Assembly: GCA_021775615.1 (NCBI GenBank)
Contig: JAJFHL010000171.1
Location: 9,282-73,281, forward strand
DNA length: 64,000 nt
Reading direction: 5' to 3'
Origin: Hyphomicrobiales bacterium
Lineage (GTDB): Bacteria; Pseudomonadota; Alphaproteobacteria; Rhizobiales; JAJFHB01
In this document: positions 1-64,000 of the stretch, in pieces
How positions within the stretch are numbered: position 1 is the stretch's first letter
How the letters are laid out: every line of letters begins with the position of its first letter
Made by a program: the position numbers and the translations under genes
Notes under the pieces: generated by a model
The model's database searches: none
The model's input: the letters and a program-made list of their open reading frames with translations, nothing else
Told to the model about the DNA's origin: nothing

Positions 1-2
1 CG

Positions 3-608
3 TTGGTCGAGAAGCTGATCCCGCGTGTCGAATCCCTGAAAGTGGGCCTTTCGACGGACCGTGAGGCGGATTACGGACCCCTGGTCACCGCCGAGGCGCT
101 CCAGAGGGTCAAGGGATACGTGGACCGCGGCGTCGAGGAAGGGGCCACGCTCAAGGTGGACGGGCGGGACTTCACCATGCAGGGCTACGAGAGCGGCAAC
201 TTCATGGGTGGCTGCCTGTTCGACAATGTCACCGCCGACATGAGCATCTACAAGGAAGAGATCTTCGGACCGGTGCTCTCGGTGGTGCGGGCGGCCGACT
301 ACGAAGCGGCCATCGAGCTGCCGATGAGCCATGAATATGGCAATGGCGTTGCGATCTACACCCGCGATGGCGACACCGCCCGCGACTTCTGTTCGCGCAT
401 CAATATCGGCATGGTGGGCGTCAATGTGCCGATCCCGGTGCCGCTCGCCTATCACACCTTCGGTGGCTGGAAACGTTCGGTCTTCGGTGACCTCAATCAG
501 CACGGGCCCGATTCGGTGCGGTTCTACACCCGCACCAAGACGGTGACATCGCGCTGGCCGTCGGGCGTCAAGGAAGGCGCCGAGTTCGTTATTCCGACAA
601 TGAACTGA
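3..608 (+). CDS. mmsA: methylmalonate-semialdehyde dehydrogenase (CoA-acylating), C-terminal ~200 aa; 5' end outside window
   Basis: ORF open at window edge; aldehyde-dehydrogenase C-terminal motifs (EEIFGPVLS, HEYGNGVAIYT, NVPIPVPLAYHTFGGWKRS) typical of MmsA. Confidence 0.85.
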   Translation: MVEKLIPRVESLKVGLSTDREADYGPLVTAEALQRVKGYVDRGVEEGATLKVDGRDFTMQGYESGNFMGGCLFDNVTADMSIYKEEIFGPVLSVVRAADYEAAIELPMSHEYGNGVAIYTRDGDTARDFCSRINIGMVGVNVPIPVPLAYHTFGGWKRSVFGDLNQHGPDSVRFYTRTKTVTSRWPSGVKEGAEFVIPTMN

Positions 609-873
609 TTGCAGCGCGGCGGTTCCGTCTGCACCCTATCGACTGGGCGCCTGCTTTCGGCGGGCGTCCGTTCGTGTGCAAACTTTTCGGGCACAACGGC
701 GTGAACAATACCGTTGTTGTCATTTCGTTAATCATACCCCCAGTACTCTTTGGTACACAAAAGGCCGTCAGCAGGGAGTAACACGATGGACACCACCATC
801 GGCATAGTTGCTCCAAAGCCCGCCTGATCCTTCAGACCTCCGGCGGCGCTTTGGAGCGTGAATGGAGGTAATG

Positions 874-1197
874 ATGAATATCCTGAAAATGAAATACTGC
901 GCCTGCGCACTGGCTGGGGCCGTTGCGTTCGCAGCCGCAAGTGTTGGTCTCCCGCAATCGGCGAAGGCCGCCGAATGCGGAACCCATGACAAGGTCATCG
1001 CCTTTTTGGGCAAGAAGTACAAAGAACAGGTCGCCGCCATGGGCCTGGTTTCGAACAAGGGCTTCATGCAGCTTTTCGTTGCCGATACAGGTACCTGGAC
1101 CGTTCTTCTGACGACGCCCGAGGGTATCAGCTGCATTGTCGCCGCCGGCGACAGCTATGAGAAAGCGCCCATCGTCAACACGGATCCCAACGCCTGA
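874..1197 (+). CDS. small exported protein, unknown function
   Basis: ORF 862..1197; GGAGG at 864-868 favours ATG 874 (871 possible); hydrophobic signal peptide ending AKA/AE; no family recognised. Confidence 0.55.
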   Translation: MNILKMKYCACALAGAVAFAAASVGLPQSAKAAECGTHDKVIAFLGKKYKEQVAAMGLVSNKGFMQLFVADTGTWTVLLTTPEGISCIVAAGDSYEKAPIVNTDPNA

Positions 1198-1330
1198 CGA
1201 TTGCGCCATGCCACCTGGCTGGCCGCGTCGTGTTGAAACTTCTTTCGGTTGCGCACAAATATGCCTTTGTGCCGTGATGACAGAGTGTTAACACGACGTG
1301 GCAATAAGAAATGGTCGATCCGCAAGGTCG

Positions 1331-2452
1331 ATGGGCAACGTGCTGTCAGACTACTACGAGCGCCTGGTCGCGTCCGGCGATCTCGAGGCTGATCCGAACC
1401 AGCGGCGGGTGATGGACCTGTTCGGCACGCTCGGTGACCAGCTGTCAGAACACCAGGCGGCGCTCCGGCGGTCCGCTCTTGCATCGCTTTTCTCGCCACG
1501 TATTCGCGCACCCAACGGCCTTTACATTCACGGCGGCGTCGGGCGCGGCAAGACCATGCTGATGGATCTGTTCTTTCATCAGGTCGACGTTGCATCGAAG
1601 CAGCGTGTTCACTTCCACGAGTTCATGCAGGACGTCCATTCGCGCGTCCACGAGCGGCGCCAGGCGCACTCGAAAGGCTTCGTCGGAGGAGGCGATCCGA
1701 TCCCTCCGGTGGCCGATGATATCGTGCGCAAGGGTAGGCTGCTGTGCTTCGACGAATTTCAGGTCACCGATATCACCGACGCGATGATCCTGGGACGGTT
1801 GTTCACGGCGTTGTTCGAACGCGGTGTCGTGGTCGTGGCGACTTCGAACCGGCACCCCGACACGCTCTATGAGGGCGGCCTGAACCGGGCCCTGTTCCTG
1901 CCGTTCATCGCCATGATGAAAGACCGCATGGAGGTGGTCAGCCTTGATGGCGACACCGACTACCGGCTGAAACACCTCAACGGCACGCCGGTCTACTACA
2001 CCCCTCTGGGAGGATCCACAGATGCCGAGATCCAGGGCATCTGGTCGCGGCTGACAAACTCCGAAAGGGGCGAGCCCGCCTCGCTCGAAGTGCAGGGGCG
2101 GCTGCTCGAAGTGCCCCAGTCAGCCAAGGGGGTAGCGCGTTTTTCCTTCGCCGACCTGTGCGAAAGGCCGCTTGGGGTCGCCGATTTTCTGAAGGTGGCG
2201 CACAACTTCCACACGGTGATCCTCGAGCGCATCCCCGTTCTGGGCCCGGAAAAACGCAACGAGGCGCGCCGCTTCGTCAACCTCATCGACAGCCTCTACA
2301 ACTACAAGGTCAAGCTCATCGCCTCCGCCGCGGCGGCGCCCGATGCGATCTATCCCGCGGGAGACGGTACCTTCGAATTCGCCCGTACGGTGTCGCGCTT
2401 GTTCGAAATGCAGTCGGACCCCTATATGGCACTGGGCCATGGGGCTGAATAG
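1331..2452 (+). CDS. zapE: AFG1/ZapE-family ATPase (cell division factor ZapE)
   Basis: Walker A GGVGRGKTMLMD, Walker B LLCFDEFQVTD; AFG1-like throughout; ATG 1331 preferred over upstream alternative start 1298. Confidence 0.85.
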   Translation: MGNVLSDYYERLVASGDLEADPNQRRVMDLFGTLGDQLSEHQAALRRSALASLFSPRIRAPNGLYIHGGVGRGKTMLMDLFFHQVDVASKQRVHFHEFMQDVHSRVHERRQAHSKGFVGGGDPIPPVADDIVRKGRLLCFDEFQVTDITDAMILGRLFTALFERGVVVVATSNRHPDTLYEGGLNRALFLPFIAMMKDRMEVVSLDGDTDYRLKHLNGTPVYYTPLGGSTDAEIQGIWSRLTNSERGEPASLEVQGRLLEVPQSAKGVARFSFADLCERPLGVADFLKVAHNFHTVILERIPVLGPEKRNEARRFVNLIDSLYNYKVKLIASAAAAPDAIYPAGDGTFEFARTVSRLFEMQSDPYMALGHGAE

Positions 2453-2511
2453 CGCGGCCTCGTTCTGAGGGCCGCACGGTCCGATGTTGGAAGTGCAAGG
2501 GCAGGCGGCTG

Positions 2512-2811
2512 CTATTCCGGCGTTGCCGCTTCGGTGATTCCACTGGTGGACGTGATGGTCTGAGCCGGTGCCGGCCCGGTCTGCTCATACGTGTCCTGGT
2601 TGCCGGACCTGTTCCGCTTTCTGCGGTCCCACTTGAATATGGTGAACTCACCGCTCTGGTCGGTGATCAGGCCCTGGCCTTCGGGGATCTCGTCGATCGG
2701 TGTGAATTCAAACTCTTCCGCGAGGGCGGCCGAAGACAGTGCAAACACAAATGCGGTCGCCAGAGCGCCGTTTCGCAACGCGGATCTGGTCGTTGAGATG
2801 CGGATTTTCAT
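2512..2811 (-). CDS. small exported protein, paralogue A (downstream of porin A)
   Basis: Signal peptide (SSAALA/EE); shares core DEIPxGxGLxTDxxGEFxxxKWD and identical C-terminal STSGITEAATPE with 4442..4744. Confidence 0.65.
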   Translation of the reverse strand: MKIRISTTRSALRNGALATAFVFALSSAALAEEFEFTPIDEIPEGQGLITDQSGEFTIFKWDRRKRNRSGNQDTYEQTGPAPAQTITSTSGITEAATPE

Positions 2812-2957
2812 TTTCAGTACGGTCCCGTCCGTGGGCTGGATTTGCAGCAGTGCCGCCTACGCTCGACGCACTGTCGAAGTCACCGATCTTGTAGCACAGA
2901 TGAGACCGATTTGCGCGAAAATTCGCACTCCTTCGGGCCCCGAGAGCGTTGATTTTC

Positions 2958-4118
2958 CTAGAATTTCACCCGTGCACCGGTCATGAACGCAATTGTGTCC
3001 CGAGGGTCCGACGTGGCGTTGAGCTGATTGAGGAAATTGACCCCCGTGGGCGCGCTGGTGACCACCCCGCCGTGATCAAGTTGATGCAGGCGGACGCCGG
3101 CATAAAGCTCGGTGCCGACCCAGTCGATCTTCTGCACCACATAACCGCCGTAGGACCAGGCCTCGTCTCCGCGCGCCGCAACGTTCGCGTTATAGGCAAT
3201 GTCCGCTGCAATCGCCGTGAAGCCCCAGTCGAAGATGTCAAAAATCCACCCGGCCTTGCCGTAGAGGAAATGAGCATTGCGCTGGGCGGCCCCGGCGCCC
3301 TTGTCTTCCTCCATGCCACCGGCGAATGTGAGGTTGAACCCGTTGGAGAACAGAAGAGAGGCGGAGCCGGAAATCTGGTAGTCCTGGCCGAAGCCCTGTC
3401 CCCTTTCGCCGTCGACATAAGATGCCGCGGCGGCGAACTTGTGGCCACCGAAGGCGCGGGCGAAGCGCAGGGCGACGTCCCACTCATTGTCGTCGGTCCA
3501 TGAGCCGGAGATTTGAAAGCCGGCGAATGTCGGGGTGTCGTACCGCACCCGGTCGGTGCGGCTGAGACCGTCCATATTGTCGAAGACGCTCTTGATGCGC
3601 ACACCGTTTTCGAACTCAAGGCCGCCGGCCATGTCGCCAATGCCGGAATAGCCGATGACGCCGGTCTTGGAGAGATCGACTTCCGATGTGCCGTTGGAGG
3701 CGGTGTCGCCCTGGCCAAGCCACAAGGTGCCCCAGGCCTCGCTGTCGAACCAGATTTCAAGCTTGCGTTCGGTGAAGTTGTTGGCGCTGGCCTGGCCGGA
3801 CTGTTTGAAGCGGACGTCGGCGGAAGAATTCGATTCAAACTGCACTTCGATCTGTGCACCGATCTCGAAATCGCAATCGACCTGGCCGGTGGCGCGGGCG
3901 CGCAGGCGGGTCGAGGAGTTGTCATTGTCGACATGGAAGAAGTCATCGACGACGCCGTTGTCGGCATAGAGAAAGGCCCGGTTGACCTGGCCGCTGATCT
4001 TCAGGGCGATATCCTCGCGGCATTCGTCCACCGGGTCCATATCGACCGCATGGGCCTGGCCCGGGCTGAATATGACGGTTGCAAGAGCGACGGATGCTAG
4101 AAACCTGGACTTCGACAT
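2958..4118 (-). CDS. outer-membrane porin (beta-barrel), paralogue A
   Basis: Signal peptide (GQAHA/VD), alternating amphipathic strand pattern, C-terminal GARVKF with terminal Phe typical of OMP barrels; roughly four-fifths identical by eye to 4761..5927. Confidence 0.8.
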   Translation of the reverse strand: MSKSRFLASVALATVIFSPGQAHAVDMDPVDECREDIALKISGQVNRAFLYADNGVVDDFFHVDNDNSSTRLRARATGQVDCDFEIGAQIEVQFESNSSADVRFKQSGQASANNFTERKLEIWFDSEAWGTLWLGQGDTASNGTSEVDLSKTGVIGYSGIGDMAGGLEFENGVRIKSVFDNMDGLSRTDRVRYDTPTFAGFQISGSWTDDNEWDVALRFARAFGGHKFAAAASYVDGERGQGFGQDYQISGSASLLFSNGFNLTFAGGMEEDKGAGAAQRNAHFLYGKAGWIFDIFDWGFTAIAADIAYNANVAARGDEAWSYGGYVVQKIDWVGTELYAGVRLHQLDHGGVVTSAPTGVNFLNQLNATSDPRDTIAFMTGARVKF

Positions 4119-4301
4119 AACCTACTCCATTGCGCAGTTGGCGCTGACGCCATTTCAATGTTCGGGCAGGGGAATGTGTCGAACGCAGACCGAGTGCGCG
4201 GCAGTCCAGCCGCAGTACTGTTCTGTGTTTTGAGGAATTGACGCCCACGTTAAAGCTATGTGGCGAAGCGGAATTACATCCGGTGTCAATCGTGTTGGTT
4301 A

Positions 4302-4317
4302 TTAACGACTCATTAAC
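4302..4317. promoter_or_regulatory. perfect CtrA-box consensus TTAA-N7-TTAAC upstream of porin A
   Basis: Sequence TTAACGACTCATTAAC read directly; lies 184-199 bp upstream of the porin A start codon in an AT-richer intergenic stretch. Confidence 0.35.
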
Positions 4318-4441
4318 CGTACCCGTAAACTTATCATTTACCAAGAATGGCGGGTTATGGTTAATGATCACCTAAGCTTGAGGCGCTTCAGACAAAAAAG
4401 TGCCGAGGCGCACGACTTCGGGAATGATGCGCGGCGTCTGC

Positions 4442-4744
4442 CTATTCGGGCGTTGCCGCCTCGGTGATTCCGCTCGTGGATTTTGCCGCCCGGGGAGCAT
4501 CGGGCGATGGGGCCGAAACCGTGGTCTCGGGAGACGATTTGGAGCGACCCCTCGGATCCCACTTCACGACCGCGAACTCGCCGCCTTCATCGGTGACCAG
4601 TCCGGCTCCCTGCGGGATCTCGTCGACCGGATGATATGCGAATTCCTGTCCGCCCGAGCATCCTGCAAGGACAAGGCAGGCAGCCGCCGCGAGGGGGACC
4701 TTGCGGAGGCGGCTGCATGCTTGCGCGCTCGGGGAGAACGTCAT
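4442..4744 (-). CDS. small lipoprotein, paralogue B (downstream of porin B)
   Basis: Lipobox LVLAG/C; same conserved core and identical C-terminal dodecapeptide as 2512..2811; 16 nt after porin B stop. Confidence 0.65.
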   Translation of the reverse strand: MTFSPSAQACSRLRKVPLAAAACLVLAGCSGGQEFAYHPVDEIPQGAGLVTDEGGEFAVVKWDPRGRSKSSPETTVSAPSPDAPRAAKSTSGITEAATPE

Positions 4745-4760
4745 GGTGTCAACCGACCGA

Positions 4761-5927
4761 TCAGAACTTGATGCGGGCGCCGGTCATGAAGGCGACCACG
4801 TTATCCGGATCGGCTGTTGCGTTGATCTGGTTGAGGAAGTTCACACCAGCGGGAACCAGTGTGACCGTGCCCCCGTGATCCAGTTCGTGAACCCTGACAC
4901 CGGCATAGAGTTCGGTGCCGACCCAGTCGATCTTCTGAACAGCATAGATGCCGTAGGACCAGGCTTCGTCGCCGCTGGCGCGCTCGTTCTTGTTGTAGGC
5001 AACATCGGCGGCGATTGCCGTGAAGCCCCAGTCGATGATGTCGAAGATCCATCCGACCTTACCGTAGAGGAACCGGGTGTTGCGCTGGGCTGCGCCGGCG
5101 CCTTCGTCTTCCTGCATGCCGGCCGCGAAGGTCAGGTTGAAACCGTTGGAGAACAATACCGATGCCGAGCCGCTCATCTGGTAGTCAGATGAAAAGCCCT
5201 GGCCGCGTTCGCCATCGACATATGAAACCGCGGCGGCAAACTTGTGGCCGTTGAAGCCCTGGGCAAACCGCAGTGCAACGTCCCACTCGTTGTCGTCGGT
5301 CCATGAGGTCGACAGCTTGAAGCCGGCGATTGTCGGCGTGTCGTAGCGAACGCGGTCGGTGCGGCTCAGGCCGTCATAGTTGTTAAACGCTTGGCTGATA
5401 CGGACGCCGTTCTCGAACTCGAGGCCGCCGGCCATGTCTTCGATGCCTGAGTAGCCGATGACGCCGGTCTTGGAGAGATCGACTTCCGAGGTGCCGTTGG
5501 AGGCGGTGTCACCCTGGCCGAGCCAGAGGCGTCCCCAGGTCTCGCTGTCGAACCAGATTTCAAGCTTGCGTTCGGTGAAGTTGTTGGGGCCGGCCTGACC
5601 GGACTGCTTGAAGCGAACTTGCGACGATGAGTTCGATTCGAACTGCACCTCGATCTGGGCGCCGACCTTGAAGTCGCACGAGACGCGACCGACGGCTCGG
5701 GCGCGCAGGCGGGTGGAGGAATTGTCATTGTCGACATGGAAGAAGTCGTCGACGACGCCGTTGTCGGCATAAAGAAAGGCCCGGTTGACCTGGCCGCTGA
5801 TCTTCAGGGCGATGTCTTCGCGGCATTCGTCAATTGGATCCTTGTCTGCGGCGTGAGCCTGGCTGGCCCCCGCCATGGCGACAACACCGACAAGTGCCGT
5901 CGACATCAATAGGGATTTGGCGCGCAT
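4761..5927 (-). CDS. outer-membrane porin (beta-barrel), paralogue B
   Basis: Signal peptide (SQAHA/AD), C-terminal GARIKF; near-duplicate of 2958..4118. Confidence 0.8.
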   Translation of the reverse strand: MRAKSLLMSTALVGVVAMAGASQAHAADKDPIDECREDIALKISGQVNRAFLYADNGVVDDFFHVDNDNSSTRLRARAVGRVSCDFKVGAQIEVQFESNSSSQVRFKQSGQAGPNNFTERKLEIWFDSETWGRLWLGQGDTASNGTSEVDLSKTGVIGYSGIEDMAGGLEFENGVRISQAFNNYDGLSRTDRVRYDTPTIAGFKLSTSWTDDNEWDVALRFAQGFNGHKFAAAVSYVDGERGQGFSSDYQMSGSASVLFSNGFNLTFAAGMQEDEGAGAAQRNTRFLYGKVGWIFDIIDWGFTAIAADVAYNKNERASGDEAWSYGIYAVQKIDWVGTELYAGVRVHELDHGGTVTLVPAGVNFLNQINATADPDNVVAFMTGARIKF

Positions 5928-6551
5928 TGGTTCTCCCCTTCATTCTTAAGGTTACGCGTGTGTTTAAGACCCTACGGAGCGAATTCCGTAGGGCCCCCTA
6001 TATCGGGGAGAGCACGACGGTTCTATTACAGAATCGCCGTCGAAGAGCGTTTGTGAGGGGTTGTGGCGTGGAAGTCACAAAATGTAACAGAAGCGTAATT
6101 TGAGTGTCACATATTTGTAATATATGACAATTGCATGAATAGTCCTTATACGGAGTCCGATACTTAGAATTACATGATTATACAAATTAATATTTCCTAC
6201 CATGTGAGATAAAGGAGCCCTTCTGGTCGATTCAAGAGGTCTTTTCGGCGTTTAGCCGACCGGCCGGAGCGTGACTTGTGACGCCCGCGGGCGGGCCTGC
6301 AATGCCGCATGGATTCGGTTCCGGCGGCCTTGCGTGGCACCGCCATTCGCGATACACCCGGCCTGACTTATGGGCTCAGGGACAATGACCCGTTTTTACC
6401 GCGCCGAGGCCTCCTTCGTTTCTGAAGACGGACACTGTGTCCACATGCATCACGCAGTACGTGGTGCGTGTCAGCAAACGGCTGTTCAAGCGCCGGTCTT
6501 TGTCTATGATCTCTTTTCGACGACCCATCACTTTGCAGACAGGAATACTGA

Positions 6552-7523
<972 letters not shown>

Positions 7524-7551
7524 CCGCAGGCCGGGCCGGGGTTGCCTGGGC

Positions 7552-8187
7552 ATGCAGCCGACCGTAAAGGCAAACGATCTGGCGCTGCATTTCGCGACGC
7601 CGATGATGCAGCGCGAGTATGACGGGGCAGATGATCTGAACCGGGCCCTGTCGAAGCTGCTTCTCGGCATGGAGAAGAACGACCGCAACAAGGTTTCCGG
7701 CACCACCAACGTTGGCGGCTATCATTCGGACACAAAGCTGTTTGAACGGCCGGAACCGGAAATCGCGGCGTTTCGGACGCTGGTCCAGGAAGCGGTTGTC
7801 GATTTCACGAGCGCCTATATCCAGGAGACCTGTTCGGAGCCGCCATCCAACCTCAAAATGCGCGTCTGGGGCTGGGGCATCGTGATGCGCAAGGGCGATT
7901 CCAACTTTCAGCATGTGCATCCCGACGCGCGGGTCAGCGGCGTCTATTACGTTTCGGTGCCGGGCTGGGAGAAAACCCACTCGCTGGATGATCCGCAGGG
8001 ATCGATCATGTTTTGCGATCCGCGTCCGCGGGCGCATATGAACCGCCACGAAAATCAGCTGACCGAGATCATCGTCGATCCGAAACCCGGGCTTATGCTG
8101 CTGTTCCCGTCCTATTACGAGCACGCCGTAATCCCGTTTCGCGGCGGCGGCGCACGCATTTCAATCGCCTTCAACGGCTATTTTTGA
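7552..8187 (+). CDS. putative 2OG-Fe(II) oxygenase-superfamily protein (TIGR02466/PF13759-like)
   Basis: Motifs HVHPDARVSGVYYV and LLFPSYYEHAV (His-x-Asp...His facial triad pattern); ATG 7552 chosen because upstream part of ORF 7387.. overlaps mdh. Confidence 0.6.
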   Translation: MQPTVKANDLALHFATPMMQREYDGADDLNRALSKLLLGMEKNDRNKVSGTTNVGGYHSDTKLFERPEPEIAAFRTLVQEAVVDFTSAYIQETCSEPPSNLKMRVWGWGIVMRKGDSNFQHVHPDARVSGVYYVSVPGWEKTHSLDDPQGSIMFCDPRPRAHMNRHENQLTEIIVDPKPGLMLLFPSYYEHAVIPFRGGGARISIAFNGYF

Positions 8188-8316
8188 GCGGCGTGGCCCA
8201 CAGGTCCGGTCAGACGGTTGCAGGGGCTTCGAACAGTGTTATAAGGGATTGGCTTTCATGTGGCAGGGGGGAAACCAGCCGGTGCGGCGTATTCCATTTA
8301 TTTCTAAGGCTATCCC

Positions 8317-9485
<1,169 letters not shown>

Positions 9486-9486
<1 letters not shown>

Positions 9487-10361
9487 TGTCAGTTCTCGTC
9501 GACAGCAACACCAAGGTCATCTGCCAGGGCATGACCGGCAACACCGGCACCTTCCACACCCAGCAGGCGATCGAGTACGGCACCAAGATGGTGGGCGGCG
9601 TGACGCCCGGCCGCGGCGGTTCGGAGCATCTCGGCCTGCCCGTGTTCGACACGGTGCACCAGGCGGTCGAGGCGACCGGCGCCAATGCCACGGTGATCTA
9701 TGTGCCGCCGCCCTTCGCCGGCGATGCGATCCTGGAAGCCATTGCCTCGGAGATCCCGCTTGCGGTCTGCATCACCGAGGGCATTCCGGTTCTCGACATG
9801 GTCAAGGTGAAACGTGCCCTGCAGGGCTCAAAGACCCGGCTTGTCGGCCCCAACTGCCCGGGTGTCATCACGCCGGAACAGTGCAAGATCGGCATCATGC
9901 CGGGCCATATTCACAAACCCGGCAAGGTCGGCATCGTTTCGCGCTCGGGTACGCTCACATACGAGGCGGTCGGCCAGACGACCGCGGCAGGCCTTGGACA
10001 GTCGAGTTGCATCGGCATCGGCGGCGATCCGGTCAACGGCACCAACTTCATCGATTGTCTCGACATGTTCCTTGGCGACGATGAGACCGAATCGATCATC
10101 ATGATCGGCGAGATCGGCGGCAGCGCCGAAGAAGACGCGGCCGAATTCATCAAGCAGTCGAAGGTGAAAAAGCCGATCGTCGGCTTCATCGCCGGCGTCA
10201 GCGCTCCCCCGGGGCGCCGCATGGGCCATGCGGGCGCCATCATATCGGGCGGCAAGGGTGGCGCGGAAGACAAGATCGAGGCCATGCGCAGCGCGGGAAT
10301 TACCGTGTCGGACTCGCCGGCCGGACTTGGCACCACCTTGTTAAAGGTATTAAATGGCTGA
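9486..10361 (+). CDS. sucD: succinyl-CoA synthetase alpha subunit
   Basis: [11 protein letters not shown] CoA-binding, phosphohistidine loop (MGHAGAII); ATGA overlap with sucC stop. Confidence 0.95.
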
Positions 10362-10450
10362 TAGCTCACGGAACGTGATGCGGTAGCGGATTTGACGGAC
10401 CAAACTCCCAGAAAAGGCGGGCAGGATTTGGCGATCTTCCCGATGATGTG

Positions 10451-13402
10451 ATGGCAAAGGACCAATCGAACGAGGTGCTTGCCGGCACATCGTTCCTGTA
10501 CGGCGGCAATGCGGCTTTCATCGAAGACCTTTATGCGCGTTACCAGGAAGATCCCTCTTCGGTAGACGCCGAATGGCAGCGCTTTTTCTCCGATCTCAAG
10601 GACAACAAGGACGACGTGGTCTCCAGCGCGCGCGGTGCGTCATGGTCCCGGCAGGACTGGCCGGTGGCGGCGAACGGCGAACTGGTCAGCGCGCTTGACG
10701 GCAACTGGACCGCTTATGAGCGCGAACTCGCCCAGAAGATCGGCGGCAAGGCGAAGAAGACCGGTCAGGATGTTTCGGCAAGCGACGTAAAGAGCGCGGC
10801 CACGGATTCCATCCGTGCCCTGATGATGATCCGCGCCTACCGGGTACGCGGTCATCTCATTGCCGACCTCGATCCGCTGAAACTGCGCGAACAGGCCGGC
10901 CATCCCGAACTGCAGCCCGAAACCTACGGCTTCGGCCCAGAAGACATGGACCGGCCGATCTTCATCGACAATGTGCTCGGCCTCGAGAGCGCCACGCTCA
11001 ATGAGATGCTGACCATTCTGCAGCGAACCTATTGCTCGACGCTTGGCATCGAAGTCACCCATATCTCCGATCCGAAGCAGAAGGCCTGGCTGCAGCAGCG
11101 GGTCGAGGGGCCGGACAAGTCGATTTCCTTCACCCCCGAAGGCAAGAAGGCGATCCTCTACAAGCTGATCGAGGCGGAGGGGTTCGAGCACTTCCTCAAT
11201 GTCAAATATACCGGAACCAAGCGGTTCGGCCTCGATGGCGGCGAGTCGGCAATCCCGGCGCTGGAACAGATCATCAAGCGCGGCGGCGCGCTGGGCGTCA
11301 AGGACATCGTCATCGGCATGCCGCACCGCGGCAGGCTCAACGTGCTGGCCAGCGTCATGGGCAAGCCGTTCCGGGCAATTTTCAACGAGTTCAAGGGCGG
11401 GTCCGCCAAGCCCGACGAGGTCGAGGGTTCCGGCGATGTCAAATACCATCTCGGCACATCATCCGACCGCGAGTTCGACGGCAATAATGTCCACCTTTCC
11501 CTGACCGCCAATCCTTCGCATCTGGAGGTGGTCGATCCGGTGGTCCTCGGCAAAGCGCGGGCCAAGCAGGATCAGCACAAGGACGACACGCGCACGTCGT
11601 GCCTGCCGCTCCTGCTGCACGGCGACGCGGCGTTCGCCGGCCAGGGCGTGGTGGCGGAGTGTCTTGGACTGTCCGGCCTCAAGGGGCACAAGTCAGGCGG
11701 CTCGATCCACTTTATTGTCAACAACCAGATCGGCTTCACAACGAGCCCGATACACTCGCGGTCGTCGCCATATCCGTCCGACGTGGCGAAGATGATCGAG
11801 GCGCCGATCTTCCACGCCAATGGTGATGATCCCGAAGCCGTGGTCTATGCCGCCAAGATCGCCATCGAGTTCCGCCAGGAATTCCGCATTCCCGTGGTTG
11901 TCGACATGATCTGCTACCGGCGCTACGGACACAATGAATCGGATGAACCTTCGTTCACCCAGCCGATCATGTACAAGCGGATCTCGGAACATCCGACCGT
12001 CTCAGAAGTCTACTCCCAGCGCCTTGTTCGCGAAGGCGTCATGACGGAAGACGAAGTCGTCAAGATGAAGGCCGACTTCCGCGCCAATCTGGAACAGGAA
12101 TTCGAGATCTCGGACTCCTACAAGCCGAACAAGGCCGACTGGCTCGATGGGAAATGGTCCGGCCTGACGCGGCCCGAAGACGAAAGCGCACGGCGCGGGC
12201 GGACCGGCGTCGATCTTGGCCGCTTGAAGGATATCGGCCACAAGATCACCGAGATACCTGAGCATTTCAACGCTCATAAAACGCTGAGGCGGGTGATCGG
12301 CAACCGGCGCAAGATGATCGATGAGGGCCAGGGTATCGACTGGGCGATGGCCGAACATCTCGCCTTCGGCACCATTCTCACCGATGGCTATCCGGTGCGC
12401 CTGTCGGGTCAAGACTGTGAGCGCGGCACGTTTTCGCAACGCCATTCGGTGCTCAACGACCAGGTCAATGAGAGCCGTTACATTCCGCTCAACAATATTT
12501 CCGACATTCAGGGCCGCTTCGAGGTCATCAATTCGATGCTTTCGGAGGCGGCGGTGCTCGGATTCGAGTATGGCTACAGCCTTGCCGAGCCAAACGCGCT
12601 GGTGCTGTGGGAAGCGCAGTTCGGCGATTTCGCCAACGGTGCGCAGATGGTCATCGACCAGTTCATCTGCTCGGCCGAACGCAAATGGCTGCGCATGTCG
12701 GGTCTGGTGATGCTGTTGCCGCATGGCTATGAAGGGCAGGGTCCCGAGCACTCCTCGGCTCGGCTGGAGCGCTATCTGCAGTCCTGTGCGGAAGACAACT
12801 GGCAGGTCGCCAACTGCACAACGCCGATGAACTATTTCCACATCCTCCGGCGCCAGCTCAACCGCGACTTCCGCAAGCCGCTGGTGCTGATGACGCCGAA
12901 ATCGCTGCTGCGGCACAAGCGGGCGGTGTCGAGCCTAGACGAATTCGGCCCCGGCACCACCTTTCACCGGGTCCTGTGGGACGATGCCCAGAACAAGTCG
13001 GACGAGCCGATCAAGCTGGTCAAGGACAACAAGATCAGGCGGGTCGTCATGTGCTGCGGCAAGGTCTATTACGACCTCTACGAGGAACGCGAGAAGCGCG
13101 GGATCAACGATGTCTACCTGATGCGGGTGGAGCAGCTCTATCCGTTCCCGGCGCGGGCGATGATCACCGAGCTTGGGCGGTTCCCCAAGGCGGACATGGT
13201 GTGGTGCCAGGAAGAACCCAAGAACATGGGGGCATGGAGCTTCATCGAGCCGAATATCGAATGGGTGCTGGGTCAGATCGGCGCCGAACAGGGCCGGGCC
13301 CGTTATGCCGGCCGGCCGGCATCGGCGGCGACGGCGACCGGGTCGATGGGCAGACATCTGCAGGAACTGCAAGAGTTCCTCGATGAGGCATTTGCGGAGT
13401 GA
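10451..13402 (+). CDS. sucA: 2-oxoglutarate dehydrogenase E1 component
   Basis: ~980 aa, full-length E1o similarity (GDAAFAGQGVV ThDP region, MLLPHGYEGQGPEHSS); ATG 10451 one codon after the track start. Confidence 0.95.
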   Translation: MAKDQSNEVLAGTSFLYGGNAAFIEDLYARYQEDPSSVDAEWQRFFSDLKDNKDDVVSSARGASWSRQDWPVAANGELVSALDGNWTAYERELAQKIGGKAKKTGQDVSASDVKSAATDSIRALMMIRAYRVRGHLIADLDPLKLREQAGHPELQPETYGFGPEDMDRPIFIDNVLGLESATLNEMLTILQRTYCSTLGIEVTHISDPKQKAWLQQRVEGPDKSISFTPEGKKAILYKLIEAEGFEHFLNVKYTGTKRFGLDGGESAIPALEQIIKRGGALGVKDIVIGMPHRGRLNVLASVMGKPFRAIFNEFKGGSAKPDEVEGSGDVKYHLGTSSDREFDGNNVHLSLTANPSHLEVVDPVVLGKARAKQDQHKDDTRTSCLPLLLHGDAAFAGQGVVAECLGLSGLKGHKSGGSIHFIVNNQIGFTTSPIHSRSSPYPSDVAKMIEAPIFHANGDDPEAVVYAAKIAIEFRQEFRIPVVVDMICYRRYGHNESDEPSFTQPIMYKRISEHPTVSEVYSQRLVREGVMTEDEVVKMKADFRANLEQEFEISDSYKPNKADWLDGKWSGLTRPEDESARRGRTGVDLGRLKDIGHKITEIPEHFNAHKTLRRVIGNRRKMIDEGQGIDWAMAEHLAFGTILTDGYPVRLSGQDCERGTFSQRHSVLNDQVNESRYIPLNNISDIQGRFEVINSMLSEAAVLGFEYGYSLAEPNALVLWEAQFGDFANGAQMVIDQFICSAERKWLRMSGLVMLLPHGYEGQGPEHSSARLERYLQSCAEDNWQVANCTTPMNYFHILRRQLNRDFRKPLVLMTPKSLLRHKRAVSSLDEFGPGTTFHRVLWDDAQNKSDEPIKLVKDNKIRRVVMCCGKVYYDLYEEREKRGINDVYLMRVEQLYPFPARAMITELGRFPKADMVWCQEEPKNMGAWSFIEPNIEWVLGQIGAEQGRARYAGRPASAATATGSMGRHLQELQEFLDEAFAE

Positions 13403-13449
13403 ATGAGGGGCCGGAGCCAGATGCGGCGTCCGGTGATTAAGAGGTCATA

Positions 13450-14694
13450 ATGACAATAGAAATCCGGGTTCCGACCCTTGGAGAATCGGTCACGGAGGCG
13501 ACCATCGCCCAGTGGTTCAAGAAACCGGGCGAGGCGGTTGCCGTCGACGAGCCGCTGGTCGAGCTGGAAACCGACAAGGTTACCGTTGAAGTGCCTGCCC
13601 CCGCTGCCGGCGTCCTTTCGGAAGTGTCTGTGCAGGACGGCGAGACGGTTGAAGTCGGCGCTCTGCTCGGGTCGATCGCCGAGGGCGCCGCTGCACCAGC
13701 CGCCAAGCCGGCAGAGGCCGCGCCCGCGCCGGCCGCCTCGGAATCGGCTCCGGCGCCCGCGCCCGCGGCGCCCGCCGCCGCGGCGGAGGACCAGACGCTT
13801 TCTCCCGCCGTGCGCAAGCTGGTCGATGAGAACAATCTTGACGCAGCCTCGATTGCCGGCACCGGCAAGGATGGCCGCATTCTGAAGGGTGACGTTCTGG
13901 CAGTGCTTGAGAAGGGCGCCCCGGCTCCTGTCCCGGCGCCAGCTCCGGCCCCAGCCCCTGTTCAGGCCCGGGCGCCATCGCCGGCGGACGATGCCTCGCG
14001 TGAAGAGCGGGTGCGCATGACGCGTCTGCGCCAGACCATCGCGCGCCGGCTGAAGGATGCCCAGGACACCGCCGCCATGCTCACCACCTTCAACGAGGTG
14101 GACATGACCAACATCATGGAGCTGCGCGCCAGCTACAAAGACCTGTTCGAAAAGAAACACGGTGTGAAGCTCGGCTTCATGGGCTTCTTCGTCAAAGCCT
14201 GTGTCGCGGCGCTGGCCGACATTCCGGCGGTCAACGCGGAAATCGACGGCGACGAGCTGGTCTACAAGAATTACTACCACATCGGCGTGGCGGTCGGCAC
14301 CGACAAGGGCCTGGTGGTGCCGGTGGTGCGCGAAGCGCAGACCATGTCGCTTGCCGATGTGGAGAAGTCGATCAACGATTTCGGCCGCAGGGCGCGGGAT
14401 GGCCAGCTCAAGATAGATGAGATGCAGGGCGGCACTTTCACCATCTCGAATGGCGGGGTCTACGGCTCGCTGATGTCGACGCCGATCCTCAACGCGCCGC
14501 AGTCGGGCATTCTTGGGATGCACAAGATCCAGCAGCGCCCGATGGCGGTGGACGGCGAAGTCAAGATACGGCCGATGATGTATCTGGCGCTGAGTTACGA
14601 CCACCGCATTGTCGACGGCAAGGAAGCGGTGACGTTCCTGGTCAGGGTCAAGGAATCGCTTGAGGACCCGCAGCGGCTCGTGCTCGATCTTTAG
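13450..14694 (+). CDS. sucB: dihydrolipoyllysine-residue succinyltransferase (E2o)
   Basis: Lipoyl domain [12 protein letters not shown], Ala/Pro linkers, E3-binding segment, catalytic DHRIVDG. Confidence 0.95.
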
Positions 14695-14771
14695 GCACAC
14701 TCAATGTTCGGGCAGATTTTTCAGCATCGTCCACCGCAAGGCGGGTGGCGGACGGCGCTCGGTTAAGGAGG

Positions 14772-15040
14772 CTAGACCCTTTCATGTTCATATTGAACAG
14801 TTTGATGGTGCCAAATCGGGTCGCTCGACAAGGCGCGGTGCGCAGCTCGATGCGGTGCATCGGGCAAGCGCCGCAACGCAGACGAGGCGCCGATTTGGCC
14901 CACCGGAGGCTCAGATTTTCACGCCCGCTGACCGCGTTTTGGCCCCCTTGTGGACAGCAAGTCCACGGCGGGGCCCGTGTCTTGTCAACAGACGTGAAAA
15001 ACCGGTCGAACTGATTCAATATGAACATGAAAGGGTCTAG
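14772..15040. mobile_element. MITE-like non-coding element with perfect 26-bp terminal inverted repeats
   Basis: CTAGACCCTTTCATGTTCATATTGAA (14772-14797) is the exact reverse complement of 15015-15040; internal short hairpins, no credible ORF; possible CTAG target duplication at both ends. Confidence 0.6.
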
Positions 15041-15043
15041 GGG

Positions 15044-16450
15044 ATGGCGGACGCATTTGATCTGGTGGTGATCGGGACAGGCCCTGGAGGCTACGTCTGC
15101 GCCATCCGCGCGGCGCAGCTCGGCATGAAGGTTGCCGTCGTGGAGAAGCGCGAGGCGCATGGCGGCACCTGTCTCAATGTCGGCTGCATTCCCTCCAAGG
15201 CCCTGCTGCACGCTTCGGAGCTGTTCGATGAAGCCAATCACAGCTTCAAGAAGATGGGCATCAAGGTTTCCAAGCCCCAGATCGATATGAAAGCCATGAT
15301 GGCCTACAAGCAGCAGGGCATCGACGGCAATACGCAAGGGGTCGCCTTCCTCCTGAAGAAGAACAAGATCACGCCCTATCACGGCACGGCAAGGATCCTT
15401 GGAGCCGGCAAGGTCGAGGTGACCGGGCCCGACGGCAAGGCGCAGACACTCGACACCAGGAATATCGTCATCGCCACCGGCTCTGATGTGGCGCAGCTTC
15501 CCGGCATCGAGATCGACGAGAAGAAGGTCGTGTCCTCGACCGGGGCACTGGAGCTGGCCAAGATTCCGGAACGCCTGATCCTGGTCGGCGGCGGCGTGAT
15601 CGGCCTGGAACTGGGCTCGGTGTGGCGCCGGCTCGGGTCCCAGGTGATGGTGGTGGAGTTCCTCGACCGCATTCTGCCGGGCATGGACCTCGAAGTCGCC
15701 AAGACCTTCCAGCGCACCCTCAAGAAGCAGGGTTTCGAATTCAAGCTGTCGTCGAAAGTGACCGGCGTGACCAAGTCGCGCAAGGGGCTTCGGGTGACGG
15801 TCGAGCCGGCCAAGGGCGGCGACGAGGAAGTCATGGAGGCCGACGTGGTCCTGGTGTGCATCGGGCGGGTGCCCTACACCGAAGGCCTCGGGCTGGCGGA
15901 AGCCGGTGTTGCGCTGGATGAGCGCGGCCGGGTCAAGACTGACGGGCATTTCAAGACCAACGTGGACGGCATCTATGCGATCGGCGACGTGATCGAAGGG
16001 CCGATGCTCGCCCACAAGGCGGAAGACGAAGGCATGGCGCTGGCCGAGAGCCTTGCCGGGCAGTCGGGCCACGTCAATTACGATGTGATCCCGGGCGTTG
16101 TCTACACGGCGCCGGAAGTCGCTACGGTCGGAAAGACCGAAGAGGAGCTGAAAGAGGCCGGCATCGAGTACAAGGTCGGCAAGTTCCCGTTCACGGCGAA
16201 CGGCCGCGCCAAGGTCAACATGACCACCGACGGCTTCGTCAAGGTGTTGGCGGATGCCAAGACAGACCGGGTTCTGGGCGTCCACATGATCGGGCCGACG
16301 GTCGGCGAGATCATCGCCGAGGCGGCGGTCCTGATGGAATTCGGCGGCTCGGCGGAGGATCTGGCGCGCACCTGCCACGCCCATCCCACCCTCACCGAGG
16401 CGGTCAAGGAAGCAGCGCTCGCGGTCGATAAGCGGCCGATCCATATGTGA
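15044..16450 (+). CDS. lpdA: dihydrolipoyl dehydrogenase (E3)
   Basis: GTGPGGY FAD motif, redox disulfide [14 protein letters not shown]-terminal HAHPT. Confidence 0.95.
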
Positions 16451-16912
16451 GTGAGGGGTTGCCCCGTCTCTGACACATCACCGAACACGAAAATCGTTCG
16501 CGCCGGCAGCGAGCACGACGCGGTCTGCGCGCGCTTGTGGGATGAGGCACTGCCTGAGATGTCGGCCGGCGCCGCTGCCGGGGAACCGCAGGATTTCATC
16601 GAGCAGACGGTCGGAGAAGACATCTTCCTGGCGATGGTCGATGGCAAGGCCGCCGGTTTTGTCTCGATCTGGCGGCCCGAGTCGTTCATCCACTTCCTGG
16701 TGGTGGACAAGACTTTCCGCCGACGCGGTGTCGGCAGCGACTTGTTGCGCCATGCCGTCGGCCAATTGGGAACGCCGGTCGAACTCAAATGCGAGGCTCA
16801 CAACCGCGCCGCCCAGGCGTTTTACGAACGGCACGGATGGCAAATCGTGGAGCGCATCGACAACGCCGGTCCGCCCCACATTCTCTATCGTCTCAACACC
16901 GTGTGCGCATAG
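16451..16912 (+). CDS. GNAT-family N-acetyltransferase
   Basis: Acetyl-CoA motif A FLVVDKTFRRRGVGSDLL and AQAFYERHGWQ; start (GTG directly after lpdA stop) uncertain. Confidence 0.7.
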   Translation: MRGCPVSDTSPNTKIVRAGSEHDAVCARLWDEALPEMSAGAAAGEPQDFIEQTVGEDIFLAMVDGKAAGFVSIWRPESFIHFLVVDKTFRRRGVGSDLLRHAVGQLGTPVELKCEAHNRAAQAFYERHGWQIVERIDNAGPPHILYRLNTVCA

Positions 16913-16918
16913 AGCGCT

Positions 16919-18004
16919 TCACTTCAGATCCGCGATCAGCTTTTCAAGCGTCTCGCGCCAGGGGGCGATCTCGAGCCCTTTCTCCTTCAGGAAGGCGTGG
17001 TTGAAGATGGTGTCTTCGTAGCGCTCGCCATGGTCGTAGCAGAAGGTAGCGATGAGCTGGCCCTCGCGGCGGTCCTTCATCTTCTGCAGCTCGGTGAGGG
17101 CGCCGAACATCGCCATGCCGGAGCTTGGGCCCATCTCGTAGTTGAACTCGTCCTTGAAGAAGTGGCAGACGGCGATGGCGGCTTCCTGGCGCACTTCGAG
17201 GAAGCGGTCGACCGATGTGCGGATGAAGGACGGCGGTACATAGCCGGGGCTGGCGCCTTCGAGGCAGTGTGAGGCGTCGGAACGTCCGTGCAGGTTGAGG
17301 CCGACATAGTCGGTCAGAATGCCGCCGGCAATGTCGACCCCGACAATGTCGAGATTGAGCTGCCGGTCAGACGCCGCGAAGCGCACCGTGTTGGCGGTGG
17401 TGCCGGTGCCGACCGCGGTCACCACCAGCGATGGCGTGCGACCGACCGCAACGCTGGTTGAGCGCAACATGCGTTCACCCGGCGAATGACGTGTCGGCAG
17501 GGCGCGGACCTCGGCGGAATACTGATCGATCACCGTGTAGCCCGGGCGGATGGTGTAGCTCGCCTCGAGATCGTGTGCGTCGGCCGGATTGTCGGCAACC
17601 GCGAGCTCGCCGCCATGGGCGGTGACGCGCTCCATGGCGGTTGCGGTCAGGTCCTTCGGCACGATGGCGGTGAAGGGCAGTTCCAGCCGGGCGCAGGCAT
17701 AGGCCATGGTTGCCGCCGCACTGCCGCAGGAGCGCTGCACCACGCGCATGCCGGGCTTGAGGGCGTTGCCCCTGAGCTTGAGCCGCAGCATTTCAAGCGC
17801 CAGCCACAGCTTGTTGCCTTCGCCCAGGCTCTGGCGTTCATCCACCAGCGCGATGTCGTTGCCGGTTCCCGATTCCAGCGACACCACTTTCGGCTGCGGA
17901 TTGGAGAGATGAACCTGCTCGATGAGACGCAGTTTTTCCGCCTGCCAGTGGCAGGTGTCGTTGTGAGCGGCCGGTCCGTTCCTGACCGTGCTTCGAATAC
18001 CCAT
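16919..18004 (-). CDS. fold-type II PLP-dependent enzyme, cysteine synthase/CBS family, divergent active-site motifs
   Basis: Aligns by eye to CysK: GEGNKLW (vs GGSVKDR, Lys conserved), LKPGMRVVQRSCGSAA (vs LKPG..TSGNTG), AVGTGTTANTV (vs GVGTGGT), GPSSGMAMFGA (vs G.SSGAA). Confidence 0.7.
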   Translation of the reverse strand: MGIRSTVRNGPAAHNDTCHWQAEKLRLIEQVHLSNPQPKVVSLESGTGNDIALVDERQSLGEGNKLWLALEMLRLKLRGNALKPGMRVVQRSCGSAAATMAYACARLELPFTAIVPKDLTATAMERVTAHGGELAVADNPADAHDLEASYTIRPGYTVIDQYSAEVRALPTRHSPGERMLRSTSVAVGRTPSLVVTAVGTGTTANTVRFAASDRQLNLDIVGVDIAGGILTDYVGLNLHGRSDASHCLEGASPGYVPPSFIRTSVDRFLEVRQEAAIAVCHFFKDEFNYEMGPSSGMAMFGALTELQKMKDRREGQLIATFCYDHGERYEDTIFNHAFLKEKGLEIAPWRETLEKLIADLK

Positions 18005-18194
18005 GGTCGTGCTTCCCTAGTGCTTCCTGCAGAGGATTTGGTGATCGCGGGCCCGGCGGCTAAAGCTCCGGAACTGCAGGCTTTATGGTAGGGGGGTGGC
18101 CGGGTGTGTCAATAAAAACTTTACGATAAATTTTACATTCTGAGGATGACGGGTTTTTGTTCCCGGAATCCAGTCACTTGGCGAAAGAGCGCCC

Positions 18195-19544
18195 TCAACC
18201 GACCTCTGGAAAAAGCGACATCCCGCGGCCGCCGGACATCAGATACTGGATGATCACGAAGGCGCTGGCATCGAGATGCATGGGTCCCGACAACTGCCGC
18301 ACGCGGACCGATATGGCGGGACCGGGATAGGGGATCGTCAGTTTCTGCCGGTCGGGCCGCGCGATGGTGGCGCTGCCGTTGTCCTGATCGACGATCGTTG
18401 CTTCGCGCAACAGGATCTCGAAATCTTCCGGCCCGAGCTTCATTTCGCCGAGGAGCTGTTCGAGCTGTTGCCACCGGCCGCTCTTGCAGCGCTTGCGCAT
18501 CTCGGTGTCGGCCTCATCGCGTATAATCCGCAGGCAGGTTTCGATGCAGGCCTCCTGCGAAGCAACGCGGTCTTCGCTTTCGGTCTCGATATCGGTGCCG
18601 CAAATGCGCGAGACATGGGTCTGCGAGCCCTCAAGACCGGTGGTTTCCAGATGGGCGGTGAGATGCTGTCTGACGCGCTCGGCGGGGCCGGCATCGGAAA
18701 ACTGGCTGGCCGCCCGGTCGGCAAAGTCGCGGGTCGCGAGCGCGGCGTCGATCGGCCGTTTCGAAGGCCCTCCCAGCACCACCAGTTCGAGCGACAGGAC
18801 CGGATCTCCGAGGCGCAGGGAAATCGGATTCGGGCTGGCATTGAAGAGCGCAAAGGCAAGCTCTCCTTCAAATCCCGGGTCGACCTGGAGTCCGTGCCCG
18901 AGAAAAAGGCCGAGATGGGAGAGACGCGCCATGGGGCCGACGCGAGCCATCATGTTGGCCGGCAGGCGGACGGTTTCCGCGGTCCAGGCGTGCGCGCATT
19001 CGAGCGGTGCGATCTCAATGGCGGCGCCTGCGCGCGCCTCGGACTGCCGCCCCAGGGCATCGACCCGGCCAAGGCTGAGGTCGAGCGAGGCGGCGTTGAT
19101 GTTCGCCTCTATATAGGGATCGATCGAAATCGTGCCGTCGCGAACGGCAGAATGGATTTCGTGATCGGTGAGGATCCGTGTCCGCCCCGCAGCGTCGCGA
19201 GCGACGTCGGCCGCGGAGGCCGGCTCATCGGGAACGGGATCTGGAAGGGGCGTGGCGTCGGATATCCGTTGCGATGCACGGCGGAATTGCTCGCGCAGCC
19301 AGAAGTCGGTCGGCTGGCCGAAGAGTTTGCCGAGCTTGGCCGACATGGCTCGCGAGATCGGCTGGCGGCCACGGACAATGGCGTTGATGGTCTGCCGCGA
19401 CACGCCGGTCAGCTCGGCCAGTTGAAGCTGGTCGAGGCCGCGCTGCTTGAGCTCGTTTTCGAGATGTTCCGCCGCAGAAAGAGCGTCGGCACCGGAGGCG
19501 ATGCCCTCCGCTGTTGCGCTGGTGCTGTCGGAATCTCGTGCCAC
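18195..19544 (-). CDS. three-domain fusion: HigA/XRE-type HTH + dCTP deaminase/dUTPase-fold domain (catalytic residues apparently replaced) + unknown C-terminal domain
   Basis: HTH: LAELTGVSRQTINAIVRGRQPISRAMSAKLGKLFGQPTDFWL; Dcd-fold: ILTDHEIHSAVRDGTISIDP, INAASLDLSLG, VDPGFEGELAFALFN, LRLGDPVLSLELV; last ~165 aa unrecognised. Confidence 0.7.
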   Translation of the reverse strand: MARDSDSTSATAEGIASGADALSAAEHLENELKQRGLDQLQLAELTGVSRQTINAIVRGRQPISRAMSAKLGKLFGQPTDFWLREQFRRASQRISDATPLPDPVPDEPASAADVARDAAGRTRILTDHEIHSAVRDGTISIDPYIEANINAASLDLSLGRVDALGRQSEARAGAAIEIAPLECAHAWTAETVRLPANMMARVGPMARLSHLGLFLGHGLQVDPGFEGELAFALFNASPNPISLRLGDPVLSLELVVLGGPSKRPIDAALATRDFADRAASQFSDAGPAERVRQHLTAHLETTGLEGSQTHVSRICGTDIETESEDRVASQEACIETCLRIIRDEADTEMRKRCKSGRWQQLEQLLGEMKLGPEDFEILLREATIVDQDNGSATIARPDRQKLTIPYPGPAISVRVRQLSGPMHLDASAFVIIQYLMSGGRGMSLFPEVG

Positions 19545-19719
19545 GCGACTGACTTTGCCCTGAAGATACGCCTTGTACTGTCAGGTATTTGGCGCAGCTC
19601 GGGCCGAGATTGTCAAGTTTTGCCCGTCAAATTGGTTTACAGGAGCGGGCGGAGCCCTTCGGAACACCGTGGTGTAGTGTTTTCGACTGATATTTGTCCG
19701 GCGTATTCACACACTCAGG

Positions 19720-19750
19720 TGTCTTTGCCCGGCTTGACCGGACGAAGACA
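19720..19750. repeat. short hairpin repeat related to the ends of the 37502..37621 element
   Basis: TGTCTTTGCCCGGCTTGACCGG is identical to 37502-37523, followed directly by ACGAAGACA (matches 37613-37621); forms an 8-bp stem; lies between comE stop and the HTH-Dcd gene. Confidence 0.6.
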
Positions 19751-19785
19751 ATTGAGGAGAGACGAGATTCTCTCAACAACGCCTG

Positions 19786-20358
19786 TCATGTCCCTCCGGA
19801 ATTGCGTGACGCAACCTCCGCCATGAAACGCTCGCGGATCAGGACCGGGTTCATTTCGATCACCGGCACGTCGATGTTTCCGGACTGGCATTTGGCGATG
19901 ATGATGGTCATGCGGTTGGCATCGAGCGCGTCCTGCAACGTTCCGGCGGTTTCTTCCGCCTCGCACTCGATGACGTGCTCGCAGCCGCAGGCGGTTGCGA
20001 CCTTGGCCAGCGACGTGCGCATGCCGGCATAGGTCGGCTGGTCGCCGGTCGAGCCATAGCTGCCATTGTCGATGATCAGGAGCACGAAGTTGTCGCTCGC
20101 ATTGTTGGCGATCGTCGCCAGGGTCGCCAGATTGGTGAGGACCGATCCGTCGCCCTCGATGGCGACGACCTTGCCGGGCTGGGCAAGGGCCAGGCCGAGC
20201 CCGATCGACGAACACAGGCCCATGGTGCCGAGCATATAGAAGTTGCTCGGGCGGTCGTCGAGCTGGAACAGTTCCTGGGACGGCAGGCCGATATTGCAGA
20301 TGACCAGTCGGTCGGTGATGACCGGGACAATCGACTTCAGGATTTCACTTCTGATCAT
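19786..20358 (-). CDS. comE: sulfopyruvate decarboxylase beta subunit-like (ThDP-binding C-terminal half; phosphonopyruvate decarboxylase not excluded)
   Basis: ThDP motif IEGDGSVLTNL...NN; ~190 aa; start ATG 20358 overlaps comD stop (TGATG). Confidence 0.7.
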   Translation of the reverse strand: MIRSEILKSIVPVITDRLVICNIGLPSQELFQLDDRPSNFYMLGTMGLCSSIGLGLALAQPGKVVAIEGDGSVLTNLATLATIANNASDNFVLLIIDNGSYGSTGDQPTYAGMRTSLAKVATACGCEHVIECEAEETAGTLQDALDANRMTIIIAKCQSGNIDVPVIEMNPVLIRERFMAEVASRNSGGT

Positions 20359-20861
20359 CACGCAGCCCTCCAGAAGCCGGCATCGGTGAGAATTGCGGTT
20401 GGTTTCCTGCACATCCAGGTGTGTTTCAGAATGCCGTCCAGTTCCTCGACGTCATCGCGGTGATGAAAGTGGAACGTCGGTATCGACAACTGGTCCAGCA
20501 GCGCCTTGGTGTGCAGCGCCATCTCGACCTGGCAGGCGACCTTCTCGCCCACTTCGCCGCGGTAGCTGATCAGCATGGGCAGAGGGATCTGGTAAAACTG
20601 AATGAGGGTGACCAGCGTATTGACCGTCACGCCGATCGCCGTGTTCTGCATGACGATGCAGGGCCGCTTGCCGCCCATATAGGCGCCGGCGCACAGGCCC
20701 ATGCCCTCGTCCTCCTTGTTCGAGGGGATGTGCAGAATGGCGTCGTGGTTCTCGATCGCCTCGATCACGCCGGCGAGTTGCTTGCACGGCACGGTCGTCA
20801 CGAAATCGATGTCGTTGTTCACCAGGTCGCCGACGATGCGACCGCTCAAGTCTGAAGACAC
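20358..20861 (-). CDS. comD: sulfopyruvate decarboxylase alpha subunit-like (ThDP pyrimidine-binding half)
   Basis: 167 aa, VTTVPCKQLAGVIEA...NKEDEGMGLCAGAYMGGKRPCIVMQNTAIG; split-subunit arrangement with the following gene. Confidence 0.7.
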   Translation of the reverse strand: MSSDLSGRIVGDLVNNDIDFVTTVPCKQLAGVIEAIENHDAILHIPSNKEDEGMGLCAGAYMGGKRPCIVMQNTAIGVTVNTLVTLIQFYQIPLPMLISYRGEVGEKVACQVEMALHTKALLDQLSIPTFHFHHRDDVEELDGILKHTWMCRKPTAILTDAGFWRAA

Positions 20862-21052
20862 GTTCGAACCTCCTCATGTGTAACCGGCGCGCCGGCGGAG
20901 CGCGATACGCCCGGTTGCCCGTAGGCGGGGTTGTCAAGAGTTCCGCCGGCCGTCGCTTGGGGCGGGCCGGCCGGCGGATCTGGATGGTGGTCGGTCGCCC
21001 GACGTGGATGCGTTGCGGCGGGGGAGAAGAAGAAGACCGCCGGTGTCGCGTC

Positions 21053-22045
21053 CTACTGCGCTTTCTCGTAGAAGCTGGAGTCCACGGTCGAACCGTAGTC
21101 ATCAAGGGCCTTCGAAATCTTGCCTTGCTGCTGGAAAAAGTCAGCCACTTCCTTGAGAAAGAGCTGAACGCCGCCTTCCATCCAACGTTCGCTCAACTGG
21201 TCGTCACGGGTGTAAAAGTCGAACAGGGACAACACGATGTCTGAGTCCCTCTCCGCAAGCCCCGCCGCCTTGGCGATCACCGGCTTGGCCTTGTCCGGCT
21301 CGTCTGCGAGGAACTCGATGGACCTGTCAGTGACCGCCAGAAACTTGGTCACGAGGTCGCCGTGGTCCCTGGCGAAGTCGTTGGTCACCGCGATGACGTC
21401 AAAGGCCCGGATGCCGAGCCGGTCCTGCTCGTTGGCCGACAGCAGTTCCCAGCCCTGACCCTTCATGCGGCGCAGCGGCCCGCCCCACGAGCAGCCCATC
21501 GCCAGCTCGCCGCGCAGGAAAGCGTCGTCGATGTCGTGCGGCGACATGTCGATCACATCGAGCTTGGCGACATCGACGCCAAGGAAGACCAGGGAGCGCA
21601 GCATCTTGTAGTGAGTCACCGTGTTAAGCGGCACCGCGACCTTGCGGCCTTCCAGTTCATGGGCGTTGGCGCGGTCGATGGCTTCCTTCTTGTAGATGAC
21701 GCAGTTGTCGGCGCCGCCGGTGTCGACCGCAACACCCACCACTTTGATCGGTGCGCCATCGGTGACAGCAAGGGCGAAGGGAACGACGCCCATGGAAAAG
21801 GAGATCTGAACTTCACCGGCGACCATGGCCTCGGCCATTTCGACGCCGGTGTTGTAGGCGCGCCATTCGATCTCGACGCCCAGTTCCTTGTCGTACCACT
21901 TCTCGGCCTGGGCCACCTGATTGGCGGTCGGCCATTCCTTGAAATAGGCGACAGTGATCTTGTCCTGCGCCGCAGCGGGGGCCGGAGCGGCCACAGTCCA
22001 CAAAGCTGACGTCAGGGCGAGTATCGACAGCAAGATCCTGTTCAT
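21053..22045 (-). CDS. TauA-like (taurine/NitT family) periplasmic substrate-binding protein, no cognate ABC permease/ATPase in window
   Basis: Signal peptide; ITVAYFKEWPTANQVAQAEKWYDKELGVEIEWRAYNTGVEMAEAMVAGEVQI aligns by eye to E. coli TauA N-terminal lobe. Confidence 0.7.
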   Translation of the reverse strand: MNRILLSILALTSALWTVAAPAPAAAQDKITVAYFKEWPTANQVAQAEKWYDKELGVEIEWRAYNTGVEMAEAMVAGEVQISFSMGVVPFALAVTDGAPIKVVGVAVDTGGADNCVIYKKEAIDRANAHELEGRKVAVPLNTVTHYKMLRSLVFLGVDVAKLDVIDMSPHDIDDAFLRGELAMGCSWGGPLRRMKGQGWELLSANEQDRLGIRAFDVIAVTNDFARDHGDLVTKFLAVTDRSIEFLADEPDKAKPVIAKAAGLAERDSDIVLSLFDFYTRDDQLSERWMEGGVQLFLKEVADFFQQQGKISKALDDYGSTVDSSFYEKAQ

Positions 22046-22119
22046 CTTGTTTCCCTCAGTGGTTTGTGTTCGCCCATCGCCCGGGCCGCCGTCTGCGGCC
22101 GCCGGGTGGCGCCTCGCTC

Positions 22120-22614
22120 TCAGGAGGCGCCGTGAAGGGGAACGATCATTGTCGGCACTGGCGCGCGGCGAAGCACGCTCTTCGACACCGACCCCAGAAA
22201 TGTGTGGGCGATGCCCCGCTCGTGCGATCCCATGATGATGAGGTCGCAGTTGTGCTCCTTGGCCGACTTGAGAATTTCATCCGCCGGGTATGACTCGCAA
22301 ACCGTCGTCGATTTGACCTTGTCGCGCAGTTTGCGGTCCTCTTCGCTCTGCGCGGCCCAGAAAGCTTCCTGCCTTTCGTCGAGCAGCTTGCGGGCGTTTT
22401 CGACCCGCAGGTCCAGGATGTCGTGGCGCTTGTCGCCGCTCTGGATGTAGGTCTGCAGCGTAAACGCGGCGTCGTCGGAGAGTTTCTCCAGGACGTGCAG
22501 CACATGAACGTCCGCTCCGGTCAGCCTGGCCATGAACATGGCGTAGCTGAACGCGGCATTGGAGTTCTGCGACAGATCGGTGCAGTAGAGCAGGTTCTTT
22601 ATTGCGTGTTGCAT
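22120..22614 (-). CDS. universal stress protein (UspA family)
   Basis: From ATG 22614: LYCTDLS...VHVLHV...CDLIIMGSHERG...LGSVSKSVLRRAPVPTMIV (Usp ATP-binding G-2x-G-9x-G(S/T)). Confidence 0.8.
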   Translation of the reverse strand: MQHAIKNLLYCTDLSQNSNAAFSYAMFMARLTGADVHVLHVLEKLSDDAAFTLQTYIQSGDKRHDILDLRVENARKLLDERQEAFWAAQSEEDRKLRDKVKSTTVCESYPADEILKSAKEHNCDLIIMGSHERGIAHTFLGSVSKSVLRRAPVPTMIVPLHGAS

Positions 22615-22645
22615 CGTTACATACCTCGTTGAGCGAGTGTGCCGC

Positions 22646-23986
22646 TCAGTATCCAAAGAACCGCGGCAGCCACAGGACGATCTCCGGGAAGAAGGCGATG
22701 ATGAAGATCGCCACCGCATTGATCGCCGCGAAGGGCAGCGCCTTGATCGATATCTCCTCGATGGAGATGTTTGAGATGCCCGAGGCGATGAACAGATTCT
22801 CGCCAAGCGGCGGGGTCTGGAAGCCGATGCCGAGAGAACAGACCATCACGACACCGAAGTGCACCGGATCGATGCCGAGGCTGTAGGCGATCGGCAGCAG
22901 CACCGGGGTCAGAATGAGAATGGTCGCCAGCGTCTCCATGAACATGCCGACAAACAACAGGAACAAGATCAGCATGGTCCAGATGAAGTAGATGTTGTCG
23001 GTGGCGCTCAGCATGGCCTCGGCAATGATCGCCGGGATCTGGTTTTCCACCAGGAGGCGGCCGAACACGGTTGCGGTGAACAGGATCAGGAGCACACGGC
23101 CGGTGAGCCAGGTTGTGGTCTCAAGCGACCGCACCAGGGCTGCAAAGTCGAGCTCGCGATAGATGAAGAAGCCGACGAACAGCGTGTAGAAGATGGCCAC
23201 GATGGCGGCTTCGGTCGGTGTGAAGAAGCCGGAATAGATGCCGCCAAGGATGACCAGCGGCGCCAGCAGCGCCCAGATTGCCCGGTAAATCACGCACAGG
23301 CTGTTGCGTGCCGAAAAACCTTCGGCCGACCCGCTGTAGCCGCGTTTCTTGCAGACGATGTAGTTCATGATCAGGAGGCTGAAGGAGATCAACAGACCCG
23401 GCAGAACACCGGCGATGAACAGTTTCGGGATCGAGACCGACTGGAAGACACCGAACTTCTCAACCGCTTCGGGCGGCGGTTGCATGCCGAGTGCAGAAAT
23501 CCCGAAGATCACCATTGGGATCGAGGGAGGAATAATGATCCCGAGGCTGCCCGACGAAGCGGTAATGGCCGAAGCGATACCCTTGTCGTAGCCCCGATCG
23601 ATCATCGCCGGGATCATCAGCATGCCAACCGCCGCCGTCGTGGCCGGGCCGGACCCGGAAATCGCACCGAAGAAGAGGCAGGCGAAGACGGTTGCCGCGG
23701 ACATGCCGCCGGTGAAGGGGCCGGCCATGCTTTCCGCGACGTTCACGAGGCGCCGCGATATGCCTGCGGCTTCCATTAGGGCGCCGGCGAGAATAAATGC
23801 CGGCAGAGCCATCAGCGGGAAGGACCCGACCGAGGTGAAGGCGATCTGCACGAACTTGATCGGGTTCTCGTCGAGATAGAGGAACGAGATCAGCGCCGAT
23901 ACGCCGAGCGCGACCGTGATCGGTGCGCCAATCAGCAGGAGCACCAGAAATGTTCCAAACAAAATCAGGACAATTGTCGTTTCCAT
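22646..23986 (-). CDS. TRAP transporter large permease (DctM family)
   Basis: 446 aa polytopic membrane protein with DctM-family sequence throughout. Confidence 0.9.
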   Translation of the reverse strand: METTIVLILFGTFLVLLLIGAPITVALGVSALISFLYLDENPIKFVQIAFTSVGSFPLMALPAFILAGALMEAAGISRRLVNVAESMAGPFTGGMSAATVFACLFFGAISGSGPATTAAVGMLMIPAMIDRGYDKGIASAITASSGSLGIIIPPSIPMVIFGISALGMQPPPEAVEKFGVFQSVSIPKLFIAGVLPGLLISFSLLIMNYIVCKKRGYSGSAEGFSARNSLCVIYRAIWALLAPLVILGGIYSGFFTPTEAAIVAIFYTLFVGFFIYRELDFAALVRSLETTTWLTGRVLLILFTATVFGRLLVENQIPAIIAEAMLSATDNIYFIWTMLILFLLFVGMFMETLATILILTPVLLPIAYSLGIDPVHFGVVMVCSLGIGFQTPPLGENLFIASGISNISIEEISIKALPFAAINAVAIFIIAFFPEIVLWLPRFFGY

Positions 23987-24041
23987 GAAACCGCTCCCTC
24001 GTCACGGACGATGGTCCGCGAGCATTCCCCGCTTCTTGAGT

Positions 24042-24611
24042 TTAAGCCGTGCCGCCGTTCGGCTTCTCGGCGTCCGGTGTTTCCGAACCTTCCTGGATCA
24101 TCTTCTCGACCTCCACCTTGTCGGGATCGCGCACGTCGATGCCCTTGACCAGTTTCAGGTAGTTGACCTGAATGATGCGGATGGTCATCAGGGTGAAGGC
24201 GATCGGCAGGATCAGGTAGACGTACTTCATCGGAACGCCCAGGGTCTGGGACTTCCAGAACAGATTCATCTTGAAGAAGACGAAGGTGAAGCTGAGGTAG
24301 ACAAAATAGACGTTGAAGGCGATCCAGAAGAGATCGGCAAACCCTTCAACGAGGCGTATGCCCTTGGGCCCCAGAAAATTGAGCTGGAAGGTGACCCGGT
24401 TGTGGGCCGACATCCTGGCCGCGTAGCTGGCGCCGAAAAACACGAACCAGACGAACATGTAGGTGGAAAGCTCTTCGGTCCACGAGAACGAGTAGCCGGC
24501 CAACTCACGTGCAAGGATCTGCATGAAGAGGAGGCAGACGAAGACCGCAAGCAGGGTTCGGCAGATGTAGCTTTCGATGTTGTCGAAGAAATGCAGAACC
24601 TTTTTGCTCAT
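24042..24611 (-). CDS. TRAP transporter small permease (DctQ family)
   Basis: 189 aa, four hydrophobic helices, position between DctP and DctM. Confidence 0.8.
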   Translation of the reverse strand: MSKKVLHFFDNIESYICRTLLAVFVCLLFMQILARELAGYSFSWTEELSTYMFVWFVFFGASYAARMSAHNRVTFQLNFLGPKGIRLVEGFADLFWIAFNVYFVYLSFTFVFFKMNLFWKSQTLGVPMKYVYLILPIAFTLMTIRIIQVNYLKLVKGIDVRDPDKVEVEKMIQEGSETPDAEKPNGGTA

Positions 24612-24766
24612 TTTCCGAACTCCCGCCTGTCCGATGAAGCGCGCCTCGCCCGGGTGACCGCGATCCGGTCAGATCCCCAAGATGTTCCCGGCGGGCGCGG
24701 GCTTCAGTTTAGTCAAAACCTGTGGCCGGTGAGCGGCGCGGCGCCGCTCACCGAAATATTCAGTCT

Positions 24767-25780
24767 TTACTGTACCGGGTCGCGGCCGAGAGACTTCAAC
24801 ACCGTGTTGAGCTTCTCAACGCCGCCGATCGAGTCGAAGAACTCAGGCCAGACCGCCTTGGTTGCCGCTTCGATCCAGGCCTTTTCGCCGTCCGCCGGCT
24901 CGTCGATCTGCATGCCCTTGGCAAGCAGGTCTTCCTTGATGGCGGCCTCCGACTTGCGCAGATGCGCAGCCGAATGGAGGGTGGCCTCGAGGCCAGCGTC
25001 AATAACCGCCTTCTGGGTTGCTTCGTCCATGTCCTGGAACACGGATTCCGACACGATCAGGGGCTCGATGGAGAAGATGTAACGGAGCGCCGTGACATAC
25101 TTCTGGACTTCATAGAATTTCATCGAGTGAACCGTCAGGTACGGATTGTCCTGACCATCGACAACCTTCTGCTGCAAAGCGGTGAAGGTTTCCGACCACG
25201 CCATCGGCGTCGGATTGATGCCCCAGGCCTTGTAGGACGCGATCATGATTTCGTTCTTGGGAACGCGGACGATCACGCCTTGCAAGTCTTCCAAGGTCTT
25301 GATCGGCTTTTTCGAGTTGGTCAGCACGCGGAAGCCGGTATAGGTCCAGCCAACGATGCGCACGCCGGCATCACGAATGGTGTTTGCCACCAGTTCCTTG
25401 CCAATGTCGCCCTGGGTGAGCTTCTCGGCATCCTCGAGGCTGAGAATGACGTAGGGCAATGTGAACACGCCGACCGAAGGCGAAAACGGCGTGATGTTGT
25501 TGATGGCGAGCAGGGAGAAGTCGAGGGTGCCGATGGCGGCATCGTTGACCGTGTCCTGCTCACTGCCGAGCTGTCCGTTGAGGAACATCTTGGCGGTGTG
25601 TTTGCCCCCGGTCTTTGCTTCAAAGAGCTCAACGAATTTGGTGCCAAGCTCGTGCTGGGCGCTGCCATGGGCGTCGCCCACGGCCATTTTGAAGTTCTTC
25701 GCTGTTGCACCGCCGACCACAGTCAGCGAAAGGGCCGTAGCGAGGCAGGCCGCAGCCGCCAGTTTTCCTGCGAGTTTCAT
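24767..25780 (-). CDS. TRAP transporter substrate-binding protein (DctP family)
   Basis: Signal peptide, 337 aa, DctP-like sequence; first gene of the minus-strand array. Confidence 0.85.
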   Translation of the reverse strand: MKLAGKLAAAACLATALSLTVVGGATAKNFKMAVGDAHGSAQHELGTKFVELFEAKTGGKHTAKMFLNGQLGSEQDTVNDAAIGTLDFSLLAINNITPFSPSVGVFTLPYVILSLEDAEKLTQGDIGKELVANTIRDAGVRIVGWTYTGFRVLTNSKKPIKTLEDLQGVIVRVPKNEIMIASYKAWGINPTPMAWSETFTALQQKVVDGQDNPYLTVHSMKFYEVQKYVTALRYIFSIEPLIVSESVFQDMDEATQKAVIDAGLEATLHSAAHLRKSEAAIKEDLLAKGMQIDEPADGEKAWIEAATKAVWPEFFDSIGGVEKLNTVLKSLGRDPVQ

Positions 25781-26007
25781 TCCACTCCTCCATTAATTTC
25801 AAAGGGACAGCCGACTTCCCAAGGCGAATTAAGGCCTCAAGGCTTGGCGGTATAAAGGCGCAATAGAAAAAGTATCTGCACCCTCCCTGCGACGGCCCGA
25901 CTGTTCTTGCGGGTTACAGGCCCTGCACTTGGCGTGACTTGCGTTCCCCATCTGGACCTTATGACGCACCCTAGCATCAATAAGGGGTTTTATGTAGAGT
26001 GATTGAC

Positions 26008-26035
26008 TGAAAGCAAAGTTTCATAAAGCTGAAAC
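26008..26035. promoter_or_regulatory. alternating inverted half-sites TGAAA-N6-TTTCA-N6-TGAAA, candidate LysR-type operator
   Basis: Read directly: TGAAAGCAAAGTTTCATAAAGCTGAAAC, 9 nt upstream of the LysR start in the divergent intergenic region. Confidence 0.3.
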
Positions 26036-26043
26036 ATTAGACC

Positions 26044-26979
26044 ATGGCTCACAAAGCTCCGCTCGGCCGCATCAGCGACGTCGACATCCGATTGCTCCGG
26101 GTGTTCCATGCCGTGGTGGCGTGCCGTGGCCTGTCGGCGGCCGAAGTCGAGCTCAACATTGGAAGATCGACCATCAGCCGGCACCTCTCCGACCTCGAGT
26201 TGCGGGTCGGCGTCAAGCTGTGCGAGCGCGGTCCGGCAGGGTTCTCCCTGACCCCCGAGGGCGAACGGGTCCATGAAGCGTCATCGGGACTGTTCTCCGC
26301 CATCAACACCTTTCAGACCCAGATTGACGACGTCCACCTGCGTCTCACCGGGCATCTGGAGCTGGCCCTTTTCGACAAGACGATTTCCAATCCCGAAGCG
26401 TGCCTGCCGCAGGTTTTCCGGCGCTTTGACCAAATCGCGCCGAAAGTGACGGTGGGTATTCATGTGGAACCGATCAACATCATTGAAAGCGGCGTTCTGA
26501 CGGGCCGCTTCAATGTCGGGATCATCCCGGTGCAGCGTGAAGGCGGAGGAGTGGTCTCCTTCCCCTTGTACAATGAACAGATGTATCTCTATTGCAGCGA
26601 CGGCCATCCGCTGTTTCACGAGGAGGATGCCAACATTCGGCAGGAGGATGTTCGTCAGCACAAATATGTCGGCATCGGCTTTCACTCGCCAAACATGATC
26701 GTGAGCCATCAGCTGCGGCTGACACGCCATGCGGAGGTCTATGACGAACATGCCCTTGCGGCCCTCGTCCTGTCCGGGCGTTACCTTGGATTTCTGCCGG
26801 ATCACTATGCCGAGCGTTTCGCCAGTGAGGGCGCCATGCGGCCGGTGCGCCCCGATGTCTATCAGTATCAGAGCAATCACGTTGTCATCCTGGCGCGGAC
26901 ACCGAAGCCGTCACGCCTGGTCGAAACGTTCGTTGGATGTCTCCTGGGCGCTCACGGCAAGGCTGTGCCGACACTCTGA
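26044..26979 (+). CDS. LysR-family transcriptional regulator
   Basis: N-terminal wHTH (DIRLLRVFHAVVACRGLSAAEVELNIGRSTISRHLSDLE) plus LysR substrate-binding domain; divergent from the TRAP array. Confidence 0.9.
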   Translation: MAHKAPLGRISDVDIRLLRVFHAVVACRGLSAAEVELNIGRSTISRHLSDLELRVGVKLCERGPAGFSLTPEGERVHEASSGLFSAINTFQTQIDDVHLRLTGHLELALFDKTISNPEACLPQVFRRFDQIAPKVTVGIHVEPINIIESGVLTGRFNVGIIPVQREGGGVVSFPLYNEQMYLYCSDGHPLFHEEDANIRQEDVRQHKYVGIGFHSPNMIVSHQLRLTRHAEVYDEHALAALVLSGRYLGFLPDHYAERFASEGAMRPVRPDVYQYQSNHVVILARTPKPSRLVETFVGCLLGAHGKAVPTL

Positions 26980-26993
26980 GTAATTCGAATACG

Positions 26994-27020
26994 AAAAAAC
27001 CCGGGCCAAGGGGGCCCGGG
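26994..27020 (-). terminator. rho-independent terminator for 27050..27319
   Basis: 8-bp GC stem CCCGGGCC/GGCCCGGG (27000-27007/27013-27020) followed on the minus strand by TTTTTT. Confidence 0.7.
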
Positions 27021-27049
27021 CTCCAAACAAGGTATCCAAGAAACGCGAT

Positions 27050-27319
27050 TTAGTCCTGCGTCGTCTCGTGCAGTGCTGCCGGTGCCTCCGCAATCGTTAC
27101 AGGCGCCACAACAGGCGCGTCCACCACGGTTTGAGGCGGTGCCTCGACCGGGGCTTCAACGACGGTTGCCGGAGCTGTTGTCTGCGGTAAGCTGGATTGT
27201 GCGTCTGCCGTGTGGGTGGTCTTGTATGCGTGACCAAACGGACAGTCGCCACCGGCGAACGCGGCCGGAACGGCCATGAACGCGACGAAAGCCAGACTGA
27301 CTACCAAACGCGTCAACAT
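27050..27319 (-). CDS. small exported protein, unknown function
   Basis: Signal peptide (PAAFA/GG), Ala/Pro/Val-rich tail; followed by a terminator. Confidence 0.5.
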   Translation of the reverse strand: MLTRLVVSLAFVAFMAVPAAFAGGDCPFGHAYKTTHTADAQSSLPQTTAPATVVEAPVEAPPQTVVDAPVVAPVTIAEAPAALHETTQD

Positions 27320-27446
27320 GGGATATCTCCCTCATGTCCTTAGGGGAGCCGGAGTTGAACTCCGGCTACATTCGAAGCCTACCACAAATGCCGGCAATGT
27401 CAAAAACCACCTCGCGCATGGTTGTGCACAAGCCGGAGTGCGGTGC

Positions 27447-28433
27447 TCAGGCGCGCGGATGGGCGCCCATGTATTGCCGCAGCAAATGGGCCCGGTCGAC
27501 TTCGGTGTAGATCTGGGTCGACGACAGGGAGGCGTGGCCAAGCAGCTCCTGAATGGCACGCAGGTCACCGCCGGCCGAGAGCAAATGCGTGGCAAAACTG
27601 TGGCGCAGGGCGTGCGGGGTCGCCGTGTCGGGCAGGCCGAGAAACCCCCGCATGCGCTGGATCAGGAGCTGGATGTTGCGGGCGTTGAGGCGCCCGCCCT
27701 TGACGCCGACGAACAGGGGATCGGCGTCGTCGAGGACGTAGGGGCACAGATCGAGATAGACGGCGATCGCTTCGCGCGCCACCGGCAGGACAGGCACGAT
27801 GCGCGTCTTGTTGCCCTTGCCGATGATCGACATTGTGTCCTGCGCACCGGTGAGCGGCGCCTGCTTGCGGTCGAGGCCGAGGGCCTCGGAGATCCGCAGA
27901 CCGCAGCCATAGAGCAGGAGAAGGACCGCGGTGTCGCGCGCGCCGACCCAGGTCTCATCCTCGCTGCCGCCGGCAATGGGCGCCGAGGTGACCAGTTTCT
28001 TCGCCGCGGCGACGCCAAGCGCCTTGGGCACCGCGTGCGGGATCTTCGGGGTGCGCAGGGCGCCGAGGGAGGCGTTTTCAACCACGCCCTGCTTTTCCAG
28101 AAAGCGGAACAGGGAGCGGATGGAAGACAGGGTGCGCGCGAGGGTGCGCGATGTCATGCCGTCGCGGCGGCGCGACGCGAGGAAGGCGCGGAAGTCGGTG
28201 GCGCGCAGATCCGAAAGGTCGCGCAGCGTCGGCGCTCCGCCGAGGTGTTCGGTGAGGAAACTCATGAACCGGTTGATGTCGCGCAGATAGGCTTCGACGG
28301 TCTTGTCGGCGGCACGGCGCTCGGAGATCAGATAGCGCAGCCAGGCGATCACCTGCTCGGTCACGTCGCCGGCGGCGGCGAGCTCTTCAGCCGCATCGGG
28401 CAGAGACAGCTTCCGCGCCGGCGCTTCGGTCAT
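27447..28433 (-). CDS. xerC: tyrosine site-specific recombinase, XerC/XerD type
   Basis: Catalytic R...HxxR...Y pattern: [36 protein letters not shown]; ATGA overlap with tal; XerC vs XerD assignment is from remembered synteny only. Confidence 0.75.
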
Positions 28434-29086
28434 GAGATGGTCTGTCCGGTTGACTTCCAGTCGGCAAGGAACGCATTGAGCCCCTTGTCGGTGAGCGGGT
28501 GCTTGACCAGGCCGCGCAGCACGCCGGGAGGCACCGTGGCGACATCGGCCCCGGCCAGGGCCGACAGTTTGACATGGTTCTGGCTGCGGATCGATGCGGC
28601 CAGCACCTGGGTGGTGAGGTCATCGTAATTGTCGTAGATGATGCGGATCTCGGAAATCAGCTCCATGCCGTCAAGGCCGATATCGTCGAGGCGGCCGATG
28701 AAGGGAGAGATGAAGGTGGCGCCCGCCTTGGCCGCAAGCAGGGCCTGGTTGGCGTTGAAGCACAAGGTCACGTTGACCATTGTGCCTTCCTGGGTGAGGG
28801 TGCGGCAGGCTTTGAGGCCATCCCAGGTGAGCGGCACCTTGATGGTCACGTTGCCGGCGATCTGGGCCAGGGTGCGGCCTTCCGAAATCATGGCATCGGC
28901 CTCGGTTGCGGCCACTTCCGCACTCACCGGTCCGTCGACAATGGCGCAGATTTCCGCCACCACTTCCTTGAAGTCGCGGCCCGCCTTGGCGATCAGCGTC
29001 GGATTGGTGGTCACCCCGTCGAGCAGCCCGGTGTCCGCCAAGTCGCGGATCTCGTCCACATCGGCGGTGTCTACGAAGAACTTCAT
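28430..29086 (-). CDS. tal: transaldolase type 3B / fructose-6-phosphate aldolase family
   Basis: [32 protein letters not shown], ~218 aa short transaldolase class. Confidence 0.9.
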
Positions 29087-29183
29087 CAGCGTTTCGCCTC
29101 AATCAATTGCCGCACGAGACTAGCAGCGGCCGGTTTCCCCAAGGTTTACAGGTTGCCCGTTTATACGCTTGGTATAAGGCATA

Positions 29184-31376
29184 ATGAGCGGTGATTCTCC
29201 AATATCCGGACGTGGACGCGTCGTGCAGGTGCTGCTGCCCTACGGGTTCGCGGGCGCTTATTCGTACCTCGAGCCGGAAGATGTTGCGCTGGCGCCCGGG
29301 GATTATGTGCGGGTGCCGCTGGGGCCGCGCCAGGTGATCGGCGTGGTCTGGGAGGACAGCGGTGATGCCGGCGAGGTGGAGGTGTCCAAGCTGCGGGCGG
29401 TCATCGAACGCTATGCGGCGCCGCCGATGCGGGACCTGCACCGGCGCTTCCTTCAGTGGGTGGCGAACTACACCGTCAGCCCACCGGGCGCGGTGCTGCG
29501 CATGTGCCTGCGCGTGCCCGAGGCGCTGGGACCGCCGAGGACGGTGACCGGGTACAGGCGCGGTGGGCCGCAACCCCAGCGCATGACGCCGCAACGGGCC
29601 CGGGTGCTCGACTGCGCCGACGACCGGCTCGCCTGGCAGGTCAGCGAGTTGGCCGAAATGGCCGGCGTCTCGACCGGCGTCGTCAAGGGGCTGGTCGATG
29701 CCGGGACGCTGCTGCCTGAAGCACTGCCGCCTTTTGCGCCCTTCGCGCGGCCGGACCTGGCGGCGGGCCGGGTCACATTGTCGAAAGAGCAGACCAGCGC
29801 CGCCCAGACCCTGCGGGCGAAGGTTGCGGCACGGGCGTTCTCGGTCGCCCTGCTCGACGGGGTAACCGGATCGGGCAAGACGGAGGTTTATCTCGAAGCG
29901 GTTGCGGCGGCGGTCGCCGCCGGCAGGCAGGTCTTGATCCTGCTGCCGGAAATCGCGCTCACCGCGCAGTTTCTTCAACGCATCGAGGCGCGCTTCGGTG
30001 TGCCGCCGGTCGAATGGCATTCCGCGGTGCGGCCGCGCGAGCGCGAGCGGGTCTGGCGCGGGGTCGCCGATGGCTCCGCCCCGATCGTGGTCGGCGCCCG
30101 CTCGGCGCTGTTTTTGCCCTACGACAATCTCGGGCTCATTGTGATCGATGAAGAGCACGAGCCCGCCTTCAAGCAGGAAGACGGCGTCATCTATCATGCC
30201 CGTGACATGGCCATCGTCTGCGGATCCCTGGGCAGTTTTCCGGTCGTGCTCGCCTCCGCGACACCGTCGCTGGAGACCTATCTCAACGCCACCACCGGGC
30301 GCTACGAGCATGTCCGGCTGACGGCCCGCCATGGTGCCGCCGATCTGCCGGAGATCGTGCCGGTCGACATGCGTGCCGTGCATCCGCCCGCCGGATCATG
30401 GCTGTCGGAGCCTCTGCACGCCGCGGTCACCGAAACCCTCGACGACAAGGGCCAGGTGCTGCTCTATCTCAACCGGCGGGGCTATGCGCCGCTCACCCTG
30501 TGCCGGACCTGCGGGTTTCGTATCGAATGCCCGGACTGCGAGGCCTGGCTGGTCGAGCACAGGTTCCGCCGCCAGCTGATGTGCCATCACTGCGGCCATG
30601 TGGCGCCGATCCCAACCGAGTGCCCGGCCTGCGGCAACGAGGATACCCTGGTGGCCTGCGGTCCCGGCGTCGAGCGGCTGGCGGACGAGGTGCGCGAGAA
30701 GTTTCCGGACGCCCGCCTGACCATTCTTTCAAGCGATCTGGTGCGTGGGCAAAGCCTGCGCGAGGCGGTGCACGACATCGCGCAAGGCAAGCACGACATC
30801 GTCATCGGCACGCAACTGGTGGCAAAGGGGCATCACTTTCCCGGCCTCACGCTCGTCGGCGTGGTCGATGGCGACATCGGCCTCAACAACGGCGATCTGC
30901 GCGCGGCGGAACGGACCTATCAGGTTCTGTGCCAGGTGGCCGGCAGGGCCGGGCGCGCCGAGAAGGCGGGCCGCGCCCTGATCCAGACCTACCGGCCCGA
31001 TCATGCGCTGATCGAAGCGCTGGTGGCCGGCGACCGCGACCGGTTTTACGGCCATGAACTGTCAACCCGCGAAAACGCCCACCTGCCGCCCTATGGCCGC
31101 CTTGCGAGCCTGATCGTCACCGGCAGCAAACAGGGGGTTCTGCAGGACTTCACCCGCCGTCTGGCGCGCAAGGTTCCGCAAACCGCGCTCGCCAAGGTAT
31201 TCGGTCCGGCCCCGGCGCCGCTGGCCCTCATTCGCGGTCGCCACCGCATCCGCTTTCTGGTCAAGGCCGGCAGGGACTTCAACATCCAGGGCTTCCTGCG
31301 GGCCTGGCTGGCCGACATCGACGTTCCCGCATCGGTGCGGGTCAATGTGGATGTGGATCCTTATAGTTTCATGTAA
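29184..31376 (+). CDS. priA: primosomal replication-restart helicase PriA
   Basis: Walker A GVTGSGKTEVY, DEEH box VIDEEHE, paired zinc-binding CxxC motifs (CRTCG..CPDCE..CHHCG..CPACG). Confidence 0.95.
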   Translation: MSGDSPISGRGRVVQVLLPYGFAGAYSYLEPEDVALAPGDYVRVPLGPRQVIGVVWEDSGDAGEVEVSKLRAVIERYAAPPMRDLHRRFLQWVANYTVSPPGAVLRMCLRVPEALGPPRTVTGYRRGGPQPQRMTPQRARVLDCADDRLAWQVSELAEMAGVSTGVVKGLVDAGTLLPEALPPFAPFARPDLAAGRVTLSKEQTSAAQTLRAKVAARAFSVALLDGVTGSGKTEVYLEAVAAAVAAGRQVLILLPEIALTAQFLQRIEARFGVPPVEWHSAVRPRERERVWRGVADGSAPIVVGARSALFLPYDNLGLIVIDEEHEPAFKQEDGVIYHARDMAIVCGSLGSFPVVLASATPSLETYLNATTGRYEHVRLTARHGAADLPEIVPVDMRAVHPPAGSWLSEPLHAAVTETLDDKGQVLLYLNRRGYAPLTLCRTCGFRIECPDCEAWLVEHRFRRQLMCHHCGHVAPIPTECPACGNEDTLVACGPGVERLADEVREKFPDARLTILSSDLVRGQSLREAVHDIAQGKHDIVIGTQLVAKGHHFPGLTLVGVVDGDIGLNNGDLRAAERTYQVLCQVAGRAGRAEKAGRALIQTYRPDHALIEALVAGDRDRFYGHELSTRENAHLPPYGRLASLIVTGSKQGVLQDFTRRLARKVPQTALAKVFGPAPAPLALIRGRHRIRFLVKAGRDFNIQGFLRAWLADIDVPASVRVNVDVDPYSFM

Positions 31377-31607
31377 CGGCCACACCCGTGTTAGGATTTT
31401 GGCCTTGAATAGGCCTGTGTGCCGCGACAATCCGGCAGCAGCCTTTTGGTTGCATGGGTGGGACCCTTGTGTTAGAGGGAACGCGGCCGAAGGGGATCGA
31501 CCATCAAGGCCCGTCCTTCCGGGCGAAATAATAAAGAAATATCAAGGGGTTGGCGCTTCTCATTTCGAAGTCGAGCCAAGCCCGGTATTTTGTTGGAGAG
31601 TGGGGAA

Positions 31608-32167
31608 TTGGCGGCTCAAGGCAGCACCGTTGAAGGCGTATCGGGGCGTTATGCAACGGCGCTTTTCGAACTCGCACTGGAAGCAAATTCGCTCGACGAC
31701 GTCAGCACAGATCTCGACGCGTTCCAGGGAATGCTCGACGTGAGCGCCGATCTGATGCGGCTTGTCCGCTCGCCGGTGTTTTCCGCGGACGATCAGAACC
31801 GCGCCGTCAATGCGGTGATCGAAAAGGCCGGTATCACCGGCCTGGCGGCGAATTTCGTCGGGCTGGTGGCGCAAAACCGTCGGCTTTTCGTGATTTCCGA
31901 CATGATCCGCGATTACCGCAAACTGCTTTCCGCCCATCGCGGTGAGCTGACCGCAGAAGTGGCCTCCGCCGAAACGCTCTCAGACGATCAGGTTGCCGCT
32001 CTCAAAGAGGCGCTCAAGGAAAAGATGGGACGCGACGTCCAGCTTGACGCCAGCGTCGATCCGGCGCTCCTCGGCGGCCTTGTCGTCAAGGTCGGCAGCC
32101 GCATGATCGACACGTCGCTCCGAACCAAACTGAACAATCTTAAAATTGCCATGAAAGAGGTTGGCTG

Positions 32168-32168
<1 letters not shown>
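31608..32168 (+). CDS. atpH: F1 ATP synthase delta subunit (OSCP)
   Basis: [13 protein letters not shown] start region, C-terminal [20 protein letters not shown]; TTG 31608 chosen (186 aa); 31590/31593 also possible. Confidence 0.85.
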
Positions 32169-33697
<1,529 letters not shown>

Positions 33698-33736
33698 TCA
33701 CTCCGAGGCATCGAATAGGCAAGGGAACGTGGCGCA

Positions 33737-36083
<2,347 letters not shown>

Positions 36084-36113
36084 TCCGCTGTCCCCGAGCA
36101 CTGAGGTTTTGGC

Positions 36114-36518
36114 ATGGCCGAACTGATGAAATTCGAACTGGTGTCGCCGGAACGGCTGCTGATGTCCGAGGATGTCGAGCAGGTGACCGTGCCGGGATCG
36201 GAAGGCGAGTTTACCGTGCTGGCCCGCCATGCCCCGGTGCTGTCGACAATGCGGCCAGGCCTGCTGGCGGTCGTCCAGGATGGCGGTACGGAAGAGAAGA
36301 TCTTCGTGCGCGGCGGCTTTGCGGAAGTCAATCCGGACGGCCTGACCGTGCTCGCCGAAGAGGCGGTCCACATGTCCGATCTCGATGCCGCCGCCCTGGC
36401 GCAGCACGTCAAGAATGCCGAAGAGGATGTGGCGGACGCCACGGATGACGACAAGCGGGCCCGCGCTCAGGAAACCCTGGACCACCTGAAGCAGCTGCAG
36501 GACGCGCTGAAGGCCTGA
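36114..36518 (+). CDS. atpC: F1 ATP synthase epsilon subunit
   Basis: 134 aa, position after atpD, epsilon-like beta-sandwich plus helical tail. Confidence 0.9.
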   Translation: MAELMKFELVSPERLLMSEDVEQVTVPGSEGEFTVLARHAPVLSTMRPGLLAVVQDGGTEEKIFVRGGFAEVNPDGLTVLAEEAVHMSDLDAAALAQHVKNAEEDVADATDDDKRARAQETLDHLKQLQDALKA

Positions 36519-36520
36519 TC

Positions 36521-36583
36521 CGGCCAAGGCGAAGCGGCGCCACACGCAAATCCGGGCGCCCGCACTGGCCGACGGTTTGTTTT
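36521..36583 (+). terminator. probable atp operon terminator (long imperfect hairpin plus T-rich tract)
   Basis: CGGCCAAGGCGAAGCGGCGCC ... GGCGCCCGCACTGGCCG imperfect inverted repeat followed by TTTGTTTT. Confidence 0.45.
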
Positions 36584-36626
36584 GGAGTAAATTCCGTTCA
36601 TTGGTTTGCAGCGGGGAAGCTCTGTT

Positions 36627-37445
36627 GTGCGTTGGACACTCGACAAGATCGACTGGGATGCATTCGACCCCTCCAAGGTCGACACCGAAACCATGGAGGC
36701 GGTGAAGGCTGCGTCTCTGGTCGAGGCAAACGCTCCTGACTATGTCAGCTATCTGTGCAATGTCTTTCAGGACTCCAGCGAGATCCAGGACGACATCCGG
36801 CAGTGGGGCCGCGAGGAGGCGCAACACGGAGAGGCCCTCGCCAAATGGGCAAGGATGGCTGACCCGGAGTTCGATTTTGACACCGCCTTCCAGCGCTTCC
36901 GGGTGATCCAGGGTATCGACACCGGTGCAATTGAATCGGTGCGCGGCAGCCGCGCCGGCGAAATGATCGCGCGCTGTGTGGTCGAAAGCGGGACGTCATC
37001 GTTTTACACCGCGATCAAAGACGCCACCGAAGAGCCGTGTCTGCGGCAGTTGGCGACCTATATCGCTGCCGACGAATTTGCCCATTACCGGCTGTTCTAC
37101 GAGAGCTTCAAGAAATACGAGGGCGAACTGCCCTCGGTGTTCCGGCGCATCATGATCGCCGTTGGCCGGGTCAACGAGGCCGATGATGACGAACTCTCCG
37201 GCGCCTTCTATTGCGCCAATTATTCCGAGGCCAGCGACGTGCCCTATGAGCGCAAGAAGTTTGCGGACGCCTATCAAAAACGCGCGTTCATGCTCTACCG
37301 GCGGCAGCACACCGACAGACTGATCTCCATGGTGGCCAAGGCCGGCGGGCTCAAGCCGCAAGGCAAGCTGGTGCGCATGGCGTGTGCATTTGCCTGGCGG
37401 TTCTTCGCGTTCAAGCAGCGCCAGCTGATGCGTAGCGCGGTTTGA
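36627..37445 (+). CDS. ferritin-like di-iron carboxylate protein, unknown function
   Basis: Two ExxH motifs (REEAQHGEAL, ADEFAHYRLF) in helical context; GTG 36627 preferred (GGGAAG upstream); start uncertain. Confidence 0.55.
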   Translation: MRWTLDKIDWDAFDPSKVDTETMEAVKAASLVEANAPDYVSYLCNVFQDSSEIQDDIRQWGREEAQHGEALAKWARMADPEFDFDTAFQRFRVIQGIDTGAIESVRGSRAGEMIARCVVESGTSSFYTAIKDATEEPCLRQLATYIAADEFAHYRLFYESFKKYEGELPSVFRRIMIAVGRVNEADDDELSGAFYCANYSEASDVPYERKKFADAYQKRAFMLYRRQHTDRLISMVAKAGGLKPQGKLVRMACAFAWRFFAFKQRQLMRSAV

Positions 37446-37501
37446 ATTGCCGGGCTGCTTGGCGTCTCGACTTGCTTGACTTGCTATTCCCCACCAATCG
37501 T

Positions 37502-37621
37502 TGTCTTTGCCCGGCTTGACCGGGCAATCCAGTATCCTCATGACCTTGTTGGATGCACCGCCGTGCAATGAGCCGCGGGCGCGGTGGCTACTGGACCGTC
37601 CGGTCAAGTCGGACGAAGACA
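37502..37621. repeat. 120-bp intergenic element with 22-bp imperfect terminal inverted repeats (REP/MITE-like)
   Basis: TGTCTTTGCCCGGCTTGACCGG (37502-37523) vs reverse complement of 37600-37621 TGTCTTCGTCCGACTTGACCGG (19/22 match); left arm recurs at 19720. Confidence 0.6.
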
Positions 37622-37646
37622 CTGAATGCTTTGGTCGGGTAGCGCT

Positions 37647-38150
37647 TTATTCGGCGAGGTGGCGGAAGGTTTCAACGACCTGGACGTAGACGTCCCGTTT
37701 GAACGGGATCACCAGATCAGGCAGATTTTCCATCGGTTCCCAGCGCCACGCGTCGAACTCGGGCTTTTCGCCTTTTTCCGGCGCAATATCAATGTCGCCG
37801 TCGGTGCCTTCAAACCGCATGGCAAACCACTTTTGCTTCTGCCCGCGATACCGCCCCTTGAGGCCGGAACCGAGAGCCTCGGGCGGCAGATCGTAGGTCA
37901 GCCAGCCGGATGTGCGGGCCAGTATGGTGGCTTTGTGGGTGCCGGCTTCTTCCTCAAGCTCGCGAAAGGCAGCCTCATCGGGCGCTTCGCCGTCGTCGAT
38001 GCCGCCCTGGGGCATTTGCCACAGCCGGTTGGGGCCCTGGCCGTCGCCCTCCCATTTCGGGATGCGGCGGCCGATCCAGACGAGATTGTCGCAGTTGAGG
38101 AGCATGATCCCGACACAGGGACGGTAGGGAAGAGAACCGGATGCCACCAC
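37647..38150 (-). CDS. rppH: RNA pyrophosphohydrolase (Nudix)
   Basis: Nudix box GGIDDGEAPDEAAFRELEEEAG; YRPCVGIMLLN start typical of RppH. Confidence 0.9.
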   Translation of the reverse strand: MVASGSLPYRPCVGIMLLNCDNLVWIGRRIPKWEGDGQGPNRLWQMPQGGIDDGEAPDEAAFRELEEEAGTHKATILARTSGWLTYDLPPEALGSGLKGRYRGQKQKWFAMRFEGTDGDIDIAPEKGEKPEFDAWRWEPMENLPDLVIPFKRDVYVQVVETFRHLAE

Positions 38151-38153
38151 CGG

Positions 38154-39350
38154 TTAGCTCATGTTTTGCCGCAACGCGATGGTTGCGCTGACCGGAACCA
38201 GAACAATTCCCTTGGTCTTGAGCCTTTTCGCCCAGTCAATGAGCTGTCCGACGGTGATCGGCAGGGCCGACGCGACACCGACCGCGATGCCGCGTTCCAG
38301 CGCTATGGTTTCGAGCTGGGAGAGCGCGGCACGGATGCCGGCGGCATTGGGCGTGGAGTCAATGACGAGATCCGCCGTGGCCGCCTTGAGGCCGATCTGG
38401 CGTGCGATCTTGCTGGAGGTGCTGCGTGCCGACGAGCCGTCCTCCATATAGACCAGGCCGCGCCGGTTGAGTTGGCGCAGCACCGGGCGCAACGCATCGC
38501 CGCCCGACGTGAGTTTGGCGCCCATGTAGTTGGTGACGCCGAAATATCCGGTAAACCGCCCCATCAGCCATTCCAGCCGGCGGACGTTGTCCTGGGGCGG
38601 CAGTGACGACAGCAAGGTATGCGGGCCCGGGTCGTTGTCGGGATAATCGTAGGGTTCCATGGGCACCTGAAGCATCACTTCGTGCCCGTTCTGGCGCGCC
38701 TTGTTCACCCACTCCTGAAGACCGGTGGAGTAGGGCGCGAAGGCCAGCGTGATTTCCGAGGGCAGACGGTTGATGGCGACCGATGTTCCGGTCGCGCTCA
38801 ACCCCATGCCGCTCACCATGATCGCGATTTTGGCGACGTCCGGGTCTGCCTGGGCGGCGGTCAGCGGGCGGGCATATTGTTGCGCCGGCGTTTTGCCGTC
38901 GGCGCCGATCTGCGGCAGCAGCCCGTGCACCGTGCGTTCGGCGAGGCCGACGATGGGGGCTGTGACCAGCGGACCGGAAACGTTGCTGTTGGCCGCGGCG
39001 ATCTCGTCCAGCTGCCGGTCGAGCGGTTCGGGGCCGGTGTCAGGCTGTTGCGCCTGGTCCACCGGGATGGTGACCGGCCCTTCGTCGATGTCGTCGGGAT
39101 TGAGACCGTCGCGAATGTCCAGGACGGTGTCGTGGTCGTCGGCGTCGGCCATCTGACGGCCGTCAATCGGCAGAACCGCCACCGGTTCGCCGCCGAACGG
39201 ATCGTCGGTCATGGCCAACCACAAAAACAACACCAGGACGGAGCCGGCAAACACGCCTGAAATCAGAGACAGCGGGTTGCTCGTGAAGCGAAACGCGTGG
39301 CGCAGCGTGGATTGACTTGTGACGGGTGTGTTCAGGTCGTTGGCGGTCAT
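38154..39350 (-). CDS. divergent polysaccharide deacetylase family protein (YibQ-like)
   Basis: N-terminal TM segment, C-terminal IAIMVSGMGLS...LTLAFAPY...GHEVMLQVPMEPYDYPDNDPGPHTLL; ATG 39350 preferred. Confidence 0.75.
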   Translation of the reverse strand: MTANDLNTPVTSQSTLRHAFRFTSNPLSLISGVFAGSVLVLFLWLAMTDDPFGGEPVAVLPIDGRQMADADDHDTVLDIRDGLNPDDIDEGPVTIPVDQAQQPDTGPEPLDRQLDEIAAANSNVSGPLVTAPIVGLAERTVHGLLPQIGADGKTPAQQYARPLTAAQADPDVAKIAIMVSGMGLSATGTSVAINRLPSEITLAFAPYSTGLQEWVNKARQNGHEVMLQVPMEPYDYPDNDPGPHTLLSSLPPQDNVRRLEWLMGRFTGYFGVTNYMGAKLTSGGDALRPVLRQLNRRGLVYMEDGSSARSTSSKIARQIGLKAATADLVIDSTPNAAGIRAALSQLETIALERGIAVGVASALPITVGQLIDWAKRLKTKGIVLVPVSATIALRQNMS

Positions 39351-39465
39351 GGCGTGCGGCTGTCCGCGGTTTTTTTGCACATTGATGAGCACATAGCAAA
39401 GGGCGCGGGAAATTCCCGCGCCCAAACTATGGTCCAACGACCCCTAACGTTCTGTTAACCAATAC

Positions 39466-40815
39466 TCAATTTGCCTTGCTTTCGGTCTCTTCCTGGGCCG
39501 GGGCCTGTTCTTCGGCCGGAGCTTCTTCAACACCTTCGCCGCGCAGCAGTCTGAGAGCGGCGTTCAACTGCTTGTCCTTGGACTTGTCGGTGGGAATGAA
39601 GGTCGAAGAGCCCGATTCTTCCTCCTTGCCCTCTTCCTCGCCCTCGCCGGGAAGGTGACCGGGCAGGTTGGCCTCGCCACGCGGTTTCTCGACCTTTTTC
39701 TGCTCTTCGGGAATGTCCTGCTCAACCGGCACATCCGGATCGATCCCGTGTGCCTGGATGGTGCGGCCCGATGGCGTGTAGTAGCGCGCCGTGGTCAGGC
39801 GAACCGCGCCGAGGCTCAGCGGGATGATGGTCTGCACCGACCCCTTGCCGAAGGAACGGGTTCCAAGGATCGTCGCCCGCTTGTGGTCCTGCAATGCGCC
39901 GGCCACGATCTCGGACGCCGACGCCGATCCGCCGTTGATCAGGATCACCAGCTGCCTGCCGGTGATGAGATCGCCCGCATCCGCGTTGTAGCGCTGGGTT
40001 TGTTCCGCATTGCGTCCCTTGGTCGAGACGATTTCGCCGCGCTCCAGGAAGCTGTCGGAGACGGAAATCGCCTGATCGAGAAGACCGCCCGGATTGTTGC
40101 GCAGATCGAGAACGTATCCCTTGATGCCGTCGCCGAGTTCCGCGCTCAGTTCCTTGATCGCCCGATTGAGGCCCGACTGGGTCTGCTCGTTGAACGTGGT
40201 GATGCGAATATAGCCGACGTTGTCCTCGGTGCGGAAGCGCACCGATCTGATCGGAATGATCGCCCGGGTCACCTTGATTTCGATCGGCTCTTCAACTCCC
40301 GGCCGCTGGACCGTGAGCGTGATCGAGGAGTTGATCGGTCCGCGCATCTTCCTGACGGCTTCGTCGAGCTTGAGGCCGACGATTGATTCGCCGTCAAGAT
40401 GGGTGATCTTGTCGCCGCCCTGCACGCCGGCCTTGGCCGCCGGGGTGTCGTCGATCGGCGTAACCACCTTGACGACACCGTCTTCCATGGTGACTTCGAT
40501 GCCGAGCCCGGAGAATTCACCGCGGGTCTGCACCTGCATTTCCTGGAAGCCCTTGGCACTCATATAGCTGGAGTGCGGATCAAGCGACGACAGCATGCCG
40601 TTGATTGCAGCATCGATCAGCTTCTCGTCCTCGGGCGTTTCGACATAGTCGGACCGGATACGGTCAAATACATCGCCGAACAGATTAAGTTGCCGGTAGG
40701 TTTCCGAGTTCGCCGCAGTGGCGGCGCCCAGGGGACCGAACGTATAGAATGTAAGGGTTGCCGCAACCGCACCCGCAGCAGCGCATCCCAAACCGGCCAA
40801 AATGCCTTTCCGCAT
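39466..40815 (-). CDS. ctpA: carboxy-terminal processing protease (S41)
   Basis: PDZ plus S41 catalytic region (GGSASASEIVAGALQD...GTRSFGKGSVQ); ATG 40815 overlaps upstream stop (TAATG). Confidence 0.9.
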   Translation of the reverse strand: MRKGILAGLGCAAAGAVAATLTFYTFGPLGAATAANSETYRQLNLFGDVFDRIRSDYVETPEDEKLIDAAINGMLSSLDPHSSYMSAKGFQEMQVQTRGEFSGLGIEVTMEDGVVKVVTPIDDTPAAKAGVQGGDKITHLDGESIVGLKLDEAVRKMRGPINSSITLTVQRPGVEEPIEIKVTRAIIPIRSVRFRTEDNVGYIRITTFNEQTQSGLNRAIKELSAELGDGIKGYVLDLRNNPGGLLDQAISVSDSFLERGEIVSTKGRNAEQTQRYNADAGDLITGRQLVILINGGSASASEIVAGALQDHKRATILGTRSFGKGSVQTIIPLSLGAVRLTTARYYTPSGRTIQAHGIDPDVPVEQDIPEEQKKVEKPRGEANLPGHLPGEGEEEGKEEESGSSTFIPTDKSKDKQLNAALRLLRGEGVEEAPAEEQAPAQEETESKAN

Positions 40816-42137
40816 TATCCACGTACCTTTTCGTCGTTGCCGGCCCACCAGGGCCGGGGGTCTATCGCGTTACCATTCTTCCGAAATTCGACATACAAGA
40901 TCGGTTTCGAGCCTTCGGCCTGAATATCGATCACCGCGCTCTTCACTGCTTCGGTGCCCATTGTACCAACTGGTTCACCGGCGCGCACGAACTGACCGAC
41001 ATCGACTGCGATCTTTTCCATTCCCGCTAGGAGCACATGATATCCTTCACCGGCATTAATGATCAAGAGCTGACCGTAACCGCGAAATTCTCCGGCATAA
41101 GCCACCCAACCGTCGGACGGCGCCGTAACCTGGGCAAACTGCCGGGTCGAAATCGAGAGGCCTTCCGCCTTGCCGCCGAGATCGTCTTCGCCACCATATT
41201 CGCGAAGGCGACTGCCCTGGGCCGGGTAGTAAAGCTGGCCCCGAGCCTTGGAAAACTTGACCGCCGGCTTCATGAACTTGGCCAGCTGGGCCTTGCGTTG
41301 GCGCTCCTGCTCGAGGGCTTCGGTCTCTTCGGCCACCCTGCGGGCTTCCTCCTCGGCGATTCGGGCCGATTCCAAACGTCCCAGGAGGTCTTTCAGCGAC
41401 TTCGCCTTCTTAGCCAGGGTTCTAGCCCTTTTTCGCTCGGTTTCCAACTCCTCACGTATAGTTTGCGTTAAAGTCTGCTTCTGCTCCAGAAGATGGGCAA
41501 TTTCGCGCCTTTCCACATCAAGTTCACCTAAATTCTCCGTTAGGTCGGATTGTTCCGTCTGAATCTCGGCGCGAATGTCAGTCATACGGGACAATTTCAG
41601 CACCAGTTCACTGGCCTGAGCGCGCAGCTCGGGAACCACCGAGCCCAGCAACATGGCACCGCGCAGGGCCGCGAGCGCATCGGCGGGGTTGACCGCAAGC
41701 GGCGGTGGCGGGTCCTTTTCGAGCCGCTGCAACCCGGCCAGGAGCTCGGCCAGCTGGTCATGGCGGCTGCTGAGGTCGGCGCGCAGTTCCTGTTCTTCGG
41801 ACGAAAGATTTGCCAGGCGCTGCTCGCCGGCGGTGATTTCCGCCTCGCTGGCCTGAACCCTGGATGCGGTGGCCACCAGTTTGCCGCTGAGATCCTCGAT
41901 CTCCCTGACCAGTTCACCAACCGCCTTTTCCAGATCCTTCTCGCGGCCGGTAACGGTTTCGAGCTCGGTCTCGACGTCGCGAAGCTCCTTGGTCGTGTTG
42001 TCCGGACCGTCCTGCGCCGCGTCGTCCGGGACGTCCTGCGCGCCCGCGCCGGAGATCAGCGCCGCCGCGAGCAGGCTGGCGTACAATATGACTGTGAACC
42101 GTTTCAGCATGGGGCGGCGGACTGTTTCTTCTTTCAC
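40815..42137 (-). CDS. M23/LytM-domain murein hydrolase activator (EnvC-like)
   Basis: Signal peptide, long coiled-coil, C-terminal LytM fold (GYGQLLIINAGEGYHVLLAGM...VRAGEPVGTMG). Confidence 0.85.
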   Translation of the reverse strand: MKEETVRRPMLKRFTVILYASLLAAALISGAGAQDVPDDAAQDGPDNTTKELRDVETELETVTGREKDLEKAVGELVREIEDLSGKLVATASRVQASEAEITAGEQRLANLSSEEQELRADLSSRHDQLAELLAGLQRLEKDPPPPLAVNPADALAALRGAMLLGSVVPELRAQASELVLKLSRMTDIRAEIQTEQSDLTENLGELDVERREIAHLLEQKQTLTQTIREELETERKRARTLAKKAKSLKDLLGRLESARIAEEEARRVAEETEALEQERQRKAQLAKFMKPAVKFSKARGQLYYPAQGSRLREYGGEDDLGGKAEGLSISTRQFAQVTAPSDGWVAYAGEFRGYGQLLIINAGEGYHVLLAGMEKIAVDVGQFVRAGEPVGTMGTEAVKSAVIDIQAEGSKPILYVEFRKNGNAIDPRPWWAGNDEKVRG

Positions 42138-42138
42138 A

Positions 42139-42621
42139 TCACGCTCGGTGATAGGGATGGTTGGCCAAAATGGTGACCGAGCGGTAAATTTGTTCCGTCA
42201 ACATGGCGCGCACGAGGCGATGCGGCCAGGTCATGTCTCCAAGCGACAGCAACATGCCGGCACGGTCTTCCAACGACCTGTCATGCCCGTCGGGGCCGCC
42301 GATCAGGAAACACACCTCGGCGCTTGCGTTGTCGCGCTCGCCGCGCAGCCAGTCGGCGAAACCGGTGCTGGTGAACTGCCGGCCGCGCTCGGAGAGGGCG
42401 ACGGATTTCGCCCTGGTGTCGAGCGAGGCAAGCAGGCGCTCGGCTTCCTGCATCTTGCGTTCGGTCGGGTTCTTGCGCTTCGATTCAGCGAAACCGTTCA
42501 TGGCAACGCCGGCGATGCCGATGTTGCGGCCCAATCGTTCGACGCGCCGCGCATAGTCTTCGGCAAGCGTGGTTTCGGGGCCCGATTTGTCCTGGCCGAT
42601 CGCATGGATTGATATTCGCAT
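42139..42621 (-). CDS. rlmH: 23S rRNA (pseudouridine1915-N3)-methyltransferase
   Basis: 160 aa SPOUT protein, C-terminal TWPHRLVRAMLTEQIYRSVTILANHPYHR. Confidence 0.92.
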   Translation of the reverse strand: MRISIHAIGQDKSGPETTLAEDYARRVERLGRNIGIAGVAMNGFAESKRKNPTERKMQEAERLLASLDTRAKSVALSERGRQFTSTGFADWLRGERDNASAEVCFLIGGPDGHDRSLEDRAGMLLSLGDMTWPHRLVRAMLTEQIYRSVTILANHPYHRA

Positions 42622-42689
42622 CGGCGCGGATCAATGAACGGTTTCGGATACGGGCACAACGGCTGGCGGGCCGGACAGCGCCCCGGGGG

Positions 42690-43049
42690 CTACATTACCA
42701 GCTGCTCGCTCGGTACGTCGGCCGACCACAGTTTCTCCAGATTGTAGAAGTCGCGCACTTCCGGCCTGAAGACATGGACGATGATGTCGCCGGCGTCGAT
42801 CAGGACCCAGTCGCAATTGGGCAGCCCCTCGACCCGCGGTGCGCCGAAGCCTGCATCCTTGAGTGCGCCTGAAAGCTGGTCGGCGATGGCACCAACATGG
42901 CGATGCGAGCGCCCCGAGGCGACGACCATATGGTCGGCGATCGGCGTCTTTCCCGAAAGGTCGATGGCAGCGACATTCTCGGCCTTGGCATCTTCCAGAC
43001 AGGCCAGGACGACGTCCAGCAGTTTGGAGTCCGGCTTTCCCTGCGGCAA
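42690..43049 (-). CDS. rsfS: ribosomal silencing factor
   Basis: 119 aa, IADHMVVASGRSHRHVGAIAD...DWVLIDAGDIIVHVF...R.FYNLEKLW. Confidence 0.92.
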   Translation of the reverse strand: MPQGKPDSKLLDVVLACLEDAKAENVAAIDLSGKTPIADHMVVASGRSHRHVGAIADQLSGALKDAGFGAPRVEGLPNCDWVLIDAGDIIVHVFRPEVRDFYNLEKLWSADVPSEQLVM

Positions 43050-43391
43050 AGCCCTACTCCCAGAAGCGCCATATTCGGCGCTCCCGCTGATGTTTGGGGT
43101 GGTCAGAGCGGAATTCCTCTATCACGTTGCAGTTGCGGGTATGTATCTTCCGCAATTTGGTCCCTTCTCGGCCCCTGTGGGTACATTCCCAAGGGGTGCA
43201 CTCCACATCGGGTGCACAAAGAGGTTTCACAAGTGCGATCTCTAAAGATCGCGTCGCGCGCACATGCGCGAAGAACAGCCTTAATCTAATGTGGGATGGG
43301 GGGTAAATTCAATAGTTTGTTTGGCGGTTGGTTGTCGTGACTGCGGATGCGTCGCTTGGCGCGGTCTGATGCGGGTTTGAGGGCGTTCCGG

Positions 43392-44300
43392 TCAATGGCC
43401 GTTATACTCGCGATAGGACTTCCCCCCATCGATGTTGATCACGGCGCCATGTAGATATGCACCGGCTTGCGAAGCCAGCATTTCGACCCCGCCGGCGATG
43501 TCCTGGGCCGTGGCGAGCTCGCCGACCGGGATGCCGCGGCGGAAGGCGGCGAGCCGTTCTGGATCGCCGCGGTGTATCTTCTCCAGCATTGCCGTGTCCG
43601 CCGGTCCGGGCGCAATGACGTTGATGCGGATGCCGTCGGCGCCGTGCTGGGCCGCCGCGGCCTGTGAGATGCCGATCACCGCGTGCTTGCTGGCAATGTA
43701 GGCGGGGATGAAGGGGATCGAGCGCATGCCGAGAAGCGATGCGATGTTGATGATCCTCCCGGCGCCCTGGGCCTGCATGACCGGGATTTCGTACTTCATG
43801 GCCAACCAGACGCCGCGGGCGTTGGTGTTCATGATGTCATCCCAGTTGGCCAGCGTATCGGTGGCGATGCGCGCGGTCAGTTCACCGTTGATCCCGGCAT
43901 TGTTGAGAGCGATATCGATCCGGCCATGACGTTGCACGCAGTCATCGACAAAGGCTTTGACAGATTGTTCGTCTCGCACATCTGCAAACATATAGGTGGC
44001 GTCACCGCCATCGGCGCGGATGGCGTCCTGCACCTCGCGGCCAAGCTCGCGCCGGCGACCGCAGAAAAACACCCTGGCGCCGTACCCGGCAAACCGCTCG
44101 GCGGCCCCTCTGCCGATGCCGGACGTGGCGCCCGTAATCAACATCACCTTGCCGGCGAACTCGCTTGCCGTGCCGATGGGGGTCGCCGCACGCGCCGGTG
44201 CGCAAGCCATCGCCGCTCCGGCGGCAACCGCACCTGCCGTCAGCCCCAGAGCCCTGCGACGAGTGACGTCTTCGCGTCTCGTGTCGGGTCGGTCGGTCAT
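43392..44300 (-). CDS. short-chain dehydrogenase/reductase with twin-arginine (Tat) signal peptide
   Basis: TRRRALGLTAGAVAAGAAMA Tat motif, then TGATSGIGRG Rossmann motif, NNAG, YIASKHAV (YxxxK). Confidence 0.8.
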   Translation of the reverse strand: MTDRPDTRREDVTRRRALGLTAGAVAAGAAMACAPARAATPIGTASEFAGKVMLITGATSGIGRGAAERFAGYGARVFFCGRRRELGREVQDAIRADGGDATYMFADVRDEQSVKAFVDDCVQRHGRIDIALNNAGINGELTARIATDTLANWDDIMNTNARGVWLAMKYEIPVMQAQGAGRIINIASLLGMRSIPFIPAYIASKHAVIGISQAAAAQHGADGIRINVIAPGPADTAMLEKIHRGDPERLAAFRRGIPVGELATAQDIAGGVEMLASQAGAYLHGAVINIDGGKSYREYNGH

Positions 44301-44407
44301 GAAATCCACTCCCTGTTTCAAGCCCGCTCCATGGTCTTGGCGGGCACGGCGTTGGCATAGATACAGCAATACTCACGCGGACCCGATCATGCGTCCAATG
44401 AATTATC

Positions 44408-44424
44408 TGGATTAATTTAATCCA
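44408..44424. promoter_or_regulatory. perfect 17-bp palindrome, candidate operator in divergent promoter region
   Basis: TGGATTAATTTAATCCA read directly, between SDR start (44300, minus) and hydrolase start (44437, plus). Confidence 0.35.
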
Positions 44425-44436
44425 TGAATCGAATGT

Positions 44437-45852
44437 ATGTCGTGCGGTAGCGGCTTGCTTATGCCGTGCGGTCGGATAGTCTGCGGAGGTTGCCATTGGA
44501 GGCATCGCGGCGTGCCGAACGACGACAGACAGGCTTTGGTGATCATCCACGGTATCGGCGAGCAACGGCCGATGGATACGCTGCGCTCGTTCGTCAATGC
44601 GGTGTGGACGCAGGACGCCAGCGTGCACCATCGGCATTCCACCGCGGCGGGAACCGTGTGGAGCAAGCCGGACGAGGCCTCGGGAAGCTTTGAGCTACGC
44701 CGCCTGACCACCGGAAAGAACGCCAAGGGCCTTCGAACCGATTTCTTCGAGTTCTACTGGGCGCACATGATGCAGGGGACACAACTGTCCCATGTCACCA
44801 GCTGGGCCCGCATGCTTTTGTTGCGCCGCCCTGGCACGGTTCCGAAGCAGCTCATGGCCATCTGGCTGATGCTGATCATCGTCATTTTGGTTTCGCTCTG
44901 CCTGTTCCTCTACGGTCTGGCGCACGGCCCCGTGTGGGGCGAGGCGAAAGGCTGGTTCTCGATCCTGGCAGGGCTGCTATTGGTTCCCGCATTCGAGTCC
45001 GTCCTGCGGCTGTTCGTCGGCGACGCGGCGCGTTATCTCAATCCGGCGCCTGCCAATATCGAATGCCGGCAGCGGATTCGCGCCGCCGGTGTCGATCTCC
45101 TGCAGGAGCTGCATGCACGAGGATACCACCGGATTATCGTGGTCGGACACAGCCTCGGCACGGTGATCGGCTATGACATGCTCACCTACGCATGGGCCCA
45201 GCACCATGACGTGGTCGACGGGACCAGGCCGAAACTGACTGCGGCACTGAAAGCTCTCGAGGCGGTGTCCGGCGAAAGCAAGCTCGCAAGGGGCGAACAC
45301 GCCAACGGCGCAGTGGACGAGGGTGGATTTCCGGTCACTGAGTATCAGTCGAAACAGGGTGACTACGCGGCTGAACTTCGTGACGCGGGCAACAGCTGGC
45401 GGGTGACCGACTTCGTCACGCTCGGCAGCCCACTGGCGCATGCGGCGGTCCTCCTGGCGCCGGATGAGGCGGAGCTGAGGACAAAGCAGCTGGACCGGGA
45501 ACTGCCGACCTGCCCGCCGACGCTGGAGGAGAAGAAATCATTCTCGTTCGAAAGGTCGGTTCCTGTAGGCAAACGCAATGCCAGGCGGCCGGTGCCCCAT
45601 CATGCGGCCCCGTTTGGCCCGACGCGGTGGACCAATCTGTACTTTCCCGCCTGCGCCGTGATCTTCGGCGATGTCATTGCCGGCCCGTTGCGCGATGTAA
45701 TGGGCCCCGGCGTGCGCGACGCTCCGGTCAGCATGAAAAAATGGGGCGGCCTGTTCAGCCACACATTCTACTGGACCCTGCCGAAAGACCAGACGACGGC
45801 GCCGCATGTCGAAGAACTGCGCCGCGCCCTGCGCCTTGGCGAGGATGCCTAA
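44437..45852 (+). CDS. membrane-embedded alpha/beta-hydrolase-fold protein (PGAP1/lipase-like), unknown function
   Basis: ALVIIHGIGEQRP oxyanion strand, nucleophile elbow VVGHSLGT, two hydrophobic helices inserted between them, LGSPLAHA; exact start uncertain. Confidence 0.6.
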   Translation: MSCGSGLLMPCGRIVCGGCHWRHRGVPNDDRQALVIIHGIGEQRPMDTLRSFVNAVWTQDASVHHRHSTAAGTVWSKPDEASGSFELRRLTTGKNAKGLRTDFFEFYWAHMMQGTQLSHVTSWARMLLLRRPGTVPKQLMAIWLMLIIVILVSLCLFLYGLAHGPVWGEAKGWFSILAGLLLVPAFESVLRLFVGDAARYLNPAPANIECRQRIRAAGVDLLQELHARGYHRIIVVGHSLGTVIGYDMLTYAWAQHHDVVDGTRPKLTAALKALEAVSGESKLARGEHANGAVDEGGFPVTEYQSKQGDYAAELRDAGNSWRVTDFVTLGSPLAHAAVLLAPDEAELRTKQLDRELPTCPPTLEEKKSFSFERSVPVGKRNARRPVPHHAAPFGPTRWTNLYFPACAVIFGDVIAGPLRDVMGPGVRDAPVSMKKWGGLFSHTFYWTLPKDQTTAPHVEELRRALRLGEDA

Positions 45853-45856
45853 ATAT

Positions 45857-45908
45857 TAGAGCGGGATCGGACGGAAAACCGGCTTCCACTTTTCCTGATC
45901 CCGCTCTA
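45857..45908. repeat. 52-bp hairpin repeat, family 1, copy A (likely terminator/REP-like)
   Basis: TAGAGCGGGATC ... GATCCCGCTCTA perfect 12-bp arms with inner GGAAAA/TTTTCC pairing; second copy at 60219..60270. Confidence 0.65.
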
Positions 45909-45920
45909 GCGGTTTCGCGC

Positions 45921-46523
45921 TTAAGGCTGGATGATCGGCACATGGGGCGCCGCGGTTTCCGGCAGAGTGCCGTTCAAGCGCGGGTCATCGGCGATCTCGA
46001 TTTGTTGGCGGCAGGGCTCGAACCCCGAGCGGATGTAAAACCCGAGCGCATCGGGATGATCCCATGTGCAGGTGTGCACCCAGAAGCGCCGGATCGGGCG
46101 TTTCCACGCCCTCTCGATCGCCTGGTTCATCAGCAGCCGGCCCGCGCCCTTGCCGATTGTCTTGCCGGTGACGCCGAAGAACGCGAGTTCACATTCGCCG
46201 TCGAGCCGAAAATCAAGCTCAAGCAGTCCTTCGTCGGCGCCGCCAACCGTCAGGGTGAAGACCTCCACGTCCGGGTGACGGATGATGGTTTCAAGCTCGT
46301 CCCGTTCGAGCTGGAGACGGGAAAACCAAAGCCAGTCTTCCGCTCCCACCCGCCGGTAGAGATCGCGGTACCAGTCGGTGTCCGGCCGGGTCACGGCGCG
46401 CAAAACGGCGTCGGTCGAGCTCGGCGCATCGCGCGGCGGCGGGGGCGCTCGCATTTCCAGATGTGTCACAATGCTCGCGATCTTGCCGCGGGGAATGTCG
46501 ATGTAACCGTCTTGCAAGAGCAC
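45921..46523 (-). CDS. GNAT-family N-acetyltransferase
   Basis: ELAFFGVTGKTIGKGAGRLLMNQAIERAW...ALGFYIRSGF acetyl-CoA-binding pattern. Confidence 0.7.
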   Translation of the reverse strand: MLLQDGYIDIPRGKIASIVTHLEMRAPPPPRDAPSSTDAVLRAVTRPDTDWYRDLYRRVGAEDWLWFSRLQLERDELETIIRHPDVEVFTLTVGGADEGLLELDFRLDGECELAFFGVTGKTIGKGAGRLLMNQAIERAWKRPIRRFWVHTCTWDHPDALGFYIRSGFEPCRQQIEIADDPRLNGTLPETAAPHVPIIQP

Positions 46524-46553
46524 GATTGCCTCCGTATCGGATTGCCGCGTATG

Positions 46554-47210
46554 TCAGCCGGTCGGGTCTGTGCCGTTCCTGAGCGCGGTCGAGCTTAGCG
46601 GATTGAGCGGGATCTCCACCAGGCTCCACGCCGGCCCTTTCATCGCCGGCAGGATTGCGGCGCTTCGGTTCGGCACGCGCGCTTGGGCGTAGCGTTGCGC
46701 CGCCGGCGAGGCTGTGGCGCGGAGCAGGTGTCCCGGCCGGTTGAAGACCGCGACCGGCATCTGCTCCATGATGTCGGTCCAGTCCTCCCAGTGATGCAGC
46801 TGGGCAAAGTTATCGGCGCCCATGAGCCAGACGAAGTCGTGCGCCGCAAAGCGGTCCCGCAGAAGAGAAACCGTTTCGATGGTGTAGCGGCAGCCCCAGC
46901 GCTGTTCCAGGTCGGAGACCTCGATGCGGGGGTGGGCTTCGACGGCACGCGCCCTGGCAAGGCGTTTCTCGTAGGGTGAGTTTTCGCCGGGATCCTTCAA
47001 CGGGTTCTGCGGTGAGACCAGCCACCAGACCTGATGCAGCTGCAGGCGGTTCAAGGCCTGTATGGAGATGGCGCGATGGCCCTTATGGGCAGGATTGAAC
47101 GACCCTCCGAGCAGGCCGATGCGTAGTCCGTGCGAGCGTGCGGCATCGGGCCGATGCACCGGATTTGGCTTCTGCCAGACCGCAAAGCGGGTTCCATGGG
47201 GCCTGGTCAT
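46554..47210 (-). CDS. nadD: nicotinate-nucleotide adenylyltransferase
   Basis: GLLGGSFNPAHKGH (HxGH nucleotidyltransferase motif); position after proA. Confidence 0.9.
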   Translation of the reverse strand: MTRPHGTRFAVWQKPNPVHRPDAARSHGLRIGLLGGSFNPAHKGHRAISIQALNRLQLHQVWWLVSPQNPLKDPGENSPYEKRLARARAVEAHPRIEVSDLEQRWGCRYTIETVSLLRDRFAAHDFVWLMGADNFAQLHHWEDWTDIMEQMPVAVFNRPGHLLRATASPAAQRYAQARVPNRSAAILPAMKGPAWSLVEIPLNPLSSTALRNGTDPTG

Positions 47211-47237
47211 CGGAGTGGGCGCAATGAGGCGGGCGGA

Positions 47238-48542
47238 TCAGGGCCGGGTCTGGCCCGCGCCCCGCACCACATACTTGAAGGTGGTCAGCTGCTCCAGCGC
47301 CACGGGGCCGCGGGCGTGCAATTTGCCCGTGGCAATGCCGATCTCCGCGCCCATGCCGAACTCGCCGCCATCGGCGAACTGGGTCGAGGCATTGTGCAGC
47401 ACGATGGCGCTGTCGACGCGGCGCAAGAAACGGTCGGCGGTTTCCGCATCGTCTGCGACGATGGAATCGGTGTGATTGGAACCGTAGCGGGCGATGTGCC
47501 CGATGGCGCCATCGACGCCGTCGACGAGCCTCACCGAAATGATGGCGTCGAGATACTCGGTCGACCAGTCTTCTTCGGAGGCGGCCAAGATGCGGCCGTC
47601 GAGGGCGCGGGAAGCGTCATCGCCGCGCAGTTCGCACCCGGCTTCCGTGAGGGCATCGGTCAGCGGCCCGACGAAGTCGGTGGCGCGCGCCTCGTCGATC
47701 AGCAAGGTTTCGGCGGCGCCGCAGATACCGGTGCGGCGCATCTTGGCGTTGACCGCGATGGCTGTTGCCATGGCGAGATCGGCGCTGCGGTCGACATAGA
47801 CATGGCAGAGGCCTTCAAGATGGGCGAAGACGGGCACCCGTGCTTCGTCCTGGACGCGGGCGACCAGGCTCTTGCCGCCGCGTGGCACGATGACGTCGAT
47901 CACGCCGTCGAGGCCGGTCAACATCATGCCGACCGCGGCACGGTCGGTTGTCGGCACCATCTGGATGGCTGACCGGTTGAGGCCCGCTTCTTCAAGGCCG
48001 GACTGGAGGCAGGCGAGAATGGCCGAACTGGTCGCGTGGCTTTCCGAGCCGCCGCGCAGGATCGCCGCGTTGCCCGACTTCATGCACAAGGCGCCGGCGT
48101 CCGCCGTGACGTTGGGGCGGCTCTCATAGATGATGCCGATGACCCCGATGGGGACGCGGACACGCTCAATGCGGAGCCCGTTGGGCCGGTCCCAGGAGGT
48201 CTCGATGCTGCCCACCGGATCGTCCAGCCAGGCGATGGTTTCAAGGCCCGAAGCCATGGCGGCGATGCGCTCGTCATTGAGGGTGAGGCGGTCGATGAAT
48301 GCGGCCGGGCGGCCTGCCTCCCCGGCGGCTTCGAGGTCCTTGAGATTGGCGGCGAGAATGTCGTTGCCGGCGCTCAGAATGTTGCGTGCCATGGCTGCCA
48401 ACGCGGCATTCTTGGCTTCGGTCGGAGCATTCGCAAGGTCATGTGCCGCGGCGCGCGCCGCCGCTCCGATCTGCGACATCGCCTCTGCAATGCCGCCCAT
48501 CTTGCCGTCCGCTGTGTCGTTGTCCAGAACCGCCAAACTCAC
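47238..48542 (-). CDS. proA: gamma-glutamyl phosphate reductase
   Basis: 434 aa ALDH-fold, [13 protein letters not shown], full-length ProA similarity. Confidence 0.95.
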
Positions 48543-48546
48543 CGGA

Positions 48547-50720
<2,174 letters not shown>

Positions 50721-51338
50721 TTACCCGGTTTGCGCGCCGGTGCAACCGGTCCCATCAGTGATGGTAACCGGCACCGGGGCAGCGGTGCGGTTGTTCCAGA
50801 CGTCACGGGTCAGCGTGTAAAGGTCCACCGGCTGCACGCTGTTGAGCGGGGTCGAGAACATTGTTCCCCGGCCGGCGGGCTGAAATCCGCACTTCTCCAG
50901 GACATGGCGCGAGGCACCGTTGCACGGCCGGCATTCGGAGAGAACGCGTGTCGCGCCAAGGTGGTCCATGGTGTAGGCGATGACGCCGCAGGCCGCCTCT
51001 GTTGTGAAGCCGCGACCCCAGTAGGGTTCGCCGAGCCAGTAGCCGAAGTTCCCGCAAGTGCCGTTTTCCGGCCCGGTGCATCCCATGACACCAATGATCC
51101 GGTCCGGTTCGGCGCGCAGATTGACGGCGAAGGTCGTGACGGGTCTGAGCCTGCCAATCTCGTCGATGAACTGGCGCGCGTGTTTCTCCTCGTAGGGAAA
51201 CGGCAGCAGCGCCAGGTTCTTCACGACGTTCCAGTTGTTGGCGAGGCGGGTGATTTCGTCCGCGTCCGAGAGGGCAAGGGGGCGCAGGACGAGCCTTGGC
51301 GTCTCTATGATGATGGTATGATCGAGGTCTTTGTTCAT
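50721..51338 (-). CDS. GNAT-family N-acetyltransferase (RimJ/RimL-like)
   Basis: From ATG 51338: IIIETPRLVLRPLALSDADEI..., YWGRGFTTEA, NGASRHVLEKCGF. Confidence 0.8.
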   Translation of the reverse strand: MNKDLDHTIIIETPRLVLRPLALSDADEITRLANNWNVVKNLALLPFPYEEKHARQFIDEIGRLRPVTTFAVNLRAEPDRIIGVMGCTGPENGTCGNFGYWLGEPYWGRGFTTEAACGVIAYTMDHLGATRVLSECRPCNGASRHVLEKCGFQPAGRGTMFSTPLNSVQPVDLYTLTRDVWNNRTAAPVPVTITDGTGCTGAQTG

Positions 51339-51356
51339 AACCGGTGGTCTCAATGC

Positions 51357-51384
51357 AAAAGGGGAGATGGTGTCCCATCTCCCC
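51357..51384 (-). terminator. rho-independent terminator after rpmA
   Basis: 10-bp stem GGGGAGATGG/CCATCTCCCC (51361-51370/51375-51384) followed on the minus strand by TTTT. Confidence 0.7.
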
Positions 51385-51457
51385 TTGGAATGCGTTTTTT
51401 TGGTTTTCGCGTTCCGCCGGGTCAATGAGACGCCGACGGCACGGTGCAGGCCGGCGG

Positions 51458-51724
51458 CTAGTTCGCGGGCTCCGACGGGTCGACCGAGATGTAGGTGCGG
51501 TCGCCGCGCGAGGTGCGGAAGCTGACCGTGCCTGCCGCAGTGGCGAAGATCGTGTGGTCCTTGCCCATGCCGACATTGTCGCCGGGGTGCCACTTGGTGC
51601 CGCGCTGGCGGGCGATGATGTTGCCGGGCGCGACCTCCTGGCCGCCGGACTTCTTGATGCCCAAACGCCGGCCCGCGGTATCGCGGCCGTTGCGTGAGGA
51701 GCCGCCTGCTTTCTTATGTGCCAT
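51458..51724 (-). CDS. rpmA: 50S ribosomal protein L27
   Basis: [24 protein letters not shown]. Confidence 0.97.
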
Positions 51725-51737
51725 GCTCCGGGTCTCC

Positions 51738-52499
51738 TTACTTTGCGCCCTTGGCCAGATCCTTGGCCTGGGTCTTCCAGTCGTCGCGTTCGATCCGGCC
51801 CTTGAAGTTCAGCACTTCGTCGACCTTGGCGATGTCCGCCTTGGTGAACTTGGCGATCTGGGCGTATTGCGTGATGCCGAGCGCGTTGAGCTTCTTCTCG
51901 ATCGCCGGGCCGACGCCTGAGATCTTTTTCAGATCATCGGCATCGCCGTCGGGAGTTTCGAAAAGTGCGTCGCCCGTGGCCGCTTCCGCCTTGGCCGGTT
52001 TCTCTTCGGCTGCCTTTTTGGGAGCTTCCTTTTTCGGCGCTTCCTTTTTGGGCGCTTCGGTCTTTGGCGCTGCCTCGGCTTTGGTCTCCGGCGCGGCTTC
52101 GACCGCTGCTTCCGGTTCGGCGTCCGCCTTCTTGTCTTCTTTCTTGGGCTTCGGCGCCGCCGCCTTGGCGGCCTTTACCGTCTTGCCGCCCGCGGCAATC
52201 TCGGTGATGCGCAGGAGCGTCAGGTTCTGGCGGTGGCCCTGAGTGCGGCGGTAGTTCTTGCGGCGCTTCTTCTTGAAGACAATGATCTTCCTGGCGCGCA
52301 TCTGATCGACAAGTTCGGCGGTGACCTTGGCGCCGTCGACCAGCGGCGTGCCGATCATCGGTTCGCCTTCGCCGCCGACCATCAGCACATCGGTGAACTG
52401 CACCTTGTCGCCGGCCGATCCGGTGAGTTTTTCCACCTGGATGATGTCGTCTGGGGCAACTTTGTACTGTTTGCCGCCGGTCTTGATGACTGCGTACAT
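51738..52499 (-). CDS. rplU: 50S ribosomal protein L21 with ~150-aa C-terminal extension (Lys/Ala/Pro/Glu-rich linker plus helix-hairpin-helix-like domain)
   Basis: [15 protein letters not shown]21 core (~103 aa), then [16 protein letters not shown] repeats, then [27 protein letters not shown]...[10 protein letters not shown]. Confidence 0.9.
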
Positions 52500-52820
52500 C
52501 GGGTTATCCGTTCGCTTCATAGAAAAGGGGCCGGACACGCGGGTCTCCGGCAATTTGGCGGCACTATACATAGGCCCGGACCCCTGTCAAGAATACGGTG
52601 GTGCGGAACGGCGGTAAAATTGCTCTTACGGCAGAACGACAGCCGGACGCATGGTGCAATTCGTAATCCCCAGGGCGTTCAAAGCACCGATTGCACCATA
52701 TGGCGGTGTCGTGTATGTGCATCTCAATACCAATGGCAACCGCCCCCGGTCCTCCCTGAACGGAGGATCCTCCAAATCGGCCAGCCGGCCGCCCGCACAC
52801 CGTTCCGGGAGCTTCCAGGC

Positions 52821-53132
52821 ATGTTCAGGGCAATCAGAGAATTCTTGACGTTCCGGCGCATGATCGGACCGTTCATCCTGCAGCTCCTGTTCTGGGCGGC
52901 AGCGTTGTTCGTCGTCGCCTTCGGCCTGCGCGAGCTCGATTCCGGCGACCGACTGGTTGGCTGGGCGGTGATGATTCTCGGCGTGCTCGGGCTGCGGGTG
53001 TTCTTCGAACTGGTGCTGCTGGCGTTCCGCATGTATGACCGCCTCGGCCAGATCAGGAACGTGCTGGAATCGGTCGACGAGGCCACCCGGCCGATTTCGG
53101 TGATGGAGCCGGACCCGGACGCCGACGACTGA
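52821..53132 (+). CDS. small membrane protein (DUF4282-like)
   Basis: From ATG 52821: two hydrophobic helices (IGPFILQLLFWAAALFVVAF, WAVMILGVLGLRVFFELVLL). Confidence 0.5.
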   Translation: MFRAIREFLTFRRMIGPFILQLLFWAAALFVVAFGLRELDSGDRLVGWAVMILGVLGLRVFFELVLLAFRMYDRLGQIRNVLESVDEATRPISVMEPDPDADD

Positions 53133-53309
53133 TCGTCAGGGGCAGGATCTCTAAAAGGGATTTGGCGACCATTCGGGACGAACATGTGAACTGCATGTAC
53201 GCCGACGCACTCTAAAGAAGATCAAAACAACGCTTGGGAAGCCGCGTCCGGGCCGATGAGGCCTTAACGTGGTTTACCAGTTAAATGGCTGCCCTCCAGG
53301 GTGTGTTCG

Positions 53310-53789
53310 TCATTCAGCCGTTGCAACCGGCAAAGGCGGAAGACGCCGTTCTACCGGTGAGGACTGAATGACCGATGTGTTGGTCATCGCGTAAGGGATA
53401 ATCAGATCAATTACGCGCTCCAAATCCATCACGGTCGCCAGATGTGCGCGGGCGAGAAAACAATCCTCCCCCGTCACGCGGTCGCATTCGGTGATTTCCG
53501 GGATGCCCCGAATTACCTCTACAACCTTTTCCAGTTGGCCCGGTACGGGGCGAATGCGCAGCCAGACGGAGATGGGCAGCCCGATGGCTTCCGGTGAAAT
53601 CTCGGTCGTGTAACCGGTGATGACACTGGCTTCTTCGAGCCTTTTGACACGCTCGGCAACGCTTGGAGCCGAAAGCTTCACCGCACGTGCCAGCTCAGCG
53701 GTTGTTGTCCGAGCGTTCTCTACGAGCGTCGTCAGAATTTTCTCATCCACCGCATCCAGCTGGCCATTTTCGTAACCAAGGCGCTTCAT
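53310..53789 (-). CDS. Lrp/AsnC-family transcriptional regulator
   Basis: LDAVDEKILTTLVENARTTTAELARAVKLSAPSVAERVKRLEE plus RAM-type C-terminal domain; divergent from an EamA transporter. Confidence 0.9.
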   Translation of the reverse strand: MKRLGYENGQLDAVDEKILTTLVENARTTTAELARAVKLSAPSVAERVKRLEEASVITGYTTEISPEAIGLPISVWLRIRPVPGQLEKVVEVIRGIPEITECDRVTGEDCFLARAHLATVMDLERVIDLIIPYAMTNTSVIQSSPVERRLPPLPVATAE

Positions 53790-53895
53790 CTTCACTAGCC
53801 TCTTATTGCAAGGTAGTTTTCCTATTATAACATCGCTTATCCATATAAGCAGGCACAAAGCCTCTTCATAATTGTTTGGTCAAGAGGAGGCGCCA

Positions 53896-54777
53896 ATGAC
53901 ATCTGAATCACCGACATCCTCCGGTCTCAATCGCGCCGCTGAAACCGTGCCGCCCCACGCTTGGTTCGGTGTAAGCGCGGTCTTCCACTATCTCGGCCCT
54001 GCTTTCGCCGTGCTTCTGTTCCCGGTCGTCGGCGTTCTCGGCGTGGCCTGGTTCCGCATCACATCGGCGGCCCTGGTATTCGCGCCCTTTACAAAGCCCT
54101 GGCGCACCATTGCCAAGGCAGACGGGCGAACGAGGCTGTTTTTGATCGGTCTTGGTATCTGCCTCGCTGTGATGAACACGTCCTTTTATCTTGCACTCGA
54201 CAAGCTGCCCATGAGCCTGGTGGCGGCAATGGAGTTCATCGGCACGATTGGCGTGGCGCTTTATGGCTTGAGAACGCGGCGAAATGCGCTGGCGCTCGTG
54301 CTCGCCGTCATCGGCGTCTTCATCCTGATCGATGTAAAGTGGGCGTCGGACCTGCCCGGCCTCTTCTGGGCGACGCTGAACGCTGCACTCTTCGTCGGCT
54401 ATATCGTCCTGGGCCATAAGGCGGCCGAAGAGGGCGCCAGTGGTGGGGTGGAACGGCTTGGCGCTGCCATGGCGATCGCCTTCGTCATTCTCATGCCGAT
54501 CGGATTCTTTGAAGCGGTTCGCGCCTTCGGCATGCCGCTCATCGTCCTGGCCGGGGTCGGTGTTGGCATCTGCTCGTCAGTCATTCCATATGTCTGCGAT
54601 CAGCTTGCCATGTCGCGCCTCCCACGGGCCTCGTTCGCGTTGCTCCTCGCACTCCTACCGGCGACGGCGACAGTGATCGCAGCTATCGTGCTGGCTCAGA
54701 TTCCCAGCCTTCAGGATCTCGTTGGGATTGCGCTGGTGATGCTCGGCATTGCCATTCATCGGCCCGCCCAGACGTAA
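53896..54777 (+). CDS. EamA/DMT-family transporter
   Basis: About 10 hydrophobic helices in two EamA repeats; GAGGAGG 5 nt upstream of ATG 53896. Confidence 0.8.
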   Translation: MTSESPTSSGLNRAAETVPPHAWFGVSAVFHYLGPAFAVLLFPVVGVLGVAWFRITSAALVFAPFTKPWRTIAKADGRTRLFLIGLGICLAVMNTSFYLALDKLPMSLVAAMEFIGTIGVALYGLRTRRNALALVLAVIGVFILIDVKWASDLPGLFWATLNAALFVGYIVLGHKAAEEGASGGVERLGAAMAIAFVILMPIGFFEAVRAFGMPLIVLAGVGVGICSSVIPYVCDQLAMSRLPRASFALLLALLPATATVIAAIVLAQIPSLQDLVGIALVMLGIAIHRPAQT

Positions 54778-54855
54778 ATCCGTCATGCTGTTTTGCAGAG
54801 TAAAGGCACGATTGAAGGAACGGTAACGGACGGCGTACAAATTTCCACATGGAAG

Positions 54856-54945
54856 TGGCGGAGAGAGAGGGATTCGAACCCTCGGAACGCTTACGCGCTC
54901 AACGGTTTTCGAGACCGCCCCGTTCAACCACTCCGGCACCTCTCC
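54856..54945 (-). tRNA. tRNA-Ser (anticodon CGA)
   Basis: Folded by hand: acceptor GGAGAGG/CCTCTCT, anticodon loop CUCGAAA, long variable arm, T-loop GGTTCGAATCC, encoded CCA. Confidence 0.9.
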
Positions 54946-55041
54946 GCGATGACCGTGGTCGACTGACCGCGCTAGATACACGTCCGGGCCGTATCTGCCA
55001 AGGGCTCAATGAGTTCGGCGGCCCGCGCTTCGCGACACGCG

Positions 55042-56559
55042 TCAGATTTCAGAGTCGCCAAGCTCTTCCGTCCGCCGCGCCACATACTCTGCCAGCGCCT
55101 CTTTGGTGCCTTCATCCATCGGCGGTTCCTCGTAGGCCTCCAGCATGGCCTTCCACTTGGCGTTGGCGCGTTGGGCGGTGTCCGGCGCGCCTGCGTTCTC
55201 CCAGAACTCGTAGGGGCGCCAGTCGGAGAGGATCGGGGCGTGGAAGGCGGTTTCGTAGCGCGCAAGTGTGTGCTCGGTGCCAAGGAAATGGCCGCCGGGG
55301 CCGACCTGGGCGATGGCCTCCATGGCTTCTTCAGCGTCGGAGAAGTCGAGGCTGCCGCGCAGGGCGCCCATCATGCCGATCATCTCTGAATCGAGGATGG
55401 TCTTCTCAAAGCCGGTGGTGAGGCCGCCCTCCATCCAGCCATGGGCGTGGTAGACGAAATGCGCGCCGGAAAGCTGCGCCGCCCACAGGGAAAACATGGA
55501 TTCGTATGCGCCTTGCGCATCCGGCGCGTTGGAGGTCGAGCCGAGCATGACCCGCTGGGGCAGCTTGTAGCGCCGCGCCATCTGGCCGTTGGCGAGGGTG
55601 CCGGTCACCGTCTCGGGCACGCCCATGGCCGGCGCGCCGGACTTCATGTCGACCGGCGTCGTCAGGACGCCGTAGAAGCACGGGGCTCCCGCTTTCACCA
55701 TCTGGAGGAACGCGATGACGCCGATGGCTTCGGCGTTGCACTGGATGATGCTGCCGGACAGGGTGATCGGCGACATGGCGCCGGCGAAGGCGACCGGCGA
55801 GATCACATTGGCCTGACCGTTGACGGCCAGTTCCATGGCCGCCTCGATGAGCGGTGCGTCCATGACCAGGGGCGAGTTCACATTGATGCTGCCGTGAATG
55901 CGCGGCGCGCGGCGCAGTTCGTCGCGGTCGATGCCATAGGCGATCTCGATCATGTCGAGACTGTCGCGCACCCTGGTGCGCCCGATGGCGTAGACCCGGG
56001 TCACCTTGTCCGACAGGGTGTGCCAGGCATAGGCGCTTGTCAGGTGGCGGGTGTTGGGCGGCGTGTCGATGGGCTCGACCGGGTGTCCGGAATGGAAGGC
56101 GCAGGTGCCGAGCATGTGGTTCAAGCGCACGAGGTCCTCGAAATCGGCCTGCGTCCCCGGCCGGCGGCCGCGGTCCATGTCGAGCACATTGGGGGCGCTT
56201 GAGGCCGAGCCATAGTGGATGTGCTCGTTGCCGATATGGAGGTCGTTGGCCGGATTGCGTGCCCGCATGGTGAATTCGGCAGGCGCCAGCTTTAGAAAAT
56301 GCTCCACCACGTCGGCGGGAAAGCGGGTCATGCCGGTGTCGCGATCGACCGAACAGCCGTTGGCTTCGAGGATCGGCCAGGTCTCTTCGGAGTGAAACTT
56401 GAGCCCGGTCTCCGCCAGCAGCGTGAGGGAGAGCCGGTGGACGCGGTCTTCCTCGTCTTCGCTCAGGATGTCGAGGGGCGTGTAGGCGCGGCGGATGGGA
56501 GTGAACTGTTGTCCCGAAACGTCAGGGCTTCTGGCGCGGCGCTGGCGGCGGGCGGACAT
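55042..56559 (-). CDS. MttB-superfamily (trimethylamine methyltransferase-like) protein, non-pyrrolysine type
   Basis: 505-aa uninterrupted ORF (no in-frame TAG) with MttB-family similarity along its length. Confidence 0.75.
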   Translation of the reverse strand: MSARRQRRARSPDVSGQQFTPIRRAYTPLDILSEDEEDRVHRLSLTLLAETGLKFHSEETWPILEANGCSVDRDTGMTRFPADVVEHFLKLAPAEFTMRARNPANDLHIGNEHIHYGSASSAPNVLDMDRGRRPGTQADFEDLVRLNHMLGTCAFHSGHPVEPIDTPPNTRHLTSAYAWHTLSDKVTRVYAIGRTRVRDSLDMIEIAYGIDRDELRRAPRIHGSINVNSPLVMDAPLIEAAMELAVNGQANVISPVAFAGAMSPITLSGSIIQCNAEAIGVIAFLQMVKAGAPCFYGVLTTPVDMKSGAPAMGVPETVTGTLANGQMARRYKLPQRVMLGSTSNAPDAQGAYESMFSLWAAQLSGAHFVYHAHGWMEGGLTTGFEKTILDSEMIGMMGALRGSLDFSDAEEAMEAIAQVGPGGHFLGTEHTLARYETAFHAPILSDWRPYEFWENAGAPDTAQRANAKWKAMLEAYEEPPMDEGTKEALAEYVARRTEELGDSEI

Positions 56560-56670
56560 GGAATGGCTCCGGGGCGTTGCAGGGGACGCAACTATTGCCG
56601 GACGCGGCGATGCTGTCGCCTGAAAAGATGTTGTCTCAGGCGCAATAATCTTGCGTCAGTGCATGGCGCC

Positions 56671-57066
56671 TCAGCAGCCCGCAAGATAGCGGCACGGGCA
56701 ATCGGCAGTAAACCGGCAGCTGAATTCGTGAGGGTAGGGTGTTCCGAGGGCGTAGAAACCGGGGTCGAAATAAACGGTCCGCGCCTTGTGGGCATAGGGC
56801 GAGCGATAGGGCGCCCACGTGCCGTTGCTTCGGGAGTGTCGGGTTCCGGGCGTTTGCCGGCCGCGGCGTTCGGCAAGCCAGGCTTCCATGGTCTCCACGG
56901 TGCGTCCATGGATGGCGCGAATGGGGTGAACGGGCATCGGGCTGGTGTCTGTGTCCGCGGCGGGCTCATGCATGTCGACGGCGTCGTCCATTCCGCCGGC
57001 CTGAGCCGTGCTCGCCAGCGCCGCTGCCAGGGCCATCGTCAAAAACCACAGTTTGCTGATCTTCAT
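56671..57066 (-). CDS. small exported Cys-containing protein, unknown function
   Basis: Signal peptide (STAQA/GG); C-terminal CRFTADCPCRYLAGC. Confidence 0.45.
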   Translation of the reverse strand: MKISKLWFLTMALAAALASTAQAGGMDDAVDMHEPAADTDTSPMPVHPIRAIHGRTVETMEAWLAERRGRQTPGTRHSRSNGTWAPYRSPYAHKARTVYFDPGFYALGTPYPHEFSCRFTADCPCRYLAGC

Positions 57067-57204
57067 GCCTCTCCTCCCGAACGCATCGGATTTCGCCCGG
57101 CAACGTGCCGGCGCATCATATGGAGGGCCTCTTGTGAGGTATGAGTGTTGCAGCGAATTCGCGGGCCGTAAAGCCTTGCAGCATCGCTTGGTTAGCGCTC
57201 GCGC

Positions 57205-57714
57205 TCAGGCTCCATCCGGCATCATGGGAATGTCCGTGTCGTCGGGCCTTGCCCCCTTCGCCGTCAGCATGGCGTGAACCTGGCCACGGTGGTGGGTCTG
57301 GTGATTGAAGAAGTGGGTGATGAGCAGCCAAAGAGGTTTGGTGATCTCCCGGCCCGCGGCCCCGGAATGCCAGATGAGGTCGCCTTTGAGATCGTCCGCC
57401 GCAAGGCCGCCGGCCCACTCGACAATCTGCCGGTCGAGGGTGTCGCGGGCGCCACGCAACTCGTCCCAGCTTTGGGTTTCGCCGGTTGACGAGGGAATGT
57501 CCGGTACCGTCGGCGCCGGAAATGGCGCGAAACGGTGCATCCAGATCCTGTCGGCCCACAAGAGGTGGTTGAGGGTGGCCTCGATTGAGCCGAAGAAGGC
57601 GCCCTGGTCGGCGCGCCGGTCGGCTTCGCTCAGGGTTTCGGCGGCGGTGAAAATGCTGCCGTTCTGCCAGCGGTTGTAGGCAGCCATAAGCCGGACGTGG
57701 TCGGTCGAGATCAT
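57205..57714 (-). CDS. DinB-family (four-helix bundle, metal-binding) protein
   Basis: From ATG 57714: YNRWQN...ATLNHLLWADRIW...HFFNHQTHHRGQ histidine triad pattern. Confidence 0.8.
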   Translation of the reverse strand: MISTDHVRLMAAYNRWQNGSIFTAAETLSEADRRADQGAFFGSIEATLNHLLWADRIWMHRFAPFPAPTVPDIPSSTGETQSWDELRGARDTLDRQIVEWAGGLAADDLKGDLIWHSGAAGREITKPLWLLITHFFNHQTHHRGQVHAMLTAKGARPDDTDIPMMPDGA

Positions 57715-57718
57715 CGGT

Positions 57719-58336
57719 TCACCTCGTTTCGCTGCAGCGCACGGCAATCAGCGTCGCCATGGCAATCATTTCTTCAAGCGTGTCCGCGGACTCAGGATAG
57801 CCATCGGAAAAGACCGCGATCTTGTCGCCTTCGACGCGCAAGTCAAGCTGCCGCAGTTCTGACTTGAGCAGCATGTCGCGCACCGGCTGGTCGAGAACCC
57901 GACGGGCGAAGGCCATGTCATCGGCCACAATACGGAAGGCCTTGGTGAAGTTTGTCTCGTCGGGCGTGAGCGTTTCGCGGCCGATCGCTTCATCGACCAG
58001 TCCTTTGACGTAGCCCTCGACGCTGCCATCGCCGCGCTTCACCGCGAGGTTCTGTCCGGTTTCAAAGGAGAGCTCGAGTTCGACAATCGAGAAGGGACCC
58101 TGGCCCGGTGCGGTGGCGCCCGCGTTATCCATCGCGGTGACGAGCCAGGCGCCGTGTGTGTCGCGAAACCTGAGTTGGGGCAGGGCAAACCACCCTTCGT
58201 TTTGAATGTTGCCGCCATGGTGCGCGGCAAGTGTCGCAAGGAGCAGCCGCTGCCTGCGGCTTTCACTTGTGTGGCCGCGGTAGCCGAAATACACGGCCGC
58301 GCCGACGGCCGCCGAGATCATCATCCACCATTCCAT
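57719..58336 (-). CDS. membrane-anchored protein, unknown function
   Basis: From ATG 58336: single N-terminal TM helix (WWMMISAAVGAAVYFGY), soluble remainder unrecognised; 4 nt upstream of DinB gene. Confidence 0.45.
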   Translation of the reverse strand: MEWWMMISAAVGAAVYFGYRGHTSESRRQRLLLATLAAHHGGNIQNEGWFALPQLRFRDTHGAWLVTAMDNAGATAPGQGPFSIVELELSFETGQNLAVKRGDGSVEGYVKGLVDEAIGRETLTPDETNFTKAFRIVADDMAFARRVLDQPVRDMLLKSELRQLDLRVEGDKIAVFSDGYPESADTLEEMIAMATLIAVRCSETR

Positions 58337-58453
58337 GATCGCACTCCTCGTCTGGATGCGCCGGCGCCGCATGAGCGCATGGCTGCCATGCGTCTGATGC
58401 ATTGCCATGGCCCGGGCCAGTCCGCATAGTGCGGGCCTTCAAGAGGCGGGGAC

Positions 58454-59371
58454 ATGACGCAGAGCGAGGCAACGGCCTCTTATAACAATACTTTGCGCGG
58501 TATTGCATGGATGGTGCTGACCGGACTGATGTTCGTGTGCGTCACCGGAATTGTGCGCTATCTGGGCACCGACCTGCCGGCGGTTCAGTCCGCCTTCCTG
58601 CGTTATCTGATCGGTCTCGTACTGATCATGCCGGCGCTTATCGGCGTGCTGCGCAACTGGCCGCCCGGTGATGTCGTGGGGCTCTATGTGGTGCGCGGTC
58701 TGGTGCATGGCGTGGCCGTGTTCCTGTGGTTCTTCGCAATGGCCCGCATTCCCATCGCCGAGGTCACGGCGATCGGATACACCTCGCCCATATTCGTCAC
58801 CATCGGTGCCGCGTTTTTTCTCGGCGAGCGGCTCTATGTCCGGCGCATCGCGGCGGTTGCCGTGGGATTTCTCGGCACACTGATCATCATCAGGCCTGGC
58901 TTTCAGGAAATCGGCATCGGCCAACTGGCGCAGCTTGCGGCGGCGCCGTTTTTCGCGACCTCGTTCATTCTCGCCAAGAAGCTGACAAGCCGGCAGAATC
59001 CGGCGGCCATCGTCGCCATGCTGTCGTTGTTCTGCACGCTGACGCTGCTGCCGGGAGCGATTGCGCAGTGGCGCACCCCGACATGGGAGGAGCTCTTCTG
59101 GCTCACCATGACGGCGGTCTTCGCGACCGCCGGGCATTACACGCTGACCCAGGCGTTCAAGGCGGCGCCGATCACGGTGACACAGCCGGTGAGCTTTCTG
59201 CAGCTGGTCTGGGCGGCGCTCCTCGGCATGGTTGTCTTCGACGAGGCGCTCGACCCCTTCGTGTTCCTCGGCGGCGGCGTCATTGTCGCGGCGGCCAGCT
59301 ACATCTCGCACCGCGAGGCGGTAGCGGCGCGCCATGCTGTAACTCCGCCTGCCGAGGCGACCAAGTCTTAG
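58454..59371 (+). CDS. EamA/DMT-family transporter
   Basis: 10-helix pattern, two EamA repeats. Confidence 0.8.
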   Translation: MTQSEATASYNNTLRGIAWMVLTGLMFVCVTGIVRYLGTDLPAVQSAFLRYLIGLVLIMPALIGVLRNWPPGDVVGLYVVRGLVHGVAVFLWFFAMARIPIAEVTAIGYTSPIFVTIGAAFFLGERLYVRRIAAVAVGFLGTLIIIRPGFQEIGIGQLAQLAAAPFFATSFILAKKLTSRQNPAAIVAMLSLFCTLTLLPGAIAQWRTPTWEELFWLTMTAVFATAGHYTLTQAFKAAPITVTQPVSFLQLVWAALLGMVVFDEALDPFVFLGGGVIVAAASYISHREAVAARHAVTPPAEATKS

Positions 59372-59432
59372 GAATAGTGTTTATCCTCGCCGGCCCGCTC
59401 CCCCGGGCCGGTCTGGATCGTGCCCTGCAAGA

Positions 59433-60191
59433 TCATCGCGTGCGGTATTCCGCGGGCAGGAAGTGCAGGTGATCCTGATGCTCGACGGCCAGGTGGCAGG
59501 CGATGCAGAATTCCACCCTGCCGGCGGATACGCCCTTGGTCTCGCCGAGAAGGCTGCCGTCCGGCAGTATGGCGGTGTAGCGCCAGTCGCCGGAAACGTA
59601 GTTGAACCCCTTCGGCATTTTTTCCATCACGAACAGCAGTCCGGGCCGCACCGTGCCGTCTTCGGAAACCGTGAAAGTGTCTTTGGCGAGCACGGAACCG
59701 ACAGGCATCGGCCCGGCTTTTTCGAAAAGGCCGTAGTCCTTGGCGGCGGCGTTGCCGTAACTGTTGGCATACCGGTTGCCGTGGGCGGCGCTGACGTAGG
59801 GCGCCCGGTTGTAACGAGGCCATGACTGGTAGCCGGCGATGTTGGCTTCGTCTGAAACCGCGTAGCGCCGCGCCAGTTCCTGCTTCAGGTTGCCGTAGAT
59901 GCGTTCGACGTCGCGGTCGGACACATCGGTGACGTTTTGAGCGCGGAAATGGCGCCGCAACCGGTCAAGGTCCTCCGGCGCCGTTACCGGGCCGGTTCGG
60001 TGGGAGTTGGCGTTCAGTTCGCGTTCTTCCACATCGCCGCGCACGGCGGTGCTGAAGACCGCCGCCACCATCATGGCGGCACCGGCTATTCCAAGTGTGC
60101 GGATCCAGGGTCGCTGTGGTCGGTGCGAGCGCGGATCCCCATTTTCCAGTTTAGAGGACATTCCTGCCTCGCCTGGCATTGCAGCCTGCAT
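59433..60191 (-). CDS. cytochrome P460-family haem protein
   Basis: C-terminal haem-c motif CIACH, hydrophobic N-terminal anchor/signal; start uncertain (ATG 60191 or 60161); upstream part of ORF overlaps repeat copy B. Confidence 0.65.
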   Translation of the reverse strand: MQAAMPGEAGMSSKLENGDPRSHRPQRPWIRTLGIAGAAMMVAAVFSTAVRGDVEERELNANSHRTGPVTAPEDLDRLRRHFRAQNVTDVSDRDVERIYGNLKQELARRYAVSDEANIAGYQSWPRYNRAPYVSAAHGNRYANSYGNAAAKDYGLFEKAGPMPVGSVLAKDTFTVSEDGTVRPGLLFVMEKMPKGFNYVSGDWRYTAILPDGSLLGETKGVSAGRVEFCIACHLAVEHQDHLHFLPAEYRTR

Positions 60192-60218
60192 GTTTCGGTG
60201 ACCGACAAGATCACGTTT

Positions 60219-60270
60219 TAGGGCGGGATCGCACGGAGAACCGGTATCCACTTTTCCCGATCCCACTCTA
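60219..60270. repeat. 52-bp hairpin repeat, family 1, copy B
   Basis: TAGGGCGGGATCGCACGGAGAACCGGTATCCACTTTTCCCGATCCCACTCTA aligns base-for-base with 45857..45908 with a handful of substitutions. Confidence 0.65.
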
Positions 60271-60391
60271 TTGTGAGCTGGGTACGGCGTGACGAGAAGT
60301 CAACTCGCCTCACGTGATTGCGCGAGGGCGAGAGGGCGCAATCACACGATCGTGCACGCATTTTGATGGTGCGCATATTGAATGCGCGAGT

Positions 60392-61318
60392 TCAGTGCCG
60401 CGAGCGGCCGATATTGGGGATGACCAGCACGCTTGCGAGGGCCGATACGATGAGGACCAGGGCGGCAAGCTCTCTCCAGCCCACCGGTTCGGCAAGGATG
60501 AAGTGGCTTGAATAGACCCCGACCACCGGCACCATCAGCGTTCCGATGGCGGCAACGGACGCCGGGAACAGGTGGACCGTTTTGTAATAGGCCCATTGGC
60601 AGAACACCATGGGAAAGCCGTAGATGTAGAACAGTGCGATGGCCGCATCGCGGCTGAGGCCGGAGATGTCCGGCACGGGCTCCAGCAAGGCGGCGACAAC
60701 CAGCATCGGCACAGCCGAGAGGAGCAACTGCCAGCCGACATTGCTGGCTATGGGCGCGGTCCAGCGGAAGCGCTTGAAGAGGGTTGTGCCAAAGGCCCAG
60801 GAAAGGGCCGCGCCGAGCATGAACATCGCGCCAAGGGGCGCCCGGCCGAGCGCCACGAGATCCGGACCGATCAGGACGCCGAGGCCGATAACGCCAAGGG
60901 TGAGACCGAATATCTTGGGCAGGGTAAACCGTTCACCGAGGATCCAGCTCGCAAACACCGCGGCCCAGACCGGCATGGTGAAGGCGATGATCGCGGCGCG
61001 TCCGGCGCCGATCAGCGAAACGCCATAAGCGGACAACATCAGCCAACCGACGAAGTTGAACAGTGAACAGATAAGGGCGAGGGGAATCTCGCGCCGTTCC
61101 AGGCGTATCGAATTGCCCGATGCGGCTGAAATCGCGAGCAGGGCGCCGCCGCCGACCAGCGCGCATGACGCGCGGAACCACCAGGCGGGCAGTTCGCTCA
61201 TGATGATCTTCATGCCGGGCCAGTTGAGACCCCAGAACAGCGACAGGCCGGCGAGCAGGACGAAGCCCATGGGCGGCAGGGCCCGGGCGGCAGATCTGGA
61301 GGAAGTCTGTGACGACAT
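60392..61318 (-). CDS. EamA/DMT-family transporter
   Basis: 10-helix pattern, two EamA repeats. Confidence 0.8.
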   Translation of the reverse strand: MSSQTSSRSAARALPPMGFVLLAGLSLFWGLNWPGMKIIMSELPAWWFRASCALVGGGALLAISAASGNSIRLERREIPLALICSLFNFVGWLMLSAYGVSLIGAGRAAIIAFTMPVWAAVFASWILGERFTLPKIFGLTLGVIGLGVLIGPDLVALGRAPLGAMFMLGAALSWAFGTTLFKRFRWTAPIASNVGWQLLLSAVPMLVVAALLEPVPDISGLSRDAAIALFYIYGFPMVFCQWAYYKTVHLFPASVAAIGTLMVPVVGVYSSHFILAEPVGWRELAALVLIVSALASVLVIPNIGRSRH

Positions 61319-61460
61319 GTGTTCTCGAGATGTGGCGTGCCGGGCGGCGTCACAGCCACCGGAAACGCGTGCGGCGCGATGGTTCTCCCAATTCGCCGTG
61401 GAAGTCCAGCACCATTTGCCGAAGGCCCCGGCTTGACGCCACCCGATTCTTGTGGGAAAG

Positions 61461-61474
61461 TGAACGAACGTTCA
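61461..61474. promoter_or_regulatory. perfect 14-bp palindrome, candidate TetR operator
   Basis: TGAACGAACGTTCA read directly, 20 nt upstream of the TetR start. Confidence 0.4.
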
Positions 61475-61493
61475 TTTAGAGGATTGAACCACC

Positions 61494-62087
61494 TTGAAAC
61501 CTGCCCCAACCCGCAAAGAGTCCGCGCCGCAGCAGCGTTTCCTGGACGGCGCCGCCGACCTATTCGCGCGCAACGGGTATCATGCGACTTCAATCCGCGA
61601 TATCGCCCGTGCGCTCGGCGTCACGCCGGGCGCCATCTATGCGCATTTTCCCTCGAAGGCCGGCATCCTTCTGGCGGTCTATGAGGCGGGCGTTGCCAGG
61701 ATCACCGAGGCTGTCGACCATGTGATGCAGTCCGGGGAGACACCCTGGATCGCGCTCGAAAAGGCCTGTCATCGGCATCTCGACGAAGTTCTGGCCGACA
61801 ACGGTTATGCAAGGGTGGTTGTGCGCGTTGTGCCGGAAGACGTGGCAGAGGTCAGCGCTGACCTGGCGCGCCTTCGGGCCGACTACGAATCCCGGTTCCG
61901 GCACCTGGTCGATGCGCTCGATCTGGCGCCGGGTACCAATCGGACACTGTTGCGCTTCACCCTGCTCGGAGCGCTCAACTGGAGCCAGGTCTGGTACCGG
62001 CCCGGACTGACGGCGCCCGGCGACATCGCCGGAGAAATCGTGCGCAATCTCAAAGACGGCGTGGCCGTGAAAGGAAATGAGGCATGA
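61494..62087 (+). CDS. TetR/AcrR-family transcriptional regulator
   Basis: RFLDGAADLFARNGYHATSIRDIARALGVTPGAIYAHFPSK. Confidence 0.9.
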   Translation: MKPAPTRKESAPQQRFLDGAADLFARNGYHATSIRDIARALGVTPGAIYAHFPSKAGILLAVYEAGVARITEAVDHVMQSGETPWIALEKACHRHLDEVLADNGYARVVVRVVPEDVAEVSADLARLRADYESRFRHLVDALDLAPGTNRTLLRFTLLGALNWSQVWYRPGLTAPGDIAGEIVRNLKDGVAVKGNEA

Positions 62088-62527
62088 CACTCGCACAACA
62101 TGACAGTTTCCCGCCCCGGGTGCTGGTGACCAAAATTGGTTTCGACGGGCATGACCGGGGCAGCCGTATCGTTGCCTCGTTCCTGCGCGATGCGGGCATG
62201 GAGGTGATCTACACGCCGCCGTGGCAGGAGATCTCGCAAGTTGTGCGACTGGCGCTCGAAGAAGACGTCGATGTGGTTGGCGTCAGCTCGCTTTCGACCG
62301 ACCATCTCCTGATGCCGAAATTGATGAAGGCACTGGATGAGGCGGGGCTCGGCCATGTCAAGGTCGTTGTCGGTGGTATCGTGCCCGATGAAGATGAAGC
62401 GCTGCTGATGGACGCCGGCGTCTCCAAAGTGTTTCATCCGGGCGTCGGCCGCGAAGAAATCGTCGGCGGCGTTGCCGAATATGCGGCGCAGGCGCGTCAA
62501 TTGCGAAGCGAGGAGCTTGTGACATGA
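62084..62527 (+). CDS. cobalamin-binding small subunit of a split acyl-CoA mutase
   Basis: DxHxxG motif (GFDGHDRG), SSL...GG B12-binding Rossmann pattern; ATGA overlaps on both sides. Confidence 0.85.
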
Positions 62528-64000
62528 GCGATCGTTCAGATCAGGTTGTACAACTGCCGCTGCCGGGTTTCGAGACCGCGAAACGCCAATGGCGCTCCGA
62601 ATTCGACGGCCAGATGAAGGACAAGCCCAATCCGAAGAACCGCTCAGGCGTCGAAGTGAAGCCGGTCTACACGTCGGATGACTGGGACCCCTCCTCCTAT
62701 ATGGACGACCTGGGCTTCCCCGGCCAGCTGCCGATGACCCGCGGCATCTATCCGAGCATGCATCGCGGCCGCACCTGGACCCAGCGCCAGTTGATCGGCC
62801 TCGGTACGCCGGAAGACTTCAACGAGCGCCTCAAGACCCTGATCGCCTCAGGAGCCTCCGCGGGCAGTCTCATTCCCTGTAATTCGGTCTATCGCGGCTA
62901 TGACGGGGACGAGGTCGACCCCCTGCTGCTGGGCACCTGCGGTGCCGTGGTCAATACGGTCGACGACATGGAGATCTGTTTCCGCGACATTCCGATCGGG
63001 GATTTCTCAACCGCCCTCAACGATCCCTCGCCGTTCACCTTGCTGGCTCTGCTGCTGGCGGTCGCCAAGCGCCGCCAGGTGCCGTGGAACCGTATTTCCG
63101 GCACATCGAACCAGAGCGATTACATTTCACATTTCGTCTGCAATCACATGTTCTTCCGTCTCGCCCTGCCGGGAGCACGAAGGGTGCTGACCGATCACAT
63201 TGTGTTCGCCCAGAAACATCTGCCGGGCTGGAACCCGCTGTCCGTGGTGGGCCAGCATATGCAGCAGGGCGGGGCGACGCCGGCCGAAGCCATGGGCCTG
63301 ACGCTTTCAACCGCCATTCAGTATGCCAACGACTGTGCGGCGCGCGGGCTCGATCCGGACGATTTTCTCGCCAAGTTCACTTTCTTTTTCGACATCTCGA
63401 TCAGCTTCTTCGAAGAGATCGCCAAGTTCCGCGCCGGGCGGCGGATCTGGCAGCGCATCGTGCGCGAACGTTTCGGCGCGCAGAACCCGAAGGCCTGGCG
63501 CTTCAAATTCCACGCCCAGACGTCCGGCGTCGATCTCACCCGCGAGCAACCCCTGAACAACATCGCACGCGTCACCGCGCAGGCGATTGCCGGTATCTTC
63601 GGCGGCCTGCAGTCCCTGCACACAGATGCCTATGACGAGGTGCTGAGCGTCCCGACCGAACATGCCGCGCGCATCGCCATTTCGACCCAGGAGATCCTCA
63701 AGCGCGAAGCCCATCTGACCGATGTGATAGATCCGCTCGGCGGTTCGTACTACGTTGAAACTCTGACCAATGAGATGGAGGAGAAGATTCTTTCCGTCAT
63801 CGAACAGATCGACGAGGCGGGCGGCATGTATGCCGCTGTCGAATCCGGCCTGGTCCAGAAGATCGTCGGCGATTCGGCGCTCGCCTTCCAGGATCGTGTC
63901 GACCAGGGCGAAGAGACCATCGTCGGGGTCAACAGGTTCCAGGTGTCGGAAGAAGACGAACTGCCGCGCCAGCCGCTGCGTCCGCCACAGGCTGATGTCA
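62524..64000 (+). CDS. methylmalonyl-CoA mutase-family large (substrate-binding TIM barrel) subunit, 3' end outside window
   Basis: My translation from ATG 62524 is open to the window end: ...[34 protein letters not shown]...[23 protein letters not shown]... Confidence 0.85.

Follow-up and report, generated by a model that had tools for sequence, protein, structure and literature searches.

The window (the whole stretch of DNA that was analyzed, 64,000 nucleotides) carries an open reading frame at 18195..19544 on the minus strand. It starts with GTG and encodes a protein of 449 amino acids; the start codon is uncertain, as the first ~25 residues are variable. The protein has three parts: an XRE/HigA-like helix-turn-helix (HTH), a β-barrel of the Dcd/dUTPase type and a C-terminal domain. 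The initial annotation had proposed this domain order and regarded it as undescribed. The order is correct and the architecture is uncharacterized, yet it is not unique: an exhaustive profile search returned about 120 clusters (at 50% identity) that combine the HTH with the Dcd-like part, and none of them is characterized. Such a search was needed because word-index searches badly under-reported the family (17 close homologues, then 7). A metagenome scan with a narrower alignment yielded, for the most part, a single type of syntenic locus. In literature searches we found no publication on the HTH plus Dcd-like architecture, and the "DCD" matches in defense papers refer to an unrelated domain.

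Compared with its orthologue in locus L003, the whole gene has a dN/dS of 0.16. The values by part are 0.05 for the HTH, 0.10 for the Dcd-like domain, 0.17 for the C-terminal domain and 0.64 for the linker. Overall, they range from 0.05 to 0.3 across the three folded domains and from 0.55 to 0.86 in the linker. Purifying selection acts on all three folded domains, and the open reading frame is a real gene that encodes an uncharacterized DNA-binding regulator. The AF2 model has a mean pLDDT of 74. The linker between the first two domains (residues 91–120; 19185..19274, minus strand) is disordered and fast-evolving, with pLDDT <50 at residues 89–119.

The HTH spans residues ~27–90 (19275..19466, minus strand). 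Its assignment to the HigA-like XRE type was borne out by a match to Pfam HTH_3 (residues 30–81, 8e-10). The score against the NCBIfam HigA model TIGR02607 is 40.2 bits and lies under the cutoff of 47.7; the HTH itself is clear. It is 94% identical to that of L003. As had been noted at the outset, a partner toxin is absent: in the window and in seven orthologous loci, the ORF listing and the neighborhoods contain no HigB/RelE-type toxin ORF flanking the gene. The neighbors are comDE, a xerC-like gene or others upstream and a PLP enzyme downstream. A HigBA module was ruled out by the absent toxin ORF and the sub-threshold HigA score.

The middle domain (residues ~121–265; 18750..19184, minus strand) carries the signature HGxQxDPGFxG. 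The Dcd/dUTPase fold suggested for it is confirmed by three kinds of comparison. Pfam DCD (PF22769) matches residues 124–249 at 6e-18 (65.8 bits against a cutoff of 27). The top PDB sequence matches are the archaeal dUTPases 9ln0 and 8y1w (1.5e-13), and Dcd enzymes are also found. Foldseek aligns the model with Dcd and dUTPase structures at E of about 1e-10 and target-normalized TM-scores of 0.64–0.80, those to 9ln0 and 8y1w being 0.77–0.80. The β-barrel is thus shared with Dcd and the archaeal Dcd-type dUTPases (1xs1, 2qxx, 9ln0, 8y1w). The Dcd/dUTPase fold is an obligate trimer or hexamer. The Dcd-type archaeal dUTPases are homotrimers with active sites at the subunit interfaces, whereas our models are of the monomer.

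The residues required for deamination are lost, as the initial annotation had supposed. Residue numbers follow the E. coli sequence and were checked against the bona fide Dcd proteins P0168–P0170, which have Glu at position 138; that this is the catalytic residue under study is confirmed by the PDB entries of the mutants E138A and E138D. Aligned with bona fide Dcd, the window protein shows the changes R110 to M, S111 to A, R115 to H and E138 to A. The C-terminal lid (Y171/K178/Q182) is absent, its alignment columns being empty or non-matching. Among 108 HTH-linked relatives, position 138 is never Glu (T in 28, S in 27, C in 23, R in 9, A in 7, and others) and position 110 is never Arg. Position 126, an Arg in Dcd, is Gln in 84 of the 108. 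What is kept from the enzymes is the motif-1 Asp, the D128-P-G-(F/Y)-x-G deoxyribose hairpin and the following N141, the last two being nearly invariant in the same relatives. Neither the motif-1 Asp nor the Asp of DPG(F/Y)xG varies, and the family has several conserved polar residues of its own. The motif-3 Asp is kept (D222), while the RSS...R of 9ln0/8y1w is replaced by MAR...H.

As read from these alignments, the middle domain is a Dcd/dUTPase fold without its catalytic residues. The archaeal dUTPases, the nearest solved relatives, also lack the Glu, and its absence is therefore no proof by itself that the domain is inert. The added loss of Arg110 and of the lid is the stronger argument. 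The score against the NCBIfam dCTP deaminase model (TIGR02274) is 67.6 bits, under the cutoff of 92.8, and here an HTH and a 185-aa extra domain are fused to the barrel; deamination of dCTP is not expected from such a sequence. An ordinary Dcd with an N-terminal extension was ruled out by the sub-cutoff score and the missing Glu, Arg and lid. Automatic names of "dCTP deaminase" for such proteins are almost certainly wrong, which matters for the metabolic reconstruction of soil Hyphomicrobiales; some members carry the JGI automatic name "dCTP deaminase / HigA family antidote".

The C-terminal domain of about 185 aa (residues 266–449; 18198..18749, minus strand) had been described as unrecognizable. 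It has no Pfam, PHROG or PDB match in sequence profile searches, and Foldseek against PDB and BFVD gave nothing significant (best E 0.03–0.1), so that part of the description stands. It does, however, resolve into two α-β-β-β-α modules, and AF2 predicts a folded domain (pLDDT 85, pTM 0.79). Many relatives do without it altogether. There is a weak partial resemblance to a dsRBD/HicB-N-like fold (2dsy, probability 0.98, E 0.2), which we take as a lead and no more.

Downstream on the same strand, at 16919..18004, lies the gene of a divergent PLP enzyme of the CysK/CBS family (361 aa). Pfam PALP is detected in the neighbors, the top NCBIfam match of the enzyme is Cds1 (112 bits against a cutoff of 600), and it matches PDB cysteine synthases at about 4e-16. 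In seven of seven clade-1 loci, the PLP gene directly adjoins that of the regulator, while the outer genes differ on both sides. In a distant lineage (L058–L060), a CysK-like gene (25% identical to that of the window) again follows a regulator that is 34% identical. CysK-type enzymes can make β-substituted alanines, for example uracilyl-alanine. Partners of CysK dock by a C-terminal Ile; docking was dropped as a candidate, since no regulator C-terminus in the alignment ends in Ile.

The promoter of the regulator gene contains the element TGTAAAccaatTTGACGggcaaaacTTGACA at 19611..19641 (minus strand), located from a conserved block and a pattern search of the window. It includes the predicted −35 hexamer TTGACA (19611-19616), the inner pair TGACGG-N7-TTGACA (19611-19629) and the direct repeat TTGAC-N9-TTGACA reported initially, which is present at 19611-19630 and conserved in orthologous loci. 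The block is conserved within otherwise diverged intergenic DNA in the window, L003, L004, L046, L047 and L045. The PLP gene, our predicted target, has a putative promoter/operator element of its own, TGTAAAatttatCGTAAAgtttttaTTGACA at 18107..18137 (minus strand). This element is conserved in seven orthologous loci, again within otherwise diverged intergenic DNA, and has two to three TGTAAA repeats there at a spacing of 12–14 bp. A promoter scan predicts its −35 hexamer TTGACA at 18107-18112 and, after a 16-nt spacer, its −10 hexamer TACCAT at 18085..18090 (10 of 12 consensus matches). The −10 hexamer does not vary among L003, L004, L046, L047 and L045. The pattern TGTAAA-N19-TTGACA has exactly two matches in the window (0.04 expected), and these are at the two promoters.

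A more general pattern, TGWMAA-N7-TTKACA, is a pseudo-palindrome; it overlaps with the −35 hexamer at the gene's own promoter, with the promoter of the next downstream gene, or with both. It occurs 45 times in 1.05 Mb of related loci (0.3 expected from shuffles), and every located site flanks a regulator gene. Orthologous sites are not independent observations, and the putative operator includes the −35 consensus, so part of the conservation is ordinary promoter conservation. The pattern lies over the predicted −35 hexamer in at least 20 clade-2 loci, and it recurs in promoters that are not homologous to one another. In the Pseudolabrys-type clade, one TGACAA-N7-TTTACA is found ~65 nt upstream of the gene (at least 20 loci), with no other site within 10 kb on either side of the gene. 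The short-form lineages have TGACAA-N7-TTGACA 9 nt past the stop codon, before the next small ORF, and L001, L005, L047 and L064 have perfect or near-perfect palindromes ahead of the downstream gene. The copy at the gene's own promoter in the window is degenerate: TGACGG-N7-TTGACA departs from the strict pattern at two positions, which counts against a repressor reading. Judged by its sequence, a palindromic operator-like site appears to overlap the gene's own promoter, as in autoregulated XRE-family repressors.

Two stem-loops follow the comE stop codon (inverted repeats at 19705..19790, minus strand; ΔG −33.8 kcal/mol, z −4.0). The hairpin repeat in the initial annotation is therefore present. 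It is absent from L003 and is most simply explained as the terminator of comDE, probably outside the unit of the regulator. Rfam has no match in 16800-20000.

Inheritance of the gene is vertical in the lineage of the window and in Pseudolabrys, where its chromosomal positions, in the core genome, are fixed. Among 72,556 plasmids and 50,697 phage records there is no full-length homologue, and tblastn finds only separate Dcd or HigA genes there. In PADLOC-DB v2, the query and six relatives have no match for their Dcd-like and C-terminal parts; weak matches (RmrA, PDC-M69A, capH) are confined to the HTH region. A known defense system was ruled out on the basis of these searches.

We consider the protein to be an autoregulated XRE-family repressor with an enzyme-derived sensor or oligomerization domain, and we put the probability of this at about 60%. 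A transcription factor with a Dcd barrel as its sensor was one of two proposals in the initial annotation. What favors it here is that both promoters have conserved operator-like palindromes, that the gene pair is conserved and that the gene has been inherited vertically at fixed positions. The N-terminal HTH would bind the ~19-bp pseudo-palindrome TGWMAA-N7-TTKACA, which has extra TGTAAA-type repeats 12–14 bp upstream. The bound site would cover the −35 hexamers of its own promoter and of the CysK/CBS-like PLP gene promoter, and both genes would be repressed. The Dcd-like domain would be a former enzyme that has kept its β-barrel and the hairpin that binds deoxyribose and base, and has lost the Glu, the phosphate-binding Arg and the lid. 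It would most likely serve as both an oligomerization module and a ligand-sensing module that tunes DNA binding, with the tandem α/β C-terminal domain as an accessory module. We infer binding to the operator-like sites, repression on binding, the oligomeric state and the nature of the ligand. A first guess for the last is a pyrimidine (deoxy)nucleoside or a nucleotide-like compound; a canonical dNTP is doubtful because the phosphate-binding residues are lost.

Some observations count against a repressor. Many lineages do not have the PLP gene, which is hence not a universal target, and distant relatives lie in integrase, toxin–antitoxin or methylase islands. An HTH on a trimeric scaffold is also unusual for the recognition of palindromes. 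A more elaborate version, doubtful as a whole, would have a trimeric or hexameric ex-Dcd barrel present at least three XRE HTHs to three to four hexamer repeats (TGTAAA / YGTAAA / TTGACA, 12–14 bp spacing). The ligand sensed by its remodeled pocket would be a nucleotide, a pyrimidine (deoxy)nucleoside or some pyrimidinyl compound with a link to the CysK-like enzyme, and in mobile islands the protein would act as an immunity or island regulator.

The second early proposal was a defense or toxin–antitoxin function. The protein would then be a single-protein or two-gene element of the immunity, abortive-infection or toxin–antitoxin-like type, in which the HTH would do no more than autoregulate and the role of effector or phage sensor would fall to the Dcd-like domain; the latter could bind or deplete deoxynucleotides, or detect phage dUTPase or Dcd through mixed trimers. 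The HTH is indeed HigA-like, and the gene outpaces the flanking core genes (46–78% identity, against about 90% for hslU). Of the distant relatives, L031 adjoins a HigBA-like pair, L033 adjoins a DNA methylase, PRTase-CE, ORC/Cdc6-like, dCMP-deaminase and Dcd cluster, and L128 is part of an integrase island that also has NUDIX and HipBA genes. Related Glu-less Dcd-like domains on IMG/VR contigs are fused to transmembrane helices or a P-loop kinase, and a dUTPase domain is listed among unvalidated predicted defense domains (PMC13092281). Against this stand the vertical inheritance at core-genome positions, the lack of any full-length homologue in the plasmid and phage records, the missing PADLOC match of the Dcd-like part, the absent toxin partner, the loss of deamination and triphosphate-binding residues, and the second putative operator ahead of a metabolic-type enzyme gene. 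The window gene itself gives the proposal no direct support; the island contexts of distant relatives keep it alive, and we regard it as unlikely.

It also seems improbable that the protein combines enzyme and repressor in one, as BirA, NadR and PutA do, with a barrel kept catalytic by a rebuilt site (the family-specific H217, Q220, E253 and R201). The activity could be that of a nucleotide pyrophosphatase or a new one, and the co-repressor would be the substrate or the product. That 9ln0 and 8y1w are true dUTPases without the deaminase Glu makes this conceivable, as do the invariant Asp residues, the conserved family-specific polar residues, the strong purifying selection on the Dcd-like domain, and the Ser/Thr111, Arg/Lys115 and PYxGxY lid motif that some relatives keep. 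However, Arg110 is absent from all 108 relatives, and the clade of the window has also lost Ser111, Arg115 and the lid equivalents. The archaeal dUTPases retain the RSS...R motif, and the NCBIfam Dcd score is well under the family cutoff. A fusion in decay or without function, left over like a pseudogene from the joining of a HigA and a dcd gene, would account for the lost catalytic residues, for the orthologues in L028–L030 that look truncated or split and for the many short forms. We find it very hard to accept: the reading frame is intact in dozens of lineages, the selection analysis contradicts it (folded domains against linker), and the family-specific invariant residues and the promoter/operator elements are conserved.

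An autoregulated repressor would matter in several respects. Regulators that derive from retired enzymes reveal the ways in which cells read metabolite pools, and the Dcd/dUTPase barrel would be a new sensor fold; to our knowledge, it has not been described as the sensor of a transcription factor. If this is true, the structural question arises of how DNA repeats are read by a scaffold with three-fold symmetry. The proposal can be tested directly: the family comprises about 120 clusters, an operator is predicted, and so are targets (a CysK-like enzyme or a conserved small protein). A wider use of the fold, non-enzymatic or immune, is hinted at by the Glu-less Dcd-like fusions on viral contigs and by the relatives in islands.

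The protein resembles HigA/VapI-type XRE antitoxins (TIGR02607) in the sequence type of its HTH and in its probable autoregulation via a palindromic operator over the promoter. It differs from them in length (449 aa against about 100 aa), in the lack of a HigB partner, in a score below the family cutoff and in the second putative operator at a neighboring enzyme gene. The nucleotide-depleting anti-phage enzymes, namely the dCTP deaminase of Tal et al. (bioRxiv 10.1101/2021.04.26.441389) and AvcD, share the theme of deoxycytidine nucleotide chemistry, and the kinase plus Dcd-like architecture of the relatives on viral contigs is reminiscent of them. They have a zinc-dependent cytidine-deaminase fold, whereas the domain here is a β-barrel Dcd fold without the catalytic residues and without a PADLOC match. 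Transcription factors with an enzyme fold are known, among them B. subtilis PurR (an inactive PRTase fold that senses PRPP), BirA, NadR and NrdR (with an ATP-cone nucleotide sensor). The regulator described here would be alike in logic, with a DNA-binding domain and an (ex-)enzyme domain that reads a small molecule and sets repression nearby; there is no homology to these proteins, and a trimeric scaffold is expected here. What the gene encodes looks like an enzyme-derived sensor regulator of a new type, and not like a toxin–antitoxin or phage-defense protein.

The regulator ORF (18195..19544, minus strand) encodes 449 amino acids from a GTG start. Pfam places HTH_3 at residues 30-81 (8e-10) and PF22769, 'dCTP deaminase-like', at residues 124-249 (6e-18; 65.8 bits against a cutoff of 27). 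The scores against the NCBIfam HigA model (40.2 bits, cutoff 47.7) and Dcd model (67.6 bits, cutoff 92.8) fall short, so the protein has both folds and passes as neither named family. The nearest solved sequences are the archaeal dUTPases 9ln0/8y1w (155-156 aa, 1.5e-13), followed by Dcd and Dcd-dUTPase enzymes. An AlphaFold2 model with 16 homologues as input has a mean pLDDT of 74, and low confidence is limited to residues 1-20, 89-119 and 269-284. Its middle part matched Dcd and dUTPase structures in Foldseek (E about 1e-10), with target-normalised TM-scores of 0.77-0.80 against 9ln0/8y1w. The ORF, the HTH and the Dcd/dUTPase barrel proposed in the initial annotation are thus borne out. Relative to the orthologue at locus L003 (81% identical, dS 0.78), dN/dS is lowest in the HTH (0.05), followed by the Dcd-like domain (0.10) and the C-terminal domain (0.17), and highest in the linker (0.64). 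At 0.10, the Dcd-like domain is not decaying.

Catalytic positions were compared in an alignment of 108 HTH-linked relatives, three bona fide Dcd proteins (P0168-P0170) and E. coli Dcd, whose numbering is used here. The catalytic E138 is Ala in the regulator and Glu in none of the 108 relatives (T28, S27, C23, R9, A7, others). R110 is Met, and likewise never Arg (M53, T28, I13, others). S111 is Ala (T43, A39, S16 in the relatives), R115 is His (R34, K18, H13), and the lid residues Y171/K178/Q182 are missing from the regulator and the relatives. Catalysis had been described as degenerate, and the homologues confirm it. True dUTPases, the nearest relatives, lack the Glu as well; the case against nucleotide-triphosphate chemistry therefore rests more on the missing Arg110 and lid. 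The regulator retains the motif-1 Asp (97/108 relatives), and both D128-P-G-(F/Y)-x-G and N141, present here, are essentially invariant. R126 is replaced by a family-specific Gln (84/108).

The last 185 residues, unrecognised earlier, gave no match in Pfam, in PHROGs or among PDB sequences. Modelled alone, they give a confident structure (pLDDT 85, pTM 0.79) of two alpha-beta-beta-beta-alpha modules with a long helix between. Foldseek found nothing significant in the PDB and BFVD (best E 0.03-0.1), with weak, partial resemblance to dsRBD, HicA and HicB-N-type folds (e.g. 2dsy, probability 0.98 but E 0.2). The extreme C-terminus of one distant relative, P0110, weakly matches MarR-type HTH models.

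A word-index search returned 17 relatives and no more; when 1.84 billion representatives were searched exhaustively with a profile, 123 clusters scored below 1e-30. Most combine HTH and Dcd-like domain, at 400-490 aa with the C-terminal extension and about 280-300 aa without. Some members carry the JGI automatic names 'deoxycytidine triphosphate deaminase/addiction module HigA family antidote' or 'dCTP deaminase'; NCBI uses 'helix-turn-helix domain-containing protein'. Our literature search found no paper on this architecture. It is uncharacterised, as had been claimed, yet far from unique, being part of a sizeable family. A scan of 185,579 species genomes, keyed to the HTH sequence of the window's clade, gave 27 loci; all with finer assignment are Hyphomicrobiales (Pseudolabrys, Undibacter, MAGs), and the rest are labelled proteobacteria only.

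The Pseudolabrys-type clade keeps the regulator at one position, with hslU on one side and smr-mltA-tim44 on the other, in 24 genome loci and in most of 80 metagenome loci. Identity between loci is 46-78% for the regulator and about 90% for hslU, which together with the fixed position indicates that the gene is inherited vertically and evolves fast. Complete ORFs here are bimodal in length, at about 230-285 aa (HTH and Dcd-like domain only) and 411-455 aa. In three Pseudolabrys MAGs (L028, L029, L030) the tblastn match looks split or truncated, down to the first ~130 residues ahead of smr in L029, which suggests that the gene is occasionally lost.

In the window's clade, the gene of a 361-aa PLP enzyme (window 16919-18004) follows the regulator on the same strand in 7/7 loci (window, L003, L004, L001, L045, L046, L047), and the outer neighbours vary on both sides. 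Upstream lie comDE, xerC-like plus small secreted protein, patatin or acyltransferase genes; downstream lie GNAT, lpd, an FGE-sulfatase gene or SDR/GST/FMO genes. In L058-L060, a third lineage, the regulator is 34% identical and is followed, next to hslVU, by a CysK-like gene of 25% identity. The PLP enzyme is a divergent CysK/CBS-family protein: its best NCBIfam match is Cds1 (112 bits, cutoff 600), it lies far below every cutoff for named CysK, CBS, SbnA and cysteate-synthase families, and cysteine synthases in the PDB match at about 4e-16. It also matches the phage family phrog_11528 (no assigned function) at 1.7e-21. By our own reading, K65 aligns with the CysK PLP lysine.

In the window's clade, a small secreted-looking protein with a signal peptide, a GG(D/N)CPF motif and a low-complexity tail is encoded repeatedly, either upstream of the regulator or at another place in the locus (L003:1097-1354, L004:1561-1803, L046:5471-5713, L047:5411-5713, L001:7540-7950). 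Next to the regulator (window 19786-23986) is what looks like a cluster for taking up and catabolising organosulfonates: comE/comD, which encode sulfopyruvate decarboxylase and score above the NCBIfam cutoffs, with genes for a TauA/SsuA-like binding protein, a universal stress protein and a TRAP DctM permease. As listed, the comD and comE ORFs share 55 nt, and the comE start given by the longest ORF therefore probably lies too far upstream.

Alignment of orthologous intergenic regions in the window's clade revealed conserved minus-strand blocks upstream of the regulator gene (19611-19641, TGTAAAccaatTTGACGggcaaaacTTGACA) and of the PLP gene (18107-18137, TGTAAAatttatCGTAAAgtttttaTTGACA). The latter is followed, after a 16-nt spacer, by a conserved TACCAT -10 hexamer. 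Both share TGTAAA-N19-TTGACA. With at most one mismatch and both strands searched, the pattern has no other match in the 64-kb window (two matches against 0.04 expected), a partly circular statistic because the pattern derives from these two sites. Independent support for a putative operator comes from other lineages, in which a pseudo-palindrome, TGWMAA-N7-TTKACA, forms the core and covers the -35 hexamer. In Pseudolabrys-type loci a single TGACAA-N7-TTTACA precedes the regulator start by about 65 nt, and after it come ATAAAT as -10 hexamer and GAGGAG as ribosome-binding site; no second copy was found within 10 kb either side. Perfect or near-perfect palindromes precede the downstream gene in L001, L005, L047 and L064, and several PLP promoters carry 2-3 TGTAAA direct repeats, spaced at 12-14 bp, ahead of the palindrome. 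Over 1.05 Mb (120 loci) we counted 45 distinct sites, where shuffles gave 0.3; orthologous sites are not independent. All sites located flank the regulator gene.

The hslU-smr lineages have a conserved small ORF of 60-110 aa immediately after the regulator (L002:7863-8123; same position in L051, L053-L056, L065-L075, L094-L116). Its product has the motif D.E..L.IW(L/I)G(I/L)SRL(R/M)E(K/R), basic tails and no Pfam match. In short-form loci TGACAA-N7-TTGACA stands 9 nt past the regulator stop codon, ahead of this ORF, making it a second predicted target. Recognition helices are nearly identical between clades (GVSRQTINAIVRGRQPIS vs GVSRQSINNIVNGRQPIS). An autoregulated local repressor predicts just such a shared element at non-homologous promoters, here those of the regulator itself, the PLP gene and the small ORF.

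We consider it fairly probable (about 60%) that the protein is an XRE-family repressor of itself and the next gene. Its HTH would repress both genes, and the former Dcd barrel would serve for oligomerisation and for sensing a ligand; the direction of regulation is our inference, as are the oligomeric state and the ligand. The operator-like sites at two promoters, the gene pair and the vertical inheritance at fixed positions make a transcription factor with a Dcd sensor the better supported of the two hypotheses in the initial annotation. The other, a defence or toxin-antitoxin element, is unlikely for the window's gene, which sits at fixed core positions, lacks catalytic residues and an adjacent toxin, has no copies in the plasmid and phage collections searched, and gives no PADLOC match to its Dcd-like part. 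In the wider family it retains some force. Of three distant relatives, all on long contigs, one neighbours a HigBA-like pair, one a cluster of methylase, PRTase-CE, ORC/Cdc6-like and dCMP-deaminase genes, and the third is part of an integrase island that also has NUDIX and HipBA genes; a recent study also lists a dUTPase domain among predicted, unvalidated defence domains (PMC13092281). An equally doubtful reading, a bifunctional enzyme-repressor with a rebuilt active site, draws on the conservation of family-specific polar residues.

The second of these settings (L033:494-7149), with a dCMP/cytidine deaminase, a 245-aa Dcd/dUTPase-like gene, DNA methylase, PRTase-CE and ORC/Cdc6-like genes, looks like a nucleotide-centred defence-type island. 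The integrase-bounded one (L128:786-12824) holds the distant member P0094, several genes without assigned function, the NUDIX gene and the HipBA pair. IMG/VR contigs (L035-L043, e.g. L036:6665-7342) encode ~225-aa proteins with a Glu-less Dcd-like domain that keeps RS..R and PYxGxYQ motifs, then a coiled coil and a C-terminal transmembrane helix; P0150, P0162 and P0166 are related double-Dcd membrane proteins. PADLOC matched none of the representatives tested (L036, P0150, P0162). On one viral contig, a protein (L044:9320-10741) joins a P-loop kinase-like domain, a Dcd-like domain and a transmembrane helix. Its architecture recalls the kinase-deaminase defence enzymes, AvcD and the dCTP deaminase described by Tal et al., which have the zinc deaminase fold where L044 has a beta-barrel.

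For the proposed repressor, what is new is a concrete, testable regulatory model of operator, targets and gene pair. Transcription factors with an enzyme-derived sensor are a known kind, and the Dcd-based form would be a new one. The regulator would work in a similar mode to PurR, NrdR and BirA-type regulators, with no homology to them.

Follow-up and report, generated by a model that had tools for sequence, protein, structure and literature searches.

The array of seven co-directional genes and one divergent regulator in this stretch of Hyphomicrobiales DNA (the window, i.e., all 64,000 nucleotides analyzed) is, with a probability of about 0.6, made up of two independent sulfonate modules that are joined in this lineage only, an uptake cassette and a comDE unit, which would converge on sulfoacetaldehyde acetyltransferase (Xsc). 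The first-pass annotation of the window had treated the seven genes as a single candidate sulfopyruvate-route pathway lacking its partner enzymes. That the locus is concerned with organosulfonates is supported. The single pathway is disfavored, because the cassette is independent, is tied elsewhere to a DAO-family amine oxidoreductase and Xsc, and occurs without comDE.

The layout described in that annotation was confirmed on contig C81 of a 392-contig draft genome with a completeness of 96.7%. The seven genes dctP, dctQ, dctM, usp, tauA-like, comD and comE are on the minus strand, with gaps of 155, 55, 31, 74 and 191 nt from dctP through comD, and the TGA of comD has one base in common with the ATG of comE (TGATG). 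The first three genes encode a TRAP solute-binding protein of the organosulfonate-binding subgroup (DctP, 24767..25780; PF03480, 231 bits), the small membrane subunit (DctQ, 24042..24611; PF04290, 98 bits) and the large membrane subunit (DctM, 22646..23986; PF06808, 351 bits; TIGR00786, 396 bits). The three families lie in one operon, with both TIGR00786 and TIGR00787 above their cut-offs, and thus represent a TRAP DctPQM system. The LysR-type regulator gene (lysR, 26044..26979, plus strand; PF00126 and PF03466) diverges from dctP across an unstranded control region of 263 nt (25781..26043).

The order dctP-dctQ-dctM-usp-tauA-like is identical in 17 other close loci of Alpha- and Gammaproteobacteria (Kiloniellaceae, Pelagibius, Minwuiaceae, Rhodospirillales, Geminicoccales and Arenicellales), with 78-92% identity of DctM in cassette loci from other orders. 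A divergent lysR orthologue accompanies the cassette in locus L032 (85% identity) and in seven further loci (62-66%; L037/L040, which are one Pelagibius place, L039, L042, L043, L044 and L045); judged by these neighborhoods, lysR is part of the cassette module. The junction between tauA-like and comD is confined to one lineage, comprising the window, L032 and L088. The recurrence of the cassette order in 17 other loci, together with that of the junction in L032 and L088, argues that the order of the array is not due to chance.

The independence of the two modules follows the same comparisons. Genome G142 and four of the five complete chromosomes that were checked carry the cassette, at identities of 70-90%, but have no ComE orthologue; the fifth chromosome (G043) carries the tauA-like gene only and likewise lacks such an orthologue. 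All five chromosomes encode a true Xsc. A DAO-family gene adjoins tauA-like in six loci counted as independent (L038, L050, L051, L054, G142 and L052) and is 82-88% identical to the copy on contig C192 of the present genome. The first five of these also contain the full cassette and an Xsc with 82-87% identity to that of C192, in a gene order that is not the same in L038 and G142; L052 has neither TRAP genes nor Xsc. The comDE pair occurs elsewhere alone or with genes for TauE, a 2-hydroxyacid dehydrogenase, LysE or MFS proteins, so that, on the strength of these gene contexts, it is a separate two-gene unit that is mobile as such.

These observations bear directly on the possibility of a single dedicated pathway, in which the TRAP system and the TauA-like protein would import a C3 carboxylate sulfonate (L- or D-cysteate, sulfolactate or sulfopyruvate) that is converted to sulfopyruvate, for example from cysteate by a DAO-type oxidoreductase, and then passed through co-transcribed ComDE to Xsc. 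The shared strand, the one divergent LysR regulator and the capacity that a DAO-family enzyme could in principle have to deaminate an amino acid such as cysteate favor such a route. However, the cassette exists without a ComE orthologue in G142 and four of five complete chromosomes, the enzymes linked to it are DAO and then directly Xsc, with no decarboxylase between them, comDE moves as a two-gene unit, and a search of the genome gave neither a sulfolactate dehydrogenase nor an hpsN context. Taken together, we consider a single pathway rather unlikely, and the join of two modules is preferred.

A GC-rich hairpin with a stem of 10-11 bp, followed by TTGACA, was predicted by folding in the gap between tauA-like and comD (20942..20976, minus strand). 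Hairpins with different stem sequences are located at the equivalent place in L032 and L088. None of the three has a T-tract, and the hairpin of the window was not called by the terminator scan; it marks the module boundary and may act as a partial terminator or an RNA-stabilizing structure. The corresponding gap in L088 is only ~70-90 nt. With the junction kept in the window, L032 and L088, a short gap in L088 and a hairpin lacking a T-tract, the cassette and comDE may form one transcript. If true, this would suit a single pathway, as does the kept junction with no clear terminator in it. At the other end of the cassette, two inverted repeats were read near the start of lysR, ATAA-N6-TTAT and TTTCA-N5-TGAAA, which are possible LysR boxes; a consensus promoter scan of the 263-nt divergent region gave no match.

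The two genes of the second module encode proteins of 167 aa (ComD, 20358..20861, minus strand, with a GTG start behind GAGGAGG) and 190 aa (ComE, 19786..20358, minus strand). They correspond to the thiamine diphosphate (ThDP) pyrimidine-binding N-terminal half (PF02776) and diphosphate-binding C-terminal half (PF02775), i.e., to the alpha and beta subunits of sulfopyruvate decarboxylase. The activating Glu of ComD is E52 in NKEDEGMG, and the GDG-X26-N motif of ComE is intact (residues 69-98, with GDG69-71 and N98). By HMM models, on which the classification of ComDE is based, ComD scores 152.6 against a cut-off of 147.95 (TIGR03845) and ComE 230.9 against 221.5 (TIGR03846). The margins over these NCBIfam equivalog cut-offs are small; the ComE cut-off was exceeded in only 2 of 14 control genomes. 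The phosphonopyruvate decarboxylase model (TIGR03297) gave only 85 for ComD and 134.8 for ComE, compared to a cut-off of 312.5, and the best match to PEP mutase (pepM) in a whole-genome search had 42.6 bits versus a cut-off of 319.55. Phosphonopyruvate decarboxylase was rejected as an identity, since TIGR03297 is far under its cut-off for both subunits and no PEP mutase was found. It is conceivable that the substrate of ComDE is phosphonopyruvate or a different 2-oxo acid and that the locus is unrelated to sulfopyruvate, given that the scores barely pass the equivalog cut-offs and that the best solved relative of ComE, at only 74 bits, has been annotated as a putative beta subunit of phosphonopyruvate decarboxylase. 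We regard this as highly improbable: in addition to the low TIGR03297 scores and the negative PEP mutase search in a 96.7%-complete genome, close homologues adjoin TauE and co-occur with Xsc. The candidate sulfopyruvate role named in the first-pass annotation is thus strengthened by the equivalog scores, the pepM search and the homologues beside TauE and 2-hydroxyacid dehydrogenase genes, and ComDE is best read as a predicted sulfopyruvate decarboxylase (EC 4.1.1.79).

The partner enzymes, which that annotation had reported as missing from the window, are indeed not there: genome-wide family searches placed no Xsc, sulfolactate dehydrogenase, SuyAB or sulfite exporter on C81. The genome itself is not lacking in them, since Xsc is encoded on C192 (949 bits), with a DAO-family gene directly upstream, and contig C41 carries TauE and PTA_PTB genes side by side. 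For the L-sulfolactate dehydrogenase model, the best Ldh_2 gene scored 174.7 versus a cut-off of 500. The genome search gave no hpsNOP context, the two hisD-family genes being without hpsOP neighbors, and no sulfopyruvate-producing enzyme was identified in the genome. In a class sample of 400 genomes, Xsc was present in 8 of 9 ComE-positive and 37 of 391 ComE-negative genomes (Fisher p ~1e-7, where the related genomes are not independent), and ComE and Xsc were never encoded at one locus. Unlinked partners are thus the rule for ComE. Since the genome encodes the partner enzymes at other places, there is little unusual about the locus, save for a conserved extra binding protein without a transporter partner.

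Downstream of the array, a gene for a regulator with an HTH and a dCTP-deaminase fold (HTH-DCD, 18195..19544) and a gene for a CysK-like PLP enzyme (16919..18004), both assigned with Pfam and NCBIfam, form an adjacent separate module (16919..19544, minus strand). The first-pass annotation had called the PLP enzyme divergent and the only nearby partner candidate; in fact, its gene is on the strand of the array, and it belongs to a third module together with the HTH-DCD regulator. In L087, this pair is located beside lpdA, with neither the cassette nor comDE. It could be argued that ComDE and the PLP enzyme are biosynthetic, making sulfoacetaldehyde from sulfite and a serine derivative by a cysteate-synthase-like step, onward to taurine or isethionate, with the cassette as a mere neighbor. 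In line with this scheme, comDE is contiguous with the genes of the HTH-DCD regulator and the PLP enzyme in the window as well as in L032 and L088, and an exporter gene (LysE, MFS or TauE) lies directly downstream of comDE at several loci elsewhere. The PLP enzyme does match the CysK-type cysteate synthase model, but weakly, with 44 bits versus a cut-off of 600. Moreover, the pair is without comDE in L087, the PLP enzyme beside comDE in L035 and that of the window are not homologous, and the presence of ComE follows the catabolic enzyme Xsc. A biosynthetic role is accordingly improbable.

With respect to the substrate of the cassette, the best solved relative of DctP is HpsK of Bilophila (24GH/24GG, 233 bits), compared to 217 bits for an apo protein of Cereibacter (4PFR) and 140 bits for IseP (8T9T). 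Solved sulfonate-binding TRAP proteins have an Arg/Arg/Asn sulfonate anchor and a capping Trp (PMC13335735), and R151, R172, N95 and W195 of DctP align with R152, R173, N95 and W196 of the Bilophila protein. The match of the anchor, which a C3 carboxylate sulfonate imported for a single pathway would also use, is permissive and not proof, because both Arg residues are also frequent in carboxylate binders. His42 and Trp238 of Bilophila HpsK read the hydroxyl groups of DHPS (PMC13335735); DctP has Gln42 and Ser237 in their place, and its distal pocket is unlike that of every solved sulfonate binder. A DHPS-specific HpsK identity was rejected, as the hydroxyl-reading residues are replaced and the hpsNOP/HpsGH neighborhood is absent; no PF00815 or glycyl-radical-enzyme gene was found in the cassette loci. 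The most likely substrate is taurine or a close or N-substituted aminosulfonate, as suggested by neighborhoods in other genomes and a few residues aligned at ~30-45% identity.

The tauA-like gene (21053..22045, minus strand) encodes a periplasmic binding protein of 330 aa with a TauA/SsuA fold and a signal peptide, the sole TauA/SsuA homologue in the genome. It matches E. coli TauA (6SSY) with 111 bits. An identity as a TauA equivalog was rejected, with scores of 146.8 bits versus a cut-off of 304.25 (TIGR01729) and 123 versus 490 (NF008553). No ABC genes were found in the Pfam-annotated cassette loci, and TauB or TauC is near tauA-like in 0 of 18 loci. The taurine contacts of TauA include Gln30, Gly61, Gly79, Glu106, Thr132, Trp176 and Asp205, the last being the amine-binding residue that confers taurine selectivity (PMC6906117). 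By pairwise alignment alone, Asp205, Gly61, Gly79 and Trp176 are kept, while Glu106 is replaced by Asp, Gln30 by Phe and Thr132 by Val. The acidic residues that are kept would suit an amino group, also that of cysteate, as a single pathway would have it. The TauA-like protein is a conserved cassette member and would be a second periplasmic binder.

The remaining cassette gene, usp (22120..22614, minus strand), encodes a universal stress protein of 164 aa (PF00582, 101 bits). It is always located between dctM and tauA-like and directly follows the TRAP membrane genes in all 17 cassette loci; in the window, it starts 31 nt past dctM. TeaD, a Usp of Halomonas elongata whose gene follows teaABC, modulates the ectoine TRAP transporter of that species (PMC9006882, citing Schweikhard 2010). 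By analogy, the Usp of the cassette probably modulates transport. Among the solved relatives of Usp at E<=1e-5, TeaD is absent, and MJ0577 (1MJH) gives the best full-length match.

We propose that lysR and the divergent dctP-dctQ-dctM-usp-tauA-like genes form an uptake cassette that has spread horizontally and imports a C2 aminosulfonate. DctP would take the sulfonate in the periplasm and deliver it to DctQM for ion-driven import, and the DAO-family amine oxidoreductase encoded beside xsc on C192 would deaminate the imported substrate to sulfoacetaldehyde in the cytoplasm. ComDE, as the second module, would convert 3-sulfopyruvate, derived from cysteate transamination or sulfolactate oxidation, to sulfoacetaldehyde. 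Both streams would meet at Xsc, yielding acetyl phosphate and sulfite, which could be handled by the Pta-like enzyme and the TauE-family exporter that are paired on C41.

Several known systems resemble parts of this array. Cook and Denger reportedly use the names TauKLM and TauXY for a taurine TRAP transporter and taurine dehydrogenase. The pairing of the two is an established arrangement (PMC3141670). Like this type (Rhodobacter, Paracoccus and Roseobacter), the DctPQM system is linked to a DAO-family oxidoreductase and Xsc in other genomes, with a MocR/GntR-type regulator in some loci; unlike it, the cassette has two additional conserved genes, usp and that for the ABC-fold TauA-like binder, and in the window it is LysR-controlled and is not linked to DAO-Xsc. 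DctP has its best solved relatives in the binding proteins HpsK (DHPS; 24GC-24GH) and IseP (isethionate; 8T9T) and keeps their anchor and capping Trp, whereas the cassette is without their hpsNOP or glycyl-radical-enzyme neighbors and the DHPS hydroxyl-reading residues of Bilophila HpsK are changed. Compared to TauA of the TauABC importer (E. coli 6SSY), the TauA-like protein has the same fold and family and retains the Asp205, Gly and Trp contacts, but Gln30 and Thr132 are replaced, the equivalog cut-off is not reached and there is no TauB/TauC partner. As in the case of TeaD, usp directly follows the gene of the TRAP large subunit in the same operon, although the two proteins are not close relatives in sequence. 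Finally, ComDE is known from archaeal coenzyme M synthesis (PMC3787637) and, leading to Xsc, from the "Xsc pathway" of bacterial sulfolactate/DHPS degradation, e.g., in Roseovarius and Jannaschia (PMC11382572). The present pair is similar in its split alpha/beta ThDP enzyme, overlapping genes, scores above both equivalog cut-offs, Xsc in the genome, and close homologues that adjoin TauE and 2-hydroxyacid dehydrogenase genes; it differs in that slcD, slcC, comC and hpsNOP are neither adjacent nor recognizable in the genome, and in that a taurine-type TRAP cassette has comDE joined at its 3' end.

The first-pass annotation had described seven same-strand genes with a divergent lysR, and all eight were recovered at the same positions by ORF listing and by Pfam and NCBIfam scans: lysR (26044-26979, forward strand) and, on the reverse strand, dctP (24767-25780), dctQ (24042-24611), dctM (22646-23986), usp (22120-22614), a tauA-like gene for a TauA/SsuA-fold binding protein with a signal peptide (21053-22045), comD (20358-20861) and comE (19786-20358). 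The intergenic gaps are 155, 55, 31, 74 and 191 nt, in agreement with the range of 31-191 nt reported earlier, and the comD stop and comE start codons do have one base in common (TGATG). Housekeeping genes flank the array (lpdA past comE; xerC, a transaldolase-family gene and priA at the opposite end); a gene pair encoding an HTH plus dCTP-deaminase-fold regulator (HTH-DCD) and a CysK-like PLP enzyme (16919-19544) lies between comE and lpdA. The locus is real and concerned with sulfonates: it represents a junction, specific to this lineage, between a taurine-type TRAP cassette (dctP-dctQ-dctM-usp-tauA-like) and a sulfopyruvate decarboxylase unit (comDE), both of which would supply sulfoacetaldehyde to a sulfoacetaldehyde acetyltransferase (Xsc) encoded elsewhere in the genome. 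Just 3' of lysR (26991-27049, reverse strand) is a strong, GC-rich hairpin that carries a T-run; it gives a RybB-like Rfam match of 28.5 bits, below the gathering score of 40, and is probably simply the lysR/xerC terminator.

ComD and ComE both score slightly above the curated equivalog cut-offs for sulfopyruvate decarboxylase and retain the ThDP motif GDG-X26-N and the activating Glu. For the alternative raised previously, phosphonopyruvate decarboxylase, the solved protein most similar to ComE carries that annotation (as a putative subunit) but scores only 74 bits. We reject this alternative, because the scores on the phosphonopyruvate decarboxylase model are far lower and PEP mutase is absent from this genome assembly (6.26 Mb, 392 contigs, 96.7% complete), where the top match reaches 42.6 bits (cut-off 319.6). 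Contig C241 (23528-24555; locus L063:5529-6643) encodes another split pair that resembles ThDP decarboxylases, with about 30% identity to ComD/ComE; its beta part matches PRK06163 best and falls under both the sulfopyruvate and phosphonopyruvate cut-offs, and its alpha-like part lies in a different frame, the tblastn range including a stop. The cassette-bearing genomes G041-G045 have similar paralogues (33-44% identity).

Close ComE homologues are numerous (75-92% identity) and their neighbourhoods are diverse. For example, locus L032 of a relative has the synteny of the window, and elsewhere comDE is found with LysE, after a PLP enzyme and with an MFS gene, or in the order aminotransferase, glyoxalase, SDR, comDE; two cases have the order 2-hydroxyacid dehydrogenase, GntR, comD, comE, TauE. 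The comDE neighbourhood of genome G007 contains only broken beta-lactamase-family genes and is uninformative. Among 400 sampled class genomes, nine carry a ComE orthologue, two of them with a 2-hydroxyacid dehydrogenase gene directly 5' of comD. True Xsc is found in 8/9 ComE-positive versus 37/391 ComE-negative genomes (Fisher p ~1e-7, with related genomes not being independent), in agreement with the route from ComDE to Xsc in the literature (PMC11382572; bioRxiv 10.1101/2024.12.10.627767). In all eight class genomes with both, xsc is at a locus other than comDE; thus, unlinked partners are normal, and comDE without a neighbouring xsc or slcD should not be taken as an incomplete or exotic pathway. 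A usp-like gene is immediately 5' of comD in three class genomes (G260, G303 and G138; loci L099, L101 and L103), with weak similarity of 27-44% identity over part of the length; usp-comDE adjacency may therefore recur independently of the TRAP cassette.

The earlier statement that the expected partners are lacking holds for the window but not for the genome. Xsc (949 bits) is encoded on contig C192 directly 3' of a gene for a DAO-family FAD oxidoreductase (DAO), whose top model match is a putative aminophosphonate oxidoreductase family and which is a candidate for a single-subunit oxidoreductase acting on taurine (or N-alkyltaurine). The DAO (467 aa) and Xsc genes form an isolated two-gene unit (C192:8076-11295, locus L061) amid otherwise unrelated patatin, amidase and acyl-CoA ligase genes. 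On contig C41 (11200-12973; L074:5201-6974), a gene for a TauE-family membrane protein directly adjoins a short PTA_PTB phosphotransacylase gene; this pair, which is not linked to xsc, likely exports sulfite and handles acetyl phosphate for Xsc. The SuyB family (PF04295) has no match in this genome. A SlcD/ComC assignment is unsupported, as neither of the two Ldh_2 genes is convincing as a sulfolactate dehydrogenase: one is part of a urate/ureidoglycolate cluster and the other fits a generic malate/lactate/ureidoglycolate dehydrogenase model. The DHPS route is likewise unsupported, the genome having no hpsNOP-type context and two hisD-family genes, the first in a hisD neighbourhood of the murA type and the second adjacent to agmatinase-like and DegT-like genes; hpsOP and TRAP genes are absent from the vicinity of both. 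As a source of sulfopyruvate, our guess is cysteate transamination by a general aminotransferase, the simplest option.

The arrangement of the locus was compared with that in relatives. In the window and in two relatives sharing the tauA-like/comD junction, L032 (~92% identity) and L088 (~83%), tauA-like, comD, comE, HTH-DCD and the PLP enzyme gene are all beside lpdA, whereas in locus L087 only HTH-DCD and the PLP enzyme gene are found there. This comparison divides the locus into three modules: lysR with the cassette, comDE, and HTH-DCD with the PLP enzyme. The PLP enzyme, suggested in the first-pass annotation as a candidate partner of ComDE, is rejected on these grounds, since the HTH-DCD/PLP pair occurs without comDE in L087 and the PLP enzyme adjacent to comDE in locus L035 is non-homologous. 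The pair travels beside lpdA even without cassette or comDE (L087:8364-11086), and the PLP enzyme is rare, with only nine close homologues found; in L088 the pair is followed by SDR, GST and FMO-like genes. It should be noted that in L087 (ENA contig_39350) lpdA, sucA, sucB and sucD are split into many short called genes, which looks like the many frameshifts of a long-read assembly and not like genuine pseudogenes; gene absences on that contig therefore need caution. The tauA-like/comD gap contains a GC-rich hairpin in the window, L032 and L088, with differing stem sequences and no T-tract after it in any of the three; scans for consensus promoters and terminators and against Rfam were uninformative.

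The oddity of the locus is the cassette itself, not the absence of partners: the TRAP system is always accompanied by Usp and an ABC-fold TauA-like binder that has no ABC partner. Many homologues of the TauA-like protein share 70-90% identity with it, and the gene is the last of the cassette in all close loci examined except L052. The loci belong to Kiloniellaceae, Pelagibius, Minwuiaceae, Rhodospirillales, Geminicoccales and gammaproteobacterial Arenicellales; a divergent LysR is conserved in the Pelagibius, Kiloniellaceae and Minwuiaceae group, and a MocR/GntR-type regulator is found in other loci. The exception, on an Arenicellales chromosome (L052:7567-12656), has the order DAO, cupin, tauA-like, PF03601 (TauZ-like) membrane protein, without TRAP or ABC genes, and is bordered by IS elements (IS110 and rve transposases). 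Close tauA-like orthologues are found in 0/40 relatives of the same order and in only 1/400 class genomes; the cassette is therefore patchy and was probably spread laterally. Five complete chromosomes were checked whole: four have the full cassette and G043, the genome of L052, tauA-like only; all five encode true Xsc and none a ComE orthologue, which is also absent from genome G142.

The genes adjoining the cassette bear on its substrate. In four loci (L038, L050, L051 and L054), DAO, Xsc and PF03601 genes directly precede the cassette, with DAO and Xsc 82-87% identical to the C192 pair, and G142 has the order cassette, SnoaL, DAO, Xsc; at these recurrent DAO-then-Xsc adjacencies a decarboxylase is never in between. 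The pair adjoins the cassette in Geminicoccales, Arenicellales and other MAGs, at 82-88% identity to that on C192. A taurine TRAP transporter linked with taurine dehydrogenase is an established arrangement (PMC3141670); a paper on sponge taurine (PMC10356861) has nothing on TRAP or ComDE. Given this precedent and the repeated DAO-Xsc adjacency, taurine or an N-substituted taurine would be the most economical substrate. A further reading, given roughly one chance in five, makes the conserved TauA-fold protein a working component of the TRAP system: it would be a second periplasmic binder, with an ABC-type fold, either delivering substrate to DctQM or serving as a periplasmic taurine sensor or buffer. 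As an additional possibility under this reading, the attached ComDE would indicate that the cassette of this lineage carries an amino-C3-sulfonate, e.g., cysteate.

If true, this would be a dual-binding-protein TRAP cassette, a kind not described so far. Carbon and sulfur exchange in marine and host-associated settings relies heavily on taurine, cysteate, sulfolactate and DHPS, and for these compounds genome-based predictions are weakest in transporter specificity. The five-gene uptake cassette, which recurs in Alpha- and Gammaproteobacteria (many of them uncultured) in association with a DAO-type oxidoreductase and Xsc, is a concrete candidate, open to testing, for a widespread importer of the taurine type that has an unusual second binding protein.

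Among known systems, Usp resembles TeaD in position only (PMC9006882); a closer relationship to TeaD is unsupported by sequence. Among solved proteins, those closest to DctP are Bilophila HpsK, which binds S-DHPS (24GG/24GH, 233 bits), and, at a greater distance, IseP, which binds isethionate (PMC13335735, PMC11668362). Residues Arg152, Arg173 and Asn95 of BwHpsK, which anchor the sulfonate, and its capping Trp196 correspond to R151, R172, N95 and W195 in DctP, whereas the readers of the DHPS hydroxyls, His42 and Trp238, are Gln and Ser. Compared to E. coli TauA (PMC6906117), the TauA-like protein has Asp in place of Glu106, and Gln30 and Thr132 are replaced, whereas Gly61, Gly79, Trp176 and the taurine-selectivity residue Asp205 are retained.
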